Shown here: positions 1 through 64,000 of the stretch, in pieces
Position numbering within the stretch: position 1 is the first letter of the stretch
How the letters are laid out: each line of letters starts with the position of its first letter
DNA from: Epibacterium sp.
GTDB taxonomy: Bacteria > Pseudomonadota > Alphaproteobacteria > Rhodobacterales > Rhodobacteraceae
Direction: 5' to 3'
DNA: 64,000 bases
NCBI GenBank assembly: GCA_048263945.1
Contig: JBLXDQ010000004.1
Span: forward strand, 229,975-293,974
Translations under genes and position numbers: made by a program
Notes under the pieces: model-generated
What the model saw: only the letters and a program-made list of their open reading frames with translations
Told to the model about the DNA's origin: nothing
The model's database searches: none

Positions 1-212
1 CCTTGATTTTGGCTGGATCGCGGCGAAAGGCACGCTAAGTATGGTGAATTGATCGTTCTGATCTCCGATGAGCTCCTGTGTTTTGGCCCGTCGGACATCC
101 TCTGAAATAGTGAGCTTGGTCTTGCCCTTGTTACGCGGGGCAGTCATCAAGAGCAGGCTGCTAACGGAACGAGAACCGAGGCCTCGTATGAATAGGTCTC
201 ACTTTGGTAGCG

Positions 213-956
213 ATGACGCAGGCGGTGAGTAGTTACATGTTAAGACGGCAGAACCTGAATGCGATCCTCGAAATGATTGAGGGGGCGGCGAACCTTGAAG
301 AGGTGGCCGACATTCTCCACCGCTTTCGCGAACTTCTGGACATTGAACATGTAATTTACCGCTGGGTAGACCGCTCGGGCAGTATCAGTGGCTGTTCAAC
401 CCTGCCGACCGCCTGGCAAGACCGCTATAACGCGATGAGCTATCACCGGATCGATCCGGTGGTGATTGGCTGCTATACCGCATTTCATCCCGTCGATTGG
501 CGCGATCTCGATTGGTCGTCGCGGATGGCCTCGGCCTTTCGCAAGGACTCGCTGGCCTTTGGCGTTGGCTCGCAGGGCTATAGCGTGCCGGTGCGCGGGC
601 CGAATGGGCAATATGCCGTCTTTTCGATCACCAAGACCTGCGATGGCGAGACTTGGGACAAGTTCACCCGCAAGAACAGCCGCGATCTGATCCTGGTGGC
701 GCATTACGTGAACCGCCGGGCGCTGGATTTCGAGATGTCGTTTTATCCCCTGCCGGAACAGCCCCTGTCGATGCGCGAGACCGAGGCGATTTCGCTATTG
801 GCCGAGGGGCACAGTCGCGCCCGCGTCGCCGAGATGCTGGAGATTTCCGAGCATACGCTTCGGGTCTATATCGAAGGCGCGCGCGGCAAGTTGCAGGCGC
901 AGAACACCACCCATGCGGTCGCCCGCGCGGTGGCGATTGGCCTGATCTCGCTCTAG
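213..956 (+). CDS. luxR: LuxR-family transcriptional regulator (autoinducer-binding domain + HTH), no adjacent luxI
   Basis: ORF 204..956, ATG at 213 taken as start. AHL-pocket residues are present (W..RY, DPVV, VDW, QGYSVP), as is a C-terminal LuxR HTH (LSMRETEAISLLAEG...ISEHTLRVYIEGARGKL). Confidence 0.9.
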   Translation: MTQAVSSYMLRRQNLNAILEMIEGAANLEEVADILHRFRELLDIEHVIYRWVDRSGSISGCSTLPTAWQDRYNAMSYHRIDPVVIGCYTAFHPVDWRDLDWSSRMASAFRKDSLAFGVGSQGYSVPVRGPNGQYAVFSITKTCDGETWDKFTRKNSRDLILVAHYVNRRALDFEMSFYPLPEQPLSMRETEAISLLAEGHSRARVAEMLEISEHTLRVYIEGARGKLQAQNTTHAVARAVAIGLISL

Positions 957-1022
957 CGGTTTTGGGCGGCGGGGATGCGCTTGCCACTGGTGCCTTTTGG
1001 CGCCCCGCTATAGGGTCGCGCC

Positions 1023-2567
1023 ATGACAGAGACAGCTGCCCTCCAACTCTCCGATGATCAGGTCCATGCCTTTGATGCGCTGACAGAACAGCTGCGTCAG
1101 GCGGGGATCGACTTGGGCGAGGAGCTCCTGCATCCGCCGCGTGGTGAGACCGGTGTTTCGGCCGTGATCGGCAAGGCGGGCTCGGGCAAGACGCTCTTGC
1201 TGGCGGAGTTCTACAAGGCCCTGGCGGCCGCTGGGGTCGAGGTGGTTTCCGGCGATTACGAGAGCCGCAAAAAGAGCGAGGACAAGCGCACGCTGGCGAT
1301 CCTGGCGCCCACCAACAAGGCGGCGAGCGTGCTGCGCCTGCGCGGGGTGCCCGCGACCACCATTCACCGCATTCTTTATACCCCCGTCTATGACCCGGAG
1401 TTCGAGCGCATCGCCGAATGGCTGGCGGGCGAGGGGGAGCAGCCCTCGATCGAGGGGCTGACCGAGGAGGCCTTGGCCCGGGCGCAGGCCTTTTACGAGA
1501 AGAACAAGTCGATGCCCGGCGCGCTGGCGGCGGCGGGGCTGCGTGGGTCGGACTTCATCACCGGTTGGAAGCGGCGCGAGGAGCCGTTGGATATCGGCTT
1601 TGTCGATGAGGCCTCGATGCTGGACAATCGCCAGTTTGAGGACCTGAAGGAGATTTTTCCGACGCTGGTTCTGTTTGGCGACCCGGCGCAGCTGGCTCCG
1701 GTGAACCAGTCGGGCTCGATGGTGTTTGAGGACCTGCCGGAGGAACGCAAGCTGATCCTCAACCGCATTCACCGGCAAGAGGCGGATAACCCGATCCTCG
1801 ACCTCGCCCATGCGCTGGCGGACCCCCAACTGGGGTTCGAGGATTTTGAGCGCATGGTCGAAGAGGTCGCCCGCCGGGATGAGCGAGTGGTCTGGGGTCA
1901 AAGGGTCGAGGTCGACCTGATGGCGCGTTCCCCCGTACTAGTCTGGCGCAACAACACCCGCATCCGGCTGATCAACGCCTTTCGCGCGGTGCATGGCGCC
2001 CCCGAGGACGAGCTGTTGCCCGGCGAGCCTTTGATTTGCGACGGGTTGGAGCTGCCGCTGAAGCACCGCAAGAAACGCCTCGATCTGGAGGCGCGCGGGC
2101 TTATTAAGGGCGCGCAGGTGATCTACCTCGGGCCCGGTCGCAAGCCCGGGTTTTCGCGGCTGCATGTGATGGGGGCGGAGGACCCGCAGGTCTCTGCCGC
2201 CTCGATTGTGAAGATCGAAAAGCCGGAGGAGGAAGAGCCGTTTATCCCCTTTGCCGCGCGGATGGGGGCGACGTTTCTGCATGGGGCGGCGGTGACGATC
2301 CACAAGGCGCAGGGCTCCCAATGGGAGACCGCGCAGGTCTTTGCCCCCGATATTTACGCCGCCGCCCGGATGGGGCGGGTGGAGGCCGGCCAGCCCCTGT
2401 GGAAGCGGCTTGCTTATGTGGCAATCACCCGCGCGCAGGAGCGGCTGATCTGGGTGGTGCGCAATCGACTGGCGAAACCCACCGGCCCGCTGCCGGTGGA
2501 TGATCTGCGTCAGGTGGCGGCCCCGACCCTGACTTTGGAGGCGCAGGAAGAGGAGCCGAGCCTATGA
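1023..2567 (+). CDS. RecD-like/Dda-type superfamily 1B ATP-dependent helicase
   Basis: Walker A GKAGSGKT, APTNKAA, TIHR, Walker B DEASM, FGDPAQL, IHRQ, TIHKAQGSQW, YVAITRA. Confidence 0.88.
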   Translation: MTETAALQLSDDQVHAFDALTEQLRQAGIDLGEELLHPPRGETGVSAVIGKAGSGKTLLLAEFYKALAAAGVEVVSGDYESRKKSEDKRTLAILAPTNKAASVLRLRGVPATTIHRILYTPVYDPEFERIAEWLAGEGEQPSIEGLTEEALARAQAFYEKNKSMPGALAAAGLRGSDFITGWKRREEPLDIGFVDEASMLDNRQFEDLKEIFPTLVLFGDPAQLAPVNQSGSMVFEDLPEERKLILNRIHRQEADNPILDLAHALADPQLGFEDFERMVEEVARRDERVVWGQRVEVDLMARSPVLVWRNNTRIRLINAFRAVHGAPEDELLPGEPLICDGLELPLKHRKKRLDLEARGLIKGAQVIYLGPGRKPGFSRLHVMGAEDPQVSAASIVKIEKPEEEEPFIPFAARMGATFLHGAAVTIHKAQGSQWETAQVFAPDIYAAARMGRVEAGQPLWKRLAYVAITRAQERLIWVVRNRLAKPTGPLPVDDLRQVAAPTLTLEAQEEEPSL

Positions 2568-3301
2568 CGAAATCCATTCTTGTGACCGGCGCCAGCTCCG
2601 GTATCGGCCGGGCGGTGGCGGAGCTGTTCCTCGCGCGCGGCTGGACGGTCGGCCTGTTGGCACGGCGCGCGGATATGCTCTCGGAGATCGCGGCGGGTCA
2701 ACGCCGTGCCGTCGTGCTGCCTGCGGATGTCACTGACCCGCATGCGGTGGAGGCGGCATTTGATCGTTTCTGCGCCGAGGCCGGTCGGATTGATGTCCTG
2801 TTCAACAATGCGGGCATTTTCACCAGCCCCGGCACGATTGACGAAATCGCGCTCGAAGACTGGTATGCTTCGGTCAATGTGAACCTCACGGGCATGTTCC
2901 TCTGTGCGCGGGCCGCTTTTGCTCGGATGCGCCATCAGGACCCGCGCGGCGGGCGGATCATCAACAATGGCTCCATCGCGGCTCATGTGCCGCGCCCCAA
3001 TTCCGCGCCCTATGCGGCGACCAAATCGGCGATCACCGGCCTGACAAAATCCATCTCGCTGGATGGCCGCGCCTTTGACATTGCCTGCGGGCAGATCGAC
3101 ATCGGCAATGCGCGCACCCCGATGGTGGAGGATCTGGCCTATCGCCATGCGGAGGCCAATCCAGACGCTGCACCGATGGAGAGTTTCGACGTGGCGGATG
3201 CGGCGCGCTCGGTTCTGCATATGGCGGAGCTACCGCTTGAGGCCAATGTGCAGTTCATGACGGTAATGGCGACCAAGATGCCCTATATCGGGCGCGGCTG
3301 A
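2564..3301 (+). CDS. Short-chain dehydrogenase/reductase
   Basis: TGASSGIG, NNAG and YAATK motifs; ATGA overlap with the helicase stop. Confidence 0.9.
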   Translation: MTKSILVTGASSGIGRAVAELFLARGWTVGLLARRADMLSEIAAGQRRAVVLPADVTDPHAVEAAFDRFCAEAGRIDVLFNNAGIFTSPGTIDEIALEDWYASVNVNLTGMFLCARAAFARMRHQDPRGGRIINNGSIAAHVPRPNSAPYAATKSAITGLTKSISLDGRAFDIACGQIDIGNARTPMVEDLAYRHAEANPDAAPMESFDVADAARSVLHMAELPLEANVQFMTVMATKMPYIGRG

Positions 3302-3321
3302 TCCGACTGTCGGCATAGAGC

Positions 3322-3430
3322 AGGGCGGGGGGATCCCGCCGATCGGCCCGGCGCGGGCGGATGCCCACGCGAGCGCCGCTCGCCGGGCCGGGCGCCGCCC
3401 TTTGCGGGTCGGCGCGGCGGCGCTCCGCCC
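3322..3430. repeat. GC-rich multi-hairpin REP-like element between convergent genes
   Basis: GGCGGG-GGAT-CCCGCC hairpin (3324-3340) and inverted repeat CGGCCCGGCG (3344-3353) / CGCCGGGCCG (3381-3390). Confidence 0.5.
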
Positions 3431-4195
3431 TTAGCGGTCGCGCAGCATTTGGAACAGAGCGGCAGCGCCCCAGCCGGAGATCATCGCGATCACCAGTGCC
3501 AAGAGGCCATAAAGCGCGGGCTGTTCGCGGGACAGGTTGAACAGGAACCGCTCCATGCCGACCTTGTTCACCTCGATCATCGTTTCATAGTCCGAGACCA
3601 CCTCGCCGCCGCGTGTGAGGAAAATACGGGTGCGATAATGGCCTTCGATCAGGTCGGCAGGCATTCGCATGGCGGTGCGGAACAGGGTCTGTTCATCGAG
3701 CGCCACTGCCTCTTCCTGCAGGCTGTAAAACCCGTTGTCCTCGCGAATGCGGATCAGGGCTTCGGTAAAGGCCTCGGTGCCTTCGACCGTTGCCCCGACA
3801 GAGCGGATCGCGCGGTTGATCGAGATCTTGTGGCGCAGATCTTCGGTGTCGGTCAGCACATCCTCAAATGGGGCAGAGGTGGCGACCGCATAAAAGCTGG
3901 GCGCGGCATCCACCGCGACGCTGTCCTTGTTTACCCAGATGCCAAAATCGCGTTCCTTGCGGCGCACCATCACCGGTTCCTTGGGGCCGGAGACGGTGAC
4001 GATCACCTCGAGCGGTGGTTCCACCGCGATGGGGCTTTCGCGCTTCACCGCGCCAAAGATCAGGATTTCCGAGCCGTCAAAGGTCGCGGTGATGGCGACG
4101 CGGTCTTGGCTGAGGCCCAGCACGACTTCTTCGGCACTGGCCGCAGAGGTGAGCCACAGGAGGGCGATGGGCAGGAGGCGAAGGAGCGCGCGCAT
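3431..4195 (-). CDS. TIGR02186-family membrane protein
   Basis: Signal peptide, EEVVLGLSQDRVAITATFDGSEILIFGA and a C-terminal TM helix; coupled to the upstream TSUP gene, the usual pairing. Confidence 0.8.
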   Translation of the reverse strand: MRALLRLLPIALLWLTSAASAEEVVLGLSQDRVAITATFDGSEILIFGAVKRESPIAVEPPLEVIVTVSGPKEPVMVRRKERDFGIWVNKDSVAVDAAPSFYAVATSAPFEDVLTDTEDLRHKISINRAIRSVGATVEGTEAFTEALIRIREDNGFYSLQEEAVALDEQTLFRTAMRMPADLIEGHYRTRIFLTRGGEVVSDYETMIEVNKVGMERFLFNLSREQPALYGLLALVIAMISGWGAAALFQMLRDR

Positions 4196-5118
4196 CAGTG
4201 GGCCGCCTTGCGAATAACGCTGAGGGAGTAGACCTCGTTCGGTTCGAGCAAGAGATCAAAGCCCAGCTTGACGCAGACCAAAAGCACGAGCAGCGCGAGC
4301 AGGATGCGCAATTGTTCCGCCTTGAGGCGGGTGCCGATCCTTGTGCCGAATTGCGCGCCCACCACACCTCCGACCAGCAGAAGGATCGCCAGCACGATGT
4401 CCACCGTCTGGTTGGTGATCGCGTGCATCATGGTGGTGGCGGCTGTCACGATAATGATCTGAAACAGCGAGGTGCCGATCACCACTTTGGTGGGCATCCC
4501 CAGAAGGTAGATCATCGCCGGTACCATGATGAAGCCGCCGCCGACCCCCATGATCGCGGTCAGCATCCCCACGAAGAGCCCCACCAAGACCGGCGGGATG
4601 ATCGAGATATAGAGGCCAGAGGTGCGGAAGCGGACCTTGAAGGGCAGGCTGTGCACCCAGCCGCGATGGTGTTTGCGCACCGGCGCGCCGCCGCGTTTGG
4701 ATTTGCGCAGGGCGTTGAGGCTCTCGACCAGCATTAGGCCGCCCACGATGCCAAGGAAGACCACGTAGCAAAGGGTAACGAAGAGGTCGATTTGGCCCAG
4801 AGATTTCAGATAGTTAAAGATCGCCACACCGATGGTCGCACCGATGAGGCCGCCAATTTGCAGCACTGCGCCCATCTTGAGGTCCACCGTGCGGCGCTTC
4901 AGGTGCGCCAGCACGCCCGACACGGACGACGCCACGATCTGGTTCGCGCCGGTCGCCACAGCCACCGCAGGCGGGATGCCGATAAAGAACAGGAGGGGCG
5001 TGAGCAAGAAGCCTCCGCCGACGCCGAACATGCCCGAAAGCACGCCGACCATGCCGCCAAGCCCGAGAACGACAAAGGCGTTCACGGCGACTTCGGCGAT
5101 GGGGAGATAGATGTTCAT
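4195..5118 (-). CDS. Sulfite exporter TauE/SafE (TSUP) family membrane protein
   Basis: Start MNIYLPIAE at 5118; duplicated GVGGGF motifs (SGMFGVGGGFLLTP, AIMGVGGGFIMVP) and multiple TM helices. Confidence 0.88.
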   Translation of the reverse strand: MNIYLPIAEVAVNAFVVLGLGGMVGVLSGMFGVGGGFLLTPLLFFIGIPPAVAVATGANQIVASSVSGVLAHLKRRTVDLKMGAVLQIGGLIGATIGVAIFNYLKSLGQIDLFVTLCYVVFLGIVGGLMLVESLNALRKSKRGGAPVRKHHRGWVHSLPFKVRFRTSGLYISIIPPVLVGLFVGMLTAIMGVGGGFIMVPAMIYLLGMPTKVVIGTSLFQIIIVTAATTMMHAITNQTVDIVLAILLLVGGVVGAQFGTRIGTRLKAEQLRILLALLVLLVCVKLGFDLLLEPNEVYSLSVIRKAAH

Positions 5119-5238
5119 GTCCCTGACTAGTCTTTTATTGGCTGGTGAATCAATAAAAATGCTGCCGCGCAGCATGACCCGGCTGAGGTTTCATAAAGCT
5201 TAGATCAGGCTTTTTGGGAAAGCGACCATCATGCGCAG

Positions 5239-5275
5239 AAAAACGCCCCCGCACTCAGCAAGTGAGGCGGGGGCG
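5239..5275 (-). terminator. Intrinsic terminator of the BMP-ABC operon
   Basis: Stem CGCCCCCGC (5244-5252) / GCGGGGGCG (5267-5275) next to AAAAA at 5239-5243, a U-tract on the minus strand. Confidence 0.7.
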
Positions 5276-5305
5276 CTACAGAGGCAAAGAGCGGAGAGGT
5301 GCGAC

Positions 5306-6313
5306 TCAGCGCTCTTTCACATAGGGTTCGCCGCCGGCGCGGGGCGGGATCGCCTTGCCGACAAAACCGGCGAGGATCACCACGGTCAGGATGTAGGGCA
5401 GGGCGTCCATGACCTGAACCGGGATGGTGACGCCGCCAAGCTGGATGCTTTGGAACCGCAGGGCGATGGCTTGCAAGAGGCCGAACAGCAGGCAGGCGCC
5501 AAGCGCGTGCCACGGGCGCCATTTCGCAAAGATCAGGGCCGCCAGCGCGATATAACCACGACCGGAGGTCATTTCCTTGACGAAGCCAGCTTGCAGGCCG
5601 GTGGCGAGATAGGCGCCGGCAATGCCGCAGAGCAGGCCGCAGATGGCAATCGCGGCAAAGCGCAGGCGCACCACGGAAATACCCGCCGTATCCACCGCCG
5701 CGGGGTTTTCCCCCACCGCGCGCAAGCGCAGGCCAAAGCGGGTGCGGAACAGCACCCACCAGGTGAGCGGCACCGCCAGCAGCGAGACATAGACGAGGAT
5801 CGAATGGCCGGAGATCAGCTCGGACCAGATCTGTTGCACTACATTGGCCTCGGCGATCATCTCGTTCAGCGAGCGGCCAGCGGCTTCGGCATCGGAGGGG
5901 CCAATGGCGAAGGGCAGTTCGATCCCGTTGAAGCGGCCTTCGGTCAGGAGCGACGGTGTGCGTCCCCCTTGCTGGAACCAGCTTTCGGCGATCAGCACCG
6001 TCAGACCGGAGGCGAGGAAGTTCAACGCCACGCCGGAAATCAGCTGGTTGCCGCGGAAGGTGATCGAGGCGAGGCCGTGCAGGCCGGAGAGCGCCATGGA
6101 GGCGGCAATCCCGCTTAGGAGGCCGAGCCAGACATTGCCGGTCACCGCAGCCACGGCGGCAGAGAAGAAGGCCGCCATCAGCATCTTGCCTTCAAGGCCG
6201 ATGTCGAAGATGCCCGCCCGTTCCGAGAACAGGCCCGCAAGACAGGCCAGCAAGAGCGGGGTCGCCATCCGAACGGTGCTGTCGAGCACCTGGATCAGGG
6301 TCAGCATATCCAT
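5306..6313 (-). CDS. ABC transporter permease (BMP/nucleoside-type)
   Basis: Start MDMLTLIQ at 6313 (TGATG overlap); SERAGIFDIGLEG, GLRLRAVGENP and GRGYIALAALIFAKW motifs. Confidence 0.9.
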   Translation of the reverse strand: MDMLTLIQVLDSTVRMATPLLLACLAGLFSERAGIFDIGLEGKMLMAAFFSAAVAAVTGNVWLGLLSGIAASMALSGLHGLASITFRGNQLISGVALNFLASGLTVLIAESWFQQGGRTPSLLTEGRFNGIELPFAIGPSDAEAAGRSLNEMIAEANVVQQIWSELISGHSILVYVSLLAVPLTWWVLFRTRFGLRLRAVGENPAAVDTAGISVVRLRFAAIAICGLLCGIAGAYLATGLQAGFVKEMTSGRGYIALAALIFAKWRPWHALGACLLFGLLQAIALRFQSIQLGGVTIPVQVMDALPYILTVVILAGFVGKAIPPRAGGEPYVKER

Positions 6314-7407
6314 CAGGCGTTCTCCTTCCGGAAGGCGAGGAAGATCTTCTCGATCGGCATCCGCACCATATTGTCGAGCGCGCCGGTGAAGAGGATCACG
6401 AGGGCCTGAATGACCACGATCAGCTCGGAGGGGATATTGGTCCACAGCGCGAGTTCAGCGCCGCCCTGATAGAGGAAGCCAAAGAGGATCGCGGCAAGGA
6501 AGACGCCAAAGGGATGGTTGCGGCCCATCAACGCCACGGCGATGCCGATAAAGCCCGCGCCTTCGGTGGCGTTCAGCACCAAGCGTTCCGCCTCGCCCAT
6601 CACGTTGTTGATCGCCATCAGACCGCAGAGCGCGCCGGAGATCAGCATGGTGATCATGATGATCCGCACCGGCGAGATGCCGGCATAGACCGCACCGCGT
6701 TCAGATTTGCCAAGTGCGCGGATCTCGTGGCCCAGCGGCGTGTGCCAGATCAGGGCCCAGATCAGCACACAGGCGGCGATGCCCACAAAGAGGGTCACGT
6801 TGGCCGGGGCGGATTTGGAAAACTCGATCCCGATGGGGGCGAGGATTTCATGCAGGGAGGGCAGTTGGGCGCTCTCTGGGAATTTCGCGGTGGCGGGATC
6901 CATCGCGCCTTTGGGTTTCAGCGCATTCACCAGCATGTAGTTCAGCACCGCAGCGGCGATGAAGTTGAACATGATGGTGGTGATGACGATATGGCTGCCC
7001 CGTTTGGCTTGCAGATAGGCCGGGATTGCGGCCCAAGCGGCCCCGAAAAGGCCTGCGCCAAGCGCGGCAAAGACCAACGCGATCGTCCAATGCGGGAAGG
7101 GGATGTAGAGGCAGACCAAGGCCAGACCCAGCCCTCCCAGCATCGCCTGACCCTCGCCACCGATGTTGAACAGCCCGGCATGGGCGGCAATCGCCACCGC
7201 AAGCCCGGTGAAGATAAAGTTGGTGGCGTAATAGAGCGTATAGCCCCAGCCATAGGTGGACCCCAGCGCGCCATTGACCATCAGGGTCAGCGCCTCGATC
7301 GGGCTTTCGCCGATGAAGAGGATCACCAGCGCGGAAATGAGGGCGGCCAGCAGGAGGCTGATCACCGGGATCAGCACCACATCGGCCCATTTAGGCATCT
7401 TATCCAT
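6313..7407 (-). CDS. ABC transporter permease (BMP/nucleoside-type)
   Basis: AGLFNIGGEGQ, GHEIRALG and GFIGIAVALMGRNHP motifs. Confidence 0.9.
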   Translation of the reverse strand: MDKMPKWADVVLIPVISLLLAALISALVILFIGESPIEALTLMVNGALGSTYGWGYTLYYATNFIFTGLAVAIAAHAGLFNIGGEGQAMLGGLGLALVCLYIPFPHWTIALVFAALGAGLFGAAWAAIPAYLQAKRGSHIVITTIMFNFIAAAVLNYMLVNALKPKGAMDPATAKFPESAQLPSLHEILAPIGIEFSKSAPANVTLFVGIAACVLIWALIWHTPLGHEIRALGKSERGAVYAGISPVRIIMITMLISGALCGLMAINNVMGEAERLVLNATEGAGFIGIAVALMGRNHPFGVFLAAILFGFLYQGGAELALWTNIPSELIVVIQALVILFTGALDNMVRMPIEKIFLAFRKENA

Positions 7408-8937
7408 TTACGCGGCCTCCCCCGCGACGCCGGCCATCAGGAGGCCGAGTTCTTTTTCGTTGGTCTCGGCAGCGGGGCGTTCGCCCATGATCTTGCCGTC
7501 AAACATCACCGCAACCCGGTCGCTGAGCGACAGGATCTCTTCCAGCTCCACCGAGACCAAGAGGATGGCCTTGCCCTGATCGCGCAGTTCCACGATCTGC
7601 TGGTGGATGAATTCGATGGCGCCGATGTCGACGCCGCGGGTCGGCTGGCCGATCAGCAGAAGGTCGGGGTTGCGCTCGATCTCGCGGGCCACGACGATTT
7701 TCTGCTGGTTGCCGCCGGAGAAGCTCTTGGCGGCGAGCCAAGGGTTCGGCGGGCGCACATCGAACTTCGCCATTTTGGCTTCGGTATCGGCGCGCAGGCG
7801 GGCGTTGTCGAGCAGCAGACCCTTTTGGTAATCGGGTTCGCGGTGATAGCCAAAGGCGACGTTTTCCCAAGCGTGGAAGTCCATGATGAGACCTTCGCGC
7901 TGGCGATCTTCGGGCACATGGGCGATGCCAGCGTGGCGACGCGACCGCGCATCAGAGCCTTGACCCGAGAGGGGCAGCGGCGCGCCATTGATGCGGATGG
8001 TGCCGGTGCCGGGGCGCATACCGCCCAAGACTTCCAACAGCTCCGACTGGCCATTGCCCGCAACCCCGGCGATCCCGAGAATTTCGCCCGCGCGCACGGT
8101 GAGGTCGATGCCCTTCACGCGCTGCACACCGGCGCCGTCCACCACCGAGAGGTTCTCGATCTCGAGGATCGGCTTGCCGGGAGTGGCAGGGACTTTATCC
8201 ACGCGCAACAACACCTTACGGCCCACCATCAGCTCGGCCAGCTGTTCGGGGCTGCTTTCGGCAGTTTTCACCGTGGCGGTCATCTGGCCGCGGCGCATCA
8301 CCGAAACCGTGTCGGTATATTCCATGATCTCGCGCAGTTTGTGCGTGATCAGGATGATGGTTTTGCCTTCAGAACGCAGACGGTCGAGAATGCGGAACAG
8401 CTGGTCGGCCTCGGCGGGGGTCAGCACCCCGGTGGGCTCGTCCAGAATGAGGATCTCGGCCTTGCGGTAGAGCGCCTTCAGGATCTCCACCCGCTGCTGC
8501 ATCCCGACGCCAATCTCGTCGATGCGCTTATCCGGGTCGACATAAAGCTCGTACTCTTCCTCCAGCTCTTTCAGCTCCTTACGGGCGCGTGAGAGCGAGG
8601 GCATCAGAAGACCGGAGTCCTCGGCGCCGAGCACGATGTTTTCCAGAACGGTGAAGTTTTCGACCAGCTTGAAGTGCTGGAAGACCATGCCGATGCCCGC
8701 CGCGATGGCGGCCTGGCTGTCGGGGATCTCGGTCTTTTGACCCTTGATCCAGATCTCGCCTTTGTCGGCTTTGTAAAATCCGTAGAGAATGCTCATCAGC
8801 GTGGATTTGCCCGCGCCGTTTTCCCCGATGATCCCATGGATCGTGCCGGGCTGGACGCTGATAGAGATGTCCTTGTTTGCCTGGACGGGGCCAAAGGCCT
8901 TGGAAATGCCTTTGAGTTCGATTGCTGGTGCCGTCAT
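7408..8937 (-). CDS. ABC transporter ATP-binding protein (double NBD, sugar/nucleoside type)
   Basis: [32 protein letters not shown]. Confidence 0.93.
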
Positions 8938-9025
8938 CGGGCCTCCCCTGTCACCTCATCGCCGGTTCATGCGCGCGAGACTGAGGCCCACGCATTATGA
9001 TCATGTTAAGAAGGACCGGGACGGG

Positions 9026-9066
9026 AAAAACCAAACCCGGAGGCCACGCAAAACGCGCCCTCCGGG
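9026..9066 (-). terminator. Intercistronic hairpin with U-tract after the binding-protein gene
   Basis: CCCGGAGG / CCTCCGGG stem followed on the minus strand by TTTGGTTTTT; typical of substrate-binding-protein mRNA stabilisation or partial termination. Confidence 0.5.
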
Positions 9067-9133
9067 CCATAAGGAAACGCCCCGGCCCGCCGGGCAAATA
9101 GCCTGTGGCGGAACGGGGCGCAGATCATGTCGA

Positions 9134-10129
9134 TCAGAAGTTCAGAGCCGGGCAGCTGTCGTCGCTGGTGTAGTCATGCACGCTCAGCTCGCCGGAGATG
9201 ATCTTGGCTTTTGCGTCCTCGACAGAGGCTTGCATTTCAGCGGTGACCAGATCGGCGTTGTTTTCGTCCATGGCGTAGCCCACACCGTCGTCAGACAGGT
9301 TCAGCGTGACTTTGCCCACTTCCAGATCTTCGCCTGCGGTCAGGATGTTGTAGACCGCAACGTCCACGCGCTTGAGCATGGAGGTCAGGACTTTGCCCGG
9401 GTGCAGGTGGTTCTGGTTGCTGTCGACGCCGATGGAGAGGATGCCCTCGTCCGCGGCGGTCTGCAGAACACCAACGCCGGTGCCGCCTGCTGCGGCGTAG
9501 ACCACATCAGCGCCTTGGGAGATCTGAGCTTTGGTCAGCTCGGAGCCTTTTACCGGGTCGTTCCATGCCGACGGGGTGGTGCCGGTCATGTTGGAGATCA
9601 CGGTTGCGTCCGGGTTCACCGCTTTGACGCCTTGGGCATAGCCACAAGCGAATTTGCGGATCAGCGGCACGTCCATGCCACCGATGAAGCCAACGGTGCC
9701 GGATTTGGAAGCTTCGGCTGCCAGCATACCAACGAGGTAGGAGCCTTCGTGCTCGGAGAAGCCCACAACGTGGACGTTCGGCGCGTCAACCCAGCCGTCG
9801 ATGGTGACGAATTTGGTGTCCGGGTAGTCAGCGGCCACTTCGGCCAGCGGAGCGGACATGGCAAAGCCGGTGGTGATGATCGGGTTTGCACCGGATTCAG
9901 CGAAGCGACGCAGCGCCTGCTCGCGCTGGGCTTCGGACTTCATTTCGATCTCGAGGTATTTGCCGCCGGTTTCATCCGCCCAACGCTTCGCACCGTTATA
10001 GGCCGCTTCGTTGAAGGATTTGTCGAATTTGCCGCCGAGGTCGAAGATCAGCGCCGGGTTTGCCAGAGCCGCGCCAGAGGTCAGCGCAAGGGCTGCTGCG
10101 GCGCCCATGAGCGATTTCATCAGGGTCAT
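9134..10129 (-). CDS. BMP-family ABC substrate-binding protein (purine/nucleoside-like)
   Basis: Signal peptide ending ALA; FDLGGKFDKSFNEAA, GFIGGM and IGVDSNQ motifs. Confidence 0.9.
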   Translation of the reverse strand: MTLMKSLMGAAAALALTSGAALANPALIFDLGGKFDKSFNEAAYNGAKRWADETGGKYLEIEMKSEAQREQALRRFAESGANPIITTGFAMSAPLAEVAADYPDTKFVTIDGWVDAPNVHVVGFSEHEGSYLVGMLAAEASKSGTVGFIGGMDVPLIRKFACGYAQGVKAVNPDATVISNMTGTTPSAWNDPVKGSELTKAQISQGADVVYAAAGGTGVGVLQTAADEGILSIGVDSNQNHLHPGKVLTSMLKRVDVAVYNILTAGEDLEVGKVTLNLSDDGVGYAMDENNADLVTAEMQASVEDAKAKIISGELSVHDYTSDDSCPALNF

Positions 10130-10198
10130 TCAGATACTCCCAGTTTTTCTTTTTCTGCCCCGCGTGGCGGGCGTGTCCATTTCAAAAAGGTGGAGCGA

Positions 10199-10240
10199 TT
10201 TAGCCTGCTGTGGCGCGGCGGGGTCAATCAAATTTTGACC
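10199..10240 (-). promoter_or_regulatory. Putative sigma70 promoter of the BMP operon with an overlapping palindrome
   Basis: Minus strand TTGACC (10227-10222)-N17-GCTAAA (10204-10199); palindrome GGTCAA-N7-TTGACC at 10222-10240. Confidence 0.5.
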
Positions 10241-10267
10241 ACCCGGTCCAAAAAACATGTATTTCCC

Positions 10268-10693
10268 TTAGGGAAACTGTCGTTTCATCAGCAAAGCGTC
10301 GACCGCGGCCTCCTTTTGGCGCGGATAATAGGCCTTTCGAATCCCGACAAGGCCGAATCCACAGGTCAAGTATAACGCCCGTGCTGCGGCATTGTCTTCT
10401 GCGACCTCGAGAAAAGCTGTCGTTGCGCCACGTTGTGCGGCGTTTCTCATCCATTCGTCCATGATGCGGCGGCCGTGGCCCTGGCGTTGGTGGTCGGGAT
10501 GGGTTGCGATGGTCAGCAGTTCCGCCTCTCCGGCGATCTCGCGCACGAGTGCAAAGGCGCGGGCATCGCCGGTCAGGTGCGTGAAGCGATCGTCGAGGAA
10601 GGCGGCGATTTCAGTGGCCGTCCAGGGGCGGGACTGGGTGAAGGCCGCCGCGTGAGTCGCGGCGAGGGCTTCGGGGGAGGTATCCTCAGTCAT
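10268..10693 (-). CDS. rimI: RimI-like GNAT N-acetyltransferase
   Basis: Start MTEDTSPEAL at 10693; EAELLTIATHP..QRQG, FLEVAEDN..ARALY and R.AYY motifs; overlaps tsaB, the conserved tsaB-rimI pairing. Confidence 0.85.
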   Translation of the reverse strand: MTEDTSPEALAATHAAAFTQSRPWTATEIAAFLDDRFTHLTGDARAFALVREIAGEAELLTIATHPDHQRQGHGRRIMDEWMRNAAQRGATTAFLEVAEDNAAARALYLTCGFGLVGIRKAYYPRQKEAAVDALLMKRQFP

Positions 10694-11327
10694 CCAGCAG
10701 GGCCGGGGGCAGGTCGCGTGCCGGGGCGGCATCCGCTTCGCGCAGGTAGAGCGGCGCGGGGGCGGGCAGGTCCGGTTGGTCGAGGCGGGTTGCGGCGATG
10801 CGGGCGATGGCTTCGGCCACTGAATAGCGCGGCTCTGCCGGGGTGCCGCAACAGCGCTGGGCGAGGTCAGCGGCCAGATGGCCGATGCAGGTCGCGCCCT
10901 GCGGCAGCGCGGGCAGGCTGTCGAGGGTGCAAAACTGCGGCGCGCTCGCGCCTTGTACATAAAGATGGTCCCGACGCGCATCGAGGCTGGCCACGGTCGG
11001 CCCCGCTTGCCCCGCCGCCAAGGCCTCCAGGGCGGAGACACCGATGGCGGGCACGTCCAACCCCAGCGCAAGGCCGCGCGCGGCAGAGACAGAGATGCGG
11101 ATGCCGGTGAAATTGCCGGGGCCAATGCCCACGGCGAGGGCATCTAGATCGGCCCAAGTCGCGTCGGCGGCGCTGAGGGTTTCCTCCAAGAGGGGCATCA
11201 GCCGTTCGGCTTGGCCCTTGGCCATTTCCTCTTGGCTTTGGACGAGGATCTGATCGCCGCGCAGCAAAGCGGCCGCGCAATGCGCGGCCGAGGTGTCAAA
11301 CGCCAGAATCAGCGAGGAAGACTGCAT
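10686..11327 (-). CDS. tsaB: tRNA threonylcarbamoyladenosine biosynthesis protein TsaB
   Basis: LAFDTS, GQAERLMP, GIGPGNFTGIRI, LDARR. Confidence 0.92.
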   Translation of the reverse strand: MQSSSLILAFDTSAAHCAAALLRGDQILVQSQEEMAKGQAERLMPLLEETLSAADATWADLDALAVGIGPGNFTGIRISVSAARGLALGLDVPAIGVSALEALAAGQAGPTVASLDARRDHLYVQGASAPQFCTLDSLPALPQGATCIGHLAADLAQRCCGTPAEPRYSVAEAIARIAATRLDQPDLPAPAPLYLREADAAPARDLPPALLDD

Positions 11328-11348
11328 AGTGTCAGCAGGTCCGAAGGG

Positions 11349-11912
11349 TCAGACCGCAACCGGGCGGACTTCGGTCACTTCCGGGATGTAGTGACGCAGC
11401 AGGTTCTCGATGCCCATCTTCAGGGTCAGCGTCGAGGAGGGGCAGCCCGCGCAGGCGCCCTGCATATGCAGGTAAACCACGCCGCGATCAAAGCCGTGGA
11501 AGGTGATGTCGCCGCCATCCTGAGCCACCGCCGGACGCACGCGGCTGTCGAGCAGTTCTTTGATCTGGTTGACGATTTCGCCATCCTCGCCGGAGTGCTC
11601 GGCATGGCCGGAGGCCTGCTGGCCGCCTTCGTCGATCACCGGTTGGCCGGATTGGTAATGCTCCATCACCGCTCCGAGGATGGCGGGTTTGATGTGGTCC
11701 CAATCGATGGCGTCGTCTTTGGTCACGGTGACAAAGTCATTGCCAAAGAACACGCCGGTGACGCCCGCGACCGCAAAGATGCGGGTGGCTAGGGGAGACT
11801 TCGCTGCCGCCTCGGCGGAGGGGAAATCGGCAGTGCCCAGTTCCAGAACCGTCTGGCCGGGCAGGAATTTCAAGGTCGCCGGGTTCGGCGTGGATTCGGT
11901 CTGGATAAACAT
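11349..11912 (-). CDS. nfuA: NifU/Nfu-family Fe-S cluster carrier
   Basis: MFIQTESTPNPATLKF N-domain; VRPAVAQDGGDI and GACAGCPSS (CxxC) Nfu domain. Confidence 0.93.
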   Translation of the reverse strand: MFIQTESTPNPATLKFLPGQTVLELGTADFPSAEAAAKSPLATRIFAVAGVTGVFFGNDFVTVTKDDAIDWDHIKPAILGAVMEHYQSGQPVIDEGGQQASGHAEHSGEDGEIVNQIKELLDSRVRPAVAQDGGDITFHGFDRGVVYLHMQGACAGCPSSTLTLKMGIENLLRHYIPEVTEVRPVAV

Positions 11913-11951
11913 CTCGGCTCTCCGTCAGGCTGGAGCGGTGGGTCGCGCTGG

Positions 11952-11980
11952 ATATGCGCCTTGAGCCCGGGGCCTGTCAA
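11952..11980 (-). promoter_or_regulatory. Putative sigma70 promoter of nfuA
   Basis: Minus strand TTGACA (11980-11975)-N17-GCATAT (11957-11952), about 40 bp upstream of the ATG. Confidence 0.6.
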
Positions 11981-12033
11981 GATTTGGACCTGTCAAGATT
12001 GAGGTCGGCAAGATTGGGGCGGGCAAGATTGGA
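11973..12033. repeat. Four tandem 15-16 bp units with core CAAGATT
   Basis: CAAGATT at 11978, 11994, 12009 and 12024 (spacing 16, 15, 15). Confidence 0.8.
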
Positions 12034-12044
12034 ACGGTTCTAAA
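12028..12044. promoter_or_regulatory. Candidate Irr iron control element (ICE) upstream of nfuA
   Basis: ATTGGAACGGTTCTAAA matches the rhizobial ICE consensus TTTRGAAYNRTTCYAAA at 16 of 17 positions. Confidence 0.6.
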
Positions 12045-12091
12045 TTAGGCGCTTTGCGGCGGATTGCAAGGTGTGTGGTGCGGAAGAGCGA

Positions 12092-12547
12092 TTATGTGAT
12101 CGCTTCGAGCTTTTCCTTGGACATATCGCCGGGAACGATGGTGATCGGAAAGGGGAGCGTGCCGGCGGTGCGGGTCAGCTGGGTGACGATGGGGCCGGGG
12201 CCCTTGCGATCGCTGGCGGCGCCAAGGACGAGCACGCCGACCTCCGGGTCCGCGTCGATCTGGGCAAGGATTTCCGGCACGATCTCGCCTTCACGGACGA
12301 CGAGTTCGGGGTCGACCCCCTGACGGTCGCGCATCCATTTGGCGAAGACCTCGAAATGGGCGTGAATGCGTTCGCGGGCCTCTTCGCGCATCACTTCGCC
12401 GACGCCGATCCAGTGGTTGAATTCATCTGGCGGGATGACGGAGAGGATGACCACGCCGCCCCCTGTGTTGGCGGCGCGCATGGCGGCAAAGCGCATGGCG
12501 TTGAGGCATTCGCGGCTGTCGTCGAGCACCACTAGAAACTTACGCAT
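12092..12547 (-). CDS. Universal stress protein
   Basis: MRKFLVVLDDSRECLNAMRFAA, VVREG, LVLGA and PITIVPG; alphaproteobacterial USP type. Confidence 0.88.
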   Translation of the reverse strand: MRKFLVVLDDSRECLNAMRFAAMRAANTGGGVVILSVIPPDEFNHWIGVGEVMREEARERIHAHFEVFAKWMRDRQGVDPELVVREGEIVPEILAQIDADPEVGVLVLGAASDRKGPGPIVTQLTRTAGTLPFPITIVPGDMSKEKLEAIT

Positions 12548-12635
12548 GGGATCCCCTGTCCTCCGTGTTTGCGCATATTGGCCGATGCAACCAAGGCGCG
12601 CAATAGAGCGATGTGGTGGCTATGGTCTCGCGCAA

Positions 12636-12885
12636 GGCAGAGGCAGGGGGCTCCCGCCCGTCGGGGATGCATCTTAGATGCACCGCCCTCCCGTTGGGCC
12701 CGGCAGCGCAGCCTACCGGCTGCGCTGCCTGTTGCGCGGACCTGCGGGCGGAGGCTTGCAATCTGAAAGGGCGGTTGGCGGCAAGGTGCGACCCGCGCGC
12801 CCGACAGGGCGCGCGCTGGGCCCAACGCGGCCAAGGGTCAACAGGCGCAGCCTGTGATCCTGCCGGGGCGGGAGCTCCCCGCCCG
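12636..12885. repeat. MITE/REP-like modular hairpin element (copy A)
   Basis: Terminal inverted motif GGGGCTCCCGCCC ... GGGCGGGAGCTCCCC with several perfect internal hairpins; shares modules with 45389-45579. Confidence 0.7.
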
Positions 12886-12933
12886 CCGCAGGCGCAGAGC
12901 TGGATGGGAGACGCGCAGCCGTCAGGGCAGCTC

Positions 12934-13797
12934 TCAGGCCGCCGACTTGGCCCAGTCCCAATACATTTCGCGTACCCGCTTGGTCACCGGGCCGTGCTGG
13001 TAGCTCACCTCGTCAAAGGCGGTCACCGGCGTCACCTTGGACATATTGCCGGAGAGGAAAATCTCATCCGCCGCCTCAAAATGCGCGTAAGACAGCACCG
13101 CCTCATGCACCACGATCCCCTCGGCTCGCATATTCTCGATATGGCGCGCGCGGGTGATGCCGGACAGGAAGGTGCCATTGGCGATCGGGGTGAAGACCTC
13201 GCCATCCTTGACCATAAACACGTTCGACGTCGCGGTTTCCGCCACATTGCCCATCGCGTCGCAGGTCAGCGTATTGGTGAAGCCCTTGGCCCGCGCCTCG
13301 CGCAGCATCCGGGCGTTGTTGGGATAAAGACAGCCGGCCTTGGCGTTCACCACCGAGGATTCGAGCAGCGGACGGCAAAAGCGCGTGCGGGTCAGCGTCG
13401 CCGAAGCCGCCTCGGGCGCCATGGCGATTTCCTCAAGGCAGAGGGCAAATTGCGTCGCCTCGGGCGAGGGGGCGATCATCGTCTGATCGCCATCGGTGGC
13501 CCAGTACATCGGGCGGATATAAACCGCGGCATCGGGCGCGAAACCTTTCAGCCCCTCGAGCGCGATCTCCACCATCTGATCGGCGGGCACGGTGGCGGCC
13601 ATCAGAAGCGCCTCGGCCGAGGCATTGGCCCGGGCGCAGTGTTTGTCGAGATCGGGGCTCACCCCATCGAAATAGCGCGCACCGTCAAAGACCGAGGAGC
13701 CGAGCCAGGCGGCATGGTCCGCCGCCTTCATGATCGGCACATTGCCGTCGTGCCATTCGCCATTGAAATAGGTGCGGATATTGGTGCTGGCGGCCAT
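12934..13797 (-). CDS. ilvE: Class IV PLP aminotransferase (branched-chain amino acid aminotransferase-like)
   Basis: SSVFDGAR, VYIRP, KAGCLYPNN (PLP lysine), ETATSNVF, LSGITR. Confidence 0.8.
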   Translation of the reverse strand: MAASTNIRTYFNGEWHDGNVPIMKAADHAAWLGSSVFDGARYFDGVSPDLDKHCARANASAEALLMAATVPADQMVEIALEGLKGFAPDAAVYIRPMYWATDGDQTMIAPSPEATQFALCLEEIAMAPEAASATLTRTRFCRPLLESSVVNAKAGCLYPNNARMLREARAKGFTNTLTCDAMGNVAETATSNVFMVKDGEVFTPIANGTFLSGITRARHIENMRAEGIVVHEAVLSYAHFEAADEIFLSGNMSKVTPVTAFDEVSYQHGPVTKRVREMYWDWAKSAA

Positions 13798-13908
13798 CGG
13801 GAACCTCAAGGTCTGGTCAGATTGGATACGATCCGGACGTTAGGGGGCGGCTGGCGCAAGGTCCAGCCCCAAGCCCCCTTGGGGTACACCGTCCGGCAAT
13901 GTATCGAC

Positions 13909-14979
13909 TTATTCGTCGTAGCTCACGACCAGCCGATCGGTCAGCGGATAGGACTGGCAGGAGAGGATAAAGCCCTTGGCGACCTCGTCATCCTCCAGCG
14001 CGTGGTTGGCGGCCATTTCCACCTCGCCCTCGATCACCCGGCAACGGCAGGTCGAACAGACCCCGGCGCGGCAGGACCAGGGCGCGTCCATCGCATTCTC
14101 AAGCGCCGCTTCCAGCACGGTGGTATTGCGGTCGAGCGTGACGGTGCGGGTTGCCCCATCCAGCGTGATCGAAGCGGTGACCGGCGCGCTGGCACTTGCC
14201 GCGCTGCTGGCGGCTTTTTGCGCCGCGCGGCCCGGCTGATTGGAGGCGAAAAGCTCGAATTTGATCTGCTCCTCCGCGAGGCCCGCCGTGCGCAGGGCGG
14301 CGGCGATGCCGAGCATCATCGGCTCTGGCCCGCAGATAAACGCGGTGTCGATACTCGCGATGGGGATCCAACGCTCAAACAGCTGGGCGCATTTCTCCTC
14401 GGTCACGAGGCCGGTGAACAGGTCCACCTCCTGCGCGTCCGCTTCCAGCACGTGGATCACCGAGAGGCGGCCCATGTAGCGGTTCTTCAAGTCCTCGATC
14501 TCCTCGCGGAACATGATCGTGTTGACGCCCTTGTTGGCGTAAACCAGCGTGAAGCGGGACTGCGGCTCGGCCTGAAGCGTGGTTTTCAGGATCGACAGGA
14601 CGGGGGTGATGCCCGATCCACCGGCAAAGCCGAGGTAGTGTTTCTCCGCCGCCGCATCGAGGGGGGTGAAAAAGCGCCCCTGTGGCGGCATGGCCTCGAC
14701 CGTGTCGCCCACCTTGAGGTCGGTATTGGCCCAGGTGGAGAAAGCACCGCCCTCGACCCGTTTGATGCCCACTTGCAGAAGGCCCTCGTCCTTGCCCGCG
14801 CAGATCGAATAGCTGCGGCGCAGCTCGGTGCCGTCAAAGTCGCGGCGGAAGGTCAGGTATTGGCCTTGGGTAAAGTCGAACTCGGCTGCCGCGCCATTCA
14901 GGGGCTTTAGCGTGACGACCACCGCATCGCGGATGGTGTGCTTGATGTCAGTGACTTCGAGCGGGTGAAAGCGGGCCAT
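13909..14979 (-). CDS. paaE: Phenylacetyl-CoA epoxidase reductase subunit (FAD/NAD(P)H/2Fe-2S)
   Basis: RSYSIC, AGGSGITP, ICGP and C-terminal WSCRAGVCSTC...LSCQ ferredoxin; last gene of paaABCDE. Confidence 0.93.
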   Translation of the reverse strand: MARFHPLEVTDIKHTIRDAVVVTLKPLNGAAAEFDFTQGQYLTFRRDFDGTELRRSYSICAGKDEGLLQVGIKRVEGGAFSTWANTDLKVGDTVEAMPPQGRFFTPLDAAAEKHYLGFAGGSGITPVLSILKTTLQAEPQSRFTLVYANKGVNTIMFREEIEDLKNRYMGRLSVIHVLEADAQEVDLFTGLVTEEKCAQLFERWIPIASIDTAFICGPEPMMLGIAAALRTAGLAEEQIKFELFASNQPGRAAQKAASSAASASAPVTASITLDGATRTVTLDRNTTVLEAALENAMDAPWSCRAGVCSTCRCRVIEGEVEMAANHALEDDEVAKGFILSCQSYPLTDRLVVSYDE

Positions 14980-14992
14980 GTGCCGTGCCTCC

Positions 14993-15469
14993 TCAGATAC
15001 ACTTGAAATAGTCGAAGGGCTCGAGGCAGCTGTTGCAGCGCCAATGGGCCTTGCAGGGGGTGGAGCCGAATTGGCTCACCCGGGTGAGGTCGGGGCTGCC
15101 GCAGCGCGGGCAATGGTCGGGGCCGCCGGCGGGGGAGGGCGGCGCGATGCCGTATTCCTCGAGCCGGGCGCGGCCCTTTTCCGACAGCCAGTCGGTTGTC
15201 CAAGGCGGCGCGATCTGGGTCTTGATCTGGAGCCGGTCGATGCCGCGGGCGGCCAGCGCGGTTTCCACGTCGAGGCGAATGACTGAAGTGGCGGGGCAGC
15301 CGGAATAGGTCGGGGTCAGGGTGACGATGAGGCCCCCGTCGCTCCATTCTACGTTGCGCACGATGCCAAGGTCGACGAGGGAGATTACCGGGATCTCCGG
15401 ATCGGGCACCGCGTCGAGCCATTCCCAGATCTGCGCGAGGGAGGGCTGGTTGGATTGGGTGTCGACCAT
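14993..15469 (-). CDS. paaD: Phenylacetyl-CoA epoxidase subunit PaaD
   Basis: VPDPEIPVISLVDLGIVR, TPTYSGCPAT, CPRCGS, FGSTPCKAHWRCNSCLEPFDYFKCI. Confidence 0.93.
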   Translation of the reverse strand: MVDTQSNQPSLAQIWEWLDAVPDPEIPVISLVDLGIVRNVEWSDGGLIVTLTPTYSGCPATSVIRLDVETALAARGIDRLQIKTQIAPPWTTDWLSEKGRARLEEYGIAPPSPAGGPDHCPRCGSPDLTRVSQFGSTPCKAHWRCNSCLEPFDYFKCI

Positions 15470-15479
15470 TTAGGCACCT

Positions 15480-15575
15480 CGCCCGGACGAAGGCCGGGCA
15501 GCCCCCGTCCGCCCCGTTTTGCCGAAGGCAAACCTGCGGTTTGACGGGCGGGGGCTACACCCCCACCCGCGGACG
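15480..15575. repeat. REP-like hairpin element inside the paa operon (paaC-paaD gap)
   Basis: GCCCGG-N-CCGGGCAGC head, TTTGCCGAAGGCAAA hairpin and GACGGGCGGGGG motif. Confidence 0.6.
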
Positions 15576-15594
15576 GGATCTGCCCTCAGCGGTT

Positions 15595-16356
15595 TCACCA
15601 CGTCGCTCCCGGATAGGCGCGCTGCATCCATTGCATGGTGGTCAGCAGATGGCCGAGGTGCTCGGTGTGCATCTTGCCATTGCGACCGCCACCCCGGGCG
15701 CGGTTGGCCTCGGGCAGGGTCAGCGTCGCCTCGCCCAGCACGCGGGCGAGGGTGGCGTCAAACTCTGCCCGCAGGGAGGCCGGATCGGGGGCGATGCCGG
15801 CCTCGACCAGGGCGGCATCCACCGCGTCGCTCAGGAACATCTCGCCCACGTAGGGATAGAGGTAATCGAGCGCCGCCTGCATCCGGGCGTGGCTTTCCTC
15901 GGTGCCGTCGCCAAGGCCAATCACCGTCTCGGCGGAGCGGTCGAGGTGATAGGTCGCTTCCTTCACCGCCTTGGCGGCAATCGCGGCAACCCGCGTGTCG
16001 GAGGAGGCGGTCAGCGCCTTGAGTTGCAGCACATGCCAAGCGTCGAACAGGAATTGCCGCATCAGGGTCTGGCCAAAATCGCCATTCGGCATCTCGACCA
16101 GCAGCAGGTTGCGAAAGTCCCAGGCATCGCGCAGGAAGGCGAGGTCGTCGGCGGTTTTGCCCGCACCCTGCACCTCAGCCGCGAGGCCAAGCCACATCTG
16201 GGTCTGGCCGATCAGATCAAGCGCGGTATTGGCGAGGGCGATGTCCTCCTCCAGCACCGGCGCATGGCCGCACCATTCGCTGACGCGATGGCCGAGGATC
16301 AGTGTATTGTCCCCCATCCGAAGCAGGAATTCGTAAAAAGCAGCCTCCCGCGCCAT
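15595..16356 (-). CDS. paaC: Phenylacetyl-CoA epoxidase structural subunit PaaC
   Basis: GDNTLILGHRVSEWCGHAPVLEEDIALANTALDLIGQ, PNGDFGQT, KEATYH. Confidence 0.93.
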   Translation of the reverse strand: MAREAAFYEFLLRMGDNTLILGHRVSEWCGHAPVLEEDIALANTALDLIGQTQMWLGLAAEVQGAGKTADDLAFLRDAWDFRNLLLVEMPNGDFGQTLMRQFLFDAWHVLQLKALTASSDTRVAAIAAKAVKEATYHLDRSAETVIGLGDGTEESHARMQAALDYLYPYVGEMFLSDAVDAALVEAGIAPDPASLRAEFDATLARVLGEATLTLPEANRARGGGRNGKMHTEHLGHLLTTMQWMQRAYPGATW

Positions 16357-16640
16357 CACATCGCCCCCACGTCATCGGGGATGTCGTAGAAGGACGGGTG
16401 GCGGTAGACCTTGCTCTCCGACGGCTCATACATCGGCCCCTTGTCGGAGGGCGAGGAGGCGGTAATGGCCGCAGCCTCGACCACCCAGATTGACACGCCT
16501 TCGTTGCGGCGGGTGTAGACGTCGCGGGCGTTCTTGATCGCCATTTCCGCGTCCGGCGCATGCAGGCTGCCGACGTGACGGTGGCTGAGACCATGCTGGC
16601 CGCGGATGAAGATTTCCCAGAGGGGCCATTCGGTTTTCAT
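16356..16640 (-). CDS. paaB: Phenylacetyl-CoA epoxidase subunit PaaB
   Basis: Start MKTEWPLWEIF at 16640; HVGSLHAPDAEMAIKNARDVYTRRNEGVSIWVV. Confidence 0.93.
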   Translation of the reverse strand: MKTEWPLWEIFIRGQHGLSHRHVGSLHAPDAEMAIKNARDVYTRRNEGVSIWVVEAAAITASSPSDKGPMYEPSESKVYRHPSFYDIPDDVGAM

Positions 16641-16666
16641 ATGTGGTCCTTTCGGTGCTGGGGTCA

Positions 16667-16750
16667 TGCCCGGCCTTAGCCGGGCAGCGCCCGACCCTCC
16701 CCCACAGGGAGGGCGCTTCTCGCCCACCCTGAGTGTCGGGCGCCGGGGGC
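16667..16750. repeat. REP-like hairpin element inside the paa operon (paaA-paaB gap)
   Basis: GCCCGGC-CTTA-GCCGGGCAGCGCCCGAC ... GTCGGGCGC nested inverted repeats. Confidence 0.65.
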
Positions 16751-16778
16751 CGCCAGACGTGGTGTTTCCCTAATGCGG

Positions 16779-17771
16779 TTACTCTGCCGCCATCTTGCGG
16801 GCGCGTTTCTTCTCTGCATGGGCCATCAGCCCCTCGCGCACCCAGGCGCCGTCGTCCCAGGCCTTGTTGCGGGCGGCGAGGCGGTCGGTGTTGCAGGGTC
16901 CGTTGCCTTTGATCACCTCAAAGAACTCTTCCCAATCGGGTTCGGAGAAGTCGTAGCCGCCTTTCTCCTCGTTCCATTTGAGGTTCTCGTCCGGCACGCT
17001 AAGGCCGAGGAACTCCGCCTGCGGCACGGTCTGGTCGACGAATTTCTGGCGCAGCTCGTCATTGGTGTTCATCTTGATCTTCCACGCCATCGACTGCGCG
17101 GAATGCACCGAGTCCTTGTCCGAGGGGCCGAACATCATCAGCGCCGGATACCAGAAGCGATTGAGCGCATCCTGAGCCATCGCCTTTTGCTGGGCGTTGC
17201 CCTTGGCCATTTTCATCATGATGTCAAAGCCTTGGCGCTGGTGGAAACTCTCTTCCTTGCAGACGCGGATCATGGCGCGGGAGTAGGGGCCAAAGGAGGT
17301 GCGCTGCAGCGGCACCTGATTCATGATCGCCGCGCCATCGACCAGCCAGCCGACCGCGCCCATATCGGCCCAAGTGAGCGTCGGGTAGTTGAAGATGGAG
17401 GAATACTTCATCCGCCCGTCGAGCAGCATCTCGGTCATCTCGTCGCGGCTGACGCCCAGCGTCTCGGCCGCGCAATACAGGTAGAGCCCGTGGCCGGCCT
17501 CGTCCTGCACCTTGGCCAAAAGGATCGCCTTGCGCTCCAGCGTCGGCGCGCGGGTGATCCAATTGCCCTCGGGCAGCTGGCCGACGATCTCGGAATGGGC
17601 GTGCTGGCCGATCTGGCGGATCAGGGTCTTGCGATAGCCCTCGGGCATCCAGTCCTTGGGCTCGATCTTTTCGCCCGCGTCGATGCGGGCCTGAAAGGCG
17701 GCCTCCTCGGGGCTCATCTCCTCGCGGGATTTGACCCTGGTCCCGGTCGATTTGACCATCTGCGCGTACAT
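16779..17771 (-). CDS. paaA: Phenylacetyl-CoA epoxidase catalytic di-iron subunit PaaA
   Basis: Start MYAQMVK at 17771; [39 protein letters not shown]. Confidence 0.95.
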
Positions 17772-17862
17772 TGCTGGCTCCTCCGGTCTGGCGTGGCGCG
17801 CGTCCAAAACGCGGCCTGCGCCCTTGCAGTCTAGGCGCAGCAGCGATTCGGCTCAATCCAAA

Positions 17863-17900
17863 TGTAACACAAAAATTCACGTATGGAATATTGTGTAACG
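17863..17900. promoter_or_regulatory. AT-rich imperfect palindrome in the paaA/atuA divergent region (candidate operator)
   Basis: TGTAACACAA-aa-ATTC-acgtatg-GAAT-a-TTGTGTAACG; outer arms match at 8 of 10 positions as inverted repeats. Confidence 0.45.
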
Positions 17901-18092
17901 TATCGTGGCCATCCGGTCGCGCAACAAATGGTATCGCAAGCCCACCGTAAGAATAGGAAAATTGCGACGAATGCGAGACAGAACGAAAAAACTGCGGCAT
18001 GATGGAGGGGCTAGGGTCGGAGTCGCTGCTGACTGAGACCCCAGCCAACCAGGGTCACGAGCAAAGCAGAAAGGACCAACAGGCTGCCGAAC

Positions 18093-19901
18093 GTGAAAGA
18101 CGTCCTGCGTATAGGAGGTGCCTGCGGCTATTGGGGCGACGCGGCACAATCTACCCCGCAACTGCTTGCTGCGGGAGATGTGGACGTTCTGGTCTACAAC
18201 TACCTTGCCGAGATCACGATGGCGATTATGGCCCGGGCCAAGGCCCGCGATCCCAAGGCGGGATTTGCCAATGATTTCCTGACAGATGTCCTTGTTCCCA
18301 ATCTGCGCAAAATCGCCGACCAGCGGGTGAAGATCATCACCAATGCAGGGGGCGTCAATCCGCGTGCCTGTGCGGCGGCGGCAGAGGCCGCGATCGCGCG
18401 GGCCGGGCTGAAGCTGAAGGTGGCCGTGGTCACCGGGGACGATCTGATCCAGAAGGCGCCCGATATGGCCAAGGCCGCGCCCAAGGATATGGCCACCAAC
18501 GCGCCGTTCCCGCCTGCCGAACATATTGCCAGCATCAATGCCTATATCGGCGCCTTCCCGATTGCCGCAGCCTTGGACGAGGGGGCGGATATTGTCATCA
18601 CCGGACGCTGTGTCGACAGCGCGATGGCACTGGGCGCGGCGATCCACCGGTTCGCGTGGCAGGATACCGACGTCAAATGGCTGGCGGGAGGATCTCTTGC
18701 CGGGCATGTGCTGTCCTGCGGGGTGCAGGCGACGGGCGGCAATTTCACGGATTGGGAGGCGGTCGAGGGCGATCTGGACAGCCTCGGCTATCCGATTGCG
18801 GAAATCGCGGGGGACGGCAGCTTTGTGGTGACAAAGCCCGAAGGCACCAGCGGTCTGGTCAGCCGGGGCACCGTGGGCGAACAGATCCTGGCCGAGATTG
18901 CCAATCCGCAGGCCCATGTGTTGCCGGATGTGGTTTGTGACTTCAGCCAGGTCACTCTGGAAGAGGTCGGGGTGAACCGGGTGCGGGTGACGGGCGCTGT
19001 CGGCTCCGTGCCGCCGGATCACTACAAGACCGGGGTGGCGTGGATCGACGGGTTCCGCATCGGTCAGTATTTCTCCTTTTATGGCACCGATGCCGAACGC
19101 AAGGCCGAGCGCTTTGCCGATGCGGTGCTGACGAAATCCGAAGCTCAGCTTGAGGCGCGCAATATGCAGCCTTTCCGCGGCACCAACGTGGAAATCCTCG
19201 GGTCTGAGGCGCAGTTTGGCGTGTTGCGGGAAAGCGAAGCCGCCCGCGAGGTGGTAGCCAAGATTGCCGTGCGCCATCAGGAGGCGGCGGGCACGATGGT
19301 GTTCCTCAAGGTGGCCAATGGGCTGAGCTATGCGGCCCCGCCGGGGCTGAGTGGGTACGCCGCGCCGCGCCCGCAGCCCAGCCCGGTTCTGTCGGTGTTC
19401 ACCTGCCTGACGCCGAAGTCCGAGGTGCCGCTGACCCTGCGGATGGGGGCAGACGTCGAACGCAAGATGGTCGCCAAAAAGACCGCTCTGCCTGCCGAGG
19501 TCAAACCGCCCAAACCGCATGAGCCGCCCCGAGATCCGATGGCGCGCGGGCCGGTGGTCTCGGTCCCGCTGGTGCGGCTGGCGTTTGCGCGCAGTGGCGA
19601 CAAGGGCGATCTGGTCAATATCGGCGTGATGGCGCGGCGGCCGGAACAATTGCCGTGGATCTGGGCGGGTCTGAACGAGACCCATCTGGAGCGCGTCTTT
19701 GGCCACTTTATGGAACAGGGTGTGATCCGGCGCTATTTGCTGCCGGGCTTTCACGCGATGAATATTACGCTCTCGGGTGCGTTGAAGGGAGGCGGATCGG
19801 CCTCTCTGCGCAATGACCCGCAGGGCAAGGGGTTCGCGCAGCTTCTGCTTGCTGCGCCGATCATGGTGGATTGGTCTCTGCTGGGGAGTGGCGGCCAATG
19901 A
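18093..19901 (+). CDS. atuA: Acyclic terpene utilisation AtuA-family protein (DUF1446)
   Basis: RIGGACGYWGD, YLAEITM, NAGGVNP, ADIVITGRCVD, AGHVLSCG.QATGGNF, ARSGDKGD, DPQGKGFAQ. Confidence 0.88.
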   Translation: MKDVLRIGGACGYWGDAAQSTPQLLAAGDVDVLVYNYLAEITMAIMARAKARDPKAGFANDFLTDVLVPNLRKIADQRVKIITNAGGVNPRACAAAAEAAIARAGLKLKVAVVTGDDLIQKAPDMAKAAPKDMATNAPFPPAEHIASINAYIGAFPIAAALDEGADIVITGRCVDSAMALGAAIHRFAWQDTDVKWLAGGSLAGHVLSCGVQATGGNFTDWEAVEGDLDSLGYPIAEIAGDGSFVVTKPEGTSGLVSRGTVGEQILAEIANPQAHVLPDVVCDFSQVTLEEVGVNRVRVTGAVGSVPPDHYKTGVAWIDGFRIGQYFSFYGTDAERKAERFADAVLTKSEAQLEARNMQPFRGTNVEILGSEAQFGVLRESEAAREVVAKIAVRHQEAAGTMVFLKVANGLSYAAPPGLSGYAAPRPQPSPVLSVFTCLTPKSEVPLTLRMGADVERKMVAKKTALPAEVKPPKPHEPPRDPMARGPVVSVPLVRLAFARSGDKGDLVNIGVMARRPEQLPWIWAGLNETHLERVFGHFMEQGVIRRYLLPGFHAMNITLSGALKGGGSASLRNDPQGKGFAQLLLAAPIMVDWSLLGSGGQ

Positions 19902-19965
19902 GGGTAATGCAGCTGTTAACGGCAGCTCGGTGGGGGCCGAGACATCACTCTGAGAGGAGGCTGTT

Positions 19966-21582
19966 ATGAACGCCGTCTACAGCAGGATCACCCCCACCGA
20001 CACCGGCCTGTCGCAGAATAAGGCCGAAATGGAAGCGCTTATTGCCCGAATGAGACGGCTGGAAGCGCGGGCCACCGAGAAGAGCGAGGCCAAAAGACCG
20101 ATTTTTGAAAAACGCGGCCAGCTCTCACCCCGGGACAGGCTGGCCGCGCTTCTGGACCCGGGCCTGCCATTTCTCGAACTCTTCAACATGGCGTCGTATT
20201 TGGTCGATGACCCGGACCCGAAATCCTCGGTTCCTGGTGCCTCGATCATAGCGGGCATCGGCTTTGTCGCCGGTGTGCGGGTGATGGTCTATGTCGATGA
20301 CGCAGGGATCAATGCGGGCGCCATGACCGGTAAGTCGGTGGACAAGGCGCTGGGGGTTCTGGCGATTGCCGAACGCCAGCGGCTGCCCTTTATCCATCTG
20401 ATCGAGAGCGCCGGGGCGGATCTGACGCGCTATTCTGTCGAGCTTTGGGCGCAGGGGGGCGCGATGTTCGCGGGGCTGGCGCGCCTGTCGGCTGCGGGCA
20501 TTCCGGTGGTGTCGGTGTTGCATGGTCCGGCCACGGCGGGCGGGGCCTATCATCCGGGCCTGTCGGACTATGTGATCGGCGTGCGGCGCAAGGGGATGGC
20601 GATGCTGGCCGGGGCCGCATTGGTGCAGGCAGCGACGGGCGAGGAGGCCTCGGATGCGGCGCTGGGCAGTGTCGATATGCATGCGGCGGTCACCGGTCTG
20701 GTTGACTACGTCGCCGAGGATGATGCCGAAGCGTTGGAGGTTGCGCGGGGGGTCCTGAGGGATCTGGATTGGCCGCGCGCAACGCTGCCGCGCCGCGACT
20801 ACACCGCGCCCGCCTATCCGGCGGATGACATCCTGAACGTGGTCCCTGCCGACTATCGCTGCCCCTATGACATGGTCGAATTGGCGCTGCGTCTGGTGGA
20901 TGGCGGCAGCCTGCGAGCGTTCAAGCCGGAATATGGCGCCAGCACCCCCTGTTGGCAGGCGCGCCTCATGGGCCATGCCATCGGCCTTGTTGGCAGCAAC
21001 GGACCTGTGGACCCGGAGGGGGCGGCCAAGACGACGCATTTCCTGCAGCTGATGGAGCAAGCCGGAAATCCGGTGATCTTCCTCAGCAATACCACCGGCC
21101 ATATGGTCGGCACCGAGGCTGAGCGCGCCGGTATGATCAAGGCGGGCGCCAAGCTGATCCAAGTGGTGACCAACCTGCGGGTGCCGAAAATCGCGCTCTA
21201 TGTGGGGGCCAGTTTTGGCGCTGGAAATTACGGCATGTGCGGCTATGGGTTCGGCGCGGATTTCCTCTTTACCTGGCCCAACGCGCGCACCGGCGTGATG
21301 GGCGGCGGGCAGGCGGCCCTGACGCTGGAGCAGGTCGCGCGCCGTGTTGCCCGGCGCCGCGCCATGGAGGTGGACGAGGGCAAGCTGTCGTCCCAGCGAG
21401 AGCGGATCATCGACCATTTCGACGGCCAATCGGACGCGTTCTACACCTCTGGGCGGGCGCTCGACATGGGGATGATCGATCCGCGCGACAGCCGCCGGGT
21501 GATCGGGTTCTGCATCGATACCTGTCTTGAGGGGCGCGCCCGGACCCCAATTTGCAACAGTTTTGGAGTGGGTCGGACATGA
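19966..21582 (+). CDS. Acyl-CoA carboxylase carboxyltransferase (beta) subunit, AtuC/MCC-beta-like
   Basis: RGQLSPRDRL..LLD, ESAGADL, AGGAY, NTTGHMVG and GASFGAGNYGMCG motifs are intact. Confidence 0.9.
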   Translation: MNAVYSRITPTDTGLSQNKAEMEALIARMRRLEARATEKSEAKRPIFEKRGQLSPRDRLAALLDPGLPFLELFNMASYLVDDPDPKSSVPGASIIAGIGFVAGVRVMVYVDDAGINAGAMTGKSVDKALGVLAIAERQRLPFIHLIESAGADLTRYSVELWAQGGAMFAGLARLSAAGIPVVSVLHGPATAGGAYHPGLSDYVIGVRRKGMAMLAGAALVQAATGEEASDAALGSVDMHAAVTGLVDYVAEDDAEALEVARGVLRDLDWPRATLPRRDYTAPAYPADDILNVVPADYRCPYDMVELALRLVDGGSLRAFKPEYGASTPCWQARLMGHAIGLVGSNGPVDPEGAAKTTHFLQLMEQAGNPVIFLSNTTGHMVGTEAERAGMIKAGAKLIQVVTNLRVPKIALYVGASFGAGNYGMCGYGFGADFLFTWPNARTGVMGGGQAALTLEQVARRVARRRAMEVDEGKLSSQRERIIDHFDGQSDAFYTSGRALDMGMIDPRDSRRVIGFCIDTCLEGRARTPICNSFGVGRT

Positions 21583-23627
21583 CAGAAGTTCCAAAAACAC
21601 CAAGGCCGCCGAAAACCGGCCCCTTTACCCGCCTGCTGGTTGCGGATCGAGGGGCGGGGGCGATGCGGATCATCAAAAGCGCGCGGGCCATGGGGCTGAC
21701 CTGCGTGGCGGTCTACACCCGAGCCGATTTCGACAGCCCGCATGTGGCCTTTGCGGATGAGGCGATCTGCATCGGTGATGACAACTATCAGGCGGTCGAT
21801 CGGCTGGTGCAGGCGGCGCGCGACAGCGGCGCACAGGCGGTGCATCCCGGGACCGGCCCGCTGGCCGAGAGCGCAGCCTTTGCCAAGGCCTGCGCCAAGG
21901 CCAAGCTGATCTTTATCGGTGCCTCTGCCGAAACGCTGGCGCAGGTGGGCGACAAGGCGGTGACGCGGCGGGTGCTGACGGCGGCCAAAGTGAGCTGTCT
22001 GCCGGGCTATGACGGTGCGGATCAATCGCTTGAGACGCTCTCGCAAGAAGCGGAGCGGATCGGCTATCCGGTGATGATCAAGTCGGCCTGTGGCACGGAA
22101 GGGCGGGCAATGCGGCTGGTCGAGGGCGCCTATGCCCTTGAAATCGCGTTAAAAGACGCACAGGAAGCCGCCACCGCACAGGTCGGATCGAAAGAGGTGG
22201 TTTTGGAGGCGGCCCCGGATGAGCCCTGCCATATCGAGGTCGCCCTTTTGGCGGATGCGCAGGGCGGGTTGGTGCATCTGGGCGAGCGGGACTGTTCGAT
22301 CCAGCGCCGCAATCAAGCACTGATCGCCGAGGCCCCAGCGCCGGGCTTGAAGCCAAAACAGCGCGACAAGATCCTTGAGACCGCGCTCCTGGCCGCGCGC
22401 ACTGTCGGCTTTGTCGGGGTGGGCAGCGTCGAGTTTCTGCTGGATGGCGAGGGCAAGGCGCATGTGCTGGAGATCACCTCTGGCCTGCAATTTTCCGCCC
22501 GGGCGACCGAGGCGGTCTGCGGTCTTGATCTGGTACAAGAGCAATTGCGCATTGCGCAGGGCGATCCCTTAGGGCGGGAACAGGGGGACATCCGCTTTGA
22601 CGGCTTTGGCATCGCGGCGCGGCTTGCTGCGGAGGATGCGGGCGAAGCCTTTCAGCCGCAGGCCGGGCGTCTGGTCCTGTGGCAGGCAGGCGAGGGTGTT
22701 CAGGCGGAGGTTGGCGTGACCAGCGGACAGGCGATTTCGCCGCTCTATGATCCGGTTCTGGCGCTCTATGCGGCCCAAGGCCATTCGCGCGAGGCGGCGC
22801 GTTTGCGGCTGCGCTGGGCCATGCAGCAAACCTTGGTGCTGGGGCTTGCCACGACGCGGGATCTGCTGGTCGAGATCCTCAGCCATGAGGCCTTTAAGAC
22901 CGCGGCGCTCAATACCGGGTTCCTGCGCGAGCATTTCCCCCGCCCCAGTGCGGGACCGCTGACGACGGCAGAGATCGCGGTGGCGGCCGCGTTGTTCTAT
23001 TGGCGCGAGGCGGATGCTGCGGCGCTGAGCGTGCCGGAGGTGCCAGAAGAGCTGTTGAGTTGGTCGAACCAAGGTGTGCTGTTGCGTCGGATGCGCCTGC
23101 GGGCGACGCTTGGCGGGTTTGATCGGGCGATGGCGGGGCGCGATGGCGTTTTGACCGCCCGGCTGGAGGATCGCGGCGGGCAAGTGCGGGTCTTTATTGG
23201 CGAAATGCTGCATGTGGTGACCCGTAGCGCACAGGGTCAGGTGCTGTTGGACGGGGTGCCGCAAACGCTGCGGGCGCAGATGTTCGAGGGGGCGCAGTTG
23301 CATCTTGCGACAGAGACCCGCGTGCTGTCGCTGATGCTGGAGCCTGTTCGGCGCAACCTTCGGGCCACGCAGGCGCAGGGCGAAATCCTCGCGCCGCTGC
23401 ATGGTCGCCTCAAGGGGCTGCAACGCCGCGAGGGCGATCTGGTGCAGGAGGGCGACCTTTTGATGGTGATCGAGGCGATGAAAATCTCGCATCAGATCCG
23501 CGCGGCCACCACAGGCCGCATCGTGGCCTTGCCGGTGATTGCGGGTGATCAAGTCTCGCGCGGGGATCTTTTGGTGCGGATCGAGGCCACCGAAAGCGCG
23601 CTGGAGGTTACAGCCGAACCCGTGTGA
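21579..23627 (+). CDS. Biotin carboxylase-BT-BCCP (alpha) subunit, AtuF/MCC-alpha-like, with degenerate catalytic motifs
   Basis: Colinear with the BC fold (GDK, GYPVMIK, ERDCSIQRR, VEFL, RLAAED, YDP), but ANRGE reads ADRGA, GGGGRGM reads CGTEGRAM, RRHQK reads RRNQA and EMNTRIQVEH reads EITSGLQFSA. BCCP EAMK is retained at 23472-23483. ATGA-coupled to the beta subunit. Confidence 0.85.
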   Translation: MTEVPKTPRPPKTGPFTRLLVADRGAGAMRIIKSARAMGLTCVAVYTRADFDSPHVAFADEAICIGDDNYQAVDRLVQAARDSGAQAVHPGTGPLAESAAFAKACAKAKLIFIGASAETLAQVGDKAVTRRVLTAAKVSCLPGYDGADQSLETLSQEAERIGYPVMIKSACGTEGRAMRLVEGAYALEIALKDAQEAATAQVGSKEVVLEAAPDEPCHIEVALLADAQGGLVHLGERDCSIQRRNQALIAEAPAPGLKPKQRDKILETALLAARTVGFVGVGSVEFLLDGEGKAHVLEITSGLQFSARATEAVCGLDLVQEQLRIAQGDPLGREQGDIRFDGFGIAARLAAEDAGEAFQPQAGRLVLWQAGEGVQAEVGVTSGQAISPLYDPVLALYAAQGHSREAARLRLRWAMQQTLVLGLATTRDLLVEILSHEAFKTAALNTGFLREHFPRPSAGPLTTAEIAVAAALFYWREADAAALSVPEVPEELLSWSNQGVLLRRMRLRATLGGFDRAMAGRDGVLTARLEDRGGQVRVFIGEMLHVVTRSAQGQVLLDGVPQTLRAQMFEGAQLHLATETRVLSLMLEPVRRNLRATQAQGEILAPLHGRLKGLQRREGDLVQEGDLLMVIEAMKISHQIRAATTGRIVALPVIAGDQVSRGDLLVRIEATESALEVTAEPV

Positions 23628-23705
23628 CTGAGCAATCCGTCACGCCCGCCGTTGCCAAGTCCGCCATGGCTGCCGTAAGCAGAGAGGCGGAAACAGGAGG
23701 CGCTT

Positions 23706-24356
23706 ATGGCCGGGCAGACAGACACGCTGATCGCGGCGATCCTTGAGGATATCGACGCAGGTCGCCTTGCGCCGGGGCAAGAGATTGACGAGACCGCGCT
23801 GGCCGCGCGTCATGGTGTCTCGCGCACGCCGATCCGCGAGGCCTATATCCAGCTTGAAGCCTCCGGTCTGATCCGCCGCCTGCCAAGGAAAGGCGCGGTG
23901 CTATTCAAGCCGAGCCTTGAGGAATTCCTCGCCATCCAAGAGGTCCACGCCCGGCTTGAGGGGCAGGCGGCCGGCCTTGCCGCCCGGCGCATCTCGCCCG
24001 AGTTGCGCGCGCGGCTCGAGGCGGCGGTCCTCGCCTGCGAGGCCCATGCGGCAGAGCAGGGCGACGGCGACCCGGATGGCTATTACCAAAAGAACCTTCG
24101 CTTTCACGAGGCGGTGGCCTTGGGGGCCGGCAATCCGGTGCTTTTGGAGATGATCAAGACCAATGCGCGCAAGCTGATGGCCTATTACCGCGCCCGCTAC
24201 CGCTATCCCGGCGCCATTGCGCAATCGGCGCTGGAGCATCGGGCGATTGCTGACCTGATCCTGACCCATGACCGCGACGGCGCCGAGGCCACGATGGAGG
24301 CGCATGTGCTGTTTGATCAGGTCACGGTGATGGACCTCTTGGCGGCGCTGGGTTAG
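23706..24356 (+). CDS. GntR-family regulator (FCD domain)
   Basis: GRLAPGQEIDETALAARHGVSRTPIREA wHTH; FHEAVALGAGNPVL and EHRAIADLI FCD motifs. Confidence 0.9.
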   Translation: MAGQTDTLIAAILEDIDAGRLAPGQEIDETALAARHGVSRTPIREAYIQLEASGLIRRLPRKGAVLFKPSLEEFLAIQEVHARLEGQAAGLAARRISPELRARLEAAVLACEAHAAEQGDGDPDGYYQKNLRFHEAVALGAGNPVLLEMIKTNARKLMAYYRARYRYPGAIAQSALEHRAIADLILTHDRDGAEATMEAHVLFDQVTVMDLLAALG

Positions 24357-25054
24357 CGGGCTTCAAAAAACCGCGCGATGGCCTCAGCCAAGGCGGGCTG
24401 GTCGGCGGGCTCCTCTAGGGTTGCGATGGCGCGGGCGTAGACCTCTGGCCCCAGCTCGGCGCGCATCTCCTCGGTCAGGGCACAGATGAAGGCGTGGGTC
24501 ATCTCCGGGTGGTGCTGGGTGGTGGCGATATGGTCGCCAAGGGTGAAGCCGGTGTTGACCTCCGCCCGTGTCATCAGGGGCAGGGCGCCTGCGGGCAGGT
24601 CGCGCACATATTCCACATGGGAGCCGTAGATCGAGACCACATCCGGCAGGTCACGCGCCCAATCCGGGCGGGCGAGAAGGTGATTCTCGGTCCGGCCATG
24701 CACCCAACCGCCGGGCAGGTTATCGACGCTCCCGCCCAAGGCCAGCGCAATCGCCTGATGGCCGAAACAACAGCCAAACAGCGGCAGTTTCCGCGCGTGC
24801 ATCTGGCGTATCAGCTCCAAAAGCTGCACCACCCAAGCCGCGCCAGAGCGGGTGGAGGCCGGGCTGCCGGTGATCATCACCCCATCGTAAGCACTTATAT
24901 CCAGAGGGAATTCGCCATCCTTCACCGCATAGACCGTGGTGCGCCAATCGGGGCGCGCCATCTGCAACAGGGCGGTGAATTTTTCGCCATCCTTGGGATG
25001 CGCCTCAGCAAAGGCGCTCTCGTCGGTATTGGTCATCAAAATGGCGATGTGCAT
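24353..25054 (-). CDS. Class I glutamine amidotransferase-like protein (candidate gamma-glutamyl-amide hydrolase)
   Basis: ITGSP oxyanion strand, GCCFGHQ nucleophile elbow, TQHHPE His-Glu; start MHIAIL at 25054. Confidence 0.85.
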   Translation of the reverse strand: MHIAILMTNTDESAFAEAHPKDGEKFTALLQMARPDWRTTVYAVKDGEFPLDISAYDGVMITGSPASTRSGAAWVVQLLELIRQMHARKLPLFGCCFGHQAIALALGGSVDNLPGGWVHGRTENHLLARPDWARDLPDVVSIYGSHVEYVRDLPAGALPLMTRAEVNTGFTLGDHIATTQHHPEMTHAFICALTEEMRAELGPEVYARAIATLEEPADQPALAEAIARFFEAR

Positions 25055-25090
25055 ATTTAGGCTTTCCATAAACATAAATCAGGTGCTTAA

Positions 25091-25100
25091 TAGTATACAT
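25091..25100. promoter_or_regulatory. Candidate GntR/FadR-type operator in the GATase/P450 divergent promoter
   Basis: TAGTATACAT (palindromic GTATAC core) in a 73 bp AT-rich gap. Confidence 0.35.
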
Positions 25101-25127
25101 GTGAAGCAGTTCAAAGGAAGCCCCGCG

Positions 25128-26387
25128 ATGACGATCTGGACCCCGAGTGACGATGGTTTTGCGGATCTGTCGAGCCACGACACCTTTGCCAAGGGCGCGC
25201 CGCATAACACCTTTGCCCGGCTGCGCCGCGAGGACCCGCTGCATTGGACCGAATATGCGGATGGGCAGAATTTCTGGTCGGTGACCCGCTACGAGGACAT
25301 CACCCAGATGAACAAGAACACTGAGGTGTTTTCCTCCGCGCGCGGCATTCGGATGGAGGATCAAACCTACGAGGAATACCTCGCGCGGCGCACCTTTCAG
25401 GAGACCGATCCGCCGGAGCATTCCCAAGTGCGGATGAAGCTGCTGAAGGCGTTTTCCAAGACCACAATGGCACAATATGAGGCGGACATCCGCACGCTCT
25501 GCGCCGAGATTTTGGACGCAGCACTGGCCAAGGGAACCTTTGATGCGACCAAAGAGATCGCCCGGCAATTGCCGATGCGGATGCTCGGTCGTGTGGTGGG
25601 CTTGCCCGATGCGGACCTGCCGTGGCTGGTGGAAAAGGGCGATGCGCTGATCGCCAATACGGACCCGGATTTCACCTCCCATGTGCTCGACAAGATGAAC
25701 ACGGACGAGTTCCGCATGATGCCCTTCAACTCGCCCGCCGGGGCGGAATTATACATCTATGCCAAGGAGTTGATGGAGGCGAAGGCGCGGGCGGGCGATA
25801 CTTCGGGCGTGCTCAACCTGATACTCGAGCCTGCCAAGGATGGCTCCACCATCACCGAAACCGAGTTCCGCAATTTCTTCTGCCTTCTGGTGGCCGCGGG
25901 CAATGACACCACGCGCTATTCCATCGCGGCGGGGCTACAAGCCCTGTGTCATCAGCCGGAACTGTTGGCGCAGATGCAGGCGGGCGGCGCGGTCTGGGAG
26001 ACGGCGGCGGATGAGATCATCCGCTGGGCAACGCCCGCGCTCTATTTCCGCCGCACCGCGACGCGCGATGTGGAGATGCACGGCAAGACGATCCGCGAAG
26101 GCGATAAGGTGCTCTATTGGTTCATCTCCGCCAACCGCGACGAGAGCTATTTTGACGACCCCTTCCGGGTGAACCTGATGCGCAGTCCCAACCGGCATCT
26201 GTCCTTTGGCCAGTTTGGCCCGCATGTCTGTCTGGGCATGTGGCTGGCGCGGCTGGAGGTGACGGTGCTGTTTCAGGAGCTTGCCAAGCGGATCAAGTCG
26301 ATCTCGCCGGCGGGCGAGCAGAAATTCCTGCGCTCGAACTTCGTCGGCGGCATCAAGGAATTGCCCGTGCGTATCGAGGCCGCTTAG
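25128..26387 (+). CDS. Cytochrome P450
   Basis: Start MTIWTPSDD at 25128; I-helix LLVAAGNDTT, EIIRW (ExxR) and heme motif HLSFGQFGPHVCLG. Confidence 0.95.
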   Translation: MTIWTPSDDGFADLSSHDTFAKGAPHNTFARLRREDPLHWTEYADGQNFWSVTRYEDITQMNKNTEVFSSARGIRMEDQTYEEYLARRTFQETDPPEHSQVRMKLLKAFSKTTMAQYEADIRTLCAEILDAALAKGTFDATKEIARQLPMRMLGRVVGLPDADLPWLVEKGDALIANTDPDFTSHVLDKMNTDEFRMMPFNSPAGAELYIYAKELMEAKARAGDTSGVLNLILEPAKDGSTITETEFRNFFCLLVAAGNDTTRYSIAAGLQALCHQPELLAQMQAGGAVWETAADEIIRWATPALYFRRTATRDVEMHGKTIREGDKVLYWFISANRDESYFDDPFRVNLMRSPNRHLSFGQFGPHVCLGMWLARLEVTVLFQELAKRIKSISPAGEQKFLRSNFVGGIKELPVRIEAA

Positions 26388-26417
26388 GCTGGGTTTGAAC
26401 GGATGAAGACTGGGACT

Positions 26418-26465
26418 CCCGGGCAATTGCCCGGGCAGCGCCCACCCTAGGCTCGGGCGCTGCCC
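26418..26465. repeat. REP-like hairpin element (same head as the paa intergenic copies)
   Basis: CCCGGGCAATTGCCCGGGCAGCGCCC...GGGCGCTGCCC. Confidence 0.6.
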
Positions 26466-26548
26466 TCTCCGAGGTGACGCGCCACAGATGATTAAGGCCA
26501 GCCGCACGGCAAAGATGCGCGCGGCCTCCAACAGGAAAGGAAGACCCG

Positions 26549-27838
26549 ATGAAGCCCCGCCTGCGCGCGCTGTTCTGCGATCATCTCAGCATTCTGCGGG
26601 GGAAATACCTGCCGCATTCCAAGATCGGCGATGGCGATACGCGCTTTTGCCGCTCGGTCTTTGGCACCCATTACGACCGCGATCTGTTGGACGCGCCGGG
26701 GTCCATGGTGAAACAGGGCCTGCCGGATATGGAGCTGCGCTGGCTCGGTGACGAGATCCGCGACAGCTGGCATGCTTCGACCAAGATCGTGCTTGGCGAT
26801 CTCTATGACGATGCGGGCGAGCCTTTGTCCCTGTGTCCGCGCGGCGCCCTGAAGCGCGCGGTGGCGGCCTGGCAGGCCAAGGGGCTGACGCCCAAGGTCG
26901 GGATCGAGCTGGAAGCCTATGCGCTGCAACCGGATGAATACGGGCGGCTGGTGCCCTATGACGCGCCGGGCGGAGTGGTCTATGGCACCGGCCCTTTTGC
27001 TGATCCTTTGCGGTTCAACGACCGGATCTGGGCGATGGCGGATGAGATGGGTTTCTCCCTCGATATGATCACCGCCGAGTTTGACACGCCTCAGTTTGAA
27101 TACACGCTGACCTTTGACGACGCGGTGAAGGCGGTGGACGATATCGTGCTGTTCCGCTTGATGGCGCGGGAGATCGCGCTGGAATATGGCATCGTGCTGA
27201 CCTTTATGCCGAAACCCGTGGCAGGGGGCGGTGGCTCGGGGATGCATGTGAACATGTCCTTCACGGATGAGGCCGGGGGCAATGCGCTCTCCTCTGGGCC
27301 GCGCGGCGGGCCGGAACATATGAACGATCTGGTGCGGGGCTGTCTCGCGGGATTTCTGCATCACCACAAGGGCTTGGCCGGTCTGATCGCGCCGACCGCC
27401 AATAGCTATATGCGGCTGCAACCGGGGAGCCTCTCGGGCTTTTGGCAGAACTGGGGCGGCGATCATCGCAATGTCACCACGCGGATCAGCTCGGAAGGCG
27501 GTGCCAAGGCGCGGCTGGAGCATCGGATGGCGGATGCGTCATCAAACCCCTATACCACCGTGGCGGCTCTGTTGCAGGCAGCGCGGCTCGGGATGGAGCA
27601 GGGCTATGCCTTGCCGCCGATGGAGACCGGCGACGGGTTTGACCGCACGGATACCCGCGAGAGCACCGCGATGACCTTGAAGGGCGCGATTGCTGATCTG
27701 GAAAAGGATACCGCTCTGGCGGAGGCGGTGGGGCGCGAGCTGGTCGCCAACCATGTGTTTATGAAACAGAAAGAGGTCCGCAAGACCCGCGATCTGGAAG
27801 GCGATGCCTTGCGGGATTTCTACGTGCATTTCGTCTGA
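26549..27838 (+). CDS. Glutamine synthetase-like protein (gamma-glutamyl-amine ligase, PuuA/IpuC-like class)
   Basis: GIELEAY, AEF..PQFE, PKP...GSGMH, NSYMRL, WGGDHR and RLEHR.AD..SNPY; 429 aa with a reduced N-domain, unlike housekeeping GlnA. Confidence 0.85.
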   Translation: MKPRLRALFCDHLSILRGKYLPHSKIGDGDTRFCRSVFGTHYDRDLLDAPGSMVKQGLPDMELRWLGDEIRDSWHASTKIVLGDLYDDAGEPLSLCPRGALKRAVAAWQAKGLTPKVGIELEAYALQPDEYGRLVPYDAPGGVVYGTGPFADPLRFNDRIWAMADEMGFSLDMITAEFDTPQFEYTLTFDDAVKAVDDIVLFRLMAREIALEYGIVLTFMPKPVAGGGGSGMHVNMSFTDEAGGNALSSGPRGGPEHMNDLVRGCLAGFLHHHKGLAGLIAPTANSYMRLQPGSLSGFWQNWGGDHRNVTTRISSEGGAKARLEHRMADASSNPYTTVAALLQAARLGMEQGYALPPMETGDGFDRTDTRESTAMTLKGAIADLEKDTALAEAVGRELVANHVFMKQKEVRKTRDLEGDALRDFYVHFV

Positions 27839-27952
27839 TCCCGGCCACAGGCTGACCCTGTTGCGCGCGCCTCAACCGGCGCGCGCTTGCGTTTTGGGCG
27901 GCGGCTGCGTCAGAGTGGAGAAAAGCCCTCAGTAGAGCAAAGAGCAGCACAA

Positions 27953-28690
27953 ATGGCCGAGACAGAGCAGGACAGCGGCGCCCCCCGCATGGAATTGAGC
28001 GAAGAGGTCGCGGCGGTCTGCCTCGGCCTCAAGGTGCCGCAGTCGCCCTTTTTGAACGCAAACCGGATCCAGCGGATCGAGGCGGCGCGCTACGAGGGGC
28101 AGGAGATCAAAGGGGCCTTGCATGTGGTGCAGGCAAGCGACCGGGTGCTTGAAGTCGGCGCCGGGATCGGCGTGGTGAGCGGCGTGGTGGCGCTGAACGC
28201 CAAGCCGGAAAAGGTGCTGTCCTTTGAGGCCAATCCAGGCTTGGTGCCGACGATCCAGATGCTGCATAAGATCAACGGGTTGGAGGGGCGGATCGAGCTG
28301 CGCAACCAGGTGCTCTATGCGGGCGAGGGGCGACCGGAGACGATGCCCTTTTATGTGCATGAAAGCTACCTCGGCTCTTCGCTAATCGAGCGTAAGGGGC
28401 GATCCGCGCAAACCGTTGACGTGCCGACCGCAGCGATGGAAGAGGTGATCGCCGAGCTGAACCCCACCGTGCTGATTATGGATATCGAGGGCGGCGAGCT
28501 GGCGCTTTTGGAGGTGATGCCGCTTGATCCCTTCCGCGCCATCGTGATCGAGTTTCACCCCGGCGCCTATGAGGTCGCGGGGATGCGCCGCTGCAAGACG
28601 ATCCTGCGCGAGGCGGGGTTTCAGAAGGTGGAGGAGGTCTCCACCCGCAATGTCTGGACCTGTGTGCGGGGTGAAGGGGCCACTTCTTAA
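27953..28690 (+). CDS. FkbM-family SAM-dependent methyltransferase
   Basis: VLEVGAGIG, SFEANP and LIMDIEGGE motifs; ATG at 27953. Confidence 0.8.
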   Translation: MAETEQDSGAPRMELSEEVAAVCLGLKVPQSPFLNANRIQRIEAARYEGQEIKGALHVVQASDRVLEVGAGIGVVSGVVALNAKPEKVLSFEANPGLVPTIQMLHKINGLEGRIELRNQVLYAGEGRPETMPFYVHESYLGSSLIERKGRSAQTVDVPTAAMEEVIAELNPTVLIMDIEGGELALLEVMPLDPFRAIVIEFHPGAYEVAGMRRCKTILREAGFQKVEEVSTRNVWTCVRGEGATS

Positions 28691-28703
28691 GCGACAAGCG
28701 GGA

Positions 28704-28830
28704 CCGCGCCGCGTCAGCGGCGCCACCGAAGGACGCGCGCCCGAAGCCTTTGGCTTCGGGCGCGCTTTGCTTCTGGTAGCCTGCGGCCCCCGGAGCGGTG
28801 GCCACAGGCACCCGCGCTCCGCCGCAAATG
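28704..28830. repeat. REP-like multi-hairpin element between convergent genes
   Basis: GCGCCGC-GTCA-GCGGCGC and GCGCGCCCGAAGCC-TTT-GGCTTCGGGCGCGC hairpins. Confidence 0.55.
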
Positions 28831-30186
28831 TCAGCTCACTGCCGCAAAGCCTGCATCGAGCGCGTCGAGGATCTGGGTCACATCCGCCTCGGTCAGCACC
28901 AGCGGCGGCGACAGGATGATATTTGGACCAGAGACCCGCACCATGGCGCCGCTCTGATAGGCGACCTCTTGCACGGTGCCGATGGTCTTTTTGTCGATGG
29001 CGGCCTTGGTGGCGCGGTCGCTGACCAGTTCCAGCGCGCTCATCAGCCCGTGGCCGCCGCGCACATCGCCGATCAACGCGTATTTCGCCTGCAGCGCCAA
29101 GAGCCCCTCGTAGAGTTGCGCCCCGCGCGCCGCCGCATTGGTTGGCACGTCGAGCCGTTTGGTCTCCGCCAGACAGGCCAGCGCCGCTGCCGCGCCAACC
29201 GGGTGGCCGGAGTAGGTATAGCCATGGCCAATCGCCGCCTTGCCGGTTTCGTCTTTCTCAAACACCTCCACCAGCCGTTCGGAGATCATCAGCGCGCCAA
29301 AGGGGAAATAGCCATTGGTGATCGCCTTGGCGGTGCACATCATATCGGGCTCTACCCCCCAATGGCGCGAACCGGTCCAGGAGCCGGTGCGGCCAAAGGC
29401 GGTGATCACCTCGTCGGCGATCAGCAAGATGCCGTTCTTGCGGCAAATCTCCGCCACGCCGGGCATAAAGCTTTTGTGCGGCGGGATCACGCCGCCTGCG
29501 CCCAGGATCGGCTCCATGATGAAGGCGGCGATGGTGCCCGCCCCCTGAAAGGCGATATCATCCTCAAGCGCCGCAAGGCAGAGCTGCGCCAGACGTTCCG
29601 GATCGTTTTCGTTGAAGGGGTTGCGATAGGTATAGGGCGCGGGGATGTGGTGGCAGCCGGCCAAAAGCGGCTCGTATGCGGTGCGGAAATTGGCGTTGCC
29701 ATTCACCGAGGCGCCACCGAAATGGGTGCCGTGGTAGCCCTTCTTCAGGCTGAGGTATTTCACCCGCGCAGGCTCGCCGCGCACCTTATGATACTGGCGC
29801 GCCAACCGCAGGGCGCTTTCCACCGAATCCGAGCCGCCGGAGGTGAAAAACGCCCGCGAAAGCCCATCGGGGGCGAAGAAGTCGCGCAGCTCCTCGGCCA
29901 GTTGGATCACCTGATCATTGGTGGTGCCACGGAAGGTGGAATAATAGGGCAGCACGTCGAGCTGGGCCGCGATGGCGTCCTTGACCGGCTGGCAGGAGAA
30001 CCCGAGGTTGACGTTCCACAGGCCGCCCACGGCGTCCACCACCTCATGCCCGTCGATATCCTTGATCCGCACGCCCGAGGCGCCGGTCACGATGGTCGGC
30101 GGATTGGCGAGACTGTCGGCGGGATGCGCCATTGGGTGCCAGAGGCTGCGGGCGTTGTGCTCTTTGAGGAAATTCGCGTCTTTCAT
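28831..30186 (-). CDS. Class III PLP aminotransferase (omega-amine/diamine transaminase-like)
   Basis: DAVGGLWNVNLG, TSGGSDSVE, YHG, FIMEPILGAGG, DEVITAFGRTG, TAKAITNGYFP. Confidence 0.9.
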   Translation of the reverse strand: MKDANFLKEHNARSLWHPMAHPADSLANPPTIVTGASGVRIKDIDGHEVVDAVGGLWNVNLGFSCQPVKDAIAAQLDVLPYYSTFRGTTNDQVIQLAEELRDFFAPDGLSRAFFTSGGSDSVESALRLARQYHKVRGEPARVKYLSLKKGYHGTHFGGASVNGNANFRTAYEPLLAGCHHIPAPYTYRNPFNENDPERLAQLCLAALEDDIAFQGAGTIAAFIMEPILGAGGVIPPHKSFMPGVAEICRKNGILLIADEVITAFGRTGSWTGSRHWGVEPDMMCTAKAITNGYFPFGALMISERLVEVFEKDETGKAAIGHGYTYSGHPVGAAAALACLAETKRLDVPTNAAARGAQLYEGLLALQAKYALIGDVRGGHGLMSALELVSDRATKAAIDKKTIGTVQEVAYQSGAMVRVSGPNIILSPPLVLTEADVTQILDALDAGFAAVS

Positions 30187-30244
30187 CTCGGGGTCTCCAA
30201 ATGCGCGGCCGCTCAGGTGGCTGCGGTGGGAAAATCGGGGAAAA

Positions 30245-31012
30245 TCAGGTTGGGTATTCCGGCGGGCAAACCCCGCCGATACGTTGGGTGAGGGCGAGGC
30301 CCGCCGCGCGCAGCGCCTCTGGGATCGCCTGTTTCTGCGCCTCGCTCATCCGCGAGGTGGGGGCGGCCACGGCCAGCGCGCCGATCACCGCCCGGTCGGG
30401 GCCAAAGATCGGCACCGCGTGGGAATGCACCTCGGCCTCATAGCCGCCAACGGATTGCGCCATGCCAGAGGCGCGCACGTCAGCGATCAGCGCGCGGATC
30501 GCAGCGGGGTCGGTTTGCGTGTGGGCGGTGCGGGCCTCTAGCGGGCCGTTTAGCACGCGTTCTGCAAAGCCGGGCTCGGCAAAGCCCAGCACCGCAAGGC
30601 CGGAGGCGGTGCCGTGAAAGGTCAGCACCTCGGCATCCTCCATCATCACCTTGGTCGCGTGCTGTGGCGCATAGGCGTGGCTGAGCGAGGCCAACTGATC
30701 GCCTTGCAGCAGCGAAAGGTGGGTGGTCTCGCCCGTTTCCTCCGACAGCTCCCGCAGCACCCGACGCGAGGCGGAGAGAATCGGCACGCTCGCCTCGCGC
30801 AGCGCGGCCAGCCGCAAAACCTGCGGCCCCAGGCGGTAGGAGCGGGCGTCATCAAGCTGTTCGACGAATCCCACCTCCTGCAATTCGCTCATCAGGCGAT
30901 AGACGGTGGCCTTGTTCATGCCCGACAGCCGGGTGAGGTCGCTGAGGCCGATCTCCAACCGCCCATGGTTGAAATGGGTCAACAAACTCAAGGCTTTGGC
31001 GGTGGTTCCCAT
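30245..31012 (-). CDS. IclR-family transcriptional regulator
   Basis: Start MGTTAKALSLL at 31012; N-terminal HTH, YRLGP, LSEETGET and HGTASGLAVL. Confidence 0.9.
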   Translation of the reverse strand: MGTTAKALSLLTHFNHGRLEIGLSDLTRLSGMNKATVYRLMSELQEVGFVEQLDDARSYRLGPQVLRLAALREASVPILSASRRVLRELSEETGETTHLSLLQGDQLASLSHAYAPQHATKVMMEDAEVLTFHGTASGLAVLGFAEPGFAERVLNGPLEARTAHTQTDPAAIRALIADVRASGMAQSVGGYEAEVHSHAVPIFGPDRAVIGALAVAAPTSRMSEAQKQAIPEALRAAGLALTQRIGGVCPPEYPT

Positions 31013-31086
31013 GGGTGGTGACATTCCCCGGTGGCTGAAATTCTGGACGCGGATGATCGTGAGTGATCGGCGCCCTTTCATTTTTG

Positions 31087-31147
31087 TTGACAGATATCCC
31101 CCATGGCTGTCAATCTAAATTCAAACCAATGGTTCACATAATGAACC
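31087..31147. promoter_or_regulatory. Divergent iclR/tctC promoter region with palindromes
   Basis: TTGACAG (31087-93) / CTGTCAA (31107-13) inverted pair with a TTGACA -35 on each strand; GGTTCA-CATAA-TGAACC palindrome at 31131-31147. Confidence 0.5.
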
Positions 31148-31233
31148 GATGGGGAATTTCAATACTGCGAGCGGCGGGAAACGTCGCCACCTCACCAACG
31201 GCAACTCGAATGGCGAACAGGGAGAGACAGCCA

Positions 31234-32178
31234 ATGACCGTGACTTCAGTACTCAAAGGATGCGTGGCCGCAGCGGGCCTCGTGCTGGCGGCGGGGGCCG
31301 CACTTGCGGATTACCCCGAAAAGCCGGTGAATTTTATCGTGCCCTGGCCGCCGGGCGACCTTGAGGACGTGCTGACCCGCATGATCGCCGAGGATTTCCA
31401 GACCAAATACGGTGTCGCGGCGGCGGTGGTGAACAAGCCCGGTGGCGGCGGTGGTCCCTTCCCCGGGGCGATCGAGGTCGCCAATTCGCCGGCCGATGGT
31501 TACACCGTGGGGTCGTTTGTGATCGGGGTGCCGGTGATGGGGCATCAGATCGACATTCCGCCGCTCACGCCGGCGAAGTTCGACCCGCTCGGCATCTTCC
31601 TCACCTATCCCTTTGTCATCGCGACCTCGGGCGATGCGCCCTATAGCTCCATGGCGGAGCTGGCGGCCTATGCGAAGGACAATGACGTGGTGCTGGGCCA
31701 CTTTGGCGACGTGCTGACGCCGACGCAGGTGACCAAGGCCTTTGCCAAGGCGGAGGGGTTCGAATGGGGCTCTGATGCGGCCTTTGACGCGCTGGATTGC
31801 AACACGCTGGCCTCGGGCGATGCGGATGTGATCAACACCACGTTGCAGCTGATCCTGCCCTGCATCGATCAGGTCAAGGTGCTGGTCTCCATCACCGATG
31901 AGCGGATCCCGCTGGTGCCGGATGCGCCCGCGATTGGCGAGCTGAACCCGGATCTGAACATCGCCCTGTGGAACGGTCTGTTTGTGACCAAGGACACCCC
32001 GCAGGACGTGCGCGACAAGATCATTGAGGTGGCGCAGGAGACTGTCTTCTCGGAACGTGCACAAGCGGTGGCGGCCGAGACCGGCGCGCTGGTCTATTGG
32101 CAAAACGCCGATGAGAGCGCGGCCCGGATTGCCAATGATATCGAGACCATGGCGCGGATTGGCGCTGCGCTGGAGTAA
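31234..32178 (+). CDS. tctC: Tripartite tricarboxylate transporter substrate-binding protein (TctC/Bug family)
   Basis: Signal peptide; YPEKPVNFIVPW, VVNKPGGGG, PADGYT, PDAPAIGE and WNGLFVTKDTP. Confidence 0.85.
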   Translation: MTVTSVLKGCVAAAGLVLAAGAALADYPEKPVNFIVPWPPGDLEDVLTRMIAEDFQTKYGVAAAVVNKPGGGGGPFPGAIEVANSPADGYTVGSFVIGVPVMGHQIDIPPLTPAKFDPLGIFLTYPFVIATSGDAPYSSMAELAAYAKDNDVVLGHFGDVLTPTQVTKAFAKAEGFEWGSDAAFDALDCNTLASGDADVINTTLQLILPCIDQVKVLVSITDERIPLVPDAPAIGELNPDLNIALWNGLFVTKDTPQDVRDKIIEVAQETVFSERAQAVAAETGALVYWQNADESAARIANDIETMARIGAALE

Positions 32179-32286
32179 TCCTCCCCGAGCCTGTCGCCGG
32201 TGCCATGTCTTGTGGCCCGGCGGCCTTTTCGACTTCTTGGGGGCCAAGACCCCAAGCCGCGACGACCTTCCCAGTCAGAGAAGCAT

Positions 32287-32817
32287 ATGCAAAGCGAACG
32301 CGAACGCAGATTTGTTGGCCCGCGCCGGGGGCAGCTTCTGTTTGTCCTGACCTTCCTTGTCCTGTCGGTGCTGCTGCTGAGCCAGATCGGCACGCAGACC
32401 GCATGGGTGAAAAAGACCGCAGTCTTTGCTCAGCCGCGGTTCTGGCCTGCGGTGGGCGTCGGCGGCATGGTGCTATTTACAGCGCTGCATCTGTGGAAAC
32501 TGCCGTTTCGCCGGTTTGAGCGGACGGATTTTCGCGAGGCGCTGCGCTGGGCCTCGGCGCTGGAATTTGCCCTTTGGTTTATGGGGTATGTGACGTTGGT
32601 GCCCATCGTTGGCTACCTGCCAGTGACGCTGGCCTTTGTGCTCTTGCTCTCTCACCGCATGGGCTATCGCGGCCGCAAGATGCAGATCATCGGCGTGCTC
32701 TTTGCCATTGCGATTGTGGTGATCTTCAAGGGTCTTTTGGCGGTGCGCATCCCGGGTGCTGCGCTTTATGAATACTTTCCGGATGGCCTGCGCAGCTTTG
32801 CCATCCTCTATCTCTGA
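32287..32817 (+). CDS. tctB: TTT small membrane subunit TctB
   Basis: Four hydrophobic segments, PRFWP motif, located between tctC and tctA. Confidence 0.8.
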   Translation: MQSERERRFVGPRRGQLLFVLTFLVLSVLLLSQIGTQTAWVKKTAVFAQPRFWPAVGVGGMVLFTALHLWKLPFRRFERTDFREALRWASALEFALWFMGYVTLVPIVGYLPVTLAFVLLLSHRMGYRGRKMQIIGVLFAIAIVVIFKGLLAVRIPGAALYEYFPDGLRSFAILYL

Positions 32818-32832
32818 GACCGAGGTGCCCTC

Positions 32833-34452
32833 ATGGACCTGATCCTTTCCGCCCTCGATATTCTGATGCGCTGGGACGTGGCGCTGGCGTTGCTTGCGGG
32901 CTCTGTCGGCGGTGTGCTGATCGGTGCCATTCCGGGCGTGGGGCCTGCTGTCGCCATCGCGATCCTGCTGCCTGCGACCTTTTCCATGGACCCGATTGTG
33001 GGGCTCACGGTGCTGTTGGGCATTTATGGCTCGTCGATGTATGGCGGGTCTATTCCGGCGATCCTGATCAATACCCCCGGCACAGCGGTCAATGCGCTAA
33101 CCACCTATGACGGCTTTCCGATGACCGCGCGGGGCGAGCCGCGCCGGGCCTTGAGCCTTGCCTATTCGTCGAGCTTTTTTGGCGGCATCTTCTCGGTCAT
33201 CTGTCTGATCCTCTTTGCCCCCGTGCTGGCCAAGGTGGCGCCACTGTTTGGCGCGCGGGAGATTTTTCTAGCCGCTCTGTTGGGGTTGATCCTCGTGGTG
33301 GTGGCACACCGGGGGCAGGCTTTGATTGCCGGGGCGCTGGCGTGTCTTGGCATCTTCCTCAACACCATCGGCATGGAGCCGGTGAAATACACCCAGCGCT
33401 ACACCTTTGGCACCGATGCTTTGGGCTCGGGCGTAAACCTCATCGTGGTGGTGCTGGGGCTATTTGCGATTTCCCAAGCCTTTGTGCTGCTGACCGAAGA
33501 AGACGAGAAAGTGCGCCTGACCAAGCTGCGTGGCGGGCTATTCCAAGGCCTGCGCGAGCTGGCGCGGCATCCGCGGGTGGCCTCTGTGTCGGCGGGCTTT
33601 GGCGTGATCATGGGGATGATCCCCGGCGTGGGCGAGTTCACCGCGCAGTTCATGTCTTATACTTACGCGCAGAAGACCTCGAAACGGCCGCAGGATTTTG
33701 GCAATGGCTCCTCCGAGGGGCTGATCGCGGCGGAGACCTCGAACAACGCGGTGCCGGCCGCCGCTATGGTGCCCCTCTTGGCGTTGGGCATCCCGGGCGA
33801 GGCGCTGACGGCGATGATGCTCTCGGTGTTTTACGTGCATAACGTGGTGCCGGGGCCGGGGCTGTTTCAGAACGACATGGACTTTGTCGTGGCGCTTTAT
33901 CTCGCGCTGCTGATCCTGAACGTGCTGGTCTTGCTGTTCCTTCTCTGCGCCACCAATGCGCTCATTCAGGTGGTGCGCATCCCCAATCGGTTTCTCGGGG
34001 TGGCGGTGCTGACCCTGAGCTTTGTTGGCGTCTACTCGCTGCGCAATTCCGCGACAGACTGCCTGATGGCGGCAGGGTTTGGGGTCTTTGGCTTTGTGCT
34101 GAAACGCCTCAACCTGCCGGCGGTGCCGATCATCCTCGGCATGGTGCTGGGCGGCATTATGGAGGTCAAACTGCGCGCGGCCATGGCGCGGGTGAAGACC
34201 CCTTTTGATTTCATTGACCGCCCGGTGGCGTTCATCCTGTTCTCTATCATCTTGATCGTGCTTGCCGCCCATATCCTGCGGATCCGCAAGGAGGCGCGCG
34301 AGCTGAAGGAGGCCGAATGGCAGACCAAGACCTCATCAACGCGCTTCGGAGCACTACTGTTGCGCCGCAGAACCTCTTTCTTGAAGGAGCATGGACGCCG
34401 GGTGCGGGATCGCCATGCGAAGTTACTTCGCCGATTGACGGATCTGTTCTGA
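32833..34452 (+). CDS. tctA: TTT large membrane subunit TctA (apparent C-terminal read-through into the ALDH gene)
   Basis: GAIPGVG, YGGSIPAILINTPGT, AAETSNNA and LALGIPG motifs; the ORF runs 136 bp into the next gene. Confidence 0.9.
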   Translation: MDLILSALDILMRWDVALALLAGSVGGVLIGAIPGVGPAVAIAILLPATFSMDPIVGLTVLLGIYGSSMYGGSIPAILINTPGTAVNALTTYDGFPMTARGEPRRALSLAYSSSFFGGIFSVICLILFAPVLAKVAPLFGAREIFLAALLGLILVVVAHRGQALIAGALACLGIFLNTIGMEPVKYTQRYTFGTDALGSGVNLIVVVLGLFAISQAFVLLTEEDEKVRLTKLRGGLFQGLRELARHPRVASVSAGFGVIMGMIPGVGEFTAQFMSYTYAQKTSKRPQDFGNGSSEGLIAAETSNNAVPAAAMVPLLALGIPGEALTAMMLSVFYVHNVVPGPGLFQNDMDFVVALYLALLILNVLVLLFLLCATNALIQVVRIPNRFLGVAVLTLSFVGVYSLRNSATDCLMAAGFGVFGFVLKRLNLPAVPIILGMVLGGIMEVKLRAAMARVKTPFDFIDRPVAFILFSIILIVLAAHILRIRKEARELKEAEWQTKTSSTRFGALLLRRRTSFLKEHGRRVRDRHAKLLRRLTDLF

Positions 34453-35801
34453 CCACATTGGCCACCGCCACGGGGGCGGATGTCGACCGGGCGGTGGCCT
34501 CGGGGCGGCGGGCCTTTGAGGATGGGCGCTGGTCGCGGCTGGCCCCGGCGGCGCGCAAGAAGGTGCTGCACCGGATCGCGGATCGGATCGAGGCGGAGGC
34601 GGTTGCGCTGACGGTCCTCGGCGTGCGCGACAATGGCACCGAGTTCAATATGGCGCTGAAGGCGGAGGCCGGATCGGCGGCGGGCACTTTCCGTTACTAC
34701 GCCGAGGCCTTGGACAAGGTGGCGGGCGAAGTGGCCCCCACCGCGCCGGATGTGCTGGGGCTGGTGCATCGCACCCCCGTTGGCGTGGTGGCGGCGATTG
34801 TGCCGTGGAATTTCCCGCTGATGATCGGCGCCTGGAAACTGGCGCCCGCGCTGGCGATGGGCAATTCGGTGGTGCTGAAGCCGGCCGAGACGGCCTCGCT
34901 GTCGCTGTTGCGGCTCGCCGAGATTTGCGCCGAGTGTGGTCTGCCGGATGGGGTGCTGAATGTGGTGACCGGGCCGGGGGCGGTCACGGGCGCGGCGCTG
35001 GCCGAGCATATGGACGTGGACGTGATGGTCTTCACCGGCTCTGGCGCGACGGGGCGGCGGCTGCTGGAGGCTTCGGCGCGCACGAACCTCAAGCGGTGCT
35101 ATCTGGAGTTGGGCGGCAAATCCCCCAACATCGTCTTTGCGGATGCCAAGGATCTGGATCAGGCCGCCAAAGTCTCGGCCATGGGGATCTTCCGCAACTC
35201 GGGTCAGGTCTGTGTTGCGGGCTCGCGCCTGTTGGTCGAAGCCTCGACATACGAGGAATTTGTGGCGCGGATGGTGGCCCATGCCGAGGCCTTGCGGGTG
35301 GGCGATCCACTGGATTTGGCCTCGGACGTGGGCGCGGTGAATTCTGAAGTGCAGCTGGCGGCGAACCTTGCCCATGTGGAGCGCGCAGTGGCCGAGGGCG
35401 GCGAGCTGCGCTGTGGCGGTGGGCGCATTTTGGCGGAAACCGGTGGCAGCTATATGGCGCCGACCGTGGTGACTGGGGTGACGCAAGAGGCGAGCCTGTT
35501 CCAGAAGGAGGTCTTTGGCCCGGTTCTGGCGGTGACGCCCTTCGAGACAGAGGAGGAGGCGCTGCGGCTTGCCAATGCCACCGACTATGGCCTTGCGGCG
35601 GCGGTCTGGACCCGCGACCTGTCGCGCGCCCATCGCTGCGTGGCGGGCATTCGGGCCGGCGTTGTGCATGTGAACACCTATGGCGGCGCGGATAATACGG
35701 TGCCCTTGGGCGGCGTGGGGCAATCCGGAAATGGGCATGACAAGTCGTTGCATGCTTTGGAGAAATACGTCGATCTGAAGACGGCTTGGATCCAGCTGTG
35801 A
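34317..35801 (+). CDS. NAD-dependent aldehyde dehydrogenase, PuuC-like
   Basis: IVPWNFP, KPAE, FTGSG, LELGGKSP, catalytic Cys in GQVCVAGSR, EVFGP; C-terminal GNGHDKSLHALEKY..LKTAWI resembles PuuC; AGGAGG RBS. Confidence 0.88.
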   Translation: MADQDLINALRSTTVAPQNLFLEGAWTPGAGSPCEVTSPIDGSVLTTLATATGADVDRAVASGRRAFEDGRWSRLAPAARKKVLHRIADRIEAEAVALTVLGVRDNGTEFNMALKAEAGSAAGTFRYYAEALDKVAGEVAPTAPDVLGLVHRTPVGVVAAIVPWNFPLMIGAWKLAPALAMGNSVVLKPAETASLSLLRLAEICAECGLPDGVLNVVTGPGAVTGAALAEHMDVDVMVFTGSGATGRRLLEASARTNLKRCYLELGGKSPNIVFADAKDLDQAAKVSAMGIFRNSGQVCVAGSRLLVEASTYEEFVARMVAHAEALRVGDPLDLASDVGAVNSEVQLAANLAHVERAVAEGGELRCGGGRILAETGGSYMAPTVVTGVTQEASLFQKEVFGPVLAVTPFETEEEALRLANATDYGLAAAVWTRDLSRAHRCVAGIRAGVVHVNTYGGADNTVPLGGVGQSGNGHDKSLHALEKYVDLKTAWIQL

Positions 35802-35808
35802 GGAGAGC

Positions 35809-35870
35809 GGGGTCTTGGGCACGCCAAGACCCCGCGGCCTCCGGCGGGAGTATTTTAGGAAAGATGAAGA
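35809..35870. repeat. REP-like element
   Basis: GGGGTCTTGG-GCACG-CCAAGACCCC hairpin, then GGCCTCCGGCGGGAGTATTTTAGGAAAGATGAAG; the CCAAGACCCC core recurs near 32243 and at 45438. Confidence 0.55.
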
Positions 35871-35900
35871 GGGGCGCATGGGCGACCCGGGGAGGTTGTG

Positions 35901-37133
35901 ATGAGCGCGGACAAGACCATTCTGGTGGCGGGGACCTGGGACACCAAGGACGACGAGCTGTCCTATCTGGCGGAGGTGATCCGTGGGCAAGGCGGGCATG
36001 TGCTGAGCATGGATGTGAGCGTGCTGGGCGAGCCGCATCTGCCGGTGGATGTGTCCAAACATCAGGTGGCGGAGGCGGCGGGCAGCTCCATTCAGGCGGC
36101 GATCGACAGTGGCGATGAGAATACCGCGATGCAGATCATGGGCGCGGGTGCGGCCAAGCTGGCGCTGGATCTCTGGCGGGCGGGTCGCATTCACGGCGTG
36201 ATCGTGCTGGGGGGCACCATGGGCACCGATCTGGCGCTCGACCTTTGTGGGGCGCTGCCTTTGGGGGTGCCGAAGTATATCGTCTCGACCGTGGCCTTCT
36301 CGCCCCTGTTGCCGCCGGAGCGCATTCCGGCGGATGTGCAGATGATCCTTTGGGCCGGTGGGCTCTATGGGCTGAACGATATCTGCAAGGCCTCGTTGAG
36401 CCAGGCGGCGGGGGCGGTTCTAGGGGCGGCGCGCGCGGTGGAGGCACCCCGGTTTGAGCGGCCGATGGTGGGGATGACCTCCTTTGGCAAGACGGTGCTG
36501 CGTTACATGGTGACCCTGAAGCCTGAGCTGGAGCGGCGTGGCTTTGACGTGGCGGTGTTTCATGCCACCGGCATGGGCGGGCGCGCCTTTGAGAGCCTTG
36601 CGGGCGAGGGGGCCTTTGCCGCGGTGATGGATTTTGCGCCGCAGGAGGTGAGCAATCATCTCTTTGGTGGGCTTTCAGCCGGTGAGGGGCGGATGACCCA
36701 TGCGGGGCGCGCCGGGGTGCCACAGATGGTGGCGCCGGGCTGCTATGATCTCGTCGATTTTGTCGGCTGGCATGCGGTGCCGAAGGCGCTGGAGGGGCGG
36801 GAGTGTCATGCGCATAACCGCCTGTTGACCTCGGCGATGCTGGAGGGCGAGGAGCGGCGGGCGGTGGCGCGGGAGATTTGCCAAAAGCTGGCTGGCGCGA
36901 CGGGGCCGGTGACCTTGTTCCTACCGGTGATGGGCTGCAATGAATGGGATCGCGACGGCGGGCCCCTGCATGATGGCGCAGCCTTGGCGGGGTTTTGCGA
37001 GGAGATCCGGCGTGCGGTGCCGACCTCAGTCACGCTGCAGGAACTCGATTGCCACATCAACGACGCGGCCTTTTGCACGGCGGTTCTGGCGCAGTTTGAC
37101 GCTTGGGTCGCTGAGGGCGTGATTGCGCGCTGA
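35901..37133 (+). CDS. UPF0261 / Tm-1-like ATP-binding domain protein
   Basis: ILVAGTWDTKDDEL, MDVS, GGTMGT, LPLGVPKYIVST, GMTSFG, VFHATGMGGRAFE, PG..D.VDF, HAHN. Confidence 0.82.
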   Translation: MSADKTILVAGTWDTKDDELSYLAEVIRGQGGHVLSMDVSVLGEPHLPVDVSKHQVAEAAGSSIQAAIDSGDENTAMQIMGAGAAKLALDLWRAGRIHGVIVLGGTMGTDLALDLCGALPLGVPKYIVSTVAFSPLLPPERIPADVQMILWAGGLYGLNDICKASLSQAAGAVLGAARAVEAPRFERPMVGMTSFGKTVLRYMVTLKPELERRGFDVAVFHATGMGGRAFESLAGEGAFAAVMDFAPQEVSNHLFGGLSAGEGRMTHAGRAGVPQMVAPGCYDLVDFVGWHAVPKALEGRECHAHNRLLTSAMLEGEERRAVAREICQKLAGATGPVTLFLPVMGCNEWDRDGGPLHDGAALAGFCEEIRRAVPTSVTLQELDCHINDAAFCTAVLAQFDAWVAEGVIAR

Positions 37134-37211
37134 GGGGGCTCTGGACCTTCTACGCGGATTGGGCAACAGTCCACCAGACGTTTGGAACTGAGGCTGAAGG
37201 ACCGCGCGCCG

Positions 37212-37637
37212 ATGAGATTTGAACCCGACCCGCAGGACCCTGAAACGCTGATGATCCATGATCCCGGCTGTCAGCAGCTGGTCGGCTATGAGACGCGGAT
37301 TGATGCGGCGGGCGCTTGCACGGTGAGCCTTGATGTGGGGCCGCAGCATCTCAACCGGCATGGCATCCTGCATGGCGGCATGGTGGCGACGGTGCTCGAC
37401 GTGGTTTGCGGCAATACCGCCTCGCGCTATTTCGACCCCGAGGGGCACGCGGCCTTGGTGACCGTGGCGCTGAACCTGTCCTATATCGCGGCGATGGGGC
37501 CGGGGCGGATCACCGCGACGGCGCGGGCGACGGGTGGTGGCAAAAGCACGGCCCATGTGATGGGCGAGTTGCACGACGTGGACGGGCGTTTGCTCGCCAC
37601 TGCGACGGGGATTTTCCGCCGGATCACCAAGCGCTGA
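37212..37637 (+). CDS. PaaI-family hotdog-fold thioesterase
   Basis: HLNRHGILHGGMVATVLD motif; VTVALNLSYI. Confidence 0.85.
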   Translation: MRFEPDPQDPETLMIHDPGCQQLVGYETRIDAAGACTVSLDVGPQHLNRHGILHGGMVATVLDVVCGNTASRYFDPEGHAALVTVALNLSYIAAMGPGRITATARATGGGKSTAHVMGELHDVDGRLLATATGIFRRITKR

Positions 37638-37653
37638 GGCGCGGTCTGGACGC

Positions 37654-37686
37654 AAAAAATGGCGGGAGATACTCCCGCCCTTTTTG
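37654..37686. terminator. Bidirectional intrinsic terminator between convergent thioesterase and rpe
   Basis: AAAAAA-T-GGCGGGAG-ATA-CTCCCGCC-C-TTTTTT. Confidence 0.85.
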
Positions 37687-37703
37687 TTGCGGCTCAGGCT
37701 CGA

Positions 37704-38384
37704 TTAGCCCGAGGCCGCCGCGCGGATGGCGCGGATGTTGTCGCCGTAGACGCTGGGGTTGGAAACCGAGCCCCCCCGGAACACGGCAGAGCCTGCAACC
37801 AGCACGTCCGCCCCGGCGGCAGCCACCAGCGGCGCGGTGGTCGGGTCAACGCCGCCGTCAATCTCGATATGCACCGGGCGGTCGCCGATCATCTCGCGCA
37901 GGCTGCGGATCTTGGCGGTCATGTCGATGAACTTCTGCCCGCCAAAGCCCGGGTTCACCGTCATCACGCAGATCAGGTCGGTGAGGTCGAGGAGATGCGC
38001 CACCGCCTCGGCCGGGGTGCCGGGGTTGAGGGCGACGCCCGCCTTCATGCCAGCGCCACGGATCGCTTGCAGGGTGCGGTGGATATGCGGGCCGGCCTCC
38101 ACATGGGCGGTCAGCACATCGGCACCCGCATCGGCATAGGCGTCGATGTAGGGATCGACCGGCGCGATCATCAGGTGCACGTCCATCACGGTCTTTACAT
38201 GCGGGCGGAAGGCTTTGACCGCCATCGGGCCGAAGGTCAGGTTCGGCACGAAGTGACCGTCCATCACGTCCACATGGACCCAATCGGCGCCCTCGGCCTC
38301 GATGGCTTGGATCTCCTGCCCAAAGTTGGCGAAATCCGCCGACAGGATGGAGGGGGCGATCTTGATGGAACGGTCAAAGGTCAT
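37704..38384 (-). CDS. rpe: Ribulose-phosphate 3-epimerase
   Basis: IAPSILSADF, HVDVMDGHFVPN, DVHLMI, MTVNPGFGGQKF, IEIDGG, LVAGSAVF. Confidence 0.96.
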   Translation of the reverse strand: MTFDRSIKIAPSILSADFANFGQEIQAIEAEGADWVHVDVMDGHFVPNLTFGPMAVKAFRPHVKTVMDVHLMIAPVDPYIDAYADAGADVLTAHVEAGPHIHRTLQAIRGAGMKAGVALNPGTPAEAVAHLLDLTDLICVMTVNPGFGGQKFIDMTAKIRSLREMIGDRPVHIEIDGGVDPTTAPLVAAAGADVLVAGSAVFRGGSVSNPSVYGDNIRAIRAAASG

Positions 38385-38502
38385 GGCGCGGGCTCCTTGG
38401 CAGAGAGAGGCGGTGAGTCTGGTGTCTGGCGCCCCTATAGCGCCTCTTGCCTGCGCTGCACAGGGTTGCTGTTGGGGCTGCGATGCTGTGTCGTCATGTC
38501 AT

Positions 38503-39276
38503 TTACGGTGTTAGCCCTACCATGTGCTTGGCTTCTTCGGATTTCAGCGAGAAATCCTGTCCCAGCCATGCATCCCCTGCGCGGCTGGCGAGGTATAGCA
38601 GCGCTTTTGCCACCCATTCCGGCGGAATATGCAGGGATGGATTGAGGGCAGCGACGGGATTGATGCCGGATCTGCGGATCTGGACCTGCATCTCGGTCGC
38701 CACGGTGCCGGGGCTGAGGCCGATAACACGGAGGCCCAAGTCCCCCACCTCGCGATGGGCGCAGCGGGTGAGGGCGAGGACCGCCGCTTTGGAGGCGCAA
38801 TAGTGGCTCCAGCCTTCGAGGGCGCTGGTCGCCGCGCCGGACGAGAGGTTCAGCACAGTGCCGCGCCCGCGCGCCACCATGCCGGGCAAGACAGCGCGCA
38901 AGCCGTGATAGACACCCTTGAGGTTGACATCGAGCATCTGCCCCCAGCTGGCGGGGTCGCTGTCGGTCAGGCGGGCAATCGGGTCGATTTGGCCTGCGTT
39001 GTTGATGAGGATCTCAATGGGGCCAAGGGATGTTTCTGCCTCGGCGACGCAGGCGGCGAGCTCTGCGAAATCTGTGATGTCACAGGGCAGGGCGAGGGCC
39101 TGGCCCCCCGTTTCGGTGATCTCTTCGGCCAGGGCAGAGAGGGCCACAACATTGCGGGCGACAAGCGCCACTTTGGCGCCTTGCGCGGCAAAGGCGCGGG
39201 CACTGGCGGCGCCGATGCCGCGGCTGGCCCCAGTGATAAGGACGGTTTGGCCGGAGAGGTCAGGGAGAGAGGACAT
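38503..39276 (-). CDS. Short-chain dehydrogenase/reductase
   Basis: TGASRGIG, NNAG and YCASK motifs; divergent from LysR. Confidence 0.88.
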   Translation of the reverse strand: MSSLPDLSGQTVLITGASRGIGAASARAFAAQGAKVALVARNVVALSALAEEITETGGQALALPCDITDFAELAACVAEAETSLGPIEILINNAGQIDPIARLTDSDPASWGQMLDVNLKGVYHGLRAVLPGMVARGRGTVLNLSSGAATSALEGWSHYCASKAAVLALTRCAHREVGDLGLRVIGLSPGTVATEMQVQIRRSGINPVAALNPSLHIPPEWVAKALLYLASRAGDAWLGQDFSLKSEEAKHMVGLTP

Positions 39277-39376
39277 GGGAGAAACTCCTGTAGGTGGGTG
39301 TCCCCCCCTCTCTATTGATGCGAGATTTGCGCAGACATGCTTGATCCGCCGGTATGGTCATGTGCATCCTGCATGA

Positions 39377-40306
39377 ATGGACCTCCTTCAGCTCAAGACC
39401 CTTTTGGCCGTTGCCCAACACGGCAGCTTTGCCGCTGCGGCGCGGGCTTTGGATCAGGACCCCTCGGCGATCTCGCGCACGGTGGCGGGGGCAGAGGCGC
39501 ATCTCGGCGTGCGGCTGTTTGAGCGCAGCACCCGGCGGTTGGCGGTAACGGGCGTCGGGCAGGCCTATCTCGACCGCATCGCCCCCTTGTTGGAGGAGTT
39601 GCAGCAGGCCGAGGAAGAGGCGCGCTCCGCCCGGCGCAATCCAAGCGGCACCTTGAGGATTACCGCCTCGGTTGCCTGGGGCCAGGAGTGTCTGGTGCCG
39701 CTCTTGCCCGCGTTTCGTGCGAAATTTCCCGAGATTGCGCTGGATCTGCGCCTCACTGATGCAAATCTTGATTTACTGGCGGAGGGGATCGACCTTGCCA
39801 TTCGGTTGGCGCCCGCGCCGGAGGGGGATCTGATCAGCACGCGATTGCAGCGCACCACCTATCAGGTTGTCGCCGCGCCCTCTTATATAGAGGCGCAGGG
39901 TCGGCCCGCCGATCCGCAGAACCTGCGCAAACATGATTGTCTGCGAATGCCATTGCCCGGACGGGATGGCAGTTGGCATTTCCGCACGGGATTGGGCGAA
40001 GAGGTGCACGTGCCGGTCACGGGATCTGTCACCATCTCGAGCCCCTTGGCGCTGCGCGCGGCGGCACGGGCCGGATTGGGACCTGCGCTTCTGGCGGATT
40101 GGCTGATCTCTAAGGACTTGGTCGAGGGGCGATTGGTGCCGCTGTTGACGGGATGGGAGGTGACGGCGACGGGGTTTGATACCGGGGCCTGGGCGCTTTA
40201 TCCCAGTCGGAGCTATATGCCTGCGCGATTGCGCGCGATGCTCGACTTTTTGAAAACCCACATGCGGGCGCCCATGTTGGCGGAGGGGAAGTCTGAGGGA
40301 AAGTGA
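39377..40306 (+). CDS. LysR-family transcriptional regulator (CrgA/PtxR-like)
   Basis: GSFAAAARAL...S.ISR, LGVRLFERSTRRL, GTLRITAS, DLAIR. Confidence 0.92.
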   Translation: MDLLQLKTLLAVAQHGSFAAAARALDQDPSAISRTVAGAEAHLGVRLFERSTRRLAVTGVGQAYLDRIAPLLEELQQAEEEARSARRNPSGTLRITASVAWGQECLVPLLPAFRAKFPEIALDLRLTDANLDLLAEGIDLAIRLAPAPEGDLISTRLQRTTYQVVAAPSYIEAQGRPADPQNLRKHDCLRMPLPGRDGSWHFRTGLGEEVHVPVTGSVTISSPLALRAAARAGLGPALLADWLISKDLVEGRLVPLLTGWEVTATGFDTGAWALYPSRSYMPARLRAMLDFLKTHMRAPMLAEGKSEGK

Positions 40307-40325
40307 GCGCTAACCGGGCAGGACT

Positions 40326-40370
40326 GACCGTTTTGCACCGGAAATGAGACCGTTTTACAAAAGTTTTACG
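40326..40370 (+). promoter_or_regulatory. 11/22-bp phased direct repeats upstream of phnC (candidate Pho boxes)
   Basis: GACCGTTTTGCA (40326) and GACCGTTTTACA (40348) are 22 bp apart; GTTTTAC recurs 11 bp later (40363). The match to the CTGTCAT consensus is weak. Confidence 0.35.
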
Positions 40371-40433
40371 ACTCCGACACAAATGATTTGAGCGAAATGC
40401 GTAAGCCAGCGCGGAACCAAAGGGGGTCGCCAC

Positions 40434-41261
40434 GTGCTGCGCATCAACAAACTGACCAAGAGATTCGGCGATAAGACGGCTGTTGAGGCCGCCACGCTTG
40501 AGATCGACAAACCCTGTATGCTGGGCATCATCGGACGCTCGGGTGCGGGCAAGTCCACATTGCTGCGGATGATCAACCGCCTTGGCGATGCGACCGAAGG
40601 GTCGATCACCTTTGAGGGTCGTGAAATCACCACGCTGAAAGGCCGCGACAAACGCGCCTGGCAGTCTGAATGCGCGATGATCTTTCAGCAGTTCAACCTG
40701 GTGCCGCGCATGGATGTGGTGTCGAACGTGCTGCATGGCACGCTCAACCGCCGCTCCACCTTCTCGACCCTGTTCAACCTTTATCCGATGACGGACATCC
40801 ACAAGGCGATCGACATTCTCGACCGTCTGGGCATTGCCGAACATGCGCCGAAACGCGCCGAAGCCCTGTCCGGTGGCCAGCAGCAGCGGGTGGCGATTGC
40901 GCGCGCGCTGATGCAGGACCCGAAGATCATCCTCGCCGATGAGCCCATCGCCTCGCTTGATCCGATGAACGCGCAAACCGTGATGGAAGCGCTGCGCCGC
41001 ATCCACGAGGAAGACGGCCGCACCGTGATCGCCAACCTGCACACGCTGGACACTGCGCGTCGCTATTGTGACCGCGTCGTGGGGATGCGCGATGGCCGTA
41101 TCGTGTTCGACGGCCTGCCCGAGCAGCTGACCACCGGCGTGGCCCGCGAAATCTATGGCGCGGGGGATGATTTCTCCGAAGCCGCCACATCGACCGAAAT
41201 CGAAACCCTCGACCGTTCGGATGCCGAGAAGGCCATCCAAGAGGCCGAGGCCTTCGTCTGA
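40434..41261 (+). CDS. phnC: Phosphonate ABC transporter ATP-binding protein
   Basis: [47 protein letters not shown]. Confidence 0.93.
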
Positions 41262-41327
41262 GACCGACCCTCTTTCATCATCTCGGGGCCGGAGTGGCCT
41301 CGGGCCATCAAAACCGGAGTGTATGAG

Positions 41328-42230
41328 ATGAAAAACCTGATCCTTGCCGCACTGGCCACCACCGCCCTGACCACCCCGGTCCTGGCAGAAGACATCACCG
41401 AGTTCCGCATCGGCATCCTCGGCGGCGAAAACGCCCAGGACCGTCTGAACTCCAACGAGTGCCTGCGCGCCAAAACCGAAGAGCTGCTCGGCGTTGAAAC
41501 CAAGCTGTTTGCTCCGGCTGACTACGACGGCGTGATCCAGGGCCTGCTGGGCGGCACCATCGACATGGCATGGCTGGGCGCATCCGGCTACGCGAAAACC
41601 TACCTCTCCGACCCGGAAGCGGTTGAGCCGGTTCTGGTCAAAGTGAACGTGGACGGCGGCTACGGCTACCACTCCATCGGTTTTGCCCGCAAAGACAGCG
41701 GCATCACCTCGCTGGAAGACGTCAAAGGCAAAGTGTTTGGTTTCGGTGACCCGAACTCCACCTCTGGCTTCCTGATCCCCTCCATCGAGATCCCGCAGCA
41801 GACCGGCGCGACCATGGAATCCGGCGCTTACTTCGGTGAAGTGAAATTCACCGGTGGCCACGAGCAGACCATCGTTGCAGTGAACAACGGCGACATCGAC
41901 GCAGGCGTGACCTGGGCCGACGGTCTGGGCAACTGGGAAGACGGCTACAACTCTGGCGCGCTGCGTCGTGCGGTTGATGCAGGTCTCGTTGACATGAACG
42001 ACCTGACCCAGATCTGGATGTCCAAGCCGATCCCGGAAGGCCCGGTTGTTCTGCGTAAGGCTCTGCCGGAAGCGGTCAAAGTCAAAATGACCGGTCTGAT
42101 GGCCTCCCTGCCGGCGATGGACTACGACTGCTACTACGGTGTGGCTGCGGGCGACTCCAAAGGCTTCATGCCGATCTCCCACGACGCCTATGAAGTGATC
42201 GTCGAAGCGCGCAAGCTGAAGTCCAACTAA
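41328..42230 (+). CDS. phnD: Phosphonate ABC transporter substrate-binding protein
   Basis: Signal peptide; DYDGVIQGL, FGDPNSTSG, GGHEQ and IPEGP motifs. Confidence 0.92.
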   Translation: MKNLILAALATTALTTPVLAEDITEFRIGILGGENAQDRLNSNECLRAKTEELLGVETKLFAPADYDGVIQGLLGGTIDMAWLGASGYAKTYLSDPEAVEPVLVKVNVDGGYGYHSIGFARKDSGITSLEDVKGKVFGFGDPNSTSGFLIPSIEIPQQTGATMESGAYFGEVKFTGGHEQTIVAVNNGDIDAGVTWADGLGNWEDGYNSGALRRAVDAGLVDMNDLTQIWMSKPIPEGPVVLRKALPEAVKVKMTGLMASLPAMDYDCYYGVAAGDSKGFMPISHDAYEVIVEARKLKSN

Positions 42231-42249
42231 GCGCTGACGTTTGAATATG

Positions 42250-42283
42250 CGGGGTTCGGATCTGCGGTCCGAGCCCCGTTTTT
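42250..42283 (+). terminator. Hairpin with U-tract after phnD
   Basis: CGGGGTTCGGA-N7-TCCGAGCCCCG (one G-U pair) followed by TTTTT. Confidence 0.6.
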
Positions 42284-42352
42284 GGCACATGGAGCACCGC
42301 CGGGTCTTTGGCCTGATATCGGGCTCCGCCAGTTTACTTTCAGGACGAACCT

Positions 42353-43270
42353 ATGGCTGATCAGACCGCTCAGGCTCCGCGCACCGTTGCGGAGATCCGG
42401 GACGCGTATACCGACCTCACCCGACGCAAGCGCCTTTATGGCGGCATGTTGCTGGTGGTGTTCATCGCGTTGATGGCGGCGGGTTTCCGCACCGCCGATG
42501 ACCGCAATGCGGGCTCTTTTGTGGATGGCTGGTATCGGATGCTGGACTATCCTGCAGAGGTGCTGTCGGAAGCGGCAGAGAAAGCCGTGCAGCTGCCCGG
42601 CCATATCGTCCATTTCGCACCGGCCTTGTTTGAGACGCTGAATATCGCGGCGGCCTCGACCCTGATCGGGGCGATCTTTGGGATTTTCCTGTCCCTGATG
42701 TCCACCCGTGGCATGGCGCGTTGGCCCATGCTGATCCCGCTGTTCCGCCGCATCGCTGATATCTGCCGTGCGATCCCGGAGATCGTGATTGCGCTGGTGC
42801 TGATCTTCCTTTTGGGCGGCGGGCCGGTGCCTGCGATGATCGCCATTGCGATCCATACCGCCGGCGCGCTGGGCAAGCTGTTTTCCGAGGTGAACGAGAA
42901 TGTCTCTCTGAAACCGGTTGAGGGGCTCACCTCGGTCGGCGCCTCCTGGGCGCAGCGGATGTGGCTCGGGGTGATACCGCAGGTGGGGCCGAACTATGTC
43001 TCCTATGCGCTGTTGCGGTTTGAGATCAACATTCGTGCCTCTGCAATCCTCGGTTTTGTTGGAGCAGGCGGCATCGGCTACGAGCTGAAGAACGCCATGT
43101 CCTGGGGGCAGGGGCGTTACGACGAGGCCGCTGCGATCTTTGTTCTGTTGTTCCTGACCATCGTAGTGGTCGACCAAATCTCCGGCGCGTTGCGTGACCG
43201 GCTGACCCATGGCGCGCGGTCTGGCGCTCAGAAGACAGGCGCGCGTCCGGCCGCCAAAGCGGGGGCGTGA
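42353..43270 (+). CDS. phnE: Phosphonate ABC transporter permease
   Basis: RAIPEIVIAL, GKLFSEVNE, RFEINIRASAILGFVGAGGIG. Confidence 0.92.
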   Translation: MADQTAQAPRTVAEIRDAYTDLTRRKRLYGGMLLVVFIALMAAGFRTADDRNAGSFVDGWYRMLDYPAEVLSEAAEKAVQLPGHIVHFAPALFETLNIAAASTLIGAIFGIFLSLMSTRGMARWPMLIPLFRRIADICRAIPEIVIALVLIFLLGGGPVPAMIAIAIHTAGALGKLFSEVNENVSLKPVEGLTSVGASWAQRMWLGVIPQVGPNYVSYALLRFEINIRASAILGFVGAGGIGYELKNAMSWGQGRYDEAAAIFVLLFLTIVVVDQISGALRDRLTHGARSGAQKTGARPAAKAGA

Positions 43271-44592
43271 GCATGACGACTTGGGATATCAATTCCGGCC
43301 CGCTGAAGGGCGAAATGGAGCAGCTGTTCGTCCGCAAGCGGATCATGAACTTTGCTGTGCCTGCGCTGGTGCTGGCCTATCTGACCTATGTGTTCTTTGC
43401 CTTTGACGTGCTGGGCCTGTGGGAACGCGCCTCGATCGACAATGCCAAGACGCTGGTGTCGGACACCTATAGCTACAAAACCCATGTGACGCGCGACAAT
43501 CGGTCGGGCGAGGTGAACTTTGCCGTCGAAGGTGAGCGCAAGGGCGAATATCCCGAGGGCATGTCGCCTGCTTGGGTGACGCCGGGCGAGACCACTGTGA
43601 TCGACCTTGAGGACGGTCATGTGGTGCGTTTTGGTCCCGAAAGCATCGAATATGACATTCCCGGCTACGGTCTGGTGACGGCGACGCCGACGCGCAGCCA
43701 AGGGGTGGTGACAACCCTGCCCGACGGCGATGTGCCGGAGTGGATCAACATCTCCAAGAACCGTTTGGCGATCACCACTGATGCGGGCCGCCTGACCGTG
43801 ACCCGCAACCGGGCCGAGGTCTTCCGCTATTTCCTCGGCTGGGAGCTGTTCTTCTTTACTCTCGACAGCCCTTATCACGGCATGGGGCCGGGCGAGTTGC
43901 TGTCCCATGCGGTCTCGGGCGAGGCCGGGGCGATCTGGAATGACTTCTGGACCAACAAGATGTGGCGTCATTCCGATGTGGCCTGGGCCATTGGCGAGAC
44001 GATCCTGATGGCCTTTCTCGGCACCTTTGGGGCTGGCATCGTGGCGCTGCCCTTGGCCTTCTTGGGCACGCGGAACTTCATGCCGGTGCGTGTGGTGCGG
44101 TTTGTGGCGCGGCGGTTCTTTGACTTTGTGCGCGGCGTGGACTCGCTGATCTGGACCGTGGTTTTGGCGCGTGCCTTTGGGCCGGGTCCGCTGACCGGCG
44201 CGCTGGCGATCCTGATTACGGACACTGGCACCTTTGGCAAGATCTTCTCCGAGGCGCTGGAAAACGTCGATGAAAAGCAGATCGAGGGCATCACCTCGAC
44301 CGGGGCGAAACCGGTGCAGCGCTACCGCTTTGGGGTGATCCCGCAGATCACGCCGGTCTTGCTGTCGCAGTTGCTGTACTTCCTTGAGTCCAACACACGC
44401 TCGGCGACCATCATCGGTGCGATCACCGGCGGCGGCATCGGTCTGTTGCTGACACAAGCGATCATCACCCAGAAGGACTGGGAAGAGGTGGCCTATTACA
44501 TCGTGCTGATCATCCTGATGGTGATGCTGATGGATTGGTTCTCCGGCTGGCTGCGCCGCCGCCTGATCAAAGGCGACGAAGGCGGGCACTGA
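43267..44592 (+). CDS. phnE: Second phosphonate ABC permease with a large extra N-terminal extracytoplasmic domain
   Basis: C-terminal PhnE core (GKIFSEALE, ESNTRSATIIGAITGGGIG); about 170 aa of soluble sequence after the first TM. Confidence 0.88.
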   Translation: MSMTTWDINSGPLKGEMEQLFVRKRIMNFAVPALVLAYLTYVFFAFDVLGLWERASIDNAKTLVSDTYSYKTHVTRDNRSGEVNFAVEGERKGEYPEGMSPAWVTPGETTVIDLEDGHVVRFGPESIEYDIPGYGLVTATPTRSQGVVTTLPDGDVPEWINISKNRLAITTDAGRLTVTRNRAEVFRYFLGWELFFFTLDSPYHGMGPGELLSHAVSGEAGAIWNDFWTNKMWRHSDVAWAIGETILMAFLGTFGAGIVALPLAFLGTRNFMPVRVVRFVARRFFDFVRGVDSLIWTVVLARAFGPGPLTGALAILITDTGTFGKIFSEALENVDEKQIEGITSTGAKPVQRYRFGVIPQITPVLLSQLLYFLESNTRSATIIGAITGGGIGLLLTQAIITQKDWEEVAYYIVLIILMVMLMDWFSGWLRRRLIKGDEGGH

Positions 44593-44612
44593 AGCCCTCT
44601 TGGATTGACAAG

Positions 44613-44652
44613 AAAGCCCCCTGTCGCGGCCGCGACAGGGGGCTTTTTGTTT
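44613..44652 (+). terminator. Intrinsic terminator of phnCDEE
   Basis: Perfect 34 bp palindrome AAAGCCCCCTGTCGCGG/CCGCGACAGGGGGCTTT followed by TTGTTT. Confidence 0.85.
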
Positions 44653-44703
44653 CTACTCGGGCGCGGCTTTGATGGCGCTTGCGCGCTGAAAATGCTAAAT
44701 TAA

Positions 44704-44717
44704 GTCTAGTTGTCTAC
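44704..44717. promoter_or_regulatory. Candidate PhnF operator (copy 1)
   Basis: GTCTAGTTGTCTAC upstream of the hexapeptide transferase; near-identical to GTCTAGTTGTATAG at 46424. Confidence 0.5.
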
Positions 44718-44738
44718 TGAATCACGACAGGTCCATTG

Positions 44739-45356
44739 ATGCCCAAACTTTCCAGCGTAGAGCCGCTTATCCACCCCGGGTGTAGCCTCACCAACAGCAC
44801 CTTTGGCGCCTATGTGGAGATCGGCGCAGACACCCGCGTCGCCAATAGCAGCTTTGGCGATTACAGCTATTGCGACCGGATGTGCGACATCGCCAATGCC
44901 AAGGTCGGCAAGTTCGCCAATATCGCCAGTTCCGTGCGGATCGGGGCGACAGATCACCCGATGGAGAAGGCGTCATTGCATCACTTCCTCTATCGTTCGG
45001 CCAGCTATTGGGAGGATGTGGAAGATGACGCTGATTGGTTCGCCCACCGCAAGAGCCGCAGGGCGACGATCGGCCACGACACCTGGATCGGCCATGGCGC
45101 GCTGATCAAACCGGAGGTGACGATAGGCCATGGCGCGGTCGTGGCCTCGGGTACGGTGGTGACCAAGGACGTGGCGCCCTACACGATTGTCGGCGGCAAT
45201 ACCGCGCGGCTGATCCGCCGCCGCTACCCGGAGGAGGTGGCCGAGCGGATGATGGCGTTGGGCTGGTGGGACTGGGACCATGCTGCCTTGCGGGCGGCCC
45301 TGCCTGATTTTCGTGCGCTCAAGGCCGAGGCGTTTCTCGAGAAATACGCGGAATAA
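44739..45356 (+). CDS. Hexapeptide-repeat (left-handed beta-helix) acyltransferase, phosphonate-operon-associated family
   Basis: GDYSYC, VGKFANIASSVRIGATDHP, TIGHDTWIGHGA, GAVVASGTVVTKDVAPYTIVGG. Confidence 0.85.
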   Translation: MPKLSSVEPLIHPGCSLTNSTFGAYVEIGADTRVANSSFGDYSYCDRMCDIANAKVGKFANIASSVRIGATDHPMEKASLHHFLYRSASYWEDVEDDADWFAHRKSRRATIGHDTWIGHGALIKPEVTIGHGAVVASGTVVTKDVAPYTIVGGNTARLIRRRYPEEVAERMMALGWWDWDHAALRAALPDFRALKAEAFLEKYAE

Positions 45357-45388
45357 TAGACTCTACTTCAGCTCATAGGTGGGTGCCC

Positions 45389-45579
45389 GGCAGAGGCGGG
45401 GGGCTCCCACCCCTGCAGGTGCCTTAGGCCCTTTGGGCCAAGACCCCTTGGCGGAGTTGGGCCCGGCCGCGCGTCCCCTTTGGGGACGCGCGGCGCGCCG
45501 TCGACCCGATGGGTCGACGGCGCCACGCCCAACGGGAGCGGATCGTGAAAGCGATCCAGCGACGGGCGGGAGCGCCCCC
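45389..45579. repeat. MITE/REP-like modular hairpin element (copy B)
   Basis: Left end is 22/24 identical to 12636-12659; internal modules are reverse complements of 12651-12699 and 12818-12839. Confidence 0.7.
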
Positions 45580-45630
45580 GTCTTGAGTAAAATGCGACCC
45601 TATCGGGGGGGGGGCGTAATCGCTGAAGGG

Positions 45631-46353
45631 TCAGTCGTCGCCGACGGTCAGCGTTACGCGATCCCCGGCAAACCAGGTGCGTCCAAACTCGATGGGTACA
45701 CCATTGAGGTCGTCGGAAATACCCGTGGTGCGTAGGATCGGCGCGCCCTCGGAGGTTCTGAGATGCAGCGCCTGCGTTGCGGTGGCGAGTTTCGCGGTGA
45801 TCCGGGTTTCGCGGCGGGTGTAATCCTCCACCCCGCAGGCCCCGAGCGCGGCGGTGATTGAATCATGCGCGTCCAGCGCCTCGAGGATGCCGGGCAGGCG
45901 GTCGGCTGGGAACACCGTGCGGGCCAGCGCGACCGGGTGGTCATCGGCGTAAGACAGCCCTTCGTAGACCACCACCGGGTCGCCGGGGGCGAGGTCGAGG
46001 GCATCGGCCTCGCGCGCGTCAGCGGCCAGCACCTCCAGCCGCAGGATCTTTTTGCTCGGCACCCGACCGGCGCGGCGGATGTTCTGATGAAAGCGAATGC
46101 GCTTGCCCACCGGATAGTCGGTTGGTTTCGCAGCGACAAAAACACCCGCCCCGCGCCGCGCATGGACCAGGCCTTGTTCTGCCATATCCGCCAGCGCGCG
46201 GCGCACCGTGTGGCGGTTGACGCCGAACCGCTCCGCCAATTGCGCCTCGGCGGGCAGTTTCGAGCCGGTCTCATAGCGCCCCTGCGCGATGTCATCCGTG
46301 AGGGTGATCGCGATGGATTTCCAAACCGGGGTGCGGGTGGCGGATTTTGGCAT
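45631..46353 (-). CDS. phnF: Phosphonate metabolism regulator PhnF (GntR/HutC, UTRA)
   Basis: LPAEAQLAERFGVNRHTVRRAL, RGAGVFV, RIRFHQN, YTRRETRITA, FAGDRVTL. Confidence 0.92.
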   Translation of the reverse strand: MPKSATRTPVWKSIAITLTDDIAQGRYETGSKLPAEAQLAERFGVNRHTVRRALADMAEQGLVHARRGAGVFVAAKPTDYPVGKRIRFHQNIRRAGRVPSKKILRLEVLAADAREADALDLAPGDPVVVYEGLSYADDHPVALARTVFPADRLPGILEALDAHDSITAALGACGVEDYTRRETRITAKLATATQALHLRTSEGAPILRTTGISDDLNGVPIEFGRTWFAGDRVTLTVGDD

Positions 46354-46362
46354 CTTGGACCT

Positions 46363-46450
46363 CTGTCACCAAAGCTTCACGTTTGCACGGCTTGCGCAGT
46401 CACAACCGACTCATGTAGTATTTGTCTAGTTGTATAGGACATGTAGACAA
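46363..46450. promoter_or_regulatory. phnF/phnG divergent control region: Pho-box-like repeats plus candidate PhnF operator (copy 2)
   Basis: CTGTCAC-caaa-GCTTCAC (46363-80) and CAGTCAC-aacc-GACTCAT (46397-414) have 11 bp phasing; TTGTCTA...TAGACAA inverted repeat contains GTCTAGTTGTATAG. Confidence 0.5.
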
Positions 46451-46474
46451 TCCTGCCAAGAGGCGACACACGAT

Positions 46475-46939
46475 ATGACACAAGACATGACGTCGGATCA
46501 GGCGACTGCGGCGCGCAAGGCTTGGATGAGCCTGTTGGCGACCGCGTCCGAAGACCGGCTCGCTGCGCTTTTCGACACGTTGGGCGCTTGCCCGGAGCAT
46601 GACACGCTGCGCGCCCCGGAAACCGGGGGTGTGATGGTGCGGGGTCGTGCGGGCGGCACCGGTGCGCCCTTTAACCTTGGTGAGATGACCGTCACCCGCT
46701 GCACGTTGAAACTCGCCACTGGTGTGGTGGGCCACGGATATGTGCAGGGGCGCAGCAAGCGGCAGGCGGAACTCGCGGCCAAGCTTGATGCGATGATGCA
46801 GACGGAGGCGGCGGAAGAGGTGGAGGCAAAGGTCCTCACGCCGCTGCGCGCCGAGCGCATTTTGGCGCGTGACGATCGCGCGGCCAAGGCGGCGGCCACC
46901 AAGGTCGATTTCTTCACCATGGTGCGAGGAGAAGACTGA
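46475..46939 (+). CDS. phnG: C-P lyase complex subunit PhnG
   Basis: PETGGVMVRGRAGGTGAPFNLGEMTVTRC, ATKVDFFTMVRGED. Confidence 0.94.
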   Translation: MTQDMTSDQATAARKAWMSLLATASEDRLAALFDTLGACPEHDTLRAPETGGVMVRGRAGGTGAPFNLGEMTVTRCTLKLATGVVGHGYVQGRSKRQAELAAKLDAMMQTEAAEEVEAKVLTPLRAERILARDDRAAKAAATKVDFFTMVRGED

Positions 46940-47514
46940 TGAGCATGACCAATATCTATTCCGGCGGTTTCGCCGATCCCGCTGTGGCGGCGGCGCATGG
47001 ATTTCGCGCCGCGATGGACGTGATGGCGCGGCCCGGCACGCGGCGCGAGATCACCGGCGGCATCGCCCCAGAGGGTCTGAGCCCGGCGGCGGCGAGCCTG
47101 ATCCTGACGCTCTGTGATCCGGAAACCGGCATCTACCTCGCGCCCGACGTGGACAGCGAGGCGCTTCGCGGGTGGATCACCTTCCACACCGGCGCGCCGC
47201 TGGTTTCGGCGGATAAGGCCGATTTCGCGGTGGGCGGCTGGGAGGCGCTGATGCCGATGGATCAATATCGCATTGGCACCACGGAATATCCCGACCGCTC
47301 GGCGACTTTGGTGGTTGAGCTGGCGGAATTTGCCGCCCCCAACGCCACCCTGACCGGCCCCGGCATCAAGGATACCGCGCGGATGTATCTGCCGGACCTC
47401 GCGCTCTTGCAGCGCAATGCCATTCTCTACCCGCTTGGGGTCGATCTGTTCTTTACCTCTGGGTCCGAGGTTGCGGCGCTGCCGCGTTCCACCCAGATCC
47501 AACCGGAGGGCTGA
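46939..47514 (+). CDS. phnH: C-P lyase complex subunit PhnH
   Basis: FRAAMDVMARPG, LTLCDPET, FHTGAP, GTTEYPDRSATL, LTGPGI, LPRST. Confidence 0.94.
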   Translation: MSMTNIYSGGFADPAVAAAHGFRAAMDVMARPGTRREITGGIAPEGLSPAAASLILTLCDPETGIYLAPDVDSEALRGWITFHTGAPLVSADKADFAVGGWEALMPMDQYRIGTTEYPDRSATLVVELAEFAAPNATLTGPGIKDTARMYLPDLALLQRNAILYPLGVDLFFTSGSEVAALPRSTQIQPEG

Positions 47515-47518
47515 TCGC

Positions 47519-48622
47519 ATGTATGTAGCCGTTAAAGGTGGCGAGCGCGCCATCGACAATGCCCATGCCTGGCTCGCCGAGGAGCGCCGGGGTGACACCA
47601 GCATCGCCGAGATGACGCTGGCGCAGATCCGCGAACAGTTGAAGCTGGCGGTCAATCGCGTGATGGCGGAAGGCTCGCTTTATGATCCGGACCTCGCGGC
47701 GCTGGCGATCAAACAGTCGCGCGGCGATCTGATCGAGGCGATCTTTCTGATTCGCGCCTATCGCACCACCCTGCCGCGTTTTGGTAACTCGCGCCCCGTC
47801 GAGACGGCGGAGATGGCCTGCGACCGGCGCATCTCGGCGACGTTTAAGGACGTGCCGGGCGGGCAGGTTCTGGGGCCGACCTTTGACTACACGCACCGCT
47901 TGCTGGATTTCAAACTGGCGGCAGAAGGCGAAGTGACCGAGGCCGCCAAGGCAGAGCCGCGCCGCGAGCCGACGCCGCATGTGACCTCGTTCCTGCGGGG
48001 GGAGGATATCATCCAGACCGAGGAGGCCTCTGAGGCGACGCCCAAGGATATCACCCGCGAGCCGATGTCCTTTCCCGCCGACCGCGCCACGCGGTTGCAG
48101 ACCCTAACGCGAGGCGATGAGGGCTTTGTGCTCGGCATGGCCTATTCGACCCAGCGCGGCTATGCGCGCAACCACGCCTTTGTCGGCGAGTTGCGCATTG
48201 GCACCGTGGCGGTGGAGATGGACATTCCTGAGTTGGGCTTTGCCATCGAGATCGGCGAGGTGGAGCTGACGGAATGCGAGACGGTGAACCAGTTCAAAGG
48301 CTCCAAAACCGAGCCGCCGCAGTTCACCCGAGGCTATGGGCTGGTCTTCGGCCAGACCGAGCGCAAGGCGATCTCCATGGCGCTGGTCGATCGGGCTTTG
48401 CGTTGGAAGGAATTGGGCGAGGACAATCTGGGGGCTGCCGCGCAGGATGAGGAATTTGTCCTTAGCCACTGTGACAACATTCAGGCGACCGGGTTCCTCG
48501 AACATATCAAGCTGCCGCATTACGTCGATTTCCAGTCCGAGCTGGAACTGGTGCGCAAGCTGCGCCGCGAGGCAGAGGCCGCGCGGATTGCGGCGGCGCA
48601 GGCGCGGGAGGCGGCGGAATGA
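47519..48622 (+). CDS. phnI: C-P lyase subunit PhnI (nucleosidase)
   Basis: MYVAVKGGERAI, RRISATFKDVPGGQ.LGPTFDYTHRLLD, GFLEHIKLPHYVDFQSEL. Confidence 0.95.
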   Translation: MYVAVKGGERAIDNAHAWLAEERRGDTSIAEMTLAQIREQLKLAVNRVMAEGSLYDPDLAALAIKQSRGDLIEAIFLIRAYRTTLPRFGNSRPVETAEMACDRRISATFKDVPGGQVLGPTFDYTHRLLDFKLAAEGEVTEAAKAEPRREPTPHVTSFLRGEDIIQTEEASEATPKDITREPMSFPADRATRLQTLTRGDEGFVLGMAYSTQRGYARNHAFVGELRIGTVAVEMDIPELGFAIEIGEVELTECETVNQFKGSKTEPPQFTRGYGLVFGQTERKAISMALVDRALRWKELGEDNLGAAAQDEEFVLSHCDNIQATGFLEHIKLPHYVDFQSELELVRKLRREAEAARIAAAQAREAAE

Positions 48623-48778
48623 GGCCTTCCAACACAAGGGCAGCGACTGCCTGGGCGGGCGCGCATGCGCCTGCCGGGGGGCAGGCAGGCGCAGCCCGGG
48701 CCGCAAGCGCCCCGGGCGAGAAAGCCGCACCCGTCTTCACCCCTTCCCGATCCCTTCGAGCGACCGAAAGGACTCGAT
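48623..48778. repeat. Hairpin-rich spacer between phnI and phnJ
   Basis: GCCTGCC-GGGG-GGCAGGC and GCCCGGG-N10-CCCGGGC hairpins in a 156 bp gap. Confidence 0.5.
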
Positions 48779-49660
48779 ATGTCTGACTACAATTTCGCCT
48801 ACCTTGACGAGCAGACCAAGCGGATGATCCGCCGCGCGATCCTCAAAGGCCTCGCCATTCCCGGCTATCAGGTGCCCTTTGCCAGCCGCGAGATGCCGAT
48901 GCCCTATGGTTGGGGCACCGGCGGGGTGCAGGTCTCTGCTGCGGCGCTGACGCCCGAGGACACGCTGAAGGTCATCGACCAAGGCGCCGATGACACCACC
49001 AATGCGGTCTCGATCCGCAAGTTCTTTGAGCGCACGGCGGGGGTCGCCACCACCGAGGAGACCGAGAAGGCCTCGATCATCCAGACCCGCCACCGCATCC
49101 CCGAAGCCGATCTGCGCGAGGATCAGATCCTTGTCTACCAAGTGCCGATCCCGGAGCCCTTGCGGTTCCTCGAGCCGCGCGAGACCGAGACCCGCAAGAT
49201 GCACGCGCTGGAGGAATATGGCCTCATGCATGTGAAACTCTATGAGGACATCAGCCAACACGGCGCGATTGCCACCTCCTACGCCTATCCGGTGAAGGTG
49301 GAGGGGCGCTATGTGATGGACCCGTCGCCCATTCCGAAATTCGACAACCCCAAGATGGAAATGGCGGCGATCCAGCTCTTTGGTGCGGGGCGGGAGCAGC
49401 GGATTTACGCGGTTCCCCCCTACACCAAAGTGGTCTCCCTCGATTTCGAGGATTACCCCTTTGAAGCCACCAAGGCCGACCATCCTTGCGACCTTTGTGC
49501 TGCCGAGGACAGCTATCTCGACGAGGTGATCCTTGATGACCAAGGCGGGCGGATGTTCGTCTGCTCGGACACTGATTATTGCCGCACCCGGCGCGAGGCG
49601 GGGCATGTGGGGCGTTTGGGTACCGAGGCTCCCCTACAAACCGGACCGGAGGCCGCGTGA
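48779..49660 (+). CDS. phnJ: C-P lyase radical-SAM subunit PhnJ
   Basis: YNFAYLDEQTKRMIRRA, PYGWGTGG, DQGADDTTNA; CDLC...VCSDTDYC cysteine cluster. Confidence 0.96.
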   Translation: MSDYNFAYLDEQTKRMIRRAILKGLAIPGYQVPFASREMPMPYGWGTGGVQVSAAALTPEDTLKVIDQGADDTTNAVSIRKFFERTAGVATTEETEKASIIQTRHRIPEADLREDQILVYQVPIPEPLRFLEPRETETRKMHALEEYGLMHVKLYEDISQHGAIATSYAYPVKVEGRYVMDPSPIPKFDNPKMEMAAIQLFGAGREQRIYAVPPYTKVVSLDFEDYPFEATKADHPCDLCAAEDSYLDEVILDDQGGRMFVCSDTDYCRTRREAGHVGRLGTEAPLQTGPEAA

Positions 49661-50430
49661 TGCATCCCCTGCTTAAAGTTAACAATATCAAAAAGATGTA
49701 CGGCAACCGCATCGGCTGCACCGATGTGTCCTTTGACCTATACCCCGGTGAGGTGATGGGCATCGTGGGCGAGTCTGGCTCCGGTAAATCCACGCTTCTG
49801 AACTGCCTTGCGGGGCATCTGGAGGCGGATGGCGGCGAGGTGATCTTTGATACCCGCGACCGGGGGCCTGTGGATACGCTCACAATGTCGGAGCCCGAAC
49901 GGCGGATGCTGGGGCGTACCGATTGGGCCTTTGTCCACCAACACGCCCGCGACGGCTTGCGCATGTCGGTTTCGGCCGGCGGCAATATCGGCGAGCGGCT
50001 GATGGCGGTGGGTGATCGGCACTACGGCAATATCCGCGACCGAGCCATTGATTGGCTCGACCGGGTGGAGATTGACGAGAGCCGGGTGGATGACCGCCCC
50101 ACCGCCTTTTCCGGCGGGATGCAGCAGCGTTTGCAGATCGCCCGCAATCTGGTGACCGGCCCGCGACTGGTGTTCATGGACGAACCCACGGGGGGGCTGG
50201 ACGTCTCGGTGCAGGCGCGGCTGTTGGATCTGTTGCGCGGACTTGTGCGCGAAATGGGCCTGTCGGCGATCATCGTCACCCATGACCTTGCGGTGGTGCG
50301 CCTGCTGGCGGATCGCCTGATGGTGATGAAATCCGGCCACGTGGTGGAAACCGGTCTGACGGATCAGGTGCTTGATGATCCGCAACATGCCTATACTCAG
50401 CTTCTGGTCTCTTCAGTGCTGCAGGTGTGA
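49660..50430 (+). CDS. phnK: C-P lyase ABC-type ATPase PhnK
   Basis: GESGSGKS, FVHQHARDGL, FSGGMQQRLQIARNL, DEPTGGLDVSVQARLLDL. Confidence 0.95.
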   Translation: MHPLLKVNNIKKMYGNRIGCTDVSFDLYPGEVMGIVGESGSGKSTLLNCLAGHLEADGGEVIFDTRDRGPVDTLTMSEPERRMLGRTDWAFVHQHARDGLRMSVSAGGNIGERLMAVGDRHYGNIRDRAIDWLDRVEIDESRVDDRPTAFSGGMQQRLQIARNLVTGPRLVFMDEPTGGLDVSVQARLLDLLRGLVREMGLSAIIVTHDLAVVRLLADRLMVMKSGHVVETGLTDQVLDDPQHAYTQLLVSSVLQV

Positions 50431-50433
50431 CGC

Positions 50434-51378
50434 ATGCTCTTTGCCTATACGATGGAAAATACTTCCCTGACCCGCCTTCCCGAGGGTGCCCCGCTGGAGG
50501 AGGCCCATTGGGTCGACCTCTACCGGCCGCAGCCCGAGCAGGTGGCGCGGGTCAAGGCGCTGGGGTTCGAAGTGCCGACCCTTGCGGATATGGAGGAGAT
50601 CGAGATCTCCAATCGGTTCTATCGTGCGGGCAAAGTGGATGTACTGACCGTTTCGCTCCCGGGGCTTGATCCCGACAAGCACCGCACCTTTGGCCCCGTT
50701 GCCTGCCTTCTGGGGCCGGACCGACTGGTTACTGTGCGCTACCACGCGCCGCGCCCGTTCGAGACGCTGCCTTCCCATGTGGAAGGCAGCAATGCCGGTT
50801 GCAAGACCGTCTCGCATCTCTTCCTCACCCTGATGGAGGAGATCGTGGCGCGGATGGCGGACCTGTTGGAAACCGTCGGGCGCGAGCTTGACGACAGCGC
50901 GGCCAAACTCTTTGACGACAAGGGCGTTTGGGGCGACGGGCTGGAGGTGATGCTCAGGGACGTGGGCCGCGCGGGCGAGATGTTGGCCAAGTATCGCCAA
51001 TGTTTGCTGACGCTGGAGCGGGCGCTTTCAACCTTTGGCGTCACCCATGATGCCAAGGACCTGCGCAGCTACACCAAGGCGACGGGCCGCGACATTCAGG
51101 CGCTCTTGGTCCATGCGGATTTCCTCTCTGGCCGGATCGCGCATCTCACGGATGTGATCCTCGGCATGGTCACGCTGGAACAGGGCATCACCGGGCGCAT
51201 CGTCTCGGTGGTGGCCGTGATCTTCCTGCCGCCGACGCTGGTGGCCTCTGTCTATGGCATGAACTTTGAATATCTGCCCGGCCTGCATTCCGATTACGGC
51301 TGGATGATCGCCACCGGCCTGATGGGGCTGTCGGCGCTGGGCACGCTTCTCTTCTTTCGTTGGAAAGGCTGGCTATGA
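50434..51378 (+). CDS. corA: CorA-family Mg2+/Co2+ transporter inserted in the phn operon
   Basis: [36 protein letters not shown] (GMN signature) and two C-terminal TMs. Confidence 0.9.
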
Positions 51379-52079
51379 CCGCTTCTCAGACCCCTATGAT
51401 CGACATCCGCGATGTCGCTAAAACCTTCACCCTGCACAACCAAGGCAGCGCGCTGATCCCGGTGATGGAGGGGGCGACCCTTTCTGTTTCGCCCGGCGAA
51501 TGCGTTGGGCTGATCGGTGCCTCGGGCGCGGGGAAATCGACCCTGATGCGGCTGATCTACGGCAATTACCTTGCCGCCTCCGGCCAGATCCTCATTGGCG
51601 ATGTGGACGTCGCCCGCGCCGAGCCGCGCGAGATTTTGGAACTGCGCCGCAAGACGCTGGGCTATGTCAGCCAGTTTTTGCGGGTGGTGCCGCGGGTCTC
51701 GACCCTTGATGTGGTGGCGGAGCCTTTGCTGGCGGTCGGCACGCCCTTGGAGGCCGCCCGGGATCGCGCCGCCACGCTTCTGGCGCAGCTCAACATTCCG
51801 GAGCGTCTGTGGACCCTCAGCCCCACCACCTTTTCCGGTGGCGAGCAGCAGCGGGTGAACATCGCGCGCGGCTTTGCCTATGACTATCCCGCGATGCTCT
51901 TGGATGAGCCGACCGCCAGTCTGGATGCGCAGAACCGCGCCACGGTGCTCGGGCTGATCGAAAGCGCCAAGGCGCGCGGGGCCGCGATCATCGGCATCTT
52001 CCACGACGAGGCCGCGCGCGAACAGGTCTGTGACCGTTTCGTCGATGTTTCGGCCTTCTCGCCCAAGGCCGCCGCATGA
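51375..52079 (+). CDS. phnL: C-P lyase ABC-type ATPase PhnL
   Basis: [54 protein letters not shown]. Confidence 0.94.
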
Positions 52080-52648
52080 GTGCGCTTGCCGACAAGACCC
52101 AGCACAAAGGGCCGGTGATCGCCGTTGTCGGCCCCTCGGGTGTCGGCAAGGACAGCCTGATGAGCGGGCTTTCGGTGGCGGACCCTCGGCTGCGGTCGAT
52201 GCGCCGGGTGATCACCCGCGCGCCAGAAGCGGGCGGCGAGGATTACCAACCGGTCAGCGAGGCGGAGTTCGCTGCGCTGGTCGAGGCGGATGTCTTTGCC
52301 CTGCATTGGCAGGCGCATGGGCTCCACTACGGTGTCCCGCGCGACATTGAAAAGCTGCGTATCGGCGCCTCGGGCGTTTTGGTGAACCTGTCGCGGGCGG
52401 TGCTTTTGCAGGCGCAGGAGGTGTTTGACGACTTCCGCGTGATCTCGGTCATCGCGCGGCCTGAGGTTCTGGCAGCGCGTCTTGCGGGACGTGGGCGTGA
52501 GGATGCGGCGGAGGTGGAGCGGCGTTTGGCGCGGGCCAGCCTCGCCTTACCGAGCGGTCTGGAACAGGTCTATGAGGTGGACAACAGCGGCGCACTTGGC
52601 GCCGCCATTGCCCAGGCTCAAGCCATTATTCAGGCGGCGAGGGGGTAG
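52076..52648 (+). CDS. phnN: Ribose 1,5-bisphosphokinase PhnN
   Basis: [39 protein letters not shown]. Confidence 0.92.
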
Positions 52649-53313
52649 CGTTGGATCAGGTGAAACCGTCCTTCGGCATCCTCGCCCATCAACGCCAGAT
52701 CGGTGATCACAAAGGGCTGCGGCAGGAGCGGCGCCAGCTCGCTCGCCAGATAGTCTTCGACCGCGGGCAAATCCCCCTTGGGCAGCTTGCCCGTCAGGGT
52801 GATGTGGAAGCGGAACTGGTCGAGCACGTAAGGATAGCCCCATTGCAACAGATGGGCGTCCTGTTCGGGGCTGAGGCCTCCAGCGCGGCGCTTTTCGATC
52901 TCTGCCTCGGGGGCGGGCGCGCGGAACGGGTCCAGCTCGGTCACGCAGGTCGCCGCCAGCGCATTGAGCGCGGTCACGTCACCAATCGGGCGCAGGGCCA
53001 GAAACCGTCCCAAACGCTCGATCTGCAAACCGTCGAGCACGACTGGCGCTCGGGTTGCGACGAGAGCCGCACAGGCAGCGCGCAACGCGCCTTCGTCAGT
53101 GCCCTCCGCCAGTCGCATCGGCGGTTTCATCGTCGCATGCAGGCCGTATTTGCGCGGGGTTGCGGTGATCGCCGCCACGTCAAGCGTCCCACCCTCGGGA
53201 TGCGCGACCTCAGCGCCCGTTTCCATGTCCCAACCCAACCATTGGGTTGCCCATTTGCTCCACGCCGCATCGGCGGGTGGCGCGTAGTAAATCGCATATC
53301 GCGTAAATGTCAC
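52630..53313 (-). CDS. DUF1045 phosphonate metabolism protein (2H phosphoesterase-like)
   Basis: RYAIYYAP, PRKYGLHATMKPP and FRFHITLTG (two HxT motifs), WGYPYV. Confidence 0.85.
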   Translation of the reverse strand: MTFTRYAIYYAPPADAAWSKWATQWLGWDMETGAEVAHPEGGTLDVAAITATPRKYGLHATMKPPMRLAEGTDEGALRAACAALVATRAPVVLDGLQIERLGRFLALRPIGDVTALNALAATCVTELDPFRAPAPEAEIEKRRAGGLSPEQDAHLLQWGYPYVLDQFRFHITLTGKLPKGDLPAVEDYLASELAPLLPQPFVITDLALMGEDAEGRFHLIQRYPLAA

Positions 53314-53365
53314 ATTGGCCTCCTAAGACGTGGGCCTTCCCTATCCCGAAAGATGTGAACTCCAG

Positions 53366-54508
53366 ATGACACAAGAGTTGATCCTTGCCAATGCCACGCT
53401 GATCCTTGCAGGCGAGACCCGCACAGGCTCTGTCAAAATTTCCGATGGCGTGATTGCCGATATCTCCGACGGGGCGGCGGTGCCTGCCGGTGCGCTGGAC
53501 CTTGGCGGCGATTATCTGAGCCCCGGTCTGGTGGAGCTGCACACCGACAATCTGGAACGCCATATCGAGCCGCGTCCCGGTGTCGACTGGCCGCATGCGG
53601 CGGCCCTGGTGGCGCATGATGCGGAGCTGGCCTCGACCGGGATCACCACGGTGTTTGACGCGATGCGCGTGGGCTCGATCCAACGTGGCAAGGGACGCTA
53701 CATCAAATATGCGCGCCAGTTGGCGAGTGAGATGTTGGAGCTGCGGGCTAAGGACATGTTGAAGATCAGCCATTTCCTGCATCTGCGGGCCGAGGTCTGC
53801 TCGGAAACGCTGGCGGAGGAGCTGTCGGAATTCACAGCTGAGGACCGCGTGGGTCTGGTCAGCCTGATGGATCACACGCCCGGCCAGCGCCAGTTCCGCG
53901 ATATCGCGAAGCTGGAGCAATATGTGAAGTCCAAGCGAGGCATGTCCGATGAGGAATTCATCGAGCATGTGGCCACGCTGAAAGAACTGCGCGAAGAGTT
54001 TGGCGACATGCATGAGGTTGCGACCGTAGCAGAGGCTGCCCGCTTTGGCGCGGTGCTGGCGAGCCATGATGACACGACCGAGGCGCAGGTGGTGACGTCG
54101 GCCGGGCACGGCATTCGTCTGGCGGAGTTCCCGACCACGGTGGAGGCGGCGCGTGCCTGTCATGCTCATGGGATCAAGGTTATGATGGGGGCGCCGAACC
54201 TGATCCGCGGCGGCTCGCATTCTGGCAATGTGGCGGCCAGCGAACTGGCGGAACTGGAGCTTCTGGACATCGTGTCGTCGGACTATATCCCGGCCGCGCT
54301 GTTGCAGGCTGCGGTGAAGCTTGGCGACATCTGGGGCGATTTGGCACGTGGTATGGCGACGGTCACCTCCGCACCCGCGGCGGCTGTCGGGCTTGAGGAC
54401 CGTGGTGTTCTGGCCGTGGGCAAGCGGGCCGATGTGATCCGCTTCCGCATTGCCGAAGGTACCCCGATGCTGCGCGCCGTTTATTCGCGCGGAGAGCGTG
54501 TCGCCTGA
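53366..54508 (+). CDS. phnM: Alpha-D-ribose 1-methylphosphonate 5-triphosphate diphosphatase PhnM
   Basis: PGLVELHTDNLE, GITTVFDA, MDHTPGQRQF, ASHDD, AEFP, GAPNLIRGGSHSGN, SSDYIP. Confidence 0.95.
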   Translation: MTQELILANATLILAGETRTGSVKISDGVIADISDGAAVPAGALDLGGDYLSPGLVELHTDNLERHIEPRPGVDWPHAAALVAHDAELASTGITTVFDAMRVGSIQRGKGRYIKYARQLASEMLELRAKDMLKISHFLHLRAEVCSETLAEELSEFTAEDRVGLVSLMDHTPGQRQFRDIAKLEQYVKSKRGMSDEEFIEHVATLKELREEFGDMHEVATVAEAARFGAVLASHDDTTEAQVVTSAGHGIRLAEFPTTVEAARACHAHGIKVMMGAPNLIRGGSHSGNVAASELAELELLDIVSSDYIPAALLQAAVKLGDIWGDLARGMATVTSAPAAAVGLEDRGVLAVGKRADVIRFRIAEGTPMLRAVYSRGERVA

Positions 54509-54742
54509 CCTCAGCTCGATCGACTGTTACAAAGCGGAGCGCGGCCCCTCGATGAGGGGCCGCGCGCTGGTTTAGTGGAAAGGCAAGGCCGAGAGGCGCT
54601 ACTGCCGCATGCAAAGACTGCGTTTGGGGAGAGGGCAACACGGGGTGGGCCGCAGGCGCGCCCCGTGCCACGGGCGACTTGCATCGCAAGGCGCAAAGCC
54701 TGTGAGCCACGTCAGTGGCTCTCCGCTGAGATCAGGCTAAGC
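54509..54742. repeat. Modular multi-hairpin REP-like element between convergent operons
   Basis: GCGCGGCCCCTC-GAT-GAGGGGCCGCGC, CACGGGG...CCCCGTG, CTTGC-ATC-GCAAG and GAGCCAC-GTCA-GTGGCTC hairpins. Confidence 0.55.
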
Positions 54743-55222
54743 TCAGTCGGCGCGGTAGAACATGTAGCGGCCTTCGGGGATACCCGCAGGGCCGTCGATC
54801 TCGGTGAGGCCGACCAAGGGCTGGCCGGAGATCACAATGCCTCCCGGCGCCATCACACGCGCCAGCGCGGGGGAGAGTTTCGCCGCCTCGGCCACATCCT
54901 TTTCCTTCACGCCAAAGCCGAGGTCGTAGTGGGCCAGCGCCAGTTGGTGACCGTCTTGGGAAAGCCGCGCCAGCATCGGTTCTGCTTCGCCTTGCAGGAA
55001 GTTCTCCTCCGGCGGCACGCAGGAGGGGTGACATTGCAGCACCCGGTCGATGACCCAGACGCGGCGGTCTAGCAGTACTTCGCGCAAATGGTCATAGGTG
55101 CGCCCATTGCCGAGCCCGAGGTCCAGCACGTCACCCTTAACCTCGGCAATCGCCGAAGCGGCCCAGTTCAACCCGTCTCGTTGGGCGGTCAGGCGGCGCA
55201 GCATGCTGTCCAGTCGGCTCAT
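54743..55222 (-). CDS. Small class I SAM-dependent methyltransferase-like protein
   Basis: Start MSRLDSMLRRL at 55222; VLDLGLGNGRTYDHLRE motif I; resembles the Methyltransf_17-type family. Confidence 0.75.
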   Translation of the reverse strand: MSRLDSMLRRLTAQRDGLNWAASAIAEVKGDVLDLGLGNGRTYDHLREVLLDRRVWVIDRVLQCHPSCVPPEENFLQGEAEPMLARLSQDGHQLALAHYDLGFGVKEKDVAEAAKLSPALARVMAPGGIVISGQPLVGLTEIDGPAGIPEGRYMFYRAD

Positions 55223-55223
55223 C

Positions 55224-55982
55224 TCAGGCAATCCTTTCATTGTAACGCCACGGCGTCGAGGGGCCTGCAAGCAGGCGGGAGAGCAGGCGCTCGGAGAAGT
55301 CCCAAATCGCTGCATCATGCACCAGATGGTGGGTCAGATACCCCAAGGGTTCGGCCCGGTCCTCTTGTCCCAAGCGCCGTGCCTGCAAGCGGAGAACCAG
55401 TGTGGCGAGGATTTGTTCCTCGGCCAACAGCCCGCGAGAGCCCTTCCAGTCGATCGGGTCGATATGGGTGTTGATCTGAACCAATCCCGGCGCCGCATTC
55501 ACACGTTTGCGTGGCCCGAAGGTCGATAGTGCGGAGAAATCCAATCCGGCCAGCCAGGGCAGAAGCGCCGGCGACACGCGGTTCCAAGGCGGCACGAACA
55601 TCGGTTGCAGGCGGGAACCAAACATCTGCTTGAGGCGGGCCATACCTGCCTCGGCCTCATTCAGCGCCTCATCAACCGGGCGGGTACTGCCAAACTCGCA
55701 TTTCTTCTTGTCGGCAGGCGCGTGGTTTTCATGCGCCCATCCATGCACCACCGGGACCAGATGGGCGGAGTGTTGAACCACATCCGCCAGCTCCGGCGTT
55801 GCCTCTTTGGGGATCACCGCAAGGTGCACCGGCATATCGAGGGTTCGGGCCAGGGCCTCCAGCCGGGTGAGCGCTTCGGACGGGGCGACGGCATCGTCAT
55901 CGCGCCACCACAAGGGCAGATGCAAAGCCTGCGCGGCCCAAAGCTCCAGTTCCGCGTCAAGCGCGTCCCAGCCGTTTGTCAT
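55224..55982 (-). CDS. Polysaccharide deacetylase (CE4/NodB-like) family protein
   Basis: WWRDDD, HGWAH, FVPPWNR and LTHH motifs. Confidence 0.75.
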   Translation of the reverse strand: MTNGWDALDAELELWAAQALHLPLWWRDDDAVAPSEALTRLEALARTLDMPVHLAVIPKEATPELADVVQHSAHLVPVVHGWAHENHAPADKKKCEFGSTRPVDEALNEAEAGMARLKQMFGSRLQPMFVPPWNRVSPALLPWLAGLDFSALSTFGPRKRVNAAPGLVQINTHIDPIDWKGSRGLLAEEQILATLVLRLQARRLGQEDRAEPLGYLTHHLVHDAAIWDFSERLLSRLLAGPSTPWRYNERIA

Positions 55983-57139
55983 GAATGTCTCCCCCGAGCG
56001 TGGCGCTGCACCTCCCCGTGCAACGTTTGCGCAATCTCCACACTTCGGGTGGCTCCGTCAAATTCGAAACCGTCAAGGCTGCGTTGCGGCTCTTGCATGA
56101 CTTTACGCAGGGCGGCGCAGAGCCGGTCCGGGGTCAAGCTGCTGGCGGCCTCAACTGCAAAGCCCGATAGGGACTTCAGGCTTTCGGCCCGCAGGGATTG
56201 CTCGACTTCCTTGCCTGCATCAAAGGGAACCAACACGGCCGGAGTGCCAGATTGCAAGAGGTCCAGCGCGGTGTTGTAGCCACAGAGGCTCACTGAGGCG
56301 GCGGCATGGGGCAGCATGGCGCGGAACTCTGGCCGGGCGGGTTCCAGTTGAGCAGGGGAGGCCGGATCGCGCAGGCGGTCGATCCGCTGGGCCGCGTCGC
56401 TGCCGCCGATCAACAGGCGCCAAGGGTAGTCGGGCATCTGCTTTGCTGCTTCGATCGCGCAGGCATAAAGCGCATCGCCCACGCTGCCACCACCCGCGCT
56501 GACAAGGATTTCGCCCTTGCCCAACCCCTCCGGGTGGGGGGCTGCAGCGGGGGGCGCGACATAGCCTGTGTAGTGCAGCTTGGCCGCCAGCGCCTCGGTC
56601 ACCGGCCAGCTGATGTCGAGCGTGGTGGCTTTGGGGTCTGAATGCACCAAAACGCCGTCGTAATAGGCGGTGATCACGGCCTCCGCCTCTGTGGCCTTTT
56701 TCGGCTTTGAGGGGGGGGCGAGAATATCGCGAATGGAGGAGAGGATCAGCGGGCGTTTGGGCTGCGCATGCGCGGCCTCGAGAAGGGCGTGGAACTCTGC
56801 CTTCAACGTGCGACGGCCAAAGGGGTAGAGTTCAGTGATCAGCACATCCGGCGCACTATCCTCAAGGAGGGTGATGAGCACGGCACGCCGGGCGCTGAGA
56901 TATCTTTCATCCACCGGCGTGCCCTCTGGGCCAAGCAGGCGCGCAAAATCCACCCCGTCCGAGCGCAGCGGCGGCAGCTGCACCAGCGTGATGCCGTCGG
57001 TCGAGAGTTGCGGTGCCGGAAATCCGCCTGAGGCGACGGTGACGAGATGCCCCTTGGCGACAAAAGCGCGTCCCAGCGTGAGAGCGCGGGACAGATGCCC
57101 AGTACCAAGGAGATGGGTGACGACAATCAGAACCTTCAT
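55979..57139 (-). CDS. GT-B glycosyltransferase (GT28 C-terminal-like)
   Basis: MKVLIVVTHLLGTGH, ELYPFGR, HSDP, YTGYV, VSAGGG, SLCGYNT, EQSLRA; ATGA overlaps at both ends. Confidence 0.82.
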   Translation of the reverse strand: MKVLIVVTHLLGTGHLSRALTLGRAFVAKGHLVTVASGGFPAPQLSTDGITLVQLPPLRSDGVDFARLLGPEGTPVDERYLSARRAVLITLLEDSAPDVLITELYPFGRRTLKAEFHALLEAAHAQPKRPLILSSIRDILAPPSKPKKATEAEAVITAYYDGVLVHSDPKATTLDISWPVTEALAAKLHYTGYVAPPAAAPHPEGLGKGEILVSAGGGSVGDALYACAIEAAKQMPDYPWRLLIGGSDAAQRIDRLRDPASPAQLEPARPEFRAMLPHAAASVSLCGYNTALDLLQSGTPAVLVPFDAGKEVEQSLRAESLKSLSGFAVEAASSLTPDRLCAALRKVMQEPQRSLDGFEFDGATRSVEIAQTLHGEVQRHARGRHS

Positions 57140-57720
57140 GGGGCGCGTTTTAACAGACGTATCGGTTCTGGCCATGGGGTCAATTGATCGCCCGCGATCT
57201 CGACCACAAAGAGGCGGTTGCGTTTGATCTGAAACGGGGCGGGGCTGTCGAAGTTCCAGCCATAGGCGCGGGCAAGGATCATCCGCATGATGCCGATATG
57301 GCAGACGGCGACGGTGTCGCGGGTGAGGATGGCGATCCAAGGGGCGATGCGGGTCCAGACCTCCGCCGGGCTCTCGCCGCCGGGGGGGCGGTAGTCCCAG
57401 CCCCACTGTTCGATGTCGCGAAAGCCAGAGGTCGGATCGGCGCGCAAGGTGATGCCGTGCTGGCCTTCCCAATCGCCCCAGTTCATCTCGATCAGGGCCT
57501 TGGTGGTCTGGGGCTCTTGGTCGGTGATCAGTCGAGCGGTCTCTGCCGCGCGCAATAGTGGGCTCGACCAGAGGTGGGCACCGCGCCAACCCTCGGGCAA
57601 GCATTGGGCGGCAAGTTCGGCGCGGGCGGCGGCGTCAAGCGGGATATCGCTGCGCCCCTGGATGCGGCCTGCGCGGTTCCATTCGGTATGGCCATGGCGC
57701 AAGAGGGCGAGGCGGATCAC
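57136..57720 (-). CDS. Histidine phosphatase (phosphoglycerate mutase-like) family protein
   Basis: GTG start; LRHGHT (RHG), SSPLLRA, EMNWGDWEG, GESP, VCHIG. Confidence 0.88.
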   Translation of the reverse strand: MIRLALLRHGHTEWNRAGRIQGRSDIPLDAAARAELAAQCLPEGWRGAHLWSSPLLRAAETARLITDQEPQTTKALIEMNWGDWEGQHGITLRADPTSGFRDIEQWGWDYRPPGGESPAEVWTRIAPWIAILTRDTVAVCHIGIMRMILARAYGWNFDSPAPFQIKRNRLFVVEIAGDQLTPWPEPIRLLKRAP

Positions 57721-58811
57721 GCAGAGCGCTCCAGCAGCGGCGTCAGCGCAGCCCAAAGCGTGGCGCGGGCGGCGGGGCGCAGGTGGCGCGTGGCGATATG
57801 ATCGCGCACCCGCCGTCCGAGAGCTTCGCGTTCATCCGCACTGTCGCGCAGGCGTGCCACCGCTGCCGCAAGCGCCTTGGCGCCGGCTTCGGGGGGCGGG
57901 TAGTCGCCGGGCAAGAGCACGTCGCGCAGGCCGGGACGGTCTTGCGCCACCACCGGCAGGCCGTGGGCCTGCGCCTCAAGGTAGACCATGCCGTAAGCCT
58001 CGTTCACACCGGGCCAGAGGAACAGCGAGGCGCGCTGATAGGCCGCCGCCAAGCCCTCGGCATCGAGCTGACCGAGGAAGGTCACGCGCCCCTCATAGGG
58101 TGCCACAAGCGCCTCCACCTCGGCGCGCGCGGGGCCGTCGCCCGCGATCTCGAGGTGCCAGTCGACCGCGCGCTCTGCCTCGGCGTCGAGATGGCGCAGC
58201 GTCTCGGCGATGAGGGCATAGGAGGCCAGCTTGTCGCCTTGCCGCATCATGCCCACCGCCAGCATAGGCCCCTGCAGCGCACTCGGCTCGGGCAGATCGG
58301 CGCGCGGCAGATAGGGGCGCAGATGCACCAGTTGTTGGCCCTCGGCGCGGTCACGCTCCAGCGTCTCGCGGTCTTGGTCGGTCAGATAGAAGATCACCGC
58401 CGCCTGATCGGCCGCCGCATGGGCCGCTTGTGCGAAATCCGACCAAGGCCCGATCAGTCGCTTGCTCGCACGGGTGCTTTCAATCTGCACGTAAGGGATA
58501 TCCCGCGCGGCCGCCACTTCGGGGCCGATCAGATCGGGGGCCTTGTAGTAATTGTGATAGCTGACCCAGAGGTCGATCTCCGGCAGCTCTTCCAGCAGGC
58601 GTCCCACCTCGCGCGAGGCGCGTTGTTGCAACAATGCCTGCTGGTCGCGGTCGCCCAAGGGTTCGTGCAGGCGCAGCTCAGAGGCCAGCACCACATCCGC
58701 ATCCTCTGCCAGAAGCGCCATCAGGCTCTGCGCCATGGCGCGATCACCGGAGGGGGTCGGATGGGTCGGGGCCTTCATCGGCGCGTAAAAGGCAATCCTC
58801 GGGCGGCTCAT
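57717..58811 (-). CDS. Glycosyltransferase family 4
   Basis: RIAFYAPMK.P.HP.PSGDR, YHNYYKAPD, GMMRQGDK and EAYGMVYLEA (E-x7-E). Confidence 0.85.
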   Translation of the reverse strand: MSRPRIAFYAPMKAPTHPTPSGDRAMAQSLMALLAEDADVVLASELRLHEPLGDRDQQALLQQRASREVGRLLEELPEIDLWVSYHNYYKAPDLIGPEVAAARDIPYVQIESTRASKRLIGPWSDFAQAAHAAADQAAVIFYLTDQDRETLERDRAEGQQLVHLRPYLPRADLPEPSALQGPMLAVGMMRQGDKLASYALIAETLRHLDAEAERAVDWHLEIAGDGPARAEVEALVAPYEGRVTFLGQLDAEGLAAAYQRASLFLWPGVNEAYGMVYLEAQAHGLPVVAQDRPGLRDVLLPGDYPPPEAGAKALAAAVARLRDSADEREALGRRVRDHIATRHLRPAARATLWAALTPLLERSA

Positions 58812-60055
58812 GCGGGCTCCTTTAGCATCGCGGTCAGGCGCGCGTTCAGCTGTGCGATGCCGGGCGCCATGCCAAAATCGGCGCGCAAGCGGTGGAGCGC
58901 GGCCTTGGCCATGGATCTAGCCCCTTCGGGGTCCTGCGCAAGGTGCAGCATCGCGGCGGCCAGCGCCTCGGGCGCGTCCTCGGACAAAAGCCCATGGGTG
59001 CCGCTCTCGATGAACTCCGGGATGGCGGAGACCGGGGTGGAGAGGATCGGCAGGCCCTGCGAGGCGGCCTCCATCAGCACATTGGGCAGCCCGTCGCGGT
59101 CACCATCCGCCGCCACCCGCGAGGGCAGCACAAAGAGGTCGGCGGCGCGCATCGCGGCGATCACCTCAGGCTGATCACAAGCGCCGCGCCAGGTGATGCG
59201 AGGGGCGACACCGGAGTCCTCGGCCATGCCTTGCAGCAGATCGCCAAGGCCGCCGCCACCGATATGGGTCCAGTGCCAGTCGAGATCCGCAGGCAGCAGC
59301 GCCAGCGCGGCGATCAGCCGATCAAAGCCCTTTTTCTCCACCAGACGCCCCACCGACATCATGTGGAACGGGTCTTGTGGTGCGCGGAGTTTACGCTCTG
59401 GCGGGGAGGGAAAGCGGCTGAGGTCGAGCCCGTGGTAGATCAGATCGACCGGGGTGCCTTGGGCCAAATCCTGCAGGTGCTTGGCGCCAAACCCGGTGCA
59501 GGTGGCACCAAAACAGGCGCCATGGCTTTGGTCGGAGAGCTTTTCGCGCAGCTCCCAATCGGGCGAGGTCCAGATGTCCTTGGCATGGGCAGAAAAGCTC
59601 CACGGCAGGTCGCGCATGATGGCGGCATAGCGCGCAACCGAGGCCGGAGTGTGCAGGAAATGCGCGTAAAGGCCGCGCACCTCGGGCGGCAGTTCGGCGG
59701 CCAGCACGCAGGCCTGACCAAAGCGGCGGATGCGGTTGTGGGTCGGATCGCGGCGCAGGTCTGCCCGCCAGATGCGGTAGGCCTCGGCATAGCCCGGCAG
59801 GCGCTGCGCGATGTGGCGCGCGCGATCTAGGCGGGCGGGGTCGTCGTAGAGGTATTCCGGCAGATAATGCACCGGTGCCTGTAGCCTGTCGTGCAGCGGA
59901 TGCGTCTTTTTGTCGGTCGGATGGCGCAGCGACCAGATTTCAAACGGCTGGCCAGCTTCTTCCAGAGCGACGAGTTCCTGCGCAATGAAGGTTTCGGACA
60001 GGCGCGGCCAGCCCTTGACCAGAACCGCCAGCGCGGGCCGCGCGGATGATGTCAT
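58808..60055 (-). CDS. Glycosyltransferase family 4
   Basis: Start MTSSAR at 60055; KGWPRLSETFI, AHFLHTP, SAHAKDIW, VGRLVEKKG, DRDGLPNVLMEA. Confidence 0.88.
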   Translation of the reverse strand: MTSSARPALAVLVKGWPRLSETFIAQELVALEEAGQPFEIWSLRHPTDKKTHPLHDRLQAPVHYLPEYLYDDPARLDRARHIAQRLPGYAEAYRIWRADLRRDPTHNRIRRFGQACVLAAELPPEVRGLYAHFLHTPASVARYAAIMRDLPWSFSAHAKDIWTSPDWELREKLSDQSHGACFGATCTGFGAKHLQDLAQGTPVDLIYHGLDLSRFPSPPERKLRAPQDPFHMMSVGRLVEKKGFDRLIAALALLPADLDWHWTHIGGGGLGDLLQGMAEDSGVAPRITWRGACDQPEVIAAMRAADLFVLPSRVAADGDRDGLPNVLMEAASQGLPILSTPVSAIPEFIESGTHGLLSEDAPEALAAAMLHLAQDPEGARSMAKAALHRLRADFGMAPGIAQLNARLTAMLKEPA

Positions 60056-61272
60056 TCTGCCGCCTCGCGCGGGAGTTGCTGCAGCAGGCTGTTGACGCGG
60101 GTGGTCACGTAATCGAGCCCGTCCAACAAGCCGTCGGAAATGGCTTTCGAGGGGTTTGGCTGTCGGTCTAGCGCGCGAATGGCGCCGATCATCGCCTCCG
60201 GCGTCCAGCCGTCGCGGGTTTCGTCCAGCATGGTCACAAGGCCCAGTTCCTCGGCGCGGCTGGCGCGAATCCATTGCTCGAGCCGGGGCGAGGTGCGCGG
60301 AACGATCACGGCAGGTTTGTCAAAGGATAGAACCTCGCAGAATGTGTTGTAACCGCCCATGCAGATAACCCCCTGTGCGCCGGCAAAGAGGGTTTCGATC
60401 TGGCTCTCGAACCCCACAGCGGTCACCCGGCCATCCAGTTTCGCCACCCGCTCTTCAAAGGCGGCGCGGGTCTCGCCCGACAAGAAGGGGCCGTAGACCA
60501 GCATAGCACGGGGCGCGAGGCTTGGGTCCTGTTCATAGGCGGACAGGGCCAGATCCACCATCATGGCACCATCGCCACCGCCGCCCGGGGTGATCAGCAC
60601 ATAGGGTTGTTTCGGCGGCGGGCCGACTTCGCCCAGGTCCCGGCGCAAATAGCCGGTCCAATGCATCCGCTCTTGTGCGGCTTTGGAGAGGGCGAGACCT
60701 GCGGTGGGATCGTAGATGGAGCGCAGCCCATAGACCCAGATTTCGTCATAAAACTGTTCGGCAGCCTTCAGCGCGCCTTTGCGATCCCATTCGGCGCGCA
60801 GCACTTCGGGTTCGTCCAAAACGTCGCGCAGGCCGAGCACCAGTCGCGCTTTGCCGCGCTCTTGCAGCATCTCGAGTGTCGGCACCAATTCGCCACGAAA
60901 GCCGGTCGGCTCTTTGTCGACGATCAAAACATCAGGGTCGAATTGCTCGGCGGTGGAGCGGATTAGAGCGGCGCGCATCTCGGTGGTTTCTTCGATGCTC
61001 ATGCCCATCGTGCGGCTTGCATAAGAGCCGTCGGCGCGTTTGATGACACCGGGCAGGCGCATATGGTCGACCCGGTTGGGAAAGGCAAAGCGGCCCGCAA
61101 CCGGAGAGCCGGTCAGGATCATCGCTGAGGCCTTCGGGTCCGCAGAGGTCAGGGCCGCCGCCAGCGCGCGGGATCGCCGCAGATGACCAAGTCCAAAGGT
61201 GTCGTGGCTGTAGAACAGAATGCGAGGTCCGCGGGCCGAGGGGCCCATGCCTGGGGTGGTGCTGGCGCTCAT
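60052..61272 (-). CDS. GT-B glycosyltransferase (GT28 C-terminal-like)
   Basis: Start MSAST at 61272; FYSHDTFGLGHLRR, VDKEP, GLRDVLD, TGYL, TPGGGGDG, MGGYNTFCE, PR...RLEQ.IRA. Confidence 0.82.
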   Translation of the reverse strand: MSASTTPGMGPSARGPRILFYSHDTFGLGHLRRSRALAAALTSADPKASAMILTGSPVAGRFAFPNRVDHMRLPGVIKRADGSYASRTMGMSIEETTEMRAALIRSTAEQFDPDVLIVDKEPTGFRGELVPTLEMLQERGKARLVLGLRDVLDEPEVLRAEWDRKGALKAAEQFYDEIWVYGLRSIYDPTAGLALSKAAQERMHWTGYLRRDLGEVGPPPKQPYVLITPGGGGDGAMMVDLALSAYEQDPSLAPRAMLVYGPFLSGETRAAFEERVAKLDGRVTAVGFESQIETLFAGAQGVICMGGYNTFCEVLSFDKPAVIVPRTSPRLEQWIRASRAEELGLVTMLDETRDGWTPEAMIGAIRALDRQPNPSKAISDGLLDGLDYVTTRVNSLLQQLPREAAE

Positions 61273-61695
61273 GCGGGGGCTCGCTTGCTTTGGTCGAGAG
61301 GGGCGACGGAGAGGGGAGATGAGGCGCAAGGAATGAGGCCGGATGCCCGACCTTGCGAGAGGCCCGGTGTCTGATACGACAGGGGGCATGTGCAGCGCCT
61401 GGATCGGGTGGCGCTTTGCGTCTTGGCCATATTCCGCCCCAACGTCCCTGCGGGCGCGCTCCCATTTTGGTTGAACGCGTCCGGATTTCCCATTTCCTCC
61501 GCCCGGTTTTCGCTATGGCTGCGCGGACACGCGGGGCCAGTAACGCGGGCTGTTAAACATCCGTGATATAGCCTGCGCGGCAAGGTCATGCAATCAAACC
61601 CATAAGGTCGCGAGGCGATCAAGCGGCGAAAATCGACATTTGGGCATCGTTTTGGCATATGCTGGCGGGAAAATGCCAAGAGGGAAGGAAAGCCT

Positions 61696-64000
61696 GTGCG
61701 GGGTCTGACACTGGTTCTGCGGCTATGGATGGCCGTGTTTGCACTGAGTCTTTTGACTGCGATCTTCCCGGTGGCGCCGGGTCTGGCGCAGAGTGCGGCG
61801 GCGGATGGTGCGTCCCCGGCGCCGGGGGAGGGGGACACTGTGCCGCAGGCCGGAGCAGAGGCGCTGGCCGCAGCCATCCGACACGCGGCGGAGGCTGGCG
61901 TTGGCGTGGTGATCCTGGATGCGCGCGGGCAGGTCGTCTCGGCTGAGGGTGCGATACCGCAAGCCGGGGCTAGAGAGGCCGCAACTCCCACCCATTCAGA
62001 TGGTGGGGGTATGACGGAGCATCAGGCTGCGTTGATGGGCGGTGCGTCCTCTATGATGAAGGCGCAATCCGAGGTGCGCGAGTTTCGATCCAAGCTGAAA
62101 GAGCGTTTGGAGATCCTGCCCAATTCGCTGATCGAGATGACCTATATCCTGCGGGCCACCAGCCCGGATGGCCGGATTATGACCTATGTGCAGGTCTTGG
62201 TCGTCACCACCATCCTGCTGCTGATCGGGCGCTGGCTGTCGGGGGAGATCTATGGCAAGCGATGGGTCAAGACATTCGTCACCAGTCGCATCGTCGACCG
62301 TCCCGAAGGCTATGCGGGCAAGATGCCTTTTCTGTTCATTCGCTTCGTGGCCGGGGTGGGGGCGACGCTCTTTGCGATGATCTTGTCGGTGCTGATCACC
62401 CTTTTGGTCTTTGGCCCCTCCGGCGATGTGTCGATCGAGTTCACTTCGCTTGCGATCTATACGACCTTCTTTGCGGCTAAGACGATCTCGGATTTGTGGC
62501 GCATGGTGCTGTCGCCCTATCTGCGCCAATACCGCATCCCACATCTGTCCGACCGCGATGCGCGCAGGCTCTATCTCTGGCTGTCGAGCCTTGCGACCTT
62601 TGATATCGCGGCTGTGATGTTTTCGACCTGGGTCCAAGACTTCGGGCTGAACTACAATATGTACGCGCTGACCTATGGCCTCTTGATGCTGGCCTCCTCG
62701 CTGGCCGGGATTCTTTTGGTTCTGGTCAATGCACGCGCTATCAGCGGGGCGATCTGCGACAAGAGCAACGGGCGCGTGGTGGCCTGGCCGAACCGGATCC
62801 TGTCGTGGATTTGGGCGCCGATGGTGATTGCCTATATCGTCTTTGGCTGGCTGGCTCTGGCCTTTGACCTCGTGTTGGAGCGCCCAAGTCCGGTGCCGCC
62901 GAACATCGGGCTCTTTGCCGTTCTGACCTCGATTATCGTGGTCTACGGGCTGATCAACTACGTGATCGAGCAGTTCTTCTCGCGCCCTGTGCGCAGAGTG
63001 CCCAAGCCAGAAGAGGCAGAGGCGGAGACAAAGCCGACGCGAGCTGCGCATCCGATCGCCACCTACAAGGATTTGGCACGCCGAGCGGCAGGTATTCTGG
63101 CCTTTTACGGCGGTTCGATGGCCCTGATCTATGTCTGGGATCCGGAGTTCGCGATCGAGCAGGACACAGTGCCGGACCGTATCGTGGATGTGCTGGTGAT
63201 CCTCTTTATCGGCTATCTGGTTTTCCACGTTGCGCGGATCTGGATTGATAGCAAGATCGAGGAAGAAGAGAGCGATACCGAGGTCGAAGGCGAGTTGGGC
63301 GACGAAGGCGGGGGCGCGAGCGCAAGCCGCTTGGCGACCCTCCTGCCGCTGTTCCGAGGGGCCATTCTTGCGGTGGTGATCGTGAGCATCATCCTCATCG
63401 TGCTGATGGAGCTGGGCATCAACGTGAGCCCGCTCTTTGCTGGCGCCGGCGTTGTGGGGCTGGCGGTTGGGTTCGGCTCGCAGACCCTGGTGCGGGATAT
63501 CTTCTCCGGCGCCTTCTTCCTGATCGATGATGCGTTTCGGCGCGGCGAGTATATCGACATCGGTAGCGTCAAAGGGACGGTGGAGAAGATCTCGGTGCGC
63601 TCCTTCCAGCTGCGGCACCATCTGGGTGCGCTGCACACCATCCCCTTTGGCGAAATCCAGGTGCTGACCAACTATTCGCGCGATTGGGTGATCATGAAGC
63701 TGCCCTTGCGGGTGACCTATGACACGGATGTGGAAAAGGTGCGCAAGTTGGTGAAGAAGCTGGGCCAAGAGCTGCTCGATGATCCGGTGATCGGTCACAA
63801 CTTTATCCAGCCGTTGAAGTCGCAGGGTGTGATCGAAATGCAGGATTCCGCGATGATCATCCGGGTGAAGTTCATGACCAAACCGGGCGATCAATGGCTG
63901 GTGCGCAAAAAGGTGTTTGAGGAAATCCGAGCGCTGTTTCATCGCGAAGGGATCAAATTTGCTCATCGCGAGGTGACAGTGCGTGTGGTCGATGACAGCA
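61696..64000 (+). CDS. Large MscS-family mechanosensitive channel (3' end beyond the window)
   Basis: Hand-translated open frame from GTG 61696 to the window end (over 768 codons): signal peptide, periplasmic region, multiple TMs, then AGAGVVGLAVGFGSQTLVRDIFSG, FRRGEYID, GTVEKISVRS and IPFGEI..LTNYSRDW. Absent from the ORF track because there is no stop in the window. Confidence 0.88.
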   Translation, partial: MRGLTLVLRLWMAVFALSLLTAIFPVAPGLAQSAAADGASPAPGEGDTVPQAGAEALAAAIRHAAEAGVGVVILDARGQVVSAEGAIPQAGAREAATPTHSDGGGMTEHQAALMGGASSMMKAQSEVREFRSKLKERLEILPNSLIEMTYILRATSPDGRIMTYVQVLVVTTILLLIGRWLSGEIYGKRWVKTFVTSRIVDRPEGYAGKMPFLFIRFVAGVGATLFAMILSVLITLLVFGPSGDVSIEFTSLAIYTTFFAAKTISDLWRMVLSPYLRQYRIPHLSDRDARRLYLWLSSLATFDIAAVMFSTWVQDFGLNYNMYALTYGLLMLASSLAGILLVLVNARAISGAICDKSNGRVVAWPNRILSWIWAPMVIAYIVFGWLALAFDLVLERPSPVPPNIGLFAVLTSIIVVYGLINYVIEQFFSRPVRRVPKPEEAEAETKPTRAAHPIATYKDLARRAAGILAFYGGSMALIYVWDPEFAIEQDTVPDRIVDVLVILFIGYLVFHVARIWIDSKIEEEESDTEVEGELGDEGGGASASRLATLLPLFRGAILAVVIVSIILIVLMELGINVSPLFAGAGVVGLAVGFGSQTLVRDIFSGAFFLIDDAFRRGEYIDIGSVKGTVEKISVRSFQLRHHLGALHTIPFGEIQVLTNYSRDWVIMKLPLRVTYDTDVEKVRKLVKKLGQELLDDPVIGHNFIQPLKSQGVIEMQDSAMIIRVKFMTKPGDQWLVRKKVFEEIRALFHREGIKFAHREVTVRVVDDS

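Follow-up and report, generated by a model that had tools for sequence, protein, structure and literature searches.

What is made by seven translationally coupled, apparently soluble enzymes, and is the gene set really without a characterised relative? The genes lie at 54743-61272 of the window, the whole 64,000-nucleotide stretch of DNA that was analysed, and a preliminary description had seen in them an operon for a cytoplasmic glycoside that matched no known pathway. The seven open reading frames, all on the minus strand and with the starts first proposed, are named g1 to g7 from 5′ to 3′:

60052..61272, minus strand: g1, RedA-type GT-B glycosyltransferase (COG4671; GT1/GT28-like), 406 aa; Pfam Glyco_tran_28_C
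58808..60055, minus strand: g2, RedB-type GT4 glycosyltransferase, 415 aa; Pfam Glycos_transf_1
57717..58811, minus strand: g3, second GT4 glycosyltransferase, SMb21252 ortholog, 364 aa; Pfam
57136..57720, minus strand: g4, branch-1 histidine phosphatase, 194 aa, GTG start; His_Phos_1, 132 bits
55979..57139, minus strand: g5, second RedA-type GT-B glycosyltransferase (GT1/GT28-like), SMb21266 ortholog, 386 aa; paralogy to g1
55224..55982, minus strand: g6, predicted CE4-like metal-dependent deacetylase, SMb21253 ortholog, 252 aa; model and motifs
54743..55222, minus strand: g7, small SAM-dependent methyltransferase (PF12692), 159 aa; Methyltransf_17

The coupling is just as first described, with ATGA overlaps at 60055-60052, 58811-58808, 57139-57136 and 55982-55979, a GTGA overlap at 57720-57717 and a single base (55223) between the g6 stop and the g7 ATG. 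No TM-like segment was found in any of g1-g7 (maximum Kyte-Doolittle 19-residue mean of 1.41), consistent with the proposal that the enzymes are soluble. The gene order is shared between families and orders of Alphaproteobacteria, so its conservation is far above chance.

Both g1 and g5 match Glyco_tran_28_C, at 25.7 and 30.9 bits respectively where the Pfam cut-off is 22 bits, and the two are paralogs over their full length (hhalign probability 99.9). The AlphaFold model of g1 (pLDDT 83.7) has a GT-B fold and is nearest to small-molecule GT1 enzymes of the UGT/CalG type; the g5 family profile matches the C-domains of YjiC and MurG. Matches to Glycos_transf_1 and Glyco_trans_1_4 were found for g2 and g3. 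The models nearest to g2 are EpsE and WcaL, while the PDB entries nearest to g3 are the sucrose-phosphate synthase Tll1590 (6kih), MshA, PimA and BshA. Among solved structures MshA is also one of those closest to g2, and the likeness of g3 to sucrose-phosphate synthase and MshA is confined to the nucleotide-sugar domain.

The phosphatase g4 keeps its catalytic set, with R8, H9, G10, R57, E78 and H141 invariant in the family, and its nearest PDB entries include alpha-ribazole-phosphate phosphatase and the glucosyl-3-phosphoglycerate phosphatase GpgP (4pz9). Although g6 has no Pfam match, its predicted structure (AlphaFold, pLDDT 96.7) places it as CE4-like, with a Foldseek probability of 1.0 to CE4 esterases/deacetylases and a further match to ArnD; the DDD, HGxxH and HH motifs (D28-D30, H80, H84, H173, D175, H218-H219) are invariant in its family. 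The methyltransferase g7 matches Methyltransf_17 with 247 bits (E 1e-73) and PDB entry 3IHT with an E of 1e-25. The trio of GT4 g3, phosphatase g4 and CE4-like g6 fits the intermediate proposed at the outset, which would be phosphorylated, then dephosphorylated and then de-N-acetylated.

Judged by sequence, the operon represents in Roseobacteraceae the alphaproteobacterial red/opt/"PPP" cluster, already known genetically from rhizobia, with g1, g2, g3, g5 and g6 being orthologs of S. meliloti RedA (SMb21264), RedB (SMb21265), SMb21252, SMb21266 and SMb21253, respectively. On pSymB of S. meliloti 2011 the tblastn match of g1 spans 837172-838173, where redA (SMb21264) is annotated at 837144-838358, and UniProt Q9X6W3, named RedA, falls in the same 90% cluster. 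The g1 product is 44-48% identical to the redA products of S. meliloti and R. etli, g2 is 48-49% identical to RedB of R. etli and R. leguminosarum, and g5 is 37-38% identical to the third rhizobial glycosyltransferase, a RedA paralog. To the S. meliloti SMb21252-type glycosyltransferase g3 is 41% identical over 359 aa (E 1e-59), and g6 is 37% identical to the SMb21253-type protein (E 2e-49). In the annotation of R. etli CIAT 652, redA and redB lie 3′ of an oligopeptide-type ABC importer. Among 401 evenly drawn Alphaproteobacteria the g6 family was present in 125 and the g5 family in 144, about a third of genera, the two being adjacent at every listed coordinate pair compared.

In S. meliloti 1021 the pSymB genes smb21252-smb21271 form the phazolicin-protecting polysaccharide (PPP) cluster, which protects Sinorhizobium against the peptide antibiotic phazolicin (Travin et al, 2023, PMC10128002). 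In the Tn-seq hits listed there, insertions in SMb21252, 21253, 21264, 21265 and 21266 were strongly depleted under phazolicin, the log2 fold-changes for these genes and for SMb21259, 21269 and 21271 being -3.5 to -5.3. The two insertion mutants that were made, in smb21252 and smb21265, were 8-fold more sensitive (MIC of 0.18 vs 1.47 µg/mL). That the product is a polysaccharide is a conjecture of the same paper. The enzyme chemistry of the preliminary description survives but the orphan status does not, since the gene set has orthologs in the PPP cluster and among the R. etli red genes. A cytoplasmic product with no export also becomes doubtful, because the rhizobial orthologs are tied genetically to an envelope barrier and in every case linked to an importer and an exporter-like protein.

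A lack of flippase, polymerase and priming transferase, also reported initially, holds for 44.7-64 kb of the window, but just outside the window there are an orthologous Opp-type importer (~5 kb past its edge) and an ABC-exporter-like gene, whose product is fused to a cNMP-binding domain (~17 kb from the cluster). The suggestion that export genes might be located elsewhere is thus borne out in part. In 52 marine alphaproteobacterial loci, each at least 18 kb and screened for the cluster's own components only, each of g2-g6, of the four importer genes and the gene for the exporter-like protein was present in 51-52. Throughout the class the cluster genes occur together with such an importer and with an exporter-like membrane protein that is tied to a cyclic-nucleotide-binding domain. 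The binding protein of the source genome is 46-53% identical to its counterparts in G036, Azospirillum, R. etli and S. meliloti. For the cluster-adjacent protein of the genomes G036, G039 and G033, the sole strong match in the source genome is the exporter-like protein, whose gene lies 11-17 kb from the cluster throughout the genus. In other orders g7 is found on the opposite strand, past the exporter-like gene.

The importer is of the Opp/Yej family, with a YejF-like fused ATPase, as might be expected if imported peptides or muropeptides were glycosylated by the cluster's enzymes, in glycopeptide formation or cell-wall recycling, rather than a glycan being made de novo. The R. etli opt mutants are said to grow poorly on oligopeptides and to be more resistant to bacitracin, and the R. 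etli importer reportedly takes up oligopeptides, which counts against recapture of a glycan. The nearest solved binding protein, the large-cleft OppA of T. maritima (5IPW), has a cleft that suits long peptides and is annotated as a peptide binder. However, the second nearest, SPH1118, is a pectin-oligosaccharide binder that takes oligogalacturonides, not peptides (PMC9314435). Importer genes are, moreover, absent among the Tn-seq hits listed, in which the biosynthetic genes are all present (PMC10128002), and the cluster lacks peptide-ligase or amidase genes; we regard modification of an imported peptide as very improbable. The annotation of 5IPW and the absence of importer genes among those listed hits are likewise at odds with glycan recapture.

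The exporter-like protein matches models of MsbA, HepA, PglK and ChvA and carries an insert of ~280 aa as well as its cNMP link. Its Walker A, signature and Walker B motifs are degenerate, and wholly lost in the roseobacter copy, so ATP-driven export is doubtful. The likeness to MsbA, HepA and PglK would suit a conventional surface polymer (capsule, EPS or LPS side chain) built on a lipid carrier primed from elsewhere and exported or flipped by this MsbA/PglK-like protein. Travin et al do name the product an envelope polysaccharide, the S. meliloti cluster adjoins a large surface-polysaccharide region (sugar transferase, export protein, PIG-L deacetylase, aminotransferase), a relative on an E. 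coli plasmid occurs with an AlgE-like porin and a sugar dehydrogenase, and g2 is nearest to EpsE and WcaL. Such pathways, on the other hand, have neither a soluble phosphatase nor a dedicated importer, and neither the window cluster nor the annotated, Pfam-scanned loci showed a priming transferase, Wzx, Wzy, Wzz or KpsMT. With the ATP sites degenerate, and with g1 and g5 nearer to small-molecule GT1 enzymes than to MurG, a polymer of this kind seems unlikely.

A further neighbour is divergent from g1:

61696..64000, plus strand: MscS-family mechanosensitive channel, >768 aa, running off the window; Pfam MS_channel domains

The same divergent arrangement is found in the five roseobacter genomes examined (three further genera, TM1040 and one genome of the same genus), and in S. 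meliloti an MscS-family gene is directly 5′ of the SMb21252-type gene. A channel adjoining the cluster in both groups would suit a compatible solute, a small cytoplasmic glycoside made by a sugar-phosphate synthase/phosphatase pair, then decorated, let out through the MscS-type channel when osmolarity drops and regained through the ABC importer. Cyanobacteria recapture leaked glucosylglycerol in a comparable way, and the R. etli opt mutants are reportedly less osmotolerant. The solubility of all seven enzymes, the translational coupling of g3 to g4, the resemblance of g4 to GpgP and of g3 to sucrose-phosphate synthase and MshA, the small-molecule GT1 fold of g1 and the missing ATPase motifs of the exporter-like protein would all agree with this. 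Four glycosyltransferases, a deacetylase and a methyltransferase nevertheless exceed any compatible-solute pathway known, and the phenotype of the S. meliloti mutants toward an imported peptide antibiotic is one of the envelope barrier. A polysaccharide lyase and a sugar dehydrogenase, both of them required, are also encoded in the S. meliloti cluster, and the exporter-like gene is a strong hit in the Tn-seq data as listed. A compatible solute therefore seems quite unlikely.

We favour as product a small amino-oligosaccharide, built on a phosphorylated primer, exported and recaptured. As a full explanation of the roseobacter red/PPP system, a short exported glycan with an envelope role and importer recapture is, in our judgement, probable, though by a modest measure; we infer the acceptor, the donor sugars and the sequence of reactions, and the label "short glycan" is likewise our own. 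Soluble enzymes at the cytoplasmic face would assemble the glycan or glycoside. The retaining GT4 g3 may add an N-acetyl-hexosamine to a phosphorylated acceptor, from which g4 would then strip the phosphate and g6 the acetyl group; further sugars would come from g2 and from the inverting GT1-like paralogs g1 and g5, and a methyl group from g7. The exporter-like protein may help the product across the inner membrane into the periplasm or envelope, where it would act as a barrier or osmotic-stress glycan, and the importer may take back the product or its fragments. S. meliloti has no histidine phosphatase and has an MBL-fold hydrolase instead, so a phospho-intermediate step is not universal. As to export, the roseobacter gene is 17 kb off and has lost its ATP motifs.

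Two features upstream of g1 concern its expression:

61566..61593, minus strand: promoter-like element, TTGCAT-16 nt-CTATAT; conserved upstream block, ~290 nt 5′ of g1
61269..61430, minus strand: upstream ORF of 53 codons (MAKTQSATR...SKRAPA); its TGA overlaps the g1 ATG (ATGA)

The TGATTGCA...CTATA block is kept in 12 of 16 aligned roseobacter upstream regions, and a generic sigma-70 scan made no call at the element. A conserved leader of ~135 nt, for which Rfam gave no match, precedes the upstream ORF and contains an invariant GCCATA able to pair with UAUGGC at the start of that ORF. The ORF stays open in nine genomes of the genus, with a length of 93-249 nt that is every time a multiple of 3 and conservation confined to its two ends. 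This upstream ORF, conserved in frame and coupled to g1, is a new finding. Transcription appears to start at the candidate promoter, and expression would pass through a translated leader ORF, stop-start coupled to g1, that would lengthen the coupling chain to eight ORFs.

Of the known systems, the S. meliloti PPP cluster shares orthologs of g1, g2, g3, g5 and g6, the same Opp-type importer, an ABC-exporter-like protein partnered by a cNMP-binding one and an MscS-family channel beside the GT4/deacetylase pair; a possible counterpart of g7 is the gene annotated there as a class I SAM methyltransferase, which follows the third glycosyltransferase on the other strand. The rhizobial cluster differs in lacking the histidine phosphatase, with an MBL-fold hydrolase nearby, and in having an adenylate cyclase, a polysaccharide lyase, a sugar dehydrogenase and an FkbM-type methyltransferase. 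Its genes are spread over ~23 kb, whereas the seven roseobacter enzymes are encoded by one operon of overlapping genes preceded by a leader ORF, and the cNMP domain is fused to the exporter-like protein 17 kb off. The opt-red loci of R. etli and R. leguminosarum have the importer, RedA, RedB and the RedA paralog, followed by two more genes, a long ABC-exporter-like one and one for a small cNMP-binding protein, but no homolog of g3, g4 or g6 within 10 kb. The opt-red phenotypes in R. etli are said to concern symbiosis, osmotolerance, bacitracin and ampicillin.

MshA of mycothiol synthesis is a GT4 enzyme acting on inositol-1-phosphate, whose product is dephosphorylated and then de-N-acetylated. 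This early pathway (MshA, MshA2 phosphatase, MshB deacetylase) has the three-step logic of g3, g4 and g6, but the likeness is one of the donor-binding domain only, MshB is an LmbE-family and not a CE4 enzyme, and the roseobacter cluster has no inositol-phosphate synthase, Cys ligase or acetyltransferase while adding three glycosyltransferases, a methyltransferase and transporters. Compatible-solute and MGLP pairs (SPS/SPP; GpgS with GpgP) likewise couple a glycosyltransferase gene translationally to a phosphatase gene, and GpgP (4pz9) is near g4 and SPS Tll1590 (6kih) near g3. However, GpgS is a GT81 enzyme and SPP a HAD enzyme, and these pathways have one or two glycosyltransferases and no deacetylase, exporter-like protein or envelope phenotype. 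The cyclic beta-glucan (NdvA/ChvA) and S. meliloti msbA2 (SMb21188-21191) systems differ in that the red-cluster ABC protein has degenerate ATP sites, the ~280 aa insert, the cNMP link and a dedicated importer, and msbA2 is a different locus (pSymB 938 kb vs 837 kb for red). Like the red cluster, both pair soluble or peripheral glycosyltransferases with a protein of the type IV ABC-exporter fold, and they have roles in osmotic adaptation, antibiotic tolerance and symbiosis.

On sequence grounds the operon is a member of the known and genetically studied red/opt/PPP cluster of rhizobia (S. meliloti pSymB smb21252-smb21271, "PPP"; R. etli opt-red), whose glycosyltransferases include RedA and RedB. 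This contradicts the preliminary description, which had treated the genes as a glycoside-building set with no characterised match. Its reading of the genes themselves is confirmed, with seven minus-strand ORFs joined by five 4-bp start/stop overlaps and a 1-bp gap before g7. From the first transcribed to the last these are:

60052-61272, minus strand: g1, Glyco_tran_28_C (Pfam)
58808-60055, minus strand: g2, GT4 family (Pfam/NCBIfam)
57717-58811, minus strand: g3, GT4 family (Pfam/NCBIfam)
57136-57720, minus strand, GTG start: g4, His_Phos_1 (Pfam)
55979-57139, minus strand: g5, Glyco_tran_28_C (Pfam)
55224-55982, minus strand: g6, CE4-like by its structural model, matched by neither Pfam nor NCBIfam
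54743-55222, minus strand: g7, Methyltransf_17 (Pfam)

Over more than 80% of its length the product of g1, a RedA-type COG4671 glycosyltransferase, shows 44-48% identity to proteins of S. meliloti and R. etli. On pSymB of S. meliloti 2011 the match is at 837172-838173. In the part of the supplementary table of PMC10128002 that covers these genes, redA/SMb21264 is at 837144-838358, redB/SMb21265 at 838365-839612 and SMb21266 at 839609-840796; the g1 match lies within the redA coordinates and is therefore the same gene as SMb21264. UniProt Q9X6W3, a 'RedA' from S. meliloti, shares a 90% cluster with g1 relatives, and R. etli CIAT 652 has its homologues of g1 and g2 annotated as redA and redB, with an 'oligopeptide' importer upstream of both. 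Identity to RedB is 48-49% for g2, and g5 shares 37-38% of its residues with the third glycosyltransferase in R. etli and R. leguminosarum. In an annotated S. meliloti strain, pSymB carries a match to g3, the SMb21252-type GT4 (41% over 359 aa, E 1e-59), and one to g6, the adjacent SMb21253-type deacetylase (37% over 250 aa, E 2e-49). The histidine phosphatase is absent from the rhizobial clusters, whereas the roseobacter operon has g4. Two other leads were discarded: SMb21188-21191 is a separate msbA2 operon at 938 kb, and the paper on the Clr regulon deals with the nodP2-smb21248 region next to this cluster. Literature searches on COG4671, Methyltransf_17, redA/redB in rhizobia and the locus tags returned nothing relevant.

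Vos et al. in 2007 reportedly described the R. etli opt-redA-redB operon, which is said to be required for full symbiotic nitrogen fixation, for osmotolerance and for a normal reaction to bacitracin and ampicillin. In S. meliloti, Tn-seq data show that phazolicin strongly depletes transposon insertions in SMb21252, 21253, 21259, 21264, 21265, 21266, 21269 and 21271 (PMC10128002), and insertion mutants of smb21252 and smb21265 have an 8-fold lower phazolicin MIC (PMC10128002). The sensitisation by loss of function is reported for S. meliloti only, and Travin et al. 2023 label the cluster product a putative envelope polysaccharide (PMC10128002). The cluster strongly affects the tolerance of S. 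meliloti to a ribosome-targeting peptide antibiotic.

The neighbourhood comparison proposed in the preliminary description bears out the conservation of the set, as the order g1-g6 is retained in other families and orders of Alphaproteobacteria; orthology and system architecture are established by these comparisons. Around distant homologues of g5 in Sneathiella, Oceanibacterium and Rhodospirillaceae-like MAGs, 52 marine loci of at least 18 kb were fetched and screened solely for the cluster's own components. In their layout, one strand encodes the methyltransferase and a long ABC-exporter-like protein, and the opposite strand has g1-g6 followed by the importer genes (fused ATPase, SBP_bac_5 protein, two permeases). 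Each of these importer genes, like the exporter-like gene and g2-g6, is present in 51-52 of the 52; g1 is present in 34 and the methyltransferase in 27. Loci from Sneathiella (L032, L038, L041, L046, L050, L051 and others) retain g2-g6, the exporter-like gene and the importer, and lack a RedA-type g1 in the interval from the exporter-like gene to g2. In Azospirillum the importer and g1-g6 are on plasmids. The window comes from a roseobacter near Tritonibacter, and Ruegeria sp. TM1040 has the window's layout on its megaplasmid. In an even sample of Alphaproteobacteria the g6 family was found in 125 of 401 genomes (91 of 308 genera) and the g5 family in 144 of 401, and hits to the two families were adjacent wherever listed coordinates were compared. 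About one third of the sampled alphaproteobacterial genera, including abundant marine roseobacters, Azospirillum and model rhizobia, carry the cluster.

Some loci depart from this arrangement. In another roseobacter genus (L016, G021:C22:104000-123000) the cluster falls into two halves on opposite strands, g1-g3 and g4-g7; a second Methyltransf_17 paralogue precedes g4-g7, and the halves are separated by an MscS gene together with the complete importer. The conjugative IncF E. coli plasmid pCFSAN004180G (L110, NZ_CP012500.1 152781-171914) has homologues of g1 and g2, 34% identical, accompanied by a second GT4, an ABC exporter, two aminoglycoside-phosphotransferase-like kinases, an alginate-export-family porin and a sugar dehydrogenase. 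In this distant relative from Gammaproteobacteria, kinases stand where the window operon has a phosphatase.

All seven proteins lack membrane-spanning segments. g1 and g5, paralogous over their full length, share the motifs GxGHL(R/S)R, GGGG and GGYNT. The Pfam GT28 models match their C-terminal domain alone, barely over the cut-off, and with the NCBIfam MurG equivalog (cut-off 250) the score is 20-24 bits, the N-terminal motif of g1 and g5 being GxGHL(R/S)R. The predicted model of g1 has a GT-B fold, the closest structures being GT1 enzymes of the UGT/CalG type that glycosylate small molecules, and the likeness of g5 to YjiC and MurG is confined to the C-domain. Sequence searches of the PDB found no close relative of g1, g5 or g6. 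The closest solved structures to g3 are sucrose-phosphate synthase Tll1590, MshA, PimA and BshA. g4 matches PF00300 at 132 bits and keeps the full catalytic set of a branch-1 histidine phosphatase, with R8, H9, G10, R57, E78 and H141 invariant across 17 family members. It scores under the cut-offs of every NCBIfam equivalog, CobC included, and its closest solved structures are alpha-ribazole-phosphate phosphatases and then glucosyl-3-phosphoglycerate phosphatase. For g6 the predicted structure (pLDDT 96.7) gave a Foldseek probability of 1.0 to CE4 esterases, peptidoglycan/chitin deacetylases and ArnD, among them 2cc0, 5lgc, 2c1g and 8t0j. The motifs DDD, HGxxH, HxD and HH are invariant in the family (residues D28-D30, H80, H84, H173, D175 and H218-H219). 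They include the Asp-His-His metal site and the catalytic Asp and His expected of CE4 enzymes, and the matched fold is the NodB-type (beta/alpha) barrel. From its model, g6 is a predicted deacetylase of the CE4 family, and a distant member since no Pfam or NCBIfam sequence model matches it.

The preliminary description had reported no flippase, polymerase or priming transferase. This holds for 44.7-64 kb of the window, but two transport systems linked to the cluster lie beyond it in the same genome (G000). The coordinates below include exporter-like copies from other fetched loci:

G000:C4:296020-301997: Opp-type importer (fused ATPase, SBP_bac_5 protein, two permeases), about 5 kb beyond the operon
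G000:C4:308572-311676 (L107:15573-18677): exporter-like protein of 1034 aa with ABC_membrane, split NBD and C-terminal cNMP_binding; motifs decayed
L011:4257-6887, L102:13804-16518 and L103:14556-17267: further exporter-like copies with decayed motifs

The importer is located past the MscS gene and a CoA-transferase, and its binding protein is 46-53% identical to cluster-linked ones elsewhere. The closest solved relative of this binding protein is T. maritima OppA 5IPW and the second closest is SPH1118, whose ligand is unsaturated trigalacturonate rather than peptides (PMC9314435), so an oligosaccharide ligand is plausible. The CoA-transferase, of family III (L107:1660-3024, G000:C4:294659-296023), has an N-terminal extension of about 190 aa and overlaps the last permease gene by 4 bp; it occurs within this genus (the window genome, TM1040 and G014) and is absent from G021, Azospirillum and rhizobia.

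The exporter-like protein is the sole strong match in the window genome to the cluster-adjacent gene of three distant genomes (G036, G039 and G033). Its gene is 17 kb from the operon, and 11-17 kb from the cluster across the genus and related roseobacters, a looser linkage than in other orders. The NBD of these proteins is split by an insert of about 280 aa. Their Walker A motifs read GSSGSGKE, GPNGSGAE and GGTSGGGE, with APSEEDRR in the roseobacter; the signature and Walker B motifs are also decayed, and are lost completely in the roseobacter copies. Judged by these motifs, the roseobacter protein cannot be an ordinary ATP-driven pump. In roseobacters the cNMP-binding domain is fused to the protein, whereas rhizobia have a small separate cNMP-binding protein next door.

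An MscS-family channel gene, divergent from g1, occupies 61696-64000 and extends past the window end. Such a gene adjoins the cluster in the window genome and five roseobacters (three further genera, TM1040 and one of the same genus). In S. meliloti one (L121:8608-10728) lies directly upstream of the SMb21252/SMb21253-type pair and is 43.5% identical to the window channel over 278 aa. The 52 marine loci from other orders yielded none. A functional tie of the channel to the glycan is possible.

The other flank of the operon holds a phn C-P lyase operon (phnI, phnJ, phnK, phnL, phnN, DUF1045, phnM). A functional tie to it or to phosphate limitation was rejected, as the adjacency is confined to this genus. 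The phn operon is interrupted at 50434-51378 by a gene for a CorA-like Mg2+ transporter, which separates two ABC ATPase genes, one phnK-like and one phnL-like; TM1040 has phnK next to phnL, without this insert.

An additional feature found in this analysis lies directly upstream of g1, where a conserved leader of about 135 nt with a promoter-like block falls within 61269-61597 on the minus strand:

61593-61566, minus strand: promoter-like block TTGCAT, 16 nt, CTATAT, conserved upstream of g1
61430-61269, minus strand: upstream ORF of 53 codons starting MAKTQSATR, its TGA overlapping the g1 ATG

There is no Shine-Dalgarno sequence of g1's own. The upstream ORF is open in nine genomes of the genus, with lengths of 93, 150, 150, 153, 156, 159, 162, 216 and 249 nt, all multiples of three, and an unalignable middle. 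An open frame by itself would be weak evidence in such GC-rich DNA, as the other frames have just 1 and 6 stops; that the length variation preserves the frame in all nine genomes argues for translation of the ORF and its coupling to g1. The leader holds an invariant GCCATA that could pair with the start-codon region of the ORF. No riboswitch is claimed, since the RNAalifold covariation term is about 0; an Rfam search of the leader gave nothing credible. We also rejected the ORF as the precursor of a glycosylated RiPP, as it is absent upstream of rhizobial g1 and its middle is conserved in neither sequence nor length. The rhizobial redA starts within about 80 bp after the permease gene.

The identity of the product would explain an envelope/osmotic-stress trait common to symbionts and marine heterotrophs, and would show the role of an ATPase-dead, cNMP-linked ABC-fold protein. 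The roseobacter version has seven enzymes in a single overlapping operon, including the histidine phosphatase missing from rhizobia, and so offers a compact template for heterologous expression and chemistry. The preliminary description was half right here: soluble enzymes making a phospho-, acetyl- and methyl-edited glycoside remain plausible, though the cluster membership and transport genes had been missed.

Given two GT4s that retain and two GT1-like enzymes that invert configuration, plus a methyltransferase, and given the lack of a flippase, polymerase or priming transferase, the product is more likely a short, defined glycan than a long polymer of repeats. No priming phosphoglycosyl transferase, flippase, ABC-2 exporter, polymerase or co-polymerase was found in the window at 44.7-64 kb, and no such Wzx/Wzy/KpsMT-type genes in the annotated TM1040, Azospirillum, R. 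etli and R. leguminosarum loci or the flanks in G036. Simple synthesis followed by export is argued against by the degenerate ATP sites of the exporter-like proteins, by rhizobia lacking the histidine phosphatase, and by the importer genes, which are absent from the Tn-seq hits in the part of the supplementary table considered (PMC10128002). A more elaborate scheme, to which we give rather little credence, is that the red/PPP system makes no capsule-like polymer and instead keeps a small amino-oligosaccharide of the periplasm in a regulated cycle, as a counterpart in function to osmoregulated periplasmic glucans. Soluble GT1-like and GT4 enzymes would assemble it on a phosphorylated primer, and the ABC-exporter-fold protein would release it without ATP hydrolysis, gated by cyclic nucleotide. 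The dedicated MscS-family channel would vent or balance it, the oligosaccharide-type Opp importer would recapture it and, in roseobacters, the translated leader ORF would set the level of synthesis.

For the short glycan, the chemistry that we infer centres on the GT4/phosphatase/CE4 trio of g3, g4 and g6, in which g3 and g4 are GTGA-coupled and g5 sits between g4 and g6. g3 might transfer an N-acetyl-hexosamine onto a phosphorylated acceptor, g4 would dephosphorylate the product and g6 would then remove the N-acetyl group. The likeness to the methylglucose lipopolysaccharide pathway of mycobacteria is limited to enzyme classes, as none of the seven products matches GpgS (GT81) or the alpha-1,4-glucan-building enzymes and an acyltransferase is missing. 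The likeness to the SPS-SPP, GpgS-GpgP and MshA-MshA2 pairs consists of the g3-g4 GTGA coupling and the closest PDB relatives. The proposed order g3, g4, g6 resembles the GT4, phosphatase and deacetylase steps at the start of the mycothiol pathway.
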